Shown here: positions 1-40,442 of the stretch, piece after piece | Layout of the letters: the number at the start of each line of letters is the position of its first letter | Position numbering within the stretch: the first letter of the stretch is position 1 | Assembly (NCBI GenBank): GCA_039934055.1 | Contig: JBDTMX010000102.1 | Coordinates: 1 to 40,442 of the forward strand | DNA from: Sphingomicrobium sp. | GTDB lineage: Bacteria > Pseudomonadota > Alphaproteobacteria > Sphingomonadales > Sphingomonadaceae | Length of the DNA: 40,442 nt | Direction: 5' to 3' | The notes under the pieces: generated by a model | What the model was told of the DNA's origin: nothing | The model's input: only the letters and a program-made list of their open reading frames with translations | Databases searched by the model: none | Made by a program: the position numbers and the translations under genes

Positions 1-344
1 GCCGGCATGACCATGAAGAACACCATGATCAGGCCGTGGGCGGTGATCAGCACGTTCCAGTGGTGGGTCCACTCGTCGAAATTGGCGGTGCCCGAACCGA
101 GCGGCCAGGCGTGGTTGAGAATCTGGATCCCCGGTTCGGCCAGCTCGGCGCGCATGATCCCGGAAATCGCCCCGCCGATGATCCCGGCGACGATCGCGAA
201 GATCAAATAGAGCGTGCCGATGTCCTTGTGGTTGGTCGACATGAACCAGCGGGTGAAGAAGCCCGGCTTGTGATCGGCGTCATGGTGCGCGTCGTGGGCC
301 TCGTGGGCCTTCAGCGGCAGCGCGTCGGCGGGAATGGTGCTCAT
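1..344 (-). CDS. coxA: Cytochrome c oxidase subunit I, 5' part; runs off the left edge of the window
   Basis: Not in the ORF track. ATG at 344 reads [46 protein letters not shown], containing the COX1 N-terminal STNHKDIG motif. It lies directly downstream of coxB. Confidence 0.96.
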
Positions 345-358
345 TGAGTCGTTCGCTC

Positions 359-1399
359 TTAATTCTGGGCCGTTGCGGCCGGGTTCATTGCGGGCTGGGG
401 CTGGGCGGCGGCCGGCACCGCGGCTGCGGCGACCGGTGCGATCGCGCTGCTGTCGGGCTTGGCCGGCGCGGACCCGGGCATGGTTCCGCCCTTGGATGCG
501 ACCCATGCGGCGAAGCGCTCAGGCGACACCACTTCGATGGCGATCGGCATATAGCCGTGGCGGGCGCCGCACAGCTCCGAGCATTGGCCGAAATAGACGC
601 CCGGCCGGTCGACCTTGGCCCAGGTCTCGTTGAGCTGGCCCGGGTTGCCGTCCATCTTCTGCCACAAGGCCGGGACCCCGAAGCTGTGGATCACGTCGTT
701 CGAAGTGACGATGAACTTCACTACCTTGCCGACGGGGATCACCATCCGCTCGTCGACCGCCAGCAGCGGCGGCCCGTCAGCGTCGGTGCGGAACCGCTCG
801 CCCGGCTTCACGTCGCCCTTTTCCTTGAGCATGTTGGAGACGATCTCGAGGTCGCCGTTGTCGGGATATTGGTAGGTCCAAAACCATTGATTGCCGATCA
901 CCTTGACCGTCAAATCGGCCTTGGGGGGTGAATATTGGTGGCGCAGCAGCTGGATCGACGGGATCGCGATCGCCACCAGGATCAGCACCGGAACCAGCGT
1001 CCAGACGATCTCGAGCAGGGTGTTGTGGGTGTTGCGCGACGGCACCGGATGCGCGCTGCGGCGAAAGCGGAACATCGCATAGCCGAGCAGCCCGAGGACG
1101 AAAATGCTGATCGCCGCGCACAGCACCAGGAGCCAATTGTCGTGGAAGCCCTGCGCCTCACGGCCGATGCCGGTGACCTGGAACTGGATGCCCTTGCGAC
1201 CGTCGGGAACGCCGATTCCGGGCGTCGGGGCGATCACCGGCATCGCCATCGCCGGCATCGCGGAATGGTCGGCTGCCGCGGCGGGTTGGGCCTGAACTGC
1301 CGTAGTCGCGGGAGCAGCCGTCGGCGGAGCCTGCGCCGCTGCCGGTGTCAGCCCGGCCGCCGCCAGGACAATCGCCCATCCAATCAGTTTCATTCGCAC
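359..1399 (-). CDS. coxB: Cytochrome c oxidase subunit II
   Basis: Signal peptide, two TM helices, [15 protein letters not shown] and the CuA motif [12 protein letters not shown]. Start is GTG 1399 or ATG 1393. Confidence 0.97.
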
Positions 1400-1456
1400 C
1401 CCGGTGACATGGGTTGGGACTGGGACCGCCGCCGCGGGGCCCCGGATTTGGGCGGC

Positions 1457-1485
1457 CTTATAGGCGCGGCTTTTGCTCCCCTCAA
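1457..1485 (-). promoter_or_regulatory. Putative sigma70 promoter for coxBA
   Basis: Minus strand reads TTGAGG-17nt-TATAAG upstream of coxB. Confidence 0.5.
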
Positions 1486-1514
1486 GCGTCAGTTCCGCTT
1501 GCCACGCCAGAGTG

Positions 1515-1543
1515 TTGAAGCAGCCTCGCGAGCAGCCTATTCA
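1515..1543 (+). promoter_or_regulatory. Putative sigma70 promoter for the pyrE operon
   Basis: TTGAAG-17nt-TATTCA, 30 nt before the pyrE ATG and divergent from the cox promoter. Confidence 0.5.
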
Positions 1544-1572
1544 CGCGGCCCGATGAGCTTTGGAACCCGCAT

Positions 1573-2157
1573 ATGACCGACGACGAGATCCTCGATGAGT
1601 TCCGCGCCGCGCAAGCGCTGCTCGAAGGGCACTTCATCCTTTCGTCGGGCTTGAGGAGCCCGCGCTACCTGCAATGCGCGCGGGTGCTGATGGACCCGGC
1701 GCGGGCCGAGCGGTTGGCAAAAGCGCTTGCCGCCAAGCTGCCCGCCGGAGTGCGCGACCAGGTCGACGCGGTGGTCTCGCCGGCGATGGGCGGGGTGATT
1801 ATCGGCCACGAAATGGGCCGCGTGCTCGGCCGGCCGGCGATGTTCGTCGAGCGGCCGGAAGGCATTTTCGGGCTGCGCCGCGGGTTTCGGCTCGAGCCCG
1901 GCAGCCAGGTGCTGCTGGTCGAGGACGTGGTCACCACCGGCCTCTCGTCGCGCGAGGCGATCGCCGCGATCGAGGCGGCCGGGGGCAAGGTGGTCGGGGC
2001 CGCGGCGCTGGTCGACCGCTCGGACGGCAAGGCCGACCTCGGGGTGCCGTTCACGCCGCTGATCCGGATCGATGTCCCGACCTATTCGGCCGACGACCTT
2101 CCGCCCGAGCTGGCGTCGATCCCGCCGGTGAAGCCCGGAAGCCGCCAGGCAGCGTGA
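1573..2157 (+). CDS. pyrE: Orotate phosphoribosyltransferase
   Basis: GHFILSSG motif and PRPP-binding loop [12 protein letters not shown]. Confidence 0.96.
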
Positions 2158-2882
2158 CCGGCCCCTTACGTCTCGGGGTCAACATCGACCATGTCGCGAC
2201 CATCCGCAACGCGCGCGGCGGGCCGCATCCCGACCCGGTCCGCGCCGCCATCGCCGCCGCCGCGGCCGGAGCGGACGGCATCACCGCGCACTTGCGCGAA
2301 GACCGCAGGCACATCACCGATCGAGATATCGACCGGCTGATGGCCGAGATCGACCTGCCGCTGAACCTCGAGATGGCGGCGACCGAGGAGATGCTGGGAA
2401 TCGCGCTGGCGCACCGGCCGCACGCCGCCTGCATCGTCCCCGAAAAGCGCGAGGAGCGGACCACCGAGGGCGGGCTCGACGCCGCCGGGCAAATCGAGAC
2501 GCTGCGGCCATACGTTGAGCGGCTGAAAGGCGCGGGAATTCGCGTCAGCCTGTTCATCGAACCGTCCGCGGCGCAAGTCGACGCCGCCATCCAGCTCGCT
2601 GCTCCGGTGGTTGAGTTCCACACCGGCCGCTACGCCCATGTCGACGGGGAGGAGCGTGCGAACGAGCTCAAGCGCATCGCCGATTGCGCCGCGCTCGCGG
2701 TCAAGAACGGCATCGAGCCCCACGCCGGCCACGGCCTGACCTTCGACAATGTCGCGCCGGTCGCCGCCATCCCCCAGCTCGCCGAGCTCAACGTCGGCCA
2801 TTTCCTGGTCGGCGAAGCGATTTTCACCGGGCTCGAGGCGAGTGTCCGGCGCATGCGCGCGCTGATGGATTCGGCCAGATGA
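2154..2882 (+). CDS. pdxJ: Pyridoxine 5'-phosphate synthase
   Basis: GTG start overlaps the pyrE stop (GTGA). Motifs [31 protein letters not shown]. Confidence 0.97.
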
Positions 2883-3286
2883 TCGTCGGGATCGGATCGG
2901 ATATCTGCAACATCGCGCGGATCGAGAAGTCGCTCGAGCGGTTCGGCGAGCGCTTCCTCAACCGCGTGTTCACCGCCACCGAGCGGGCCAAGGCGGAATC
3001 GCGGCTGCACACCGGTGCCGGGACGCTGGCTAAGCGTTTCGCCGCCAAGGAAGCCTTTTCGAAAGCGGTCGGCACCGGCTTCAAGCGCGGCGTGTTCATG
3101 AAGGACATCGGCGTCGTCAATGCAGCCTCGGGTGCGCCGACCCTTGAGCTGACCGGCGGCGCCCGCGCGACGCTTGACGCCCTTGCGCCGGCGGGCCACG
3201 CGATCGATATCCATTTGACCATGACCGACGATTACCCCTGGGCGCAGGCGTTCGTCATCCTCACCGCACGCAAGATGGAGTCCTGA
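2879..3286 (+). CDS. acpS: Holo-[acyl-carrier-protein] synthase
   Basis: ATGA overlap with pdxJ. Motifs MIVGIGSDI and [16 protein letters not shown]. Confidence 0.96.
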
Positions 3287-4162
3287 TTGAGCGACGACGT
3301 TCCGGGCGCGATGCTCGACCAGCAAGCCGCGCCGCCCGCGGAAAAGACGCAAACGAATGGCTCGGCCCTGTGGCGCGAGATCAGGGGATTGCTGTGGGTG
3401 CTGCTGGCGGTGCTGGCCTTCCACAGCTTCATCGCCAAGCCGTTCTACATCCCGTCGGAATCGATGATGCCGGGGCTGCTCAAGGGCGACCGGCTGGTGG
3501 TCAGCAAATATCCCTACGGCTGGTCGTGGGTCAGCCCGAGCTTCCACATTTTTCCGCATTGGGACGGACGATTTCTCGGCAAGATGCCCAAGCGCGGCGA
3601 CGTCGTTATCGTCACTCCGCCGGGCCAGCACGACGACTACATCAAGCGCGTGATCGGCCTGCCCGGCGATACCGTCGAGGTGCGCCACGGGCGGTTGATC
3701 CTCAACGGCCGCCCGGTGCCGTCTCAGGTGCGTCCGCCCGACCTGATCCCGGTTGATGCCAACGTGCCGTGCGGGATCGAGTTCTCGGGCTTCCTGGTCC
3801 GCCTCAACGGGCGCGACTATTGCCGCCTGCCGATCGTCCGCGAGACGCTTCCCAATGGGCCGAGCTATGACACCATCGACCTGGGCCAGAGCCCGGGCGA
3901 CGATTTCGGCCCGGTCAAGGTGCCCGCCGACCATCTGTTCCTGATGGGCGACAACCGCGACCGCAGCGCCGACAGCCGTTTCTCACTCGGCGCGCCCGAA
4001 TACGGGCTCGGCGGGCCGGTGCCGTGGGAGAATATCGGCGGCCGCGCCGAGTTCATCACCTTCTCGCTGGATGGCACGACCCAGCTCTGGAACCCGGTCA
4101 GCTGGGTCGAAGCACTGCGGGGTGGGCGCGCTGGGCACTCGCTGAGAGGAAAGACCAACTAG
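3287..4162 (+). CDS. lepB: Signal peptidase I
   Basis: IPSESM (catalytic Ser), YIKRVIGLPGD (Lys) and GDNRDRSADSR. Start is TTG 3287 or ATG 3311. Confidence 0.96.
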   Translation: MSDDVPGAMLDQQAAPPAEKTQTNGSALWREIRGLLWVLLAVLAFHSFIAKPFYIPSESMMPGLLKGDRLVVSKYPYGWSWVSPSFHIFPHWDGRFLGKMPKRGDVVIVTPPGQHDDYIKRVIGLPGDTVEVRHGRLILNGRPVPSQVRPPDLIPVDANVPCGIEFSGFLVRLNGRDYCRLPIVRETLPNGPSYDTIDLGQSPGDDFGPVKVPADHLFLMGDNRDRSADSRFSLGAPEYGLGGPVPWENIGGRAEFITFSLDGTTQLWNPVSWVEALRGGRAGHSLRGKTN

Positions 4163-5242
4163 ATGGTGCGGCCGCCGACCGTCGAGCCGCATGTCGAGCG
4201 GCCGGGCCCGGCGGAATTCCGCGACCCGCTGGTACGCCGTGAAATGCGGAAAGCGGCGGTGTGGCTGGGCATGGCGCTGGGAATCATCGGCATCGTCTTC
4301 CTCGCCCAGCCGCTGCTGCTGATCGTCGGCGGAATGATCTTCGCGGTGTTCCTCGACGGCGGCACGCGGTTGCTCGGACGGGCCCTGCCGATCCCGCGCG
4401 GCTGGCGCCTGCTGCTGACGATCCTGCTCGGTTTCGGCTTCCTTGGCTGGGTCGGCTGGTTTGCCGGGACGAGCATCGCCGCCCAGGCGGAAGCGCTGCG
4501 GATCGTGGTCACTGCCCAGTTTCACCGCCTGATGGAGTTCGTCGGCTCACTCGGTTTGCTGCCGAGGGGCCAATCGGCCACGGTCGGGGCCCAATTATTG
4601 GGTTCGGTCGGCCGGCTGACCAGCGCCGTCGGCAGCGCGATCGGCGCGCTGACCAGCGTCATCGTGATGATCGTCATCGGCATCTTCCTCGCCGCCGAGC
4701 CCCGGATTTACGACCGCGGCATCGCGTGGATGCTGCCGATCCGTGCCCGCACGGGCTTCTACCGAATCGCCGACCACGTCGGTTTCACCCTTCGCCGCTT
4801 GCTGTTCGGACGGCTCGTCGGAATGCTGTTCGAAGGCATCTTCACCTGGTTCATGCTGATGCTAGGCGGAGTGCCGATGGCCGCCCTCCTCGGCCTTGTC
4901 ACCGGCGTGCTCGCCTTCATCCCCAACATCGGCGCGATCACCTCGGGTGTGCTGATGGTCGCGGTCGGCTTCAGCGCCGGCCCGAGCCAGGGCCTGTGGG
5001 CGATCTTCGTCTATTTCTTCGTCCAGAACATCGACGGCTATCTGGTCGTCCCGTACATCGCCCGGCGGACCGTCGACCTGGCGCCGGCGATTGTGCTTGC
5101 GATGCAGCTGCTGATGGGCGCGCTGTTCGGGATATTGGGCGTGCTGTTCGCCGACCCGATCCTCGCCTCGCTGAAGGTGGTGCTGGTCGACTTGAGCCAC
5201 CGGCACGCGGCCGAGACGGGCGACCTTCCCGAAGTCGTTTAG
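4163..5242 (+). CDS. AI-2E (PerM/TqsA) family membrane transporter
   Basis: Multi-TM protein with LAFIPNIG and G..G.L.A.P motifs typical of the AI-2E family. Confidence 0.85.
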   Translation: MVRPPTVEPHVERPGPAEFRDPLVRREMRKAAVWLGMALGIIGIVFLAQPLLLIVGGMIFAVFLDGGTRLLGRALPIPRGWRLLLTILLGFGFLGWVGWFAGTSIAAQAEALRIVVTAQFHRLMEFVGSLGLLPRGQSATVGAQLLGSVGRLTSAVGSAIGALTSVIVMIVIGIFLAAEPRIYDRGIAWMLPIRARTGFYRIADHVGFTLRRLLFGRLVGMLFEGIFTWFMLMLGGVPMAALLGLVTGVLAFIPNIGAITSGVLMVAVGFSAGPSQGLWAIFVYFFVQNIDGYLVVPYIARRTVDLAPAIVLAMQLLMGALFGILGVLFADPILASLKVVLVDLSHRHAAETGDLPEVV

Positions 5243-5254
5243 GCCCTTGCTCGA

Positions 5255-5812
5255 CTAAGGCTGTTGCGGCGGCGCTTCCTGCGGCGGGACTTCCTGCGGC
5301 TGCGCTTCCTGGGGCAGTGCTTCCTGCGGCGCGGCCTGCTGCATCAAGGCGGCATTGGGCACGACCTGGACGACGTGGACGTCGAATTCGAGGTCGGAGT
5401 TCGGCGGGATCGGGCTTCCGGCCGGCGGCGCCGCACCGTAGCCGAGGCTGGCCGGGATGCGCACCCGGTAGCGCCCGCCCTTCTGCATGTTGGTCAAGGC
5501 TTCGGCGAAGCCGGGAATGACCTGGCCGGCGATCATCGGCGTCGGCCCGCGGCCTTCGCTGGTGTCGAACACGGTCCCGTTGGGAAGCCGCCCCTCATAT
5601 TCGATCAGCACTCCGTCGACCGGCTTGATGCGCGGGCCCGATCCGGCCTCGATGGCGCGGAACTGGAGCCCGCTGGCGGTGGTCGTACCGCGCAGCGAGC
5701 CGGCTCCGAGCCATGCCAGCGCGATCCCGGCGGCGACCAGCAGCAGGATGCCGAGCCACAGCTTGCCGACGCCGGGGCTGGTCGGAGGGTGGGCAACGGT
5801 GTTGGCGGACAT
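5255..5812 (-). CDS. FKBP-type peptidyl-prolyl cis-trans isomerase with an N-terminal TM anchor
   Basis: YEGRLPNGTVFDTS, VIPGFAEAL, IPASLGYG, IPPNSDLEFDV. Confidence 0.94.
   Translation of the reverse strand: MSANTVAHPPTSPGVGKLWLGILLLVAAGIALAWLGAGSLRGTTTASGLQFRAIEAGSGPRIKPVDGVLIEYEGRLPNGTVFDTSEGRGPTPMIAGQVIPGFAEALTNMQKGGRYRVRIPASLGYGAAPPAGSPIPPNSDLEFDVHVVQVVPNAALMQQAAPQEALPQEAQPQEVPPQEAPPQQP
5266..5340. repeat. Five degenerate 15-bp tandem units encoding the PQEAx C-terminal tail of the FKBP
   Basis: gcggcggcgcttcct / gcggcgggacttcct / gcggctgcgcttcct / ggggcagtgcttcct / gcggcgcggcctgct. Confidence 0.85.
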
Positions 5813-5847
5813 GGAATTCGGCCTCCCGGGGCAGGCGGCGAACGAAT

Positions 5848-6057
5848 CTAGCGGGCGGTGCCTTCGCGTTCCATCCGCTTGCGCTCGAGCTTGCGGGCGC
5901 GGCGGATCGCGGCGGCCCGCTCGCGGGCTCGCTTCTCGGACGGCTTTTCATAGTGCCGGCGCAGCTTCATCTCGCGGTAGACGCCTTCGCGCTGCAGCTT
6001 CTTCTTGAGCGCGCGCAGCGCTTGCTCGACGTTATTGTCGCGAACGATGATCTGCAT
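5848..6057 (-). CDS. rpsU: 30S ribosomal protein S21
   Basis: [25 protein letters not shown]...[10 protein letters not shown]. Confidence 0.98.
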
Positions 6058-6183
6058 AAAAAGCCGTCACACTCCTAGTTTTTTGCCCTTGCGAGGGCTG
6101 AACGAACCACATGCAGCCAAGGGGCCGCGGAGGCTCGTTCCAATGCCAATTATTCGCCGCAGGCGGACCTACGGCGGCGCGGC

Positions 6184-6212
6184 CACATAACAGTGTCCGC
6201 AAAACCGTTCAA
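6184..6212 (-). promoter_or_regulatory. Putative sigma70 promoter for rpsU
   Basis: Minus strand reads TTGAAC-17nt-TATGTG. Confidence 0.5.
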
Positions 6213-6282
6213 GTCAGAGAAGCTGGCGGGAGCGTCTCGGTTGGAATGGCGTCGGCGGGTCGCTGCTCGCCTGCGTGGGCTT

Positions 6283-6507
6283 TCAGGCGTCGGTCGGCCA
6301 GCCTTCGAACAAGGCGCCGCTGCGATTGACCTTGACCAGGCGCTTCATCTCTTTCGCGCACGCGTCGAGATCGTCCTTGAGCGACTGAATGGCGGTATCG
6401 ATTTCATCGTCTGCGATGAAGTCGCCAGTGAGCTGGAGCGACCGCGCGATCACTCTCGCTCCGTGGACGCCATGTTCCACGTGCAGCTTGTCGAGAATGC
6501 CGGTCAT
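6283..6507 (-). CDS. Small hypothetical protein (74 aa)
   Basis: ATG at 6507 (MTGILDKL...) is preceded by GGAGG. No recognisable motif. Confidence 0.65.
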   Translation of the reverse strand: MTGILDKLHVEHGVHGARVIARSLQLTGDFIADDEIDTAIQSLKDDLDACAKEMKRLVKVNRSGALFEGWPTDA

Positions 6508-6717
6508 ACGCGCCTCCATGCTTGCGTTAAGCATATAGTAGGCTGCGGCAGGATGCGACAAGTTAACCCAATCTCGGACTGCCTCACTGTCCCGTTTTTA
6601 CACGTTCGTGCGGTGAGCCGTTGATCTGGCGCGGTGAGGCGGGCAACCAATTCAATCTGGTTATCGGGGATTAAGCTTTTAGCTGATACACCGTTCGTTT
6701 CCGAGCGGAGGGACTGG

Positions 6718-7407
6718 ATGTCGTTGAATCGCAGAGAGATGTTGCGTCTGGGCGCCGTTGGCGTCAGCGGCGCGATGCTGTCCTCTGCGGCCAGCTCCGT
6801 CGGCCTGCCCTCGATCGTCTTCCGCGTACCGCCCGCCCCTGGACTCCCGCAGCCCCAGTTTGCTCAGCCCCAGTTTGCTCAGCCCCAGGCTCCGGCCGGG
6901 ATCGACCCGATGCTGTTCCAGCGCGCCAAGGCGGCGCTGATGGCGCACCCGGTCGCCGCCCGCGACGCGATCGGGATCGTCGATTTCTCCAAGCCGTCGA
7001 GCGAGCCGCGCTTCCACGTCGTCGATCTCGCCAGTGGCGCGGTCGAAAGCCACCTCGTCGCGCACGGCCGCGGCTCGGACCCCGACCACTCGGGCTTCCT
7101 CGAGCGCTTCTCCAACAATTTCGGGTCCTATGCGACGTCGAGCGGCACCTACACTACCGCCGAATATTACGACGGGAAGTACGGGCTTTCGATGAAGGTC
7201 CGCGGGCTCGACTGGACCAACAACAACGCCGAGGCGCGCGCGATCGTCATCCACAATGCGTGGTACGCCGAGCCCGAGATGATCGACATCCACGGCAAGC
7301 TCGGCCGCTCCGAGGGCTGCTTCGCTTTCTCGCGCGCCAGCCAGTGGAAGGTCATGAGCAAGCTCGCCGGCGGGCGCATGATCTACGCCGACAAGCTGCC
7401 CGCGTAA
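6718..7407 (+). CDS. Murein L,D-transpeptidase catalytic-domain protein (YkuD_2 type) with a Tat signal
   Basis: GGAGG RBS, N-RR-EML Tat motif, VAHGRGS, RAIVIH...GRSEGCFA (His/Cys catalytic motif). Confidence 0.9.
   Translation: MSLNRREMLRLGAVGVSGAMLSSAASSVGLPSIVFRVPPAPGLPQPQFAQPQFAQPQAPAGIDPMLFQRAKAALMAHPVAARDAIGIVDFSKPSSEPRFHVVDLASGAVESHLVAHGRGSDPDHSGFLERFSNNFGSYATSSGTYTTAEYYDGKYGLSMKVRGLDWTNNNAEARAIVIHNAWYAEPEMIDIHGKLGRSEGCFAFSRASQWKVMSKLAGGRMIYADKLPA
6850..6888 (+). repeat. Perfect 15-bp tandem repeat (2.6 copies) encoding a QPQFA linker
   Basis: cagccccagtttgct twice, followed by cagccccag. Confidence 0.9.
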
Positions 7408-7446
7408 TTTTCCGCCGGCTGGCCGACAGCCGACCCAATCCTTCGA

Positions 7447-8790
7447 TTATCTGGAAGCGACGTCCTTGGCCGGGGCCGCCGGCTTGGTCGCCGGCTTCTG
7501 GTCGAGCAGCGCCGCGATCACCTTGCCGTCGCGCTTGTAGACGTCGGTGTAGTCCTTGATCGTTCCATCGACCAACGCCGCCGACGACATGTAGACGATG
7601 TAGACCGGGAGCGGCTTGGGGAAATTGGCCTGGACCGTCTTCTCGCTGGCGAGCGCCGCCGAGATCTTGTCCGGGGTCCATTCGACGCCGCCGGGAGTGC
7701 CGTCGATGGTGGCGCCCTCGTTGAGCAGCTTGGTCGCCAAAGCAAGGATGTGCTCGGTGCGGATGCAGCCGTGGCTGAACGCGCGGACCTGGCTGTTGAA
7801 CTTGCTCCGGGCGTTGGTGTCGTGGAGGTAGATCGCCTTCGAATTGGGCATCACGAACTTGAGCTGGCCGAGCGCATTCTTGGGCCCCGGCGGCTGGCGC
7901 CAGCGCAGGATCTTGCCCTTGTCATCCTTGAACGGCACGTAGCCGGCCTTGCCGCGCACCTCGCCCTCGATGCTCTTGGGCACTTCCCACCACGGATTGA
8001 GGATCACCCCGGTCGCGACCGCCGACAGTTGCGGTGTGGGCGTGCTGATCTTGCCGGCCACCGCGTGGTGGCGCGAAGTAGTCACGCCATCCTCGACCAG
8101 CGCCGCCGTGTAGGCCGGGACATTGACGATGATGTAGCGCTCGCCAAGGTCGCGCGGCAGCCACCGCCAGCGGTCCATGTTGAGGCGGATGCGGTTGATC
8201 TTCGCCGTCTCGGTCGCCGGCGTGACCTCCAGCGCATGGCGCAGCGCGGCATATTGCGGGTGGCTCGGGAGCAGGCCACGCAGCGCGTCGGGAACACGAT
8301 GCTGGGCGAGAGCGACCTGCAACAGCACTGCCTGCTGGTTGGAATCGAGGTCGGGGTCGGGAATGTGCCAGTCCTGGCGGTCGTCGCCGCGGACGTGCCC
8401 GAACGCGAGGTCCGACGACAGCCGGTTGAAGCGGTCGGTGGCAGCCTGCGCAAGCAGCATCGGGTTGGCCGAGCGGAGCGCGACGATCAGTCCGTCGGGA
8501 TCGTAGTCGACCGGGCTGAGGCCCTCGGTGCCGATCTGCTGGATGAAGCCCAAGAGCGCCTGCGCGTCGCGCGGATCCCACATCGGCGGCGGCAGGACAA
8601 CGGGCGGCGTCGGAACGACCGCCGGGGGTTGCGGCTCGACCGCGGCCGGCGGCGGAACGTAGGCCGGCGGCGCATAAGTCGGTGGAACCGGCTGGACTGG
8701 AACGCCGCTGCGCACCTGGGCCGACGCCCAGGCCAGCGGAAGCGCCGACAATGCCGCGAAAGTACCCAGGAACCTTGAACGCCTGCCCAT
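7447..8790 (-). CDS. L,D-transpeptidase, YcbB/LdtD-like with scaffold domain
   Basis: NMDRWRWLP, IIVNVPAY, PGPKNALGQLKF, IYLHDT...SHGCIR. Likely start is ATG 8790, followed by a signal peptide and a Pro-rich linker. Confidence 0.92.
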   Translation of the reverse strand: MGRRSRFLGTFAALSALPLAWASAQVRSGVPVQPVPPTYAPPAYVPPPAAVEPQPPAVVPTPPVVLPPPMWDPRDAQALLGFIQQIGTEGLSPVDYDPDGLIVALRSANPMLLAQAATDRFNRLSSDLAFGHVRGDDRQDWHIPDPDLDSNQQAVLLQVALAQHRVPDALRGLLPSHPQYAALRHALEVTPATETAKINRIRLNMDRWRWLPRDLGERYIIVNVPAYTAALVEDGVTTSRHHAVAGKISTPTPQLSAVATGVILNPWWEVPKSIEGEVRGKAGYVPFKDDKGKILRWRQPPGPKNALGQLKFVMPNSKAIYLHDTNARSKFNSQVRAFSHGCIRTEHILALATKLLNEGATIDGTPGGVEWTPDKISAALASEKTVQANFPKPLPVYIVYMSSAALVDGTIKDYTDVYKRDGKVIAALLDQKPATKPAAPAKDVASR

Positions 8791-8981
8791 AGCCAACTCT
8801 TTATTATTGCAAGACAACAGCCCGAGGGCCTGCGCCCTCATGCCGTATCCGTTCCATACATGGGATGAACGGCTGCTACCAGTGACGCGGCGGACACAGC
8901 CGTCAACAATGGTGAAGCCAGCGCAAACCAATCGTTAAGGGCCGGCGGCTAGCATTCCTTGACCCAAGGGGAGAAGTTCGC

Positions 8982-9287
8982 GTGGCAGCCAAGTTCGGCC
9001 TTGATGGCGGGATGATCCCGCGCAGCGTGAAGCGCATGCTCGACGAGCGCACCGAGGAACGCCTCGATGCACAAGCGCAAACCGCGGTGATGGAGTTTCG
9101 CGGCCGCAAGCACATGGTCCGGCTGGTCAACACCTCGCCGTCGGGCGCTATGGTAATCTTTTCGCTCGTGCCGCATATCGGCGAGCAGGTTTGGTTTCAG
9201 CTGCTCGACCGGGGCCAGGTGAGCGCCAAAGTGCGTTGGGTGCGCGACGGATGCATTGGGATCAGTTTCGACGAACAGCGGGACTAG
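8982..9287 (+). CDS. Stand-alone PilZ-domain protein
   Basis: RxxxR (RTEER) and NxSxxG (NTSPSG) c-di-GMP motifs, plus VRW..GISF. Start uncertain (GTG 8982 or ATG 9012). Confidence 0.85.
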   Translation: MAAKFGLDGGMIPRSVKRMLDERTEERLDAQAQTAVMEFRGRKHMVRLVNTSPSGAMVIFSLVPHIGEQVWFQLLDRGQVSAKVRWVRDGCIGISFDEQRD

Positions 9288-9298
9288 CCTCGGTGGAG

Positions 9299-9616
9299 AT
9301 GAGTTTTTCGATGATCAAGGCGAGAATCGTCGATGCTGAGGACCCGAGCGACCGCCGTCGCGCGTCGCGCCAGCCGGTCGACCTCGAGGCGAAGATGCGG
9401 GAACTTGGCGAGAGCGGAATCGACGCCCGCATCCTCAATATCTCCGCCAGCGGCTTCATGGCCCAGTCCGAGGGCAGCTTCGAGGTGGGGTCGCGGGTGT
9501 GGCTGATGCTGCCTGGCCGCGATCGCGCCAATGCGGTCGTCAAATGGACCGCGGGCGACAAGCTTGGGGCCGAATTCGCCGAGCCGATTTCGCTCGAGGG
9601 TCTCGACCGCGAATAG
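9299..9616 (+). CDS. Stand-alone PilZ-domain protein
   Basis: RRASR and NISASG motifs, plus VKW..GAEF. Confidence 0.88.
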   Translation: MSFSMIKARIVDAEDPSDRRRASRQPVDLEAKMRELGESGIDARILNISASGFMAQSEGSFEVGSRVWLMLPGRDRANAVVKWTAGDKLGAEFAEPISLEGLDRE

Positions 9617-9721
9617 CCGGCGGGCGCGCGCCGCCTGCGATCGGCCCGCCGCACTGCTAGTCCAGCCACATGCAACCCCCGGCCCATTCGCTCGTTCAGC
9701 GGGCGAAAGGAAGGTCTTGTT

Positions 9722-9982
9722 ATGCTGACCAATCCATCGCAGCGCGAGATGCGCAAGAACCACGACCCCGCCGGACGGGGCTATCATGCGGTCTATCGCG
9801 AGCACGACGTCAATCATTGCCCCGGTTGTGGCCGGACTCACTGGCTGATCGGACGGATCTCGGCGGAGTGCGCATTCTGCTCAACCGCGCTGCCGCTGGC
9901 CGAGGCGAGCATGCGCTCGCACAAGGTGCCGGTGGTGATCCAGCACAAGAACCGCGATCACGCCCACGCCTGGGCGGCCTGA
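9722..9982 (+). CDS. Small hypothetical protein with a zinc ribbon (CPGC...CAFC)
   Basis: AAGGAAGG RBS and two CxxC pairs. Confidence 0.8.
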   Translation: MLTNPSQREMRKNHDPAGRGYHAVYREHDVNHCPGCGRTHWLIGRISAECAFCSTALPLAEASMRSHKVPVVIQHKNRDHAHAWAA

Positions 9983-9992
9983 GAAGGACTAG

Positions 9993-10874
9993 CTAGGGCG
10001 TCCGCCTGACGGGCACGGGCGCGTTGCACAGGTCGACGCCGCCCGCGCCGCGGATGTAGAACGCGTCCTTGCGATTGGCGCGCACCCGCAAGTAACTGGC
10101 GAAGCTGGCGCTGCCGGTGTCGAGATACTGGAACGACGGCCGTTCGCCGGCGCTCATCTGGCTGGCGAGCTTCGCGCTGGCGATCGGCACGTCCTGGCTG
10201 CGTTCCTTGTAGAAGCCGAGTTCGGCGGTCCCGCGCGGCAGCGAGCTCAACTTGTCGATCCCTTCGATCACGCGCCCGGCCACCGCGATATTGCGGTCGA
10301 GGTGGCGCGGTCCGTGGCCGATCACCGCGTAAAGCTCGCCCCCGGTTCCGGTGTCGGGCGACAGGTCGCGGCCGACGCCGACGCTGGCGTAGCAATGGGC
10401 GAGGTTGGCCCAGCCGCCCTTGGGGCTGTAGGCGATCGGCCAGCCGAGCGCGTAGCCGGCGGCGGGGGCATAGGGGTCGGCATAGCCGAGCGGGCGCACG
10501 GCGAGGCCCTTCAGCGGCCTGGTATATTCGGCCGGCGGCTTGGCGACGACCCCCTGCGGCAGCGGCTGGTCGCTCTCGTTCTTGCCCCATTGCGCAACAT
10601 AATTGTCCTGCACCCGATAGACCGCGGCGCCGTCCCACCAGCCGCCGCGGGCGAGGGCGCGGATGTTCGCGACGTGGACCGGCGCGAACTGGCGCGCGAG
10701 CTGGACGACGATGCGACCGCCGTCCTTGAGGTCGATGACCATCAGATCGTCCGGATCGATCGTCCGCCAGGCGCTGGCCGGCGCTGCTGCGACGATGTCC
10801 GTGGGCGTGAGCAGCTTGGGCGGAGCCGCGGCGATGAGCAGCGCGGTGGCGGAGACGAGGAGCAGCGAACGCAT
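9993..10874 (-). CDS. Exported cyclophilin-type peptidyl-prolyl isomerase
   Basis: True start ATG 10874 (MRSLLLVS..., signal peptide). Motifs FAPVHVANI, YRVQDNYVAQWG, PRHLDRNIAVAGRVIEG. Confidence 0.88.
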   Translation of the reverse strand: MRSLLLVSATALLIAAAPPKLLTPTDIVAAAPASAWRTIDPDDLMVIDLKDGGRIVVQLARQFAPVHVANIRALARGGWWDGAAVYRVQDNYVAQWGKNESDQPLPQGVVAKPPAEYTRPLKGLAVRPLGYADPYAPAAGYALGWPIAYSPKGGWANLAHCYASVGVGRDLSPDTGTGGELYAVIGHGPRHLDRNIAVAGRVIEGIDKLSSLPRGTAELGFYKERSQDVPIASAKLASQMSAGERPSFQYLDTGSASFASYLRVRANRKDAFYIRGAGGVDLCNAPVPVRRTP

Positions 10875-10940
10875 GGGCCTGCCTTTCATGAACTGGCGCC
10901 GGTCTAGCCGAGGATCAGGCACGCCGCTATCGGGCCTTCG

Positions 10941-12113
10941 ATGCATATTGCCACACTGATGCTGCTCGGCTCGGGCGAGCTTGGGCGCGAGTTCGCGATC
11001 GCCGCCAAGCGGCTCGGCTGCAAGGTGATCGCCTGCGACCGCTATGCCGGCGCCCCGGCGATGCAATGCTGCGACGCGTTCGAGGTGTTTTCGATGCTCG
11101 ACGGGGCCGCGTTGCGGGCCGCGGTCGAAAAGCACCGCCCCGACGTCATCGTCCCCGAGATCGAGGCGATCGACACCGCCACTCTGGCCGAGCTCGAGCG
11201 AGAAGGCTGGCGTGTGGCGCCCTCGGCCAGGGCCGTGCAGCTGACCATGAACCGCGACGGCATCCGCGAGTTCGCCGCGCGCGAGCTCGGGCTCGTCACC
11301 TCGCGCTACGAGTTCGCGACAAGCCGCGAGGAAGCCATCGCCGCGTCTGCAACCGTCGGACTGCCGTGCGTGGTCAAACCGGTGATGTCGAGCTCGGGCA
11401 AGGGCCAATCGACCGCGCGCTCGGCCGAGGAAGTCGGCGCGGCGTGGGATTATGCGGTGGCGAAGATGCGCGGCGACCGGCCACGGGTGATCGTCGAGGA
11501 GTTTATCGCGTTCGACAGCGAGATCACGTTGCTGACCGTTGCTACCCGCAGCGACGTGCTGTTCTGCGAGCCGGTCGGGCATCGGCAGGAGGCTGGAGAC
11601 TATCGGACAAGCTGGCAGCCTGCGGGCATTCCCCGCGCCGCGCTGGAGTCCGCGCAGGACCAGGCGCGCAAGGTGGTCGAGGCGCTCGGCGGGACCGGCA
11701 TCTTCGGCGTCGAATTCTTCATCCGCGGCGAGGCGGCGATCTTTTCCGAGCTGAGCCCGCGCCCGCATGACACCGGCATGGTCACCCTCATTGCGCAGTC
11801 GCCGCACGAATTCGAGTTGCACTTGCGCGCGATCCTCGGCCTGCCAATCCCGGCCATCGAGTTCGCCGGCCCGTCGGCGTCGGCGGTGATCCTGGCGAGC
11901 GAGGAGAGCGACTGCTTCTGGTTCGAGGGTGTCGGCGACGCGCTCGCGCTCGGAGCGCCAGGCAAGCCGGTCGACGTGCGCCTGTTCGGCAAGCCCAACA
12001 CGCTCCGGAACCGCCGCATGGGTGTCGCGCTGGCACGCGGGGCCTCGGTGGAGGAGGCGCTGGAGACCGCGGTCGCCGCCGCGGCCAAGGTCATCATCCG
12101 CTACGGCGACTGA
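10941..12113 (+). CDS. purT: Formate-dependent phosphoribosylglycinamide formyltransferase
   Basis: LLGSGELGRE, IVPEIEAI, KPVMSSSGKGQS, ELSPRPHDTG, RRMGVALA. Confidence 0.97.
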   Translation: MHIATLMLLGSGELGREFAIAAKRLGCKVIACDRYAGAPAMQCCDAFEVFSMLDGAALRAAVEKHRPDVIVPEIEAIDTATLAELEREGWRVAPSARAVQLTMNRDGIREFAARELGLVTSRYEFATSREEAIAASATVGLPCVVKPVMSSSGKGQSTARSAEEVGAAWDYAVAKMRGDRPRVIVEEFIAFDSEITLLTVATRSDVLFCEPVGHRQEAGDYRTSWQPAGIPRAALESAQDQARKVVEALGGTGIFGVEFFIRGEAAIFSELSPRPHDTGMVTLIAQSPHEFELHLRAILGLPIPAIEFAGPSASAVILASEESDCFWFEGVGDALALGAPGKPVDVRLFGKPNTLRNRRMGVALARGASVEEALETAVAAAAKVIIRYGD

Positions 12114-12163
12114 GTCGAAGCTTTCGGGCCCGTTCGGCGTTGAACGGGAAAAGGAGCACAGCC

Positions 12164-12547
12164 ATGCGCGCATTGTTGGTCACCGCCGCGGCGCTTCTGA
12201 CCGCCTGCGGCCAGTCGCAGCCGACCCAGCCCAAGCAGCCGATCGTCGTCCGCAGCCAGATCCAGGACCAGCTCCACAAGCTCGACGACATGAACCGCGC
12301 GATCGCCTTGAAGCGCGCGCTGTATGACTCCGGCTACACCTGCCAGCGGGTCGAGACGTCGGGCTTCGTGACGACCTACAGGAACCTCGACATGTGGACC
12401 GCCCATTGCTCGAACGGCAAGGGCCCCGGCCGCGACTGGGCGCTGTTCGCCGGTCCTGACGGCAGCGTCCAGGTTCGCGACTGCAAGGACGTCGCGCAGT
12501 TCGGGATGCCGGCGTGCGTGATCAGCAAGGCGGCGAAGACCGGTTGA
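12164..12547 (+). CDS. Hypothetical lipoprotein
   Basis: AAGGAG RBS, lipobox LTAC, and four further Cys residues. Confidence 0.8.
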   Translation: MRALLVTAAALLTACGQSQPTQPKQPIVVRSQIQDQLHKLDDMNRAIALKRALYDSGYTCQRVETSGFVTTYRNLDMWTAHCSNGKGPGRDWALFAGPDGSVQVRDCKDVAQFGMPACVISKAAKTG

Positions 12548-12829
12548 TCAGTCGCAGCGGCGGGTTTCTTTATACTCGCCGGCAGCGGACTTTTCCTTGA
12601 CGGTGATGCACTTGCCCTGGCGCACTTCCTCGCGCCAGCTGCCGTCGGCATTGGTCACGCGTTCGGCCTTGGGGACGCGCTTGCCGTCCTTGATCTCGTA
12701 ATTCCAGCTACTGGGCGTCGACTGGCCCGACGGAGCCGATTGCGCGGCGGCTACGGTCGCATAGCCGACGACGGCGGCGGCCACGGCGATTCCGCCGATC
12801 ACGGCTGCGGTCTTCGAAATGCGTTTCAT
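12548..12829 (-). CDS. Small secreted hypothetical protein
   Basis: MKRISK... signal peptide with GGAG upstream. Stop abuts the stop of the convergent lipoprotein gene. Confidence 0.72.
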   Translation of the reverse strand: MKRISKTAAVIGGIAVAAAVVGYATVAAAQSAPSGQSTPSSWNYEIKDGKRVPKAERVTNADGSWREEVRQGKCITVKEKSAAGEYKETRRCD

Positions 12830-12951
12830 CACACGACTCCTCAGCCTCCTCATTATCATTACAGAGGTGAATTTAAGCTGACGAGCCGGGAAAACGCAAC
12901 CGCGAGAGGAGTTTAGCCCTGCCGAGTTCGGACGGCCAAGCCCCCTGGAGC

Positions 12952-13077
12952 TTAGCCTTGGCGAGCTTTGAAGCGGCGGTTGGTCTTGTTGATGACGTAG
13001 GTGCGGCCGCGGCGGCGGATTACCCGGCAGTCGCGGTGGCGCGTTTTCAGCGACTTCAAGCTATTGCGAATCTTCAT
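12952..13077 (-). CDS. rpmJ: 50S ribosomal protein L36 (41-aa form lacking the zinc ribbon)
   Basis: [41 protein letters not shown]. Confidence 0.97.
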
Positions 13078-13138
13078 GGCCGGGCGCCTGCTCGTTCTAA
13101 TCAGTCTGGATTGTCGGAAGGTCGTTAAACCGACGCCG

Positions 13139-13167
13139 CCCCTACGGTGAGGGGCGCTTGAAGTCAA
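13139..13167 (-). promoter_or_regulatory. Putative sigma70 promoter for rpmJ
   Basis: Minus strand reads TTGACT-17nt-TAGGGG, with a relaxed alphaproteobacterial-type -10. Confidence 0.45.
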
Positions 13168-13177
13168 GGATCACCCC

Positions 13178-13494
13178 ATGCTGAAGGACGCAGTGGAACG
13201 GTTGATCGGTCCCTCGGGCGAGGGATTCGAGGCGGCGCGGGCCGCCATTCGCAGTGACGTCATCCGAACGCCCTTGCTTCCCTTTGGCGGCCACGGCGCA
13301 GAGATGCGCGAGATTCGGCTCAAGGCGGAATGCCTCCAGCCCTACGGCTCCTTCAAGATTCGCGCGACGTCTGCCTCGCCGCCGCTTTGTCTCCGCCGTG
13401 CCCGGGCGAGCGCGTTATCGCCGTGATGTCCGGCGGGAACATCGACCATCAGATATTCTGCCGGATTTTGGGGGGAGTTGCACCGCCAGATTGA
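13178..13494 (+). pseudogene. Threonine/serine dehydratase family (fold-type II PLP enzyme) pseudogene with a large internal deletion and frameshift
   Basis: The first 62 codons carry RTPL...LKAECLQPYGSFKIR (PLP lysine). A different frame from 13369 gives VCLAAAL...VIAVMSGGNID...* (C-terminal motif). Confidence 0.88.
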
Positions 13495-13512
13495 TGCCGT
13501 CACAAGTCGGCA

Positions 13513-14808
13513 ATGGGCGACAACGGCCAGACGGAATCGAGCAGGGGCGGGCCGCGTTCGTTTCTGAAAGTGCTTGGCCCCGGCCTGATTACCGGCGCGG
13601 CCGACGACGATCCCAGCGGCATCGGCACCCACAGCCAGATCGGCGCCGAGTTCGGCTATGGCCTCGCCTGGACGTTCGTTCTCAGTTTCCCGCTGATGGT
13701 CGTCATTCAGGAAGTTGCTGCCCTGATCGGACGCGTCACCGGCGCCGGAATCGCGCGCAATCTGAGACGGCATTATCCGCGGATTGTCCTGTGGCTGATG
13801 GTCTCGTTGCTGCTCATCGCCAACATCGTCAATCTGGGCGCCGACCTGAGCGCAATGGGCGCCGCGCTGGCGCTGCTGGCGGGTGGTAACGCCGGGCTCT
13901 ACACCTTGCTGTTCGGAATCGTCTGCATCGGTCTCGAGGTGGGCTTGAGTTACCCGCGCTATGCCGCCGTCCTGAAATGGACCACGCTGTCGCTGTTTAC
14001 CTACGTCGGCGTCGTAATGGTCGCGCACGTGCCGTGGCCACACGCGCTTCGCTCGCTGGCGGTGCCTGAGCTGCAGTGGAATGCCGCTTATGCCACCGCT
14101 TTGGTGGCGATCCTCGGCACGACCATCAGCCCGTACCTGTTCTTCTGGCAAGCGGCGCAGGAAATCGAGGAGCAGCACCGGCACCATGTCAAGCCGCTGT
14201 GCATCACGCCGGGCGACGCCGGCCCGGAGCTCAAGCGCATCCGCATCGATACGCTGACCGGCATGGCGTTCAGCACGATCGTCAGCCTGGCCATTGTGTT
14301 TGCGACCGCGGCGACACTCCACGCCAACGGGGTGCGCGACATTGCGACATCCTCGCAGGCCGCCGAAGCGCTGCGCCCGATCGCCGGGCAATTCGCGTTT
14401 GCAATGTTCGCCATCGGGATCATCGGCACTGGGCTGCTCGCCGTGCCGGTGCTTGCCGGGTCGGCAGCCTATGCGGTGACCGAGATGGCCGGCCTGTCGG
14501 GCAGCCTCGACGCCAAGCCGCTCAGCGCGCGCCTGTTCTACGCGACGATCGCGATCACCACTTTGGCCGGTGCCTCGCTCAATTCGGTCGGGATCGATCC
14601 CGCGCGGGCGCTCTATTGGGCGGCGGTCGTCAACGGCATCCTCGCCGCGCCGCTGATGGTGATGATGATGCTCATCGTCCGCAATCCACGCGCAATGGGG
14701 CGGCTGACAATATCCCGGCGCATGATGATCGTCGGCTGGACCGCGACCATCGTCATGTTCGCCGCGTCCGCGCTGTTTCTCGCATTCGTCGTCAAGTCAT
14801 GGCTTTGA
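13513..14808 (+). CDS. NRAMP/SLC11-related divalent metal transporter
   Basis: LGPGLITGAADDDPSGI (TM1), GTTISPY (TM6) and about 11 TM segments. Confidence 0.9.
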   Translation: MGDNGQTESSRGGPRSFLKVLGPGLITGAADDDPSGIGTHSQIGAEFGYGLAWTFVLSFPLMVVIQEVAALIGRVTGAGIARNLRRHYPRIVLWLMVSLLLIANIVNLGADLSAMGAALALLAGGNAGLYTLLFGIVCIGLEVGLSYPRYAAVLKWTTLSLFTYVGVVMVAHVPWPHALRSLAVPELQWNAAYATALVAILGTTISPYLFFWQAAQEIEEQHRHHVKPLCITPGDAGPELKRIRIDTLTGMAFSTIVSLAIVFATAATLHANGVRDIATSSQAAEALRPIAGQFAFAMFAIGIIGTGLLAVPVLAGSAAYAVTEMAGLSGSLDAKPLSARLFYATIAITTLAGASLNSVGIDPARALYWAAVVNGILAAPLMVMMMLIVRNPRAMGRLTISRRMMIVGWTATIVMFAASALFLAFVVKSWL

Positions 14809-14828
14809 TGTCGTAATCCGGGCCCGTC

Positions 14829-16466
14829 CTAGCGTTCCGCGCGCGGCTCTCCGGGGGCGAACGTCTCGCCGAAATAGTCGCCGCGGTACCAGCGCGGGCG
14901 GTCGTCGGCATCGGCCAGCGCGCGGGCGATGCGGTAGTTCAATTCGGCGAACCGGGCGCCCGCCGACCAGCGGATCGCCTGCGAAAGGTCGTCGTTGGGC
15001 TTGTGATAGGCGAACGCGAGGTAGCTCGCCCAGGCCTTGCGCCCGCCGTTGGCGTAGCCGGTCATCAGGAACACCGACGGGATGCCGCGCTGGACGAAGC
15101 GGTAATGGTCCGAGCGGACGAACAATTGCTCCTGCGGCATCGGGTCGGGCGACACCGCGACGTCCATCCCGCGGCTCGCCTCGGCGGCGATCCGGCCGAT
15201 GGTCGAATGATCGCCGCCGAACTCGATGATGTCGATGAAGTCGTAGGTCAGGAGCGGCATGTCGAGGTTGATCGCCGCGGCGATCTGCCGCGCCGGGACG
15301 GTCGGGTGCGAGGCGAAATAATCGGCGCCGAGCAGGCCCAGTTCCTCGCCGGTGTTGGCGATGAACAGCAGCGAGCGCCGCGGCGGCCGGCCCGACTGGA
15401 CGAAGTGGCGGGCCGCCTCGATCATGGTCGCGACGCCGGCCGCATTGTCGAGCGCGCCGTTGTAGATCGCATCCTCGCCGGGGCGCGCGATCGGGTTGAT
15501 GCCGAGATGGTCGAGATGTGCCATCAGCACCACATATTCCTGCGCCAGCCGGGAATCGCCGCCGGGCAGCAGCCCGATGACCTCGGGGCTGGCGAAATCC
15601 TGCCACGCACTCTCCGCGCGAATCGCCAATCGCGCCCCCAGCGCGAAGCCGCGCAGCGCCCGGTCGGCCGACGCCCCGAGCTGGTCGAGCGATCGCGGCG
15701 CGCCGGCGAACAATTGGCGGCTGAGGGTTGGCGAGAGGACCATCACCGCCCGGATCGCGCCCGCTTTCCCGGCTGCTCCTGCCTTGCCCCCGACTGACGG
15801 CTCGACCCAGTCGACGATCGGCCGCGACACGGCGGGCGCCGGGTTGTAGTCGGGCTGTCCAGGGACGAAAGTCAGCTCGGCGATGCCGATCGCGCCCTTG
15901 CTGGCGGCGACCTGGTCCTTGGTCAGCTCGAGATGCGCGGCGACCTCGGGCGGCACGCCGTCCGGCGAGCCGCGCAGCACGACGACGATCTTCCCGGCGA
16001 CGTCGAGCCCGGCATATTCGTCGATTCCCAACCGCGGCTCGACGATGCCGTGGCCGACGAACACCAGGCCGGCCTCGATCGTCCGCTGCTTCTCGGTCAG
16101 GCTCGGCCGCAATCCGACGTCGACATTGCTGAGCAGGCGCGGCTTGCCGCCGGCGATCAGGCTGACCTCGGGCGGCCGGGCATGCGACGCGCGCCGGAAC
16201 GGCACTTGCAGAAACCAGCCGCCGCCCGTCCCGCCGGGTTTCAAACCGAGGCTGGTGAATTGCGCGGCGACATATTGGGCGGCGACGGCGTGGCCGCGCG
16301 ATCCGGTGTCGCGGCCTTCCAGTTCGTCGCTGGCGAGGAACTGCACATGGCCGTGGATGCGGTCCGCCGCTTGCCGATCAAAGGCTGCTTGGTCCACCGC
16401 CGGGGCGGTGGCAGCGACCAGCAGCAGCGACAGCGCCGCCGCGGCCAAACGGCGGAGCAGAATCAT
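14829..16466 (-). CDS. Exported M28 family metallopeptidase with a PA domain
   Basis: ATG 16466 overlaps the galE stop. Motifs AHLDHLG, NGALDNAAG, GEELGLLG, NLDM, RSDH, YHKPND. Confidence 0.92.
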   Translation of the reverse strand: MILLRRLAAAALSLLLVAATAPAVDQAAFDRQAADRIHGHVQFLASDELEGRDTGSRGHAVAAQYVAAQFTSLGLKPGGTGGGWFLQVPFRRASHARPPEVSLIAGGKPRLLSNVDVGLRPSLTEKQRTIEAGLVFVGHGIVEPRLGIDEYAGLDVAGKIVVVLRGSPDGVPPEVAAHLELTKDQVAASKGAIGIAELTFVPGQPDYNPAPAVSRPIVDWVEPSVGGKAGAAGKAGAIRAVMVLSPTLSRQLFAGAPRSLDQLGASADRALRGFALGARLAIRAESAWQDFASPEVIGLLPGGDSRLAQEYVVLMAHLDHLGINPIARPGEDAIYNGALDNAAGVATMIEAARHFVQSGRPPRRSLLFIANTGEELGLLGADYFASHPTVPARQIAAAINLDMPLLTYDFIDIIEFGGDHSTIGRIAAEASRGMDVAVSPDPMPQEQLFVRSDHYRFVQRGIPSVFLMTGYANGGRKAWASYLAFAYHKPNDDLSQAIRWSAGARFAELNYRIARALADADDRPRWYRGDYFGETFAPGEPRAER

Positions 16467-17464
16467 ACCCCGGCGCGGGCCCGCAGCGCTCGTTCCCACG
16501 CCAGCGCATGGGTGGTGATCGTATCGATGTCGGCGAAGCGCGGTTGCCACCCCAGCGTCTCGACCAGCCGGCGGTTCGACGCGACCAGCCGCGGCGGATC
16601 CCCGGCGCGGCGCGGCTTGATCTCGCGCGGCACCGGCTGGCCGGCCACCCGGTCGAGCGCATCGAGCACCTCGAGTACCGACAGGCCCTGGCCGTAGCCG
16701 CAGTTGAGGACGAGGTTCTGGCCCGGCTGCTCGATCAGCGCCAGGAGCGCGGCGACATGGGCGTCGGCCAGGTCGCTGACATGGACATAGTCGCGCACGC
16801 AGCTGCCGTCGGGGGTCGGGTAATCGGTGCCGAATACATCGACATGGTCGCGCGTGCCCGCCGCCGCCTCGACCGCCACCTTGATTAAATGGGTCGAGCC
16901 CTTGCCGATCTGCCCGGCGCGCAGGTCGGGGTCAGCCCCGGCAACGTTGAAGTAGCGCAATGCGGCGTAGTTGAGGGGGGTGGCTGCGGCGGTGTCGGCG
17001 AGCATCCGCTCGGTCATCAGCTTCGATGCGCCGTAGGGGTTGATCGGCAGCTTGGGGTCGTCCTCGTCGATTGGCACCTGCTCGGGCTCGCCATACACCG
17101 CGGCGGTCGAGGAAAAAACGATGTGCGGTACTCTGGCCGCGACCGCGGCCGAGATCAGGGCGTGGCTGGCGAGCGTGTTGTTGGCATAATATTCGAGCGG
17201 TTTCTCGACCGATTCTGGAACCACGATCGAGCCCGCGAAGTGGAGGATCGCGCCGATCTTCTGCTCGCCGAGGATGCGGTCGACGAGCGCCCGATCGGCG
17301 ATCGAACCTTCGAAGAACGGGACGTCGTTTGGCACAACGTCGCGGGTCCCGTTCGAAAGATCGTCGATCACCACCACCGGCCAGCCGCCATCGCGCAGCG
17401 CCAACACGGCGTGGCTGCCGATATAGCCGGCGCCGCCGGTCACGAGCACAGAGAGCTTGGTCAT
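16463..17464 (-). CDS. galE: UDP-glucose 4-epimerase
   Basis: TGGAGYIGSH, FSSTAAVYG, YGASK, LRYFNVAGA, RDYVHV. Confidence 0.96.
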   Translation of the reverse strand: MTKLSVLVTGGAGYIGSHAVLALRDGGWPVVVIDDLSNGTRDVVPNDVPFFEGSIADRALVDRILGEQKIGAILHFAGSIVVPESVEKPLEYYANNTLASHALISAAVAARVPHIVFSSTAAVYGEPEQVPIDEDDPKLPINPYGASKLMTERMLADTAAATPLNYAALRYFNVAGADPDLRAGQIGKGSTHLIKVAVEAAAGTRDHVDVFGTDYPTPDGSCVRDYVHVSDLADAHVAALLALIEQPGQNLVLNCGYGQGLSVLEVLDALDRVAGQPVPREIKPRRAGDPPRLVASNRRLVETLGWQPRFADIDTITTHALAWERALRARAGV

Positions 17465-17573
17465 CGGGGCGGGTGGCTAGCGGATCGAGCGAAGCCGCGC
17501 CAGCGCTCCCGCATCATCAGCCCGCGCTGTCCGGCTATGGCCTTTGCGCTCGCCTTGAGCCAAATGCGCGGAC

Positions 17574-18854
17574 ATGCACGCGGTCGCCCTCAATGCGTTT
17601 GACGCCGCAGCCATACTGATCGTCGTCACCGCGGCGCTGGCCTTTTTGAACCATCGGGTGTTCGGCCTGCCGTCGTCCGTCGCGATGACGCTCATGGGCG
17701 CAGTGGCTTCCCTGCTTATCATCGCCATCGACCATCTGCTCCCGGCCAGCAATCTGTCCAATATGGTCGCCGGCTTCCTATCCGGTATCGACTTCGAAAC
17801 GACGCTGATGAACGGCATGTTGTCCTTCCTGCTGTTCGCCGGCGCGCTCCACGTGGACTGGGGAGATTTGCAGCGCGGGCGCTGGGGAATCCTGATCCTG
17901 AGCACGGTCGGGGTGTTGATTTCGACCCTGATCGTCGGCACCGGCTTCTACTTCCTGACGCGGGCGTTCGGCCTGAACATTTCGCCCATGCTGTGCTTCG
18001 TGTTCGGTGCCTTGATCAGCCCGACCGACCCGGTCGCGGTCATGGGCGTCCTCAAGCGCACGGCATGTCCGCCCACCCTGCAGGCCACCGTCGCCGGCGA
18101 AAGCCTGTTTAACGATGGCGTTGGCGTCGTCGTCTTTGCCATCCTGCTCGCCGCGGCGATGGGCAACGAACATTTCTCCGTGGCGAGCGCGGCTCAATCC
18201 TTTGCGATCGAAGCGGGCGGCGGGGTGTTGCTCGGCTTGGCGGTCGGCTGGCTCGGCTTCTGGGCGATGCGCAGCATTGACGAGTATAATGTCGAGCTGA
18301 TGATAACCCTGGCCGTGGTCATGGGCGGTTATGCCCTCGGCCGCTGGCTGCATGTCAGCGGGCCGGTCGCCATGGCCGTGGCCGGCCTGTTGATCGGCAA
18401 TGCCGGGGTCGATCTCGCCATGAGCGAAACCACGCGCGACCATGTGCTCAAGTTCTGGGCGCTGATCGACGAGTTGCTCAATGCGGTCCTGTTCCTGCTG
18501 ATCGGCCTGGAACTGATTGCCATCTCGCCCGATCCAAGATTGATCGCTGTGGGAGCGATCGCGATCCCCCTGACGCTGTTCGCCCGCGCCTCGTCGGTCA
18601 TCTTGCCGCTGTCCGTGATGCGATCCGCGGTGGCACTGGACGGTCCGGCCCTGCCGACGCTCCTGTGGGGCGGACTGCGTGGCGGGATCTCGGTCGCCCT
18701 CGCTTTGTCATTGCCGCGCGGCCCGGGGTCCACGATCATCCTCGCCGCAACCTACGTGGTTGTGCTGTTTTCCGTGATCGTCCAAGGGGGAAGCATCGCA
18801 CGCCTGATCAAGCGTTATTCTCCGTGTCCGCCGGGCGCGGCGGAGAATGCGTAG
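17574..18854 (+). CDS. Na+/H+ antiporter, CPA1 (NhaP-like)
   Basis: ISPTDPVAV, GESLFNDG, WGGLRGGISVALAL. Confidence 0.93.
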   Translation: MHAVALNAFDAAAILIVVTAALAFLNHRVFGLPSSVAMTLMGAVASLLIIAIDHLLPASNLSNMVAGFLSGIDFETTLMNGMLSFLLFAGALHVDWGDLQRGRWGILILSTVGVLISTLIVGTGFYFLTRAFGLNISPMLCFVFGALISPTDPVAVMGVLKRTACPPTLQATVAGESLFNDGVGVVVFAILLAAAMGNEHFSVASAAQSFAIEAGGGVLLGLAVGWLGFWAMRSIDEYNVELMITLAVVMGGYALGRWLHVSGPVAMAVAGLLIGNAGVDLAMSETTRDHVLKFWALIDELLNAVLFLLIGLELIAISPDPRLIAVGAIAIPLTLFARASSVILPLSVMRSAVALDGPALPTLLWGGLRGGISVALALSLPRGPGSTIILAATYVVVLFSVIVQGGSIARLIKRYSPCPPGAAENA

Positions 18855-18895
18855 CCATCGACGCAACCGCGAGCAGCCGGGAGAGCAGCGGGAAC

Positions 18896-19270
18896 ATGAA
18901 TAAAGCGGGTTCGGAAGCCGCAAGGTTCATCGTCAGCGCATTTCAGTCGGTGTGGTCGCTTGAACTTCTATTGCTGTTGAAGCGGTCTACTGACCAACCG
19001 CTGTCGAGGGAAGAATTGGTCGCTGCACTCCGTGCGAGCGATTCGATTGTCTCTCAGAGTGTCGATGCGTTGGTGGTCGCGGGATTGGTGATCGAGGAAG
19101 GCGGCCAAGTGCGTTATGCTCCCGCCTCGGCCGACCTGGAAATGCGCGTCCAGGAAACCGAGGAATTCTATCGGGCGCGTCCAAACGCCGTGCGCCGTTT
19201 GATCGCGCTCGGAACGGCGGGGAGCTTGGCGGCATTCTCGGATGCCTTCAAGTTTGGGGGTGACAAGTGA
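18896..19270 (+). CDS. Hypothetical soluble protein (124 aa), possible winged-helix fold
   Basis: ATG 18896. Helix-helix-hairpin pattern SVWSLELLLLL...SREELVAAL...L..AGLV...VRY, ending AFSDAFKF. Stop overlaps the next gene (GTGA). Confidence 0.72.
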   Translation: MNKAGSEAARFIVSAFQSVWSLELLLLLKRSTDQPLSREELVAALRASDSIVSQSVDALVVAGLVIEEGGQVRYAPASADLEMRVQETEEFYRARPNAVRRLIALGTAGSLAAFSDAFKFGGDK

Positions 19271-19545
19271 CCGATTGGTTCCCGACGGCGGTCTACACTT
19301 TGTGCTTCCTGACCAGCAGCGCGTGCTCCTTCCTGCTCGCGCGGAATTACGGCCGCACGCGCTCGCGCCTGCTGCTTTGGAGCGCGCTTTGCTTCCTGTT
19401 CCTGGGATTGAACAACCTCGCGGTGATCGTCGACCTTTTGCTGATTCCAGACATGAGCTTCAATCTGCTGCGGGTTGCGTTGTCGATCGCCGGAGTCTCT
19501 CTCCTCTTGTTCGGTCTTGTTTGGGAAGCGGAGGAGAATCGATGA
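19267..19545 (+). CDS. Small 3-TM membrane protein (resembles the DUF5985 family)
   Basis: [28 protein letters not shown]. Family assigned from memory of the pattern. Confidence 0.78.
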
Positions 19546-19802
19546 ACCTCTACGCATTCCTGTCCGGAGTGGCGACCATGGGCTTCGTCATCGCCGGCCT
19601 GTTCTTCCTGCGATTCTGGCGCCGGACCGGGGACAGCCTGTTTGCGGCCTTTGCCGCCGCGTTCTGGCTGCTGGGAGCGAACCAGGCCCTTCTCGTCCTG
19701 ACCAATGTCACCATGGAAGAGCGAAGCTGGCTCTACCTTCTGCGTCTGGCCGCGTTTTGCCTCATCATCCTGACCGTCGGATTGAAGAACAAGCGGGCGT
19801 GA
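19542..19802 (+). CDS. Small 3-TM membrane protein (resembles the DUF5985 family)
   Basis: ATGA overlap with the previous gene. FLSG...[19 protein letters not shown]...YLLRLAAF..I...KN. Confidence 0.78.
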
Positions 19803-19939
19803 GTGCCCGCATCCGTTCGGAAGCGGGATTTGCGCGGAAGAGAATCGGGACTGCCCAACTCCTCGCCGCCGGGGCTTCCCACGCGAGTCCCGCCGCGATA
19901 TCAGGCCGCGCTGATTCACTCCGTTCCCAAGAAGGTTTC

Positions 19940-21097
19940 ATGGCCATCACGATTTCGAGCGCGTTCGACGCGGGCAACATCCGCGTCGTCAAAGTGGACG
20001 GCGACCAGGTCGACCTGGAGATCGTCAAGGATCACAAGTCCGACTTCTACCAATGGTTTCACTTCCGCCTCGCTGGCGCGGCCGGCCGCGAAGTCACGCT
20101 GCGCATCGTCAATTGCGGCGCCTCGGCTTACCCGCACGGCTGGCCGGATTACCGCGCCTGCCTGTCGATCGACCGCGAGGAATGGGTGCGGGTCGCCGGC
20201 ACCAGCTACGCCGACGGCGTGCTGACGATGAAGCTGACGCCGCCGACCGATTGCGTATGGCTCGCATACTTCGCGCCTTACTCGATGGAGCGGCACCACG
20301 ATCTGGTCACCGCCATCGCCGGGCAGGAGGGCGTCGGCTACGCGTCGCTCGGCAAGTCGCTGGATGGCCAGGACATCGACTGCCTGACCATCGGCGAGGG
20401 CGACCTCAAGGTCTGGCTCTACGCCCGCCAGCACCCCGGCGAGACCATGGCCGAATGGTGGATGGAAGGCGCGCTCGAGAAATTGTGCGACCCCGACGAC
20501 CCGATCGCTCGGGTGTTGGGCCGCGAATGCACCTTCCGCGTCGTTCCCAACATGAACCCCGACGGGTCGCGCCGCGGCCACCTCCGGACCAACGCCGCCG
20601 GCGTCAACCTCAACCGCGAGTGGCATGCGCCGAGCGCCGACAAGAGCCCCGAAGTGCTGTGCGTCCGCAATGCGATGGACGAGAGCGGCGTCGATTTCGC
20701 GATGGACATCCACGGCGACGAGGCGATCCCGGCCAACTTCCTCGCCGGCTTCGAAGGCATTCCGTCGCTCACCGAGCGGCAGAGCAAGCTGTTCAAATTG
20801 TTCAGCGATACATTGGAGCGCCTTTCGCCCGACTTCCAGACCGCCAAAGGGTATGAAACTCCGCCTCCCGGACAGGCCAATATGTCGATGTCGACGACCC
20901 AGCTGGCGGAGCGCTACGGCTGCGTGTCGATGACGCTGGAAATGCCGTTCAAGGATAATTTCAACTTGCCGGACCCGGTCTATGGCTGGTCGCCGCAGCG
21001 CTCGAAATATCTCGCCGCGGCGTGCCTCGATGCGCTCCACGCGATCTTGCCGGAGCTCAAGGCCGAGATCAAAGGCGGGAAACGCAAGGCCGCCTGA
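19940..21097 (+). CDS. M14-type cytosolic zinc carboxypeptidase
   Basis: [39 protein letters not shown]. Confidence 0.92.
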
Positions 21098-21786
21098 TGC
21101 CAACCCTGGTCCTCCTGCGGCACGGCCAATCCCAGTGGAACCTCGAAAACCGCTTCACCGGCTGGTGGGACGTCGACTTGAGCGAGCAGGGCGTCGCCGA
21201 GGCGCGGGCGGCAGGCAAATTGCTCAAGGACCGCGGTCTCGACTTCGACCGCTGCTTCACCAGCGTGCTGACGCGCGCGATCCGGACGCTCGACCTGGTG
21301 CTCGACGCGATGGACCGGATGTGGCTCCCGGTCGCCAAGGACTGGCACCTCAATGAACGCCACTATGGCGCGCTGACCGGCCACAACAAGGCGGAGATGA
21401 TCGCCAAGGTCGGAGACGAGCAAGTGCAGGTCTGGCGGCGCTCGTTCGACATCGCCCCGCCGCCGCTGCCGGCCGGCAGCCCGTACGATGTTGCCGGCGA
21501 CCGCCGCTATGCCGGGATCGATGTGCCGCGCGCCGAGAGCCTCAAGGACACCATTGCGCGGGCGCTGCCTTATTACGAAGCCGAGATCGCGCCAGCATTG
21601 CGCGCCGGCGAGCGGGTGATCGTTTCCGCCCACGGCAATTCGCTGCGGGCACTGGAAAAGCACCTGTCGGGCATCGGCGACGAGGCCATCGTCAGCCTCG
21701 AGATCCCGACCGGCGAGCCGATCGTTTTTGAGCTCGCCGACGATTTGACCGTCCGCGACCGTTATTATCTGGCTGAACGCGCTTAG
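21097..21786 (+). CDS. gpmA: 2,3-bisphosphoglycerate-dependent phosphoglycerate mutase
   Basis: [30 protein letters not shown] coupling to the upstream gene. Confidence 0.97.
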
Positions 21787-21822
21787 GCTGCTGCAGCGGC
21801 AGCTTGAACGCCGCTCTCGCGG

Positions 21823-22437
21823 CTACGCTGCCGCTTTTTTCCGGTACATCGCCTCGTCGGCGCGATCCATGACCGCTTCCGCGTCATCGTCCGCGGCGAT
21901 GATGCCGACGCCGATCGCCACGCTCAGCGGCAGCGGAGCGCCCTCGTGGCTGAATTCGCAGGCGGCGATGCGCTCAATCAGCCGAGTCGCGGTTTCGGCC
22001 GCGATCGCCTCGTCGGCGTGCTCGAGCAAGATGCCGAATTCGTCACCGCCTAGCCGCGCCACGCAGTCGCCGCTGCGCACCCCGCTGACCAGCATCTCGG
22101 AAACGCGGATCAGCGCTTCGTCGCCGGCGTGGTGGCCATGCTGGTCGTTGATTCCCTTGAGGCCGTCGATGTCGACGAACAGCATCGCCCCGTGGTCGCC
22201 GTAGCGCTTTACGCGAGCGATCAGCGCTTCCAATTGGCGCATGAAGCCGCGGCGGTTGGGCAGGCCGATCAGCGGGTCGAGATGGGCGAGTTGGTCGAGC
22301 TGCTGGACCTGGGACTCCAGCTTGGCGATCTCGTTGCGCAACCGCGCGATCTCGCTCATCAGCCCCTCGGTGCTGGAAATATCGTGAAGCGGATCTTCCA
22401 TCATCGCCGCGTAATGCGAGTCCCCCGCCTCGACCAT
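21823..22437 (-). CDS. Diguanylate cyclase (coiled coil plus GGDEF)
   Basis: DPLIGLPNRR, DIDGLKGIND.HGH..GD, I-site RSGD, active site GGDEF. Start may be 22437 or about 22404. Confidence 0.92.
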   Translation of the reverse strand: MVEAGDSHYAAMMEDPLHDISSTEGLMSEIARLRNEIAKLESQVQQLDQLAHLDPLIGLPNRRGFMRQLEALIARVKRYGDHGAMLFVDIDGLKGINDQHGHHAGDEALIRVSEMLVSGVRSGDCVARLGGDEFGILLEHADEAIAAETATRLIERIAACEFSHEGAPLPLSVAIGVGIIAADDDAEAVMDRADEAMYRKKAAA

Positions 22438-22572
22438 AGCGTGGATTCGCCGATCGGGAAATCCGTATCAATCAAGGACTAAGGCAAGGGGCGATTGCGC
22501 GCCTCCAATCATGTTCCTAAACGGCGCGACTTGCGTTCCTCTGGGCATCGGCCTTCGAACAACTTAGGAAGA

Positions 22573-23058
22573 ATGATGAGCGAGCCGCCGGTCGGGATCA
22601 TCATGGGTAGCCGCTCCGACTGGGAGACGATGCGCCACGCCGCCGAGACGCTCGAGGCGCTCGGGGTCGCGCATGAGGTCAAGATCGTTTCCGCCCATCG
22701 CACGCCCAAGCGCCTCGTGGATTATGCGGCGGCGGCCAAGGGGCGCGGGCTCAAGCTGATCATCGCCGGCGCCGGCGGCGCCGCGCATCTGCCCGGCATG
22801 ACCGCGTCGATGACCCCATTGCCCGTGCTCGGGGTGCCGATCGAGACCGCGGCACTGAAGGGGATCGATAGCCTGCTGTCGATCGTCCAGATGCCCGCGG
22901 GCGTGCCGGTCGGGACCCTGGCGATCGGCAAAGCCGGGGCGATCAACGCCGCGCTGCTCGCTGCCGCGATCCTCGCCAATGGCGACGAGCAGCTTGCCGC
23001 GCGCCTCGATGCCTATCGCGAAGCCCAGACCGGCTCGGTCGCCGAATCCCCCGAATGA
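22573..23058 (+). CDS. purE: N5-carboxyaminoimidazole ribonucleotide mutase
   Basis: [38 protein letters not shown]. Confidence 0.97.
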
Positions 23059-24131
23059 TCGTCCCGCCGGGGTCTACCATCGGTATCGTCGGCGGCGGCC
23101 AGCTCGGCCGGATGCTGGCCATCGCCGCGGCGCAGCTCGGTTATCGCTGCCACGTCTTCGCGCCCGACCAGGCGCCGTGCGCGGCAGCGGTCGCCGCGCA
23201 GCACACGCGCGCCGCGTACGACGATGGCGAAGCGCTCGCCAGCTTCGCCGCGGCGGTCGATGTCGTCACTTATGAATTCGAGAATTTGCCGGTCGCTCAG
23301 CTTGCCGCGCTCGGGCCGAAGATGCGCCCGGGGACTCGATCGCTCGCCAGCGCGCAGGATCGGGCGATTGAAAAGGATTTTGTCGCCGGCGTCGGCGGGC
23401 GGGTGGCGCCATGGCGGACGGTCGATGACGCAAGCGACGTCGAGGCGGCAATCGCCGCGCTCGGTCTCCCGCTGGTGCTCAAGAGCCGGCGGTTCGGGTA
23501 CGACGGCAAGGGCCAGGCCTGGGTTCGCGATGCCGCCGAAGCGCGCGCAGCCTGGGAATCGATCGGCGCGCCCACCGGAATTGCCGAAGCCGCGATCGAC
23601 TATCTCGCCGAATTCTCGGTGCTGCTGGCGCGAACCGAGGACGGCGACAGCGCGGTGTGGGACAGCCCGCGCAACACCCACGAAAGCGGGATCCTGCGCC
23701 GGTCCGAGCTGCCTGCGGGCGATCCGATCGACAGCCAGGTCGAGCAAGCCAAAGCGATCGCCGTCGGCATCGCCGATGCGCTGGGGCATATCGGCGTGCT
23801 GGCCGTCGAATTCTTCGCCCTTGATCTATCGAATGGCGCCGATGGCCCGCTGGTCAACGAGATCGCGCCGCGGGTTCACAACAGCGGGCACTGGACGATC
23901 GAGGGTGCCGAGACCTCACAGTTCGAGCAGCACATCCGCGCGGTGTGCGGGCTTCCGCTGGGATCGACCAAGCGTACGGCAGCGCGCGTGTCGATGGAAA
24001 ATCTGATCGGGAATGAAACCAACGACTGGGCTGCGCCGGTCGCCGAGCCGGGCGCCCACCTCCACCTCTACGGCAAGGGCGATCCCCGCCCCGGCCGCAA
24101 GATGGGCCACATCACCCGGCTGAGCGACTGA
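23055..24131 (+). CDS. purK: N5-carboxyaminoimidazole ribonucleotide synthase
   Basis: [42 protein letters not shown] overlap with purE. Confidence 0.97.
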
Positions 24132-24140
24132 CGCCTTCGA

Positions 24141-26936
24141 TCACTTCGGCTCGACGACCTCGATCGGCAGGCCGAGCTTGTCGAGCTGCGGGCGGATCTT
24201 GGCGGCGTCGCCGACCACCACCCAGACGAAGCCCTTGGGGTCGATCGCCTGCCGCGCGGCGCGGTCGAGCGACGCAACGGTCTGCGCGCGGTAGCGGGCG
24301 GGCAGGCCCTCGTAATAATTGTCGGGGCGCCCGAGCAAATCGTTGCGCATCATCGCCTGGAGCAATGCCCCGGAGGTTTCGAACTCTCCCGGAAGCCCGT
24401 TGACGAGATTGGTGACATTGCCTTCGAGCTCGTCCTGGCTGACGCCCTTGGTCGACAGGAATTCGGCGATGTCGCCGTTGAGCGCGGCCAGCGATTCGCC
24501 GGTGCGATCCGACTGCACCGGCGCCGAGACCGTGTAAGCGACGGCGTTGGCGAGCTGGTTGGGATTGCCGCTGACGCCGTACGACCAGCCCTTGGTCTCG
24601 CGCAGGTCCATGTTGAGCCGCGACAGGAAGTCCCCGCCGAGGACCTGGTTGGCCGTGTACAGGGGAACCGTGTCGCCGCGCGGGTCGAGCGGCAGCAGCT
24701 GGCCGCCGGTGATGGTCGACTGCGGCGCGCCCGGGCGGTCGATCAGCAGGATGCGCTGGGCGGCCGGGCGCGGGGTCGGCGTTGGAAACGCCTTGACGCC
24801 CTTGGCGGCGGCGGCCGGCGTCCAGCTGCCGAAGCGGCTTTCCAGCGCCGCGCTGATCTCGGCCAGCGGCCGGTCCGAGACGATGAAGATCTTGAGGTTG
24901 TCGGGCCTCAGCCAGCGCTGCTGGAAGCCGACCAGATCGTCGCGGGTCAGCTTCGCCACCGCCTGCGGATCGCCCCCAGCAGGGGCGCCATAGGGATGGG
25001 CCGGACCGTAGATCGCCGCCGGCAGCACGCGTTGGCCGACGCGCGTCGGATCCTTCATCATCTGCGCGATGCCGGTCAGCGACTGAGTCCGGACACGGTC
25101 GAGATCGGTGGGGGCGAAGGCCGGGTGTTCGGCGACTTCGGCCAACAGGTCGAGCGACTGCGGCAGGTTGGGCGACAGCGCCGACAGCACGACATTGGTG
25201 CGATCGGACGAGTTGCCGGTCGAGATTTGGGCACCCAGGCGCTCTTCGGCTTCGGCCAGCTGCTGCGACGTGTAGCTGGCCGTGCCTTCGTCGAGCATCG
25301 CGGTGGTGACGCCGGCAAGACCGCGCTGGGTGGTGGGATCGGCGGCTGAGCCGGCGTCGAACGCCAGTGCGACCTGGGTCAGCGGCACCGCCGTGCGCTG
25401 CGCGTAAACCACCGGAATGCCGTTCGCCAAAGTCGCGTGGGTGATCGCCGGCCACTGGAGCGCCGACAGCTGGCCGAGCGGCGGCAGCGGGCGGGTCGGC
25501 TTGGCGGCAACCGCTTCCGCCTTCCCGGGCGGCGGAGCGGCGGCGACCGCCTTGGACTCGGCGTAGGCGTCGCGCTGGCCGGGCGACAAGGTGATTGTCA
25601 GCGGCGGGCGGCGCAGCCAGCGCTGCATCGCCGTGCGCACCGCGCCGGGCGTGATCGACGCGTAGGACGCCAGCGTCTTTTTGTAGAAATTGCTGTCGCC
25701 GGCGAACGTCTGCCCTTCGGCCAGCGAGTTGGCCTTGCCGCCGAAGTCGCCGACCTGCTCGAGGCTGTGGATGCGCGACGACACCTCGCTCATCACCGCG
25801 CGCTCGACTTCATCGGCGCTCGGTCCCTGGGCGATATAGTCGGCCATGATCTGGTCGAGCCGGCGCGACACCAGCGCCGGGTCGGTGCCCGGCTTGACCA
25901 CCGCCGTCACCGAGAAGATCCCGGCCCGCTGCAGCGGGATCAGCTGCGCGCTGACCGCGACCGCCGTCTTCTCGTCGCGGACGAGGATCTTGTCGAGCCG
26001 CGAGCTCGCCAGGCCGCCAAGGACCGAGCCGCCGACATCGAGCGCCGCTAGCTGCCGGTCGAGCAGCCCGGGCACCGCCCAGTAGCGCTGGATGACGGTC
26101 GCCGCGACCTGGTCCTTGAGCGCCACCTGCCGCGCCGCCGCAAGCGTCGGGACATTGGCCATGGCCGGATGATTGACGGGGCCGCGCGGGATCGCGCCGA
26201 AATACTTCTGGACCAGCGGCCGCGCGCGGGCGGCGGTGACGTCGCCGGCGATCACCAGCACGGCATTGTTGGGGCCGTATTTGTCGCGGAACCATTGCTT
26301 GACGTCGGCCAGGCTGGCGGCATCGAGGTCGGCCATCGAGCCGATCGTGGTGTGGTGATACGGATGCCCCGCCGGGAACAGGTTCTCGAACAATGCATAT
26401 TGGGCGAGCCCGCCCGGCCGGCTGTCGTTCTGGCGCTTCTCGTTCTGAACCACCGCGCGCTGATTGTTGAGCACTTCCGGAGTGATCGCGCCGAGCAGAT
26501 GGCCCATGCGGTCCGATTCCATGAACAGCGCCCGCTCGAGCGCGCCGGTCGGTACGGTCTCGAAGTAATTGGTGCGGTCGTAGGAGGTGGTGCCGTTGGT
26601 GTCGGTCGCCCCGACCTGCTGGAGATATTTGAAATAGTCGCCCGGCAGATTCTCCGAGCCGTTGAACATCAGATGCTCGAACAGATGGGCGAAGCCGGTC
26701 TTGTGGGCGGGCTCGTCCTTGGACCCGACATTGTACCACACGCTGACCGCGACCACCGGCGCCTTATGGTCTTCGTGGACCAGCACGGTGAGGCCGTTGG
26801 CGAGCTTAAACACGCTGTGCGGGATCGTCACTTCCTTGACCAGCGACGGGATCGGCACCGAAACCGGAGGCGCGGCGGCGAACGACGGCGCGGCGAAAGC
26901 GGTGGCTGCGAGAAGCAAAGCAAGGCGGTTGCGCAT
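24141..26936 (-). CDS. Exported M16 (pitrilysin-like) zinc protease
   Basis: Signal peptide, HLFEH inverted zinc motif, and a second inactive half with LRETKGWSYG. Likely start ATG 26936 (ORF open to 26954). Confidence 0.94.
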   Translation of the reverse strand: MRNRLALLLAATAFAAPSFAAAPPVSVPIPSLVKEVTIPHSVFKLANGLTVLVHEDHKAPVVAVSVWYNVGSKDEPAHKTGFAHLFEHLMFNGSENLPGDYFKYLQQVGATDTNGTTSYDRTNYFETVPTGALERALFMESDRMGHLLGAITPEVLNNQRAVVQNEKRQNDSRPGGLAQYALFENLFPAGHPYHHTTIGSMADLDAASLADVKQWFRDKYGPNNAVLVIAGDVTAARARPLVQKYFGAIPRGPVNHPAMANVPTLAAARQVALKDQVAATVIQRYWAVPGLLDRQLAALDVGGSVLGGLASSRLDKILVRDEKTAVAVSAQLIPLQRAGIFSVTAVVKPGTDPALVSRRLDQIMADYIAQGPSADEVERAVMSEVSSRIHSLEQVGDFGGKANSLAEGQTFAGDSNFYKKTLASYASITPGAVRTAMQRWLRRPPLTITLSPGQRDAYAESKAVAAAPPPGKAEAVAAKPTRPLPPLGQLSALQWPAITHATLANGIPVVYAQRTAVPLTQVALAFDAGSAADPTTQRGLAGVTTAMLDEGTASYTSQQLAEAEERLGAQISTGNSSDRTNVVLSALSPNLPQSLDLLAEVAEHPAFAPTDLDRVRTQSLTGIAQMMKDPTRVGQRVLPAAIYGPAHPYGAPAGGDPQAVAKLTRDDLVGFQQRWLRPDNLKIFIVSDRPLAEISAALESRFGSWTPAAAAKGVKAFPTPTPRPAAQRILLIDRPGAPQSTITGGQLLPLDPRGDTVPLYTANQVLGGDFLSRLNMDLRETKGWSYGVSGNPNQLANAVAYTVSAPVQSDRTGESLAALNGDIAEFLSTKGVSQDELEGNVTNLVNGLPGEFETSGALLQAMMRNDLLGRPDNYYEGLPARYRAQTVASLDRAARQAIDPKGFVWVVVGDAAKIRPQLDKLGLPIEVVEPK

Positions 26937-27099
26937 GATCGGAGGATATCCCAAAAAAATTCGCTGGATGAACTGCTTAAGCCCGGCTTGAGCCGAGGCA
27001 ACCAGAGACTGAAATCATCCGCCCATTTTTTCTACGAACGGCAGAATGTCAGCCGGCTGAACAGCACTAGCGACCAGGGATCGTCCTGGGCAAGGTCTG

Positions 27100-28080
27100 C
27101 TAGTTCGACGGCGCCAGCTTGGTGTTGAGGACCCAGCCGACATTGTCGTTCTCGTCCGCAACTTCCCACCACAAACCGTTCTTGTGACCCGTCGGATAGA
27201 CGACCGCGCCAGGCGGCAGGGTGCGGATGACCCTGGCGCCGGCGGCCGCGCTGACGCGCATCGCCACCGGGGCTTGCGCGGTGAAGGTCTTGCCGGGCGA
27301 GGCCTCGGCGGTCCCGGCGGCGCCCGCCGTCACCAGCCCCAAATCCATGACCATCTTCGAATAGGCCTGGATGAACGCCAGCGTGACGATGCGGCCGATG
27401 TCGGTGCTGTCATAGCCGCCGCCGACCAGGCCGGCGGCGCCGCCGAAGAAGCCCAGGCCGCCACCGCCGCCGAAGCTCATGCTGTTCTTGGCGGCATAGC
27501 CGTCCTGCACGGCGATGGTCTCCGTGGTCCGGACATTGGTCAGCGACAGCACGGTGTTGGCTTCCATCTTGCGGGTCTTGATCCCGCCCGCCAGCGCGCC
27601 GAACCGTCCCCCGACCAGGCCGCCGATCCCGGCGCCGACCGCGCTTCCGCCAGAATCACGGTCCGCCGCCTGGATTTCCGCGACCAGCACGTAGTCGGCC
27701 GCCTTGATCTGCCCCTGCCCGACGTTCGAGCGGCGCTGGAGACCGAGGTCACCGCTGATATCGCGTTCGCGCTGGGCTGCGCTCAGGCCCGAGCCGCGAT
27801 CGACCAAATTGAAGCACCCCGAGCGCTGGACCAGCACCTTCAACAGCTTTTGCGGCCCGGCCAGCTGGAACTGGGTCCAGCCCGACGGATCGTCGCCGTC
27901 CATCACCGACACCGTGCCCAGCTTGCGCACGCAATGCGGCACATCGTTCATCGTCGACTGCTGGAGCTGCTGCGCGCTCGACGGACCTGCCAGCCGCGGT
28001 GCCGCCGGCGCTTGCGCCGATGCCAGCAGCGCGGCCGAAGCGGCGAGCGCGCCGCAAACGCGTGTTTTATCGGAAAGCAT
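27100..28080 (-). CDS. CsgG/HfaB-like exported protein with a C-terminal SH3b domain
   Basis: QRSGCFNLVDRG.G....RER, GQIKAADY, Gly-rich segments, and a C-terminal R...VI..L..G......WW.V....GWV pattern. Confidence 0.78.
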   Translation of the reverse strand: MLSDKTRVCGALAASAALLASAQAPAAPRLAGPSSAQQLQQSTMNDVPHCVRKLGTVSVMDGDDPSGWTQFQLAGPQKLLKVLVQRSGCFNLVDRGSGLSAAQRERDISGDLGLQRRSNVGQGQIKAADYVLVAEIQAADRDSGGSAVGAGIGGLVGGRFGALAGGIKTRKMEANTVLSLTNVRTTETIAVQDGYAAKNSMSFGGGGGLGFFGGAAGLVGGGYDSTDIGRIVTLAFIQAYSKMVMDLGLVTAGAAGTAEASPGKTFTAQAPVAMRVSAAAGARVIRTLPPGAVVYPTGHKNGLWWEVADENDNVGWVLNTKLAPSN

Positions 28081-28171
28081 ATCGATTCCCCCGAGTCGGC
28101 TCCGTAACGAGGTAGCGCGAATCCATGATGCAGGGAACGCTCGGCAAACCCACTATCGCCGGGTCACAATG

Positions 28172-28657
28172 CTAGCTTTCCCAGATCTCACCCTCGGGCG
28201 CGCCGCGCTCGAGTTTGTCGGGCAGCGGGTCGCCGTTGGGCGTGAACTCCAGGCTCACCGAGTTGATGCAGTAGCGCTCGCCGGTCGGCGGCGGCCCGTC
28301 GGGAAAAACATGGCCCTGGTGCGCGCCGCAGCGGACGCAGACGATCTCGTCGCGGACCATGCCGTAGCTGGTGTCGCGAATATTGCGGAGATGGTCGTCC
28401 GAGAATGGCGAAGTGAAGCTTGGCCAGCCGGTACCGCTCTCGAACTTCTTGCCGCCATGGAACAGGGGCAGCCCGCACAGCCGGCAAGTGTACAGACCGA
28501 CGCGCTTTTCATCGAGGAAGACGCCGCAGAACGGCGCTTCGGTGCCATGCTCGAGCAGCACATGGCGTTCCTCGTTGCTGAGGTCGGCCTCGAGGCCGCG
28601 CAGCTGCTCCTCGCTCGGCGGGGTCAGGTCGAACCGCAATATTGTCGCCTCAGTCAT
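28172..28657 (-). CDS. msrB: Peptide-methionine (R)-S-oxide reductase
   Basis: GTEAPF, Cxx[33 protein letters not shown]. Confidence 0.97.
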
Positions 28658-28694
28658 GGTTTCTCCGGAAAATCACGTTTGGCGGAAGTGCCGC

Positions 28695-30101
28695 TCAGCG
28701 CCTCACCGACCGGAAGGTCTCGCGGAGATCTTCGGTCAGCAGCTGCGGCTGTTCCCAGGCGGCGAAGTGCGTCCCCTTGTCGTGGCTCTTGTAGAAGACC
28801 AGGTGGGGATAAGCGGCGCGCGCCCAGCTCTCGGGTGCCTGGTAGATCTCGTATTTGAACGCGCTGACGCCGGTCGGCAGCGGCACGCCGCGTGGATCGA
28901 AGAAGCCGCCCTTGCCGTTGCGGCTTTCCCAATACAGTCGCCCCGAAGACACCGCGGTATTGGTCAGCCAGTAGAGCGTGACATTGTCGAGAATGTCATC
29001 CCGCGTCAGGCCTTCGCTCGCCCCGTCGAAAACGCGGGCGATCAGCTCATAGCTCTGGATGTCATGGTCGAGCATCCAGGCGGCGAGGCCGGTCGGCGAA
29101 TCCGCGAGAGCATAAAGCGTCTGCGGCCGGTGGTTCATCTCGATCGCGTAGCCGAGCCCGTTGACATAGAATTCGGTCAACTGGTTCCAGGCGTGCTGCT
29201 CGTCGGGCGCAAGGTTGGGCGGCGGCGGGCCCGCGGGAAGCGCCTTGCTGATCGCTTCTGGAAGCGTCGCCGACATGTTGGTGTGGATCGCCAGCAATCC
29301 CGGCGGCTGCTGCAGTGCCATGACCTCGCTGATCGCATTGCCCCAGTCGCCGCCTTGGGCGACGTAGCGCGTGTAACCAAGCCGTTTCATCAGCACGTCC
29401 CAGGCGCGGCAAATGCGGGGCACATCCCAGCCGACCGCGGTCGGCTTGCCCGAAAAACCGTAGCCCGGGAGTGACGGGATAACGACGTCGAACGCGTCCG
29501 CCGCCGTCCCGCCGTGCGCGGTCGGATCGGTCAGCGGTCCGATGATCTTCAACTGCTCGATGATCGAACCAGGCCAGCCGTGAGTGATGATCATCGGCAG
29601 CGCGTTGGGGTGCTTCGACTTCACCTGGATGAAGTGGATATCCAGCCCATCGATGTTGGTTAGGAAATTGGGGTAGGAATTGATCTGCGCTTCGGCGCGG
29701 CGCCAATCGTGGTGGTTGGCCCAGTAATCGGCGAGCTTTTGCATCGTCGCCAGCCGCACGCCTTGCGTCGTGTCGTTGACGGTTTCGCGATCGGGCCATT
29801 TGGTCGCCTTGATGCGCCGCTTGAGGTCGGCGAGCTCGGCGTCCGACGCATGGTATTTGAACGGCCGGATCGACGTGTCGCCACTCGAATCACCCGTCGC
29901 GGCTGTCCCGATCACCGACGATTCCGCAACCGTCGCTGCCGACCCCGCCGAGTTCGTCGGCGAGAGCGTTTCCGTGCCCGATGCATGGGGTGATGTGCTT
30001 GCCGCGTGAGCGGAGCTCGCGGGGAGAATCGCCGCGATCGTTCCGACCAAGGTGGTGGCGAGAAAATGGCGCCTACCAATCAACGGAAGAATTCCGGACA
30101 T
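28695..30101 (-). CDS. Epoxide hydrolase (EHN plus alpha/beta hydrolase) with a twin-arginine signal peptide
   Basis: AGGAGG RBS before ATG 30101. GRRHFL signal, IRPF, HGWPGS, PSLPGYGFS, QGGDWG, HFAAWEQP. Confidence 0.92.
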   Translation of the reverse strand: MSGILPLIGRRHFLATTLVGTIAAILPASSAHAASTSPHASGTETLSPTNSAGSAATVAESSVIGTAATGDSSGDTSIRPFKYHASDAELADLKRRIKATKWPDRETVNDTTQGVRLATMQKLADYWANHHDWRRAEAQINSYPNFLTNIDGLDIHFIQVKSKHPNALPMIITHGWPGSIIEQLKIIGPLTDPTAHGGTAADAFDVVIPSLPGYGFSGKPTAVGWDVPRICRAWDVLMKRLGYTRYVAQGGDWGNAISEVMALQQPPGLLAIHTNMSATLPEAISKALPAGPPPPNLAPDEQHAWNQLTEFYVNGLGYAIEMNHRPQTLYALADSPTGLAAWMLDHDIQSYELIARVFDGASEGLTRDDILDNVTLYWLTNTAVSSGRLYWESRNGKGGFFDPRGVPLPTGVSAFKYEIYQAPESWARAAYPHLVFYKSHDKGTHFAAWEQPQLLTEDLRETFRSVRR

Positions 30102-30248
30102 GGTCAGCCTCCTGATTTGTGATTGCGGAATGACGCTCACATCACGCGGAAATCGGTCGCGGATAGTCTGGTGCGCAACGACACTGGCGGCCCGGCGGCG
30201 CCTCTGCGCCCGCCCGTGCGAGTCGGTCAAGTGGGCAGTGATTCCACG

Positions 30249-30276
30249 GTCCTTCAGCGGCCGCCAAGCGGGCGTT
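30249..30276. repeat. Possible degenerate third copy of the palindromic site
   Basis: GTCCTTC-AGCGGCCGCCAA-GCGGGC-GTT compared with GTCCGC-N12-GCGGAC-ATT. It overlaps the stop codon of the 30275 gene. Confidence 0.35.
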
Positions 30277-30694
30277 AGCGCTCCGAGGTTTCGTCCGCCG
30301 GGTAACGCGCGTTGACGATGCCCCACACGACGCAGAGGAAGAGTCCGGCCCAGGCCAGCCTGGAGTAAGGCGACTGGAAGCCGGTCAAGGCTATGGTCAA
30401 GACGCAGAAGAAACCGAGCACGTAGGCCCCTGGAGGTGATCCCTTCCCGGCTAGTTCGTAGGTCAGCCAGTCCCTGCTTCGGCTGGACCCCAGTTCCTCA
30501 GCGTTCTTGAACTGGTTGCGCCGTCCGCGGGTGAGCAGCAGCACCAGGGCCAGGCCGCAGACGATCATCGCCAGTCCGTTGGCCAACCCAACCGGCGCCT
30601 CGCTCCACGCACCCACCAGCGCAGCACATAAAGAGAGGACCACGATCGTCGGCGCCCGTTCCGAGAGCCCATCGAGGAATGCCGTTACCCGCAC
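30275..30694 (-). CDS. Hypothetical membrane protein (about 4 TM)
   Basis: Four hydrophobic segments and atypical codon use. Start uncertain (GTG 30694, TTG 30697, or in-frame ATG 30748 inside the palindromic site). Confidence 0.65.
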   Translation of the reverse strand: MRVTAFLDGLSERAPTIVVLSLCAALVGAWSEAPVGLANGLAMIVCGLALVLLLTRGRRNQFKNAEELGSSRSRDWLTYELAGKGSPPGAYVLGFFCVLTIALTGFQSPYSRLAWAGLFLCVVWGIVNARYPADETSER

Positions 30695-30722
30695 CAAATT
30701 GCCTATCGCCCGCGGGCCTGAG

Positions 30723-30751
30723 GTCCGCAATGGGTCGAAAGCGGACATTGG
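30723..30751. repeat. Palindromic site, copy 1 (GTCCGC-N12-GCGGAC)
   Basis: GTCCGCAATGGGTCGAAAGCGGACATTGG, 25/29 identical to 32814-32842. Confidence 0.85.
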
Positions 30752-30798
30752 GCATTTGAAACTTGCCGCCGATCGAGCGGCTCCCCAAGGCCGACGGT

Positions 30799-32808
30799 AT
30801 GACATTCATGATCGCCGTATTGATTCTAGGGGCCGTTGCCTCGCCCCCGCCGGACGAGGACCAGGAGAGGTCAAAGCCGATAGCTCCGGCGCTGGCCATC
30901 GATGCGCCCGGTCAGGACGACGAGCGGGCAAGAGCCGCTGGTCCTGCGCAATCGCAAGCCACCGCCGATGCGGATGAGGAGGAAGAGGGGGTCCGGCCTG
31001 ACGACGCCATCGTCGTCACCGCTCGGCGGCTGGATACCGCGAGGACCCAGACCGATGCGGGGCTGGGAGCGACCGTTTACTCCCTGACCAACGAGACTAT
31101 CGAGAACCGGCCCGGCGGAGAAACGGGAAGCATTTCACAAATCTTGACGCAGGCTCCAGGCGCAACCGTGTCCGTGAAAGGCCTGAACATTCGTGGGTCG
31201 CGCGCCAACCAGGTCCGCATCAACAACGTCATCGTTCCCGAAGCCATTGCCGATCCGGCCGATCATCTCAGCTCCCGGCTGGCGGAAACAACGCGCCTGA
31301 TCACGGGCACTCTTCCCGCGCAGTTTGGCTTTGCCCCGGCGGGGGTGATCAGCGTCACGACCAAGAATGGCCTTTATCAGCACGGCGGCCAGGCCGAGCT
31401 TTTTGCTAGCAGCGACAGAATGCTGGAACCGGCGCTGGAGTGGGCGGGGTCGGCGAATGGGACAAGCCTGTTCGCGTCGGGCAGCCTGGAACGCGACCGC
31501 TCAAACGTTGCCGATGGGGAAGGTGCGGCAGCGCGCGACCGCAGGAACGAGATTGAGGGACTGGCCTTTGCCGATCACGTCGTCGGCGAGAATGACCGCG
31601 TTTCCTTGCTCGTTGGCGGCTCGCGCGAGCGCCACCGGATCGGGCAAACGACGATTGGTGCCGGCACCGAGCGCAGTAGCGATGGTTACGCCGTGGCAAC
31701 CTATCTGCACAGTCAGGGCGGCCTCACCGTCCAGTCGTCGCTGTTTGTCGGCAGCGCATCGGATCAGTCGCTGTTCATTGTCCCCACCCACGAGCGCCAT
31801 CGCTCGTTTGGTATCCAGGTTGATGCGAGCGATGCCGTGAGCACATCGCACACGTTGAGGTTCGGCCTTCTCGCCAGCCGTTCAACGGTCCGCGAGCTGG
31901 ACCTCGCGAGCGAACGGTCGGTCACGGGCCGAACTTCGGCTGCGGTTTATGCTCAGGACGAATGGAAGATCGCGCCCACGCTCACATTCAATCCGGGCGC
32001 GCGAGTGGAATGGCTGCGCGGTGGATCGTCGGGAGCGACAGTCGAGCCTCGCGCCAGCCTGGTATGGGAAAACGGGAGCGGATTGACGGGTCACGTCGGC
32101 TATGCGCGCTACGCGTCAGCGGCTCCTCTGGGCGAGCAGGTTGCTGCAACGAAGCTGCCCGACGAGCGCGACGATTATCTCGATATGGGCATGCAGAAGC
32201 GCGCCGGGCCCTTCACCTTCGGGCTGGACGGCTACTGGCGCTCGGTACGCAACGACATCGCGGAACGCGAAGCCATCGGGTCGGCCGTGCCGGCGGCATT
32301 CGCGTTAAGGCGCGCTCGGATCAAGGGTGTGGAGTTCGCGGCGACATATTCCCACCGAGCCACGACCGCTTGGGCAAACCTGGCATTCGCAAGTGCCAAG
32401 GGAAGGTCGATCATCGGTGGTGAGGCGCTGTTCTCGCCGGACATTCTCTTCGCGTTATCACAGCGCTCGGTGCCGCTGGCAAGCGAACGGCCGGTGACTG
32501 CCTCGGGCGGGTTCACGCGCCGGCTGGGCAAGATCAGCCTATCGGGCGACTTGCTGGTGTCGAGCGGCGCAGTGCGGACATTGAATGCGGCGCGTCCGAA
32601 CGGCGCGCGATACTCGCCTTATGCTGTGGTCGGGCTAGCGGCCGTTTATCACGCAAGGATTGCCGGTCGCTCGGCCGACCTCAGGTTCGACTTCACCAAC
32701 CTCACCAACGCCCGATACTTCACGAGCAATGCAGCGAACCTTGAAGGCGGGTGGACCCGTCGCGAACGCGGGCGCGCGATCACAATCGGCATCGAGCAAG
32801 GGTTCTAG
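30799..32808 (+). CDS. TonB-dependent outer membrane receptor
   Basis: TonB-box-like IVVTARR, plug L.QAPG....IRG, YAQDEWKI, EPRASL, NLTN, and terminal Phe (IEQGF). Start ATG 30799 or 30808. Confidence 0.88.
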   Translation: MTFMIAVLILGAVASPPPDEDQERSKPIAPALAIDAPGQDDERARAAGPAQSQATADADEEEEGVRPDDAIVVTARRLDTARTQTDAGLGATVYSLTNETIENRPGGETGSISQILTQAPGATVSVKGLNIRGSRANQVRINNVIVPEAIADPADHLSSRLAETTRLITGTLPAQFGFAPAGVISVTTKNGLYQHGGQAELFASSDRMLEPALEWAGSANGTSLFASGSLERDRSNVADGEGAAARDRRNEIEGLAFADHVVGENDRVSLLVGGSRERHRIGQTTIGAGTERSSDGYAVATYLHSQGGLTVQSSLFVGSASDQSLFIVPTHERHRSFGIQVDASDAVSTSHTLRFGLLASRSTVRELDLASERSVTGRTSAAVYAQDEWKIAPTLTFNPGARVEWLRGGSSGATVEPRASLVWENGSGLTGHVGYARYASAAPLGEQVAATKLPDERDDYLDMGMQKRAGPFTFGLDGYWRSVRNDIAEREAIGSAVPAAFALRRARIKGVEFAATYSHRATTAWANLAFASAKGRSIIGGEALFSPDILFALSQRSVPLASERPVTASGGFTRRLGKISLSGDLLVSSGAVRTLNAARPNGARYSPYAVVGLAAVYHARIAGRSADLRFDFTNLTNARYFTSNAANLEGGWTRRERGRAITIGIEQGF

Positions 32809-32813
32809 CGAAT

Positions 32814-32842
32814 GACCGCAATGGGTCTAAGGCGGACACTGG
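32814..32842. repeat. Palindromic site, copy 2, same orientation as copy 1
   Basis: GACCGCAATGGGTCTAAGGCGGACACTGG, starting 5 nt after the receptor stop codon. Confidence 0.85.
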
Positions 32843-32863
32843 CGCGATGAATTGAAGCGACGC

Positions 32864-34087
32864 TCAATTCCCCGGGATGTTCCCGTTGAGGATGTCGCCG
32901 AGCCCGAACTTCTTGCGCTTCTTGGGCGGCTGCCCGGGCTGGCCGGGCTGCCCCTGCTGCGCCGCCGCGCCGCCGTAACCGTCCATGCCGCCCATGCCGC
33001 GGATCAGCGAGGCGCTGGTCTTGAAGCGCACCTTGGCGGTCCAGATCGGCGCCTTGGGCTTTTCCGCGAAATCCACTTCGGGGCCGTAGCCGATCATCGT
33101 CAGCATTCCCGCCGGCGATGCGGCGGCGACTTCGGCCGGAAGCACGCACTCGCTGACCGTTGGCGCCAGCACCGCGCCGAGGCCGACCAGCCGGCGCACT
33201 TCGGACGGCGCCAGATAGTCCATGTTGGGGAACATCGCCGCGTTCCGGCCCGAGCTCCACATCACCACGTCGCCACCGCCCGACGACCCGAACATCGCCA
33301 GCGCATAGCCGGTCGCGCCCGGCGCCATCCGCCACACCAGCCGACTCGCGCCCGACGGCAATGCGCCCGCTTCGGCAAGGCCGAGCGCCGGCATGAAATC
33401 CTGCCCCGGAGCCAGCGAGAAGCCGATCGGCGGCGAATAATTGCCCTCGACCTGGTGCGCTCCGACCAGCGAGCCTTGCGCCGGCACCGCGCGCGAATCC
33501 TGCTTGTTCGGCCATTCGCCATAGCCCGGCGCGCTGCGCGGTCCCGGCCGCGACACGGCGTGCGCATAATTGGACATTGCCGCCATCCCCGGCGGGATCT
33601 GGCCCGCCGCGAGCTTGGAGAAATCGATCACCGTCGGCTGGCCCAGTCCGACATGCTCGCCGCAGCCCCAATAGATCAGCATCCGCCCCTGGGGCCGCTG
33701 ATAGCCTTGGGGCATGCTCGTCGGCCGTTCCGGCGGCGGGGCAATCGGCGTCACCAGCGGCAGGCTCGGCCCCATCGCCAGGCCGGGCGGGATCAGATGC
33801 TCCGCGGCCGGAGCCGGCGCTTTCTGTTTCGACGCGAGCCGCAGCTCGAGCGTATGCGCGACCGACGAGCCGCCGCCCGACATCATGCCCATGATCTGGC
33901 CGATGTTGGGCCGCGCGCCCGGGGTCATGCCGGCGCCCAGCCCGCTCTGCGTCGCCGCGTCCATCCAGTAGGTCGCGATCGGCGGCGGCGGCGCATTCGT
34001 CGCTGGCCCCTTCGTCGCAGGCGCTGCCCCATAGGCCGCCGCTCCGCCGAGCATGGTCGTCGCGGCCAAGATGCTGATTCTGTTCAT
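32864..34087 (-). CDS. Secreted Gly/Pro/Ala-rich hypothetical protein (407 aa)
   Basis: ATG 34087 (MNRISILAAT..., signal peptide), host-like codon use, IYWGCGE motif, basic C-terminus PKKRKKFGLGD. Confidence 0.82.
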   Translation of the reverse strand: MNRISILAATTMLGGAAAYGAAPATKGPATNAPPPPIATYWMDAATQSGLGAGMTPGARPNIGQIMGMMSGGGSSVAHTLELRLASKQKAPAPAAEHLIPPGLAMGPSLPLVTPIAPPPERPTSMPQGYQRPQGRMLIYWGCGEHVGLGQPTVIDFSKLAAGQIPPGMAAMSNYAHAVSRPGPRSAPGYGEWPNKQDSRAVPAQGSLVGAHQVEGNYSPPIGFSLAPGQDFMPALGLAEAGALPSGASRLVWRMAPGATGYALAMFGSSGGGDVVMWSSGRNAAMFPNMDYLAPSEVRRLVGLGAVLAPTVSECVLPAEVAAASPAGMLTMIGYGPEVDFAEKPKAPIWTAKVRFKTSASLIRGMGGMDGYGGAAAQQGQPGQPGQPPKKRKKFGLGDILNGNIPGN

Positions 34088-34163
34088 CGCAAACCCCCCG
34101 GGTTGATGTCCTACTATCCGCAATGCTCGCGCCGCCTGCAACCCTCTGCTAGCGCGCCGGCCA

Positions 34164-35999
<1,836 letters not shown>

Positions 36000-36022
36000 T
36001 CCCCAGCCACGCAGCACTCACC

Positions 36023-36047
36023 TTCATCAGTGCCCCGCACTGATGAA
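36023..36047. terminator. Perfect 11-bp hairpin between convergent genes; possible terminator or recombination scar
   Basis: TTCATCAGTGC-CCC-GCACTGATGAA, 23 nt after the lepA stop, with no strong U tract. Confidence 0.55.
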
Positions 36048-36049
36048 AC

Positions 36050-36472
36050 TCGCGCTTTCCAGTCGCGCAGCTTCGACGGCGGCGGCTTGAGGACTGCATT
36101 GCGCGCGGCGACGTCGGCGACTTCGCTGGCGAGGCGCAGCGACCCGTGCGCCTTGGCGATGGCGAGGGCGCGATCGTAAGCGGCGTTGAAGCTCTCCGCG
36201 CCGGCGGACCTTTGCAGGTTGACGACCCCGTAGGCCGACATGCCCAGGGCATGGGCGGCGCGGCGCCGGGAGCCGGTGGCGGCCAGCGCGGCGATGAACC
36301 CGCGCTGCCTGTCGGGCGTCCAGCCGTTGACCCGCTCCACCGCGCGCGGGACGGGGGTGAAGTCGAGCAGGTCGCCGAGGTGGGAGAAGTCGCCGAGGCC
36401 GGCGATGCCGGTGATCCGGCAGCGGTCGCAGATCACGGGGATGGCGGAAGCGTCGATGTCAGAGTCGGTCAT
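36050..36472 (-). pseudogene. Probably 3'-truncated hypothetical protein with an HTH-like FTPVP..GWTP.RQ..FI.ALA.TG region
   Basis: About 140 codons with host-like usage. The frame then runs through the hairpin and 136 nt antisense into lepA before stopping at 35864. Confidence 0.55.
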
Positions 36473-36568
36473 CCAGCAGTTTAAACCAGATAGGTTCGAA
36501 GTAGGAAAGCGGAATCTTCTGCTGGCTTAGGGCTAACTTGGCGCAGAAAATGGCGCTATCTCCGCAAC

Positions 36569-38941
36569 ATGGCGAAGCGGATGGATGAGGAAGCAGAAGC
36601 GGCACCCGACGATCTCGCCGCGCTCGCATTCCCCGCGGGGCTTCCGCCCGAGATATTCACGCCGGCCGGAATGCTCGGGCTGGCCGACGAGCTGTCGGTG
36701 ATGATCGCCTTTGTCGACAAGGGCCTGCGCTACCGCTTCATGAACAAGGCGCTGGGCGAGTGGTTCGAGCGGCCGCGCTCGGAGATCATCGGCAAGACCG
36801 TCCGCGAGATCGCCGGGGAGGAGGCGTATCGCGAGCGCGAGCCGCTGATCCGGGCGGCGCTGGCCGGTGAGCGGCAATCCGTGAGCGCGACCTTCGATCA
36901 TCCCACCCGGGGCGTGCTGGCGCTGGAGTCGCAATATATTCCGTGGCGCGACGCTGCGGGCCAGGTGCAGGGCTTCATCGGGCTGATGACCGACGTCACC
37001 GAGCAGCGCGCGGGGGAGCAGGCGCTGCGCGAGAGCGAGGCGCGGTTCCGGCGGATCGCGGACTCGGCGCCGGTCATGATGTGGGTCACGCGGCTCGACC
37101 GCAGCCGCGATTTCGTCAACGACGCTTATGCCGAGTTTCTCGGGATGCCGCGCGAGAAGGCGCGGCGCTACGACTGGCGCAAGATCATCCACCCGGACGA
37201 TTCCGAGCGGCTGATCGGCGAGAGCCTGGCGGGCGAAGCGACCTTGCAGCCGTTCCCGCTCGAGGCCCGTTATCGCCGCCACGACGGCGAGTACCGCTGG
37301 CTGAGGAGTGTGTCGTCGCCGCGCTTCGGGGCCGATGGCGAGCTGGCCGGGTTCATCGGCGCCGCCAGCGACATCACGCTGGCCAAGGAGGCCGAGCTCG
37401 AACTGAAGGCGCAGGTCGAGGAGCGGACCGCCAAGCTGACCCGGAGCGAAGCCCAGTTCCGCGCGATCTTCGAGACGGTATTGGAGGTCTTGGTCCTGTT
37501 GGAGCCTGATGGGACAATTATCGAATTGAACCGGAAAGAGGCGGTGTGGCGCGACAAGGACCCGCGCCGCGCGCTTGGCGTCAAGATCTGGGAGGCACCG
37601 ACGCTGCTCGCTTACCCGCAGCACATCCCGCTGATCAAGGACGCGGTGGCCAGGGCCGCGCGCGGCGAAAGCTTCAACCGGGAAGTGACGATGGAGCGCG
37701 AGGGTGTGCCGACCGCCTACCTCGATTACTCGATCCAGCCGGTCCGCGATGAGGCCGGCAAGATCATCTACCTGCTCGCCGAGGCGCGCGACATTACCGA
37801 CCTGAAAGCGGCGCAGGAGCAACTTCGCCAGAGCCAGAAGATGGAGGCGCTCGGCCAGCTGACCGGCGGCATCGCGCACGACTTCAACAATTTGCTGACG
37901 GTGGTCGTCGGCGGGCTCGATATCGTCGCCAAACGCGCTGACGACCCCAAGCTCAAGCGCTACGCCGAGAACGCGCTGTCGGCGGCCGAGCGTGGCGCTC
38001 GGCTGACCGGCCAGCTGCTGGCCTTCAGCCGGGTCCAGCGGCTCGAGGTGCGGCCGACGCCGGTCGTGCCGATCATCGCCAACATGCGACCGCTCCTGCG
38101 CAACGTGCTCGGCCCCGGCATCGAGAAGCGCTTCGACCTCGACGAGGACGAGCTGCCGGTGATGGCCGACCCGACCCAACTCGAGGTCGCGGTGCTCAAC
38201 CTCGCGATCAACGCCCGCGACGCGATGCCCGACGGCGGCATTCTCACCTTCCGGACGCGGCCGGTGAAAATCGAGCAGGACCCCGAACTCGAAGACGGCG
38301 ACTATGTCGAGCTGTCGATCACCGACACCGGCGCCGGGATGGATGAGCAGGTCGCGGCCCGCGCGTTCGAACCGTTCTTCACCACCAAGGAGGTCGGCAA
38401 GGGGACCGGTCTCGGGTTGTCGATGGTCTATGGAATGGCGCGGCAATCGGGCGGCACCGCACGCATCATCAGCAAGCCCGGCGTCGGCACCACGGTCCAG
38501 CTGTTCTTCCGGCTGGCGGAGCAGAAAGCGGCAGCGGCCGATGCGGACGATCCCGACCACGACCACCCGGAGATCGATCCCAGGACCGCAACGGTGCTGG
38601 TAATCGACGACGACCCGGACGTGCGCGGGTTCATCGTCACCAGCCTGGAGGAGCAGGGCTATCGGGTGCGCGAAGCGAGCGACGGCCGCAAGGGCTTGAA
38701 GGCGATCGCCCAGGAGAAGCCCGACCTGGTGATCGTCGACTTCATCATGCCGGGACTATCGGGTGCAGAAGTCGCCAACCGCATTCTCGCCGAGCATCCC
38801 GAGCAAACGATCCTGTTCGTGTCCGGCTATAGCGAGACCGAGGCCGTGCGGCAGGTCGCGCCCAACGCGCCGCTGTTGACCAAGCCGTTCCGCGCCGAGG
38901 CGCTCGACAAAGCGGTACGCCGAGCACTTTCGGGAGGCTAA
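36569..38941 (+). CDS. Cytoplasmic hybrid sensor histidine kinase (3 PAS, HisKA, HATPase, receiver)
   Basis: [49 protein letters not shown], receiver VIDDD...VDFIMPG...KPF. Confidence 0.95.
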
Positions 38942-38965
38942 GTCGCTCCCGCGAGCCCGCGGCCG

Positions 38966-39181
38966 CTACGGCTTGTTCCGGGACAGCTTCTCGCCAGTCA
39001 AAACGACGATGAATGTCTCGTCGTCCACCTGATTCACAGCTTCGCCGCTATCCAGCACCATCCGACTGCGGGAAAAGGCACGCAGAAACGACCGCTGGAA
39101 CTCAACCAGCGTCAGCTCGTCGCCGCGCTCATCCCGAACCGGGATGGCCCGGATCAGCTTTTTCAATCTTGCGCGCCCCAA
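38966..39181 (-). CDS. Small hypothetical protein (71 aa)
   Basis: ATG-started ORF that fills the intergenic gap, with a plausible beta-rich sequence and no known motif. Confidence 0.55.
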   Translation of the reverse strand: MGRARLKKLIRAIPVRDERGDELTLVEFQRSFLRAFSRSRMVLDSGEAVNQVDDETFIVVLTGEKLSRNKP

Positions 39182-39258
39182 TGTGCGCGATTCGGCCGGC
39201 GCAATGTGTCGCTATGTACGAATAAAGCAAGTCCGCGAGCAACTTACCTAGTGTGAGC

Positions 39259-39278
39259 TTCCGCCGCTCCCGGCGGAA
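39259..39278. terminator. 8-bp GC-rich hairpin after the EAL gene stop
   Basis: TTCCGCCG-CTCC-CGGCGGAA, 4 nt beyond the stop at 39283. Confidence 0.45.
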
Positions 39279-39282
39279 ACCC

Positions 39283-40442
39283 TCAGCCGGCCATGCGCTT
39301 TTCGCGCAAGCCGACGACCATCTGGTTGGCGCGCTCGTAGGACAGGGGCCGGCCGAACAGATAGCCCTGGATGGTGTCGCAGCCGAGGTCGCGCATGCGC
39401 TCGAAATCCTCGGCGGTCTCGACGCCCTCGGCGGTCACCGACATGCGGAAGCTCTTGGCCAGCTGGACGATCGACTGGATGATGGCGACGTTCTCCGGCC
39501 GCGTGCCGGCTTCGCGGACGAAGCTGCCGTCGATCTTCAATTTGTGGAACACCGCCTTGTTCAAATAGCCGATCGACGAGTAGCCGGTGCCGAAATCGTC
39601 GAGCGCGATGCCGACGCCGAGCGCGCGCAGGCGCTTCAAGACATCCAGCGTGGTGCCGCTGTCGCCGAGGAAGATGCCCTCGGTGACCTCGAGCTCGATG
39701 CGGTTGCCGGGCACCTTGTGGCGGGCAAGCGCCTCGCTAACGGTGTTGGGAAGCCCCGCCAGAATGATCTGTTTGGGGCTAATGTTGAGCGCGACGGTGA
39801 TCGGCTCGGGCCAGGTAGCGACCGCGCGGATGGCTTCCTCGATCACCCATTCGCCGATCACCGGCATCAGGCCAGCCTCCTCGGCGACCGGGATGAAGAC
39901 GTTAGGCGGCACCAGCCCGCGTTCGGGGTGGTTCCAGCGGATCAGCGCCTCGAAGCCGGTCAGCTTCTGGTCCTTGGCGTTGACCAATGGCTGGAAGGCG
40001 AGGTGGAACTGCTTGGCCACAATCGCCTGGCGAATGTCGGTTTCGAGGCGAACCCGGTCCTCCTGTTCGGACTGGAGCTCGGACGAGAAGTAGCGGGCGA
40101 TGCCGCGGCCGGCGCCCTTGGCTTCATACAGCGCGAGATCGGCCTTGAGGATCAAGTCGTCGACCGTGGCGCCGTCGATCGGGCCGAACGCGCAGCCGAT
40201 CGAAACGCCGATGCGGATCTCGGTCTGGTCGATCATGTACGGCTCGGCGACCGCCTTGATGATGCGGTCGGCCATGCCTTCGATGTTGCGGCGGCTTTGC
40301 GCGTCGATCACGACGATCGCGAATTCGTCCCCGCCCATCCGGCCGACGTGGCCGTCGCCGCCGACCTCGTCGACCAGCCGCTTGGCGACCGCGCGCAGCA
40401 CGGCGTCGCCCTTGGGGTGGCCGAAGGTGTCGTTGACCGGCT
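39283..40442 (-). CDS. Bifunctional GGDEF/EAL protein, 3' part; the 5' end lies beyond the window
   Basis: The frame continues to the edge (PVNDTFGHPKGD). Motifs GGDEF, EALIRW, LDDFGTGYSS, LKIDGSF, AEGVET, QGYL. Confidence 0.95.
   Translation of the reverse strand, partial: PVNDTFGHPKGDAVLRAVAKRLVDEVGGDGHVGRMGGDEFAIVVIDAQSRRNIEGMADRIIKAVAEPYMIDQTEIRIGVSIGCAFGPIDGATVDDLILKADLALYEAKGAGRGIARYFSSELQSEQEDRVRLETDIRQAIVAKQFHLAFQPLVNAKDQKLTGFEALIRWNHPERGLVPPNVFIPVAEEAGLMPVIGEWVIEEAIRAVATWPEPITVALNISPKQIILAGLPNTVSEALARHKVPGNRIELEVTEGIFLGDSGTTLDVLKRLRALGVGIALDDFGTGYSSIGYLNKAVFHKLKIDGSFVREAGTRPENVAIIQSIVQLAKSFRMSVTAEGVETAEDFERMRDLGCDTIQGYLFGRPLSYERANQMVVGLREKRMAG

Follow-up and report, generated by a model that had tools for sequence, protein, structure and literature searches.

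Gene cassettes delimited by putative 30-bp recombination sites in Sphingomicrobium, and a small tyrosine recombinase as their candidate enzyme

Two genes in a Sphingomicrobium sp. contig (JBDTMX010000102.1 of assembly GCA_039934055.1; its 40,442 nucleotides are referred to here as the window) lie between copies of a 30-bp site that recurs across this genome and its genus. The sites delimit cassettes, and we consider it likely that they are double-stranded recombination sites, cut in a 6-bp core by a tyrosine recombinase of ~200 residues that is encoded elsewhere and would act in trans; the cutting by this enzyme, the circular intermediate, the crossover point, and the action in trans we infer from sequence comparisons. 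A bolder proposal, to which we give slightly less than an even chance, is that integrons and pdif modules are joined here by a third natural gene-cassette system. A mobile, catalytic-domain-only tyrosine recombinase would capture, excise, and stack single genes at lox-like sites throughout the chromosome, supplying a large part of the Sphingomicrobium-like accessory genome and filling the niche of the integrons missing from Alphaproteobacteria, and it would also be the missing enzyme for the repeats beside fun(Z) of phage P2.

The genus belongs to a class known for lacking integrons, and its genomes carry as many as roughly a hundred cassette sites each, with a different chemistry and a named candidate enzyme; the question of integron absence can therefore be put to the test with a single small gene and one 30-bp site. 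If the proposal is true, bacteria known for having no integrons have a gene-capture system of their own, and a recombinase can be named for the P2 repeats. The motif also permits mining of a large pool of uncharacterized single-gene cassettes, and the small size of a 200-residue candidate recombinase lacking a core-binding domain would suit genome engineering.

Sites and cassettes in the window and across the genus

The site consensus is AATGTCCGCWWT GGGTSG AAAGCGGACATT, a 12-bp arm, a 6-bp asymmetric core, and a second 12-bp arm. An initial annotation of the window described two direct 25-bp copies (30723-30747 and 32814-32838; 22/25 identical, 2,091 bp apart) bracketing a TonB-dependent receptor gene, the second starting 5 nt after the receptor TAG, and this arrangement is confirmed; its description of 6-bp arms around a 12-bp spacer is replaced by the 12-6-12 unit, and the spacer is therefore 6 bp, the usual size for tyrosine recombinases. 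Searching with a weight matrix that includes the core, we found 49 sites in this genome, and a Markov-simulated genome of the same length, searched at that threshold, gave none; all 33 pairs of neighboring sites are co-oriented. The cassette array is spread over the genome and is not local. Among 102 near-complete genus genomes, 89 have a site and 13 lack any at two mismatches, with motif matches per genus genome ranging from 0 to 124. The core is GGGTGG or GGGTCG in 525 of the 616 unique sites overall, a proportion inflated because the matrix contains the core.

Overall, 339 neighboring pairs are co-oriented versus 36 opposed, with a median spacing of 599 bp, and one open reading frame fills most of the interval in 273 of the 339. 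Cassette genes run both ways (170 antisense, 103 sense), some cassettes carry several genes, and the commonest position for the stop codon is inside the arm end (39/273). This genome also contains tandem site doublets 24-37 bp apart, and many contigs have lone sites. No Pfam match was found for 87 of 138 cargo proteins scanned, and the remainder include GNAT, glyoxalase, SnoaL, immunity, and TIR proteins; PADLOC matched two of 12 other cargo proteins (TIR-domain only) and neither of the window proteins.

Table 1. Sites, cassette genes, and neighboring genes in the window
Feature	Coordinates	Strand	Description
msrB-like and epoxide hydrolase genes	28172..30101	-	Pfam
Site 3, decayed	30247..30276	+	Degenerate in core and left arm; right arm intact, bears TAA stop of membrane gene
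Cassette gene 1, small membrane protein	30275..30694	-	139 aa from an inferred start codon; not confidently assigned to a family
Site 1, 12-6-12	30720..30749	+	Weight matrix, 44 bits
Cassette gene 2, TonB-dependent receptor	30799..32808	+	~669 aa; PF00593, E 2e-18
Site 2, 12-6-12	32811..32840	+	Weight matrix, 40 bits; right border of island, abuts 3' end of backbone gene
Backbone: 407-aa hypothetical gene (-), lepA (+)	32864..35999		Outside cassettes; pair conserved in 12 loci examined in relatives

With ~20 equal scores expected in the window and its right arm ranking 12th of 80,856 positions, the degenerate third copy reported at the end of the membrane gene (Table 1) is not significant alone, but four of 23 homologous membrane-gene loci have a full site at its place and orientation, as an alignment also shows, and contigs of a related strain (runs X1 and X4) have a canonical core at this position. 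The proposed bias toward A/T-ending codons is clear for the receptor (GC3 of 0.735); the membrane gene, at 0.806, shows it marginally, the epoxide hydrolase being at 0.812 and 12 other window genes at 0.82-0.89. The membrane protein, previously credited with four transmembrane segments, gives three peaks in a crude hydropathy scan, and a structure-atlas query with it returned no result. A conserved motif lies upstream of the receptor gene within its cassette, and an Rfam scan of 29500-34500 gave a single match at chance level. The msrB-like and epoxide hydrolase pair is probably an older portion of the same island. The pair is missing at the corresponding position in relatives, and in genome G070 it adjoins sites at another location; the epoxide hydrolase homologue in G050 is a cassette bounded by sites, the upstream one being a full site oriented as site 3.

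Could the sites instead be single-stranded hairpins, attC- or REP-like, serving an integron integrase or an HUH/RAYT enzyme? A 6-bp stem is possible in each site (-3.4 to -6.5 kcal/mol), and the cassettes recall those of integrons in their cargo and in having the stop codon within the arm end. This is nonetheless very unlikely. The two arms of a site do not covary (P 0.83), but a slight excess is seen for the opposite ends of the same cassette (P 0.004). The conserved length of 30-36 bp is far below that of attC, which is ~55 bp or longer; just 15% of sites have the AAC end and 19% the GTT end, and the genes point both ways. No integron integrase scored above cut-off in any of five genomes tested, and in this 63%-complete assembly we found no integron integrase, Y1/RAYT gene, or serine resolvase.

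Homology joints and cassette movement

Cassettes occur in differing genomic contexts. Neither refuting condition set by the initial annotation holds, as the sites lie at boundaries where genes were gained or lost, and the window genes are not syntenic core: homologues of the membrane gene are present in 24 of 270 genus genomes and those of the receptor in 19 of 270, and in these genomes neither adjoins the neighbors that it has here. At 10 of 23 membrane-gene loci there is a site just upstream, and at three there are sites on both sides; co-oriented sites flank the receptor on either side at two loci, L412 and L421, with the L412 cassette sharing 70.7% DNA identity with that of the window. Homologues of both genes lie between the same sites, in the same orientation, beside different neighbors. 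The description of mobile one-gene cassettes served by a recombinase elsewhere is supported by these loci and by the candidate enzyme, with the qualification that some cassettes are multi-gene.

The joints fall at the sites. Homology of the window to G070 begins at base 32811, where the G070 site has different cargo, and the cassette of contig C106, which recurs in G070, G079, and G409, resembles its G070 counterpart from core to next core, including a private degenerate left arm. Sequences beyond the sites show random likeness in 25 pairs of homologous cassettes (0.31 and 0.34, versus 0.29 and 0.28). The left arm of site 1 has an unusual GAGG end in common with the homologous membrane-gene cassette of G088 (L390), and this left arm is therefore part of the cassette to its left. 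Inner arms of homologous cassettes are weakly more alike than outer ones, although the pairs are non-independent and the values are not above those of random pairs. At a purK/M16-peptidase junction there are filled and empty alleles, with sites in three of the 11 loci that have both genes.

Several observations count against the cassette interpretation: sites reaching 10 bits are missing from 14 of 21 receptor-homologue loci and from 12 of 23 membrane-gene loci, and another three receptor relatives lack sites as well. The first receptor relatives scanned (five at 54-61%, and distant ones) also lack flanking sites, and the site-bounded ones came from the full genus search only. This majority of homologues without scoring sites, and the single sites on many contigs, would fit a terminator, operator, or miniature repeat that accumulates in variable regions without recombining. 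Such a reading is largely refuted, and we regard it as scarcely probable: the sites are strictly co-oriented and lie at 5' and 3' ends whatever the gene direction, homology stops at them, arms travel with the cassette, and a recombinase gene is linked to them. Promoter and terminator consensus scans gave nothing falling on the sites.

We propose that the cassette unit comprises a right arm, a gene in either orientation (often with its own promoter region), and a left arm. Two direct sites would recombine to release a circle with one site, of 2,091 bp with the receptor and ~473 bp with the membrane gene; if such a circle recombined with any resident site, the cassette would be added with all sites kept co-oriented, and arrays would therefore grow. 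The recombinase gene occupies the sole inverted module, with both left arms towards it and arrays diverging outward, and its gain and loss would leave orphan arrays such as this locus.

Alternatively, the small recombinase may act on the sites while arrays exchange cassettes chiefly through cointegrates, by double crossover or inversion, rather than as free one-site circles. The inverted recombinase module and the 36 of 375 neighboring pairs that are inverted are in line with this, as are two alternating cores in enterobacterial relatives, the different cargo at the same joint in G070, and the lack of any circle among the contigs of runs X1 and X4. No clean empty allele of this locus, such as the initial annotation had envisaged with one site retained, was seen there either, which counts against the cassette interpretation. 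We think this unlikely, since a single core type and the 339 direct pairs favor simple excision and integration, and the tandem doublets resemble repeated integration products or empty cassettes. A joint in run X1 that skips the receptor was rejected as an empty allele; its short side has 21 letters, and it therefore shows a site beside the backbone gene in another strain. A split-site test using a rare arm variant was significant when pooled, with P ~0.2 within arrays, and was dropped.

A small tyrosine recombinase beside the sites

At least two sites lie within 1.5 kb at all 21 loci encoding a clade-A tyrosine recombinase, at three of nine clade-B loci, and at none of 30 XerC/XerD-type loci; in collection loci chosen by motif alone, a small recombinase adjoins a site in four of 80. 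The upstream site is inverted in 19/19 clade-A rows and the downstream site is direct in 23/23, such that arrays diverge from the gene. Clade-A proteins are 197-207 aa, with R48, K76, H145, R148, and Y180 invariant and H171 nearly so, and the best fold matches of a predicted structure (pLDDT 84) are XerA, XerH, and Cre. By its R-K-H-R-H/W-Y catalytic residues and modeled catalytic fold, the linked enzyme belongs to the tyrosine recombinase superfamily.

The clade-A proteins have no core-binding domain with which to hold a 12-bp arm, their alignment with XerD starting only at XerD residue 130, and this is a point against the interpretation; 'simple' tyrosine recombinase groups have an N-terminal core-binding domain, according to the accessible text of PMC8138268.

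Searches by tblastn and profile did not recover the small recombinase from this assembly (63% complete), nor was it found at full length in 68 of the 89 site-bearing genomes; it would therefore act transiently and in trans. The label 'integrase-free' accordingly suits this locus and this assembly, but elsewhere a clade-A gene lies beside the sites. Co-occurrence of recombinase and site at the genome level (21/89 versus 0/13) is not significant (Fisher P 0.065), and kin are not independent. Two observations run against the interpretation: a Pseudomonas plasmid with a close recombinase homologue has no such site, and in Dyella the module polarity is reversed.

Real recombination sites could also be worked by the housekeeping XerC/XerD or another resident enzyme, leaving the small recombinase as mere cargo or a helper. 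A search of this assembly for simple tyrosine recombinases recovered XerC and XerD alone, the small gene is often missing from site-rich genomes, and a 12-6-12 site with two unlike arms is dif-like. We judge this improbable, as Xer-size tyrosine recombinases are present in 40/40 genomes tested, including the 13 siteless ones, the sites accompany clade-A and not Xer-type loci, and the polarity around the small gene is fixed. In addition, E. coli plasmid NZ_CP021681 has four related sites around a homologue of the small recombinase in an arms-only scan.

We therefore favor the small recombinase as the enzyme. It is present in three of 50,697 phage records and the exact motif in 10 viral contigs, and phage carriage is therefore not prominent for this core type. 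A DNA search of E. coli genomes with the Dyella recombinase module gave no match.

Comparison with known systems

The system is distinct from both integrons and pdif modules, and is probably another recombinase-driven cassette system. Like integrons, it has arrays of mostly single-gene cassettes with co-oriented sites, stop codons often within the site, mostly unknown cargo, and enzyme-less orphan arrays (CALIN). Unlike the attC hairpin, the 30-bp 12-6-12 site lacks covariation, and its arrays flank the recombinase gene on each side and recur elsewhere at many positions in the chromosome. Genes in these arrays have both orientations, whereas those of integron cassettes share one and are read from Pc at attI. 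Of three linked recombinases compared with the IntI model, one scored 23 bits (cut-off 265) and two were unmatched. Not one of 243 alphaproteobacterial genomes had an integron, In0, or CALIN, an absence termed extremely puzzling in the available part of PMC4889954.

The pdif modules of Acinetobacter, acted on by XerC/XerD, similarly have two unlike arms, a 6-bp spacer, and sites bounding gene modules, and are typed by the inside arm; in Acinetobacter, inverted sites enclose alternating C and D modules, with fused direct modules the exception (PMC13141974, sections available). Here, in contrast, direct modules are the rule (339 versus 36) and the inverted module carries a dedicated recombinase. 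The sites have one core type, are chromosomal, and differ in arm sequence from the Acinetobacter ones.

Inverted repeats flanking fun(Z) in P2-like coliphages were reported in 2004 by Nilsson et al., as relayed by PMC8987985, the accessible portion of which names no recombinase and no arrays. In an arms-only scan of P2 (21.5 kb), the top site lies between G and fun(Z) at 23.3 bits, with the next at 7.4; the second fun(Z) flank scores only 5.2 bits. The shared arm family is a match to the P2 sequence itself, the published repeat being known via PMC8987985. P2 fun(Z) differs in having cores TGGCAC and GAGCGA and inverted pairs at one locus, versus direct arrays with GGGTSG here. We found no description of the system in the literature searched, which lay outside subscription journals, bioRxiv supplements, and Nilsson 2004, and a search with the site letters gave an unrelated primer match only; the accessible parts of PMC3091744, PMC6379469, and PMC9122126 hold nothing on mechanism.

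The linked recombinase resembles the FimB/FimE invertases in its small size and catalytic domain alone, with weak model matches (18-34 bits, versus cut-offs of 221-222). FimB and FimE are ~200 residues long and consist of the catalytic domain only; they operate a single promoter switch, whereas here there are dozens of dispersed direct sites and gene movement. Cre/loxP likewise has a single enzyme, two arms, and an asymmetric core that sets direction, and the Cre catalytic domain is a fold match. Cre differs in its N-terminal binding domain, in the 8-bp spacer of its site, and in its role, the resolution of a plasmid prophage; it is not known to build natural cassette arrays. In contrast to REP/RAYT elements, scattered independently of gene gain and loss, the repeats described here are tied to it.

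Sites and cassettes of the window

The two direct repeats that the initial annotation placed around the TonB-dependent receptor gene are 22/25 identical and lie 2,091 bp apart, the second starting 5 nt past the receptor stop, all as it claimed. The 12-bp spacer that it proposed is really a 6-bp asymmetric core plus three arm bases per side, the conserved unit being 30 bp long (12-6-12; consensus AATGTCCGCWWT GGGTSG AAAGCGGACATT) and weakly extended by GCT/AGC. The host is probably a Sphingomicrobium, judging by 82-85% matches to contigs bearing that label. A weight matrix grown from both repeats identified 49 sites on 16 contigs of its assembly (1.5 Mb, 63% complete), where all 33 neighboring pairs are co-oriented; a simulated genome of equal length yielded no site. 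Contigs C106, C56, and C143 carry 14, 9, and 8 sites, respectively, mostly with one small ORF of lower G+C content between them, in either orientation. Doublets and a triplet of sites, 20-37 bp apart with overlapping arms, look like empty cassettes, and the C143 and C56 doublets have the same inner 20 bases. Short false ORFs starting MSAMG or MSTLG arise from sites.

Coordinates of features in the window, the host assembly, and other loci
Feature	Sequence	Coordinates	Strand
CsgG-like gene	Window	27100-28080	
Epoxide hydrolase and msrB-like genes	Window	28172-30101	-
Left-arm likeness at hydrolase start	Window	30091-30105	-
Third site copy	Window	30247-30276	+
Membrane gene	Window	30275-30694	-
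Site 1	Window	30720-30749	+
Motif upstream of receptor	Window	30746-30800	
Receptor gene	Window	30799-32808	+
Site 2	Window	32811-32840	+
407-aa gene	Window	32864-34087	
Backbone (407-aa gene and lepA)	Window	32864-35999	
Site doublets and triplet	Host assembly (G000)	C106:18103-18156; C143:12155-12210, 12680-12735; C56:13437-13510, 14191-14246	
TIR-type cargo	Host assembly (G000)	C106:18127-20200; C56:14217-17406	
Seventeen co-oriented sites	Dyella sp. OK004	L117:6407-15720	
Recombinase homologue	Plasmid NZ_CP129201	L435:5971-6591	

The gene for the membrane protein is a cassette, with homologues in 24/270 genus genomes. Among 23 loci, a co-oriented site lies just upstream in 10, a full site occupies the place of the window's third copy in four, and both are found in three; 12 have neither site at 10 bits, with arm remnants visible in many. 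The third copy, which had been read as a degenerate site, is not significant alone, but its right arm aligns base for base with the full sites of relatives, and a canonical core stands at its position in related-strain contigs (sequencing runs X1 and X4). The odd left end of site 1 also occurs in a cassette of genome G088, indicating that this arm moves together with the gene to its left.

The receptor is likewise a cassette, although less often than the membrane gene. Of the 21 places that its homologues occupy in 19/270 genomes, four show a co-oriented site no more than 15 bp from the stop, and at two of the four, L412 and L421, a second one lies upstream; a further place has only an upstream site, another has opposite-strand sites, another has a weak distant site, and the other 14 have no site. 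The receptor cassette DNA of the window and L412 is 70.7% alike, and receptor GC3 is 0.735 versus 0.82-0.89 in backbone genes. The hydrolase, msrB, and 407-aa genes are absent within 1.5 kb of all receptor- and membrane-gene homologue loci examined. Homologues without sites also keep the motif (CATTG..., TTTGAMACTTG, CCAAG) that precedes the receptor, a putative promoter or operator that belongs to the cassette and directly adjoins the right arm of site 1.

The backbone of relatives has the order purK, M16 peptidase, the 407-aa or CsgG-like gene, and lepA. None of 12 loci with the 407-aa gene has the receptor, membrane gene, hydrolase, or msrB adjacent, and one (genome G070) has a site at the 3′ end of that gene. 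Likeness between the window and G070 starts at base 32811, the first of site 2, and continues for 2.9 kb at 84.7%; the G070 cargo at this joint differs, being a 4.8-kb segment of several genes between direct sites. The nearby purK/M16 junction holds site arrays in 3/11 loci and none in the rest or in the window. Only one of the CsgG-like and 407-aa genes adjoins lepA in the fetched relatives; the window carries both, with the island in between, and at locus L040 both are present and adjacent, the CsgG-like gene in pieces. The epoxide hydrolase gene start resembles a left arm (12.7 bits), probably by chance; neither a core nor a right arm accompanies it.

Distribution and cargo

Matches with two or fewer mismatches occur in 19/24 genus genomes and in 0/16 genomes from other families of the order; among 102 genus genomes of 95% or higher completeness, 89 have them, with 0 to 124 per genome. 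The exact motif was found in at least 123 stretches across all species representatives scanned, and labels among the matches listed include Sphingomicrobium, Sphingomonas, Allosphingosinicella, Croceibacterium, Caulobacterales, Lysobacter, Dyella, and Burkholderiales. Unpublished genomes are counted (G020, G412, G097, G121, and G506), and no claim depends on them alone; G020 enters several tallies, among them the 19/24 count, the pooled sites and their intervals, and, as described below, one of the 21 clade-A loci and one of the 25 homologous pairs. G020 and G412 are among the genomes of the 89/102 count.

Pooling 616 unique sites from the loci fetched by that stage gave 339 co-oriented and 36 opposed neighboring pairs, with a median spacing of 599 bp, and one ORF mostly fills 273 of the 339 co-oriented intervals; that the sites are an inert repeat is barely credible. 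These ORFs run against the site in 170 intervals and with it in 103. The arm end is the commonest stop-codon position (39/273), an excess partly expected because the arm end yields a stop in one frame. We scanned 138 of 227 cassette proteins, of which 51 have a Pfam match and 87 have none. TIR-domain proteins and relatives of 630-665 aa are repeatedly met as cargo in several arrays (in the host and at L119, L129, L132, L220, L352-L354, and L362), with a possible role in defense or signaling.

A small tyrosine recombinase

Among 80 collection loci picked by motif alone, four have a small tyrosine recombinase adjoining a site. Those of the genus fall into two clades, and at least two sites lie within 1.5 kb at 21/21 clade-A loci (from 21 genomes that match over the full length at 65% or more), with any site at 3/9 clade-B loci. 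Among gene copies of clade A, the upstream site is inverted in all 19 that have one and the downstream site is direct in 23/23. This places the gene between two left arms, with the arrays diverging from it and reaching 18 sites in 19.5 kb. Module polarity is reversed in Dyella, where seventeen co-oriented sites lie upstream of the recombinase in Dyella sp. OK004.

Several results count against a role of the small recombinase: it was not found in the host assembly (63% complete), no full-length copy was found in 68 of the 89 genomes with sites, and its genome-level co-occurrence with sites is not significant (P 0.065). Host Xer acting on the sites is an alternative that we consider unlikely, with sites at 0/30 XerC/XerD-type loci.

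Clade-A proteins are 197-207 aa long and keep R48, K76, H145, R148, H171, and Y180; the modeled structure is a predicted catalytic domain resembling XerA, XerH, and Cre, and alignment with XerD begins only at residue 130 of the latter. They fall under every NCBIfam cut-off, and the part consulted of a tyrosine-recombinase classification (PMC8138268) describes no catalytic-domain-only group. The family is present on 343/72,556 plasmid records. Also counting against a role, sites of this family are absent with a Pseudomonas plasmid homologue. On plasmid NZ_CP129201, a recombinase of 67% identity lies after a phosphite-oxidation operon, with no family site nearby.

A GTTC-N7-GTTC-like direct repeat (relaxed pattern), the form of the alphaproteobacterial LexA box, lies 20-50 bp past the recombinase stop in 13/23 clade-A copies (L227-L232, L235, L238, L239, L241, L242, L244, and L214) and in 0/15 of clade B. 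Within the inverted module it precedes small ORFs of various, mutually unrelated types, possibly an SOS-controlled partner or cargo. Clade-B flanks (L247-L255, L211, L213, L216, L218, L219, and L222-L225) carry related but different low-scoring palindromes, including other cores, and these genomes thus probably also contain a sister family of sites.

Crossover, mechanism, and known systems

One C106 cassette was found again between sites in G070, G079, and G409; its likeness to the G070 copy spans upstream core to downstream core, takes in a private degenerate left arm, and goes no further. Across 25 homologous cassette pairs, which are non-independent, likeness in the outer flanks is that expected at random, and inner arms exceed outer ones (0.64 versus 0.55, P 0.01; 0.76 versus 0.69, P 0.03), although inner arms are not above those of random pairs. 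Within arrays, the arms of a single site show no covariation (P 0.83), the opposite ends of a cassette agree slightly more than shuffled ones (9.17 versus 9.01 of 15, P 0.004), and a rare-arm-variant test was not significant. Together, the likeness limits, arm comparisons, and covariation results modestly favor double-stranded sites with cleavage in the core, rather than hairpins of the attC type, and we think hairpin chemistry very unlikely.

We consider it fairly likely that arrays grow by the action of the small recombinase, which would be present intermittently, recombine pairs of direct sites, and integrate circles. Recombination of direct sites would release one-site circles, of 2,091 bp and ~473 bp in the window, and integration at any resident site would preserve orientation and lengthen arrays; loss of the enzyme module would leave arrays whose sites decay. 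Because cassettes carry their own upstream region, gene direction would be free. Cassette exchange without free circles, an alternative route between arrays, seems improbable.

The reading of these genes as cassettes in the initial annotation is supported with the corrections given, and the feature is real; its comparison with integrons holds in that the arrays behave alike, while in IntI, attC, and orientation they are unlike integrons. The passage of PMC4889954 on 243 alphaproteobacterial genomes reports no integron, In0, or CALIN. The arrays have the site layout of pdif modules as described in PMC13141974, but neither the alternation nor the enzyme link of those modules. In the non-subscription literature searched, neither the enzyme-site pair nor such arrays are described. 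This is probably a recombinase-driven cassette system, whose site family was glimpsed in phage P2: inverted repeats flank fun, enabling site-specific recombination, according to a passage in a review citing Nilsson et al. 2004 (PMC8987985). An arms-only scan of 21.5 kb of P2 ranked first a site adjoining fun(Z), and four sites surround a homologous recombinase on an E. coli plasmid, the cores in both cases differing from those of array sites.
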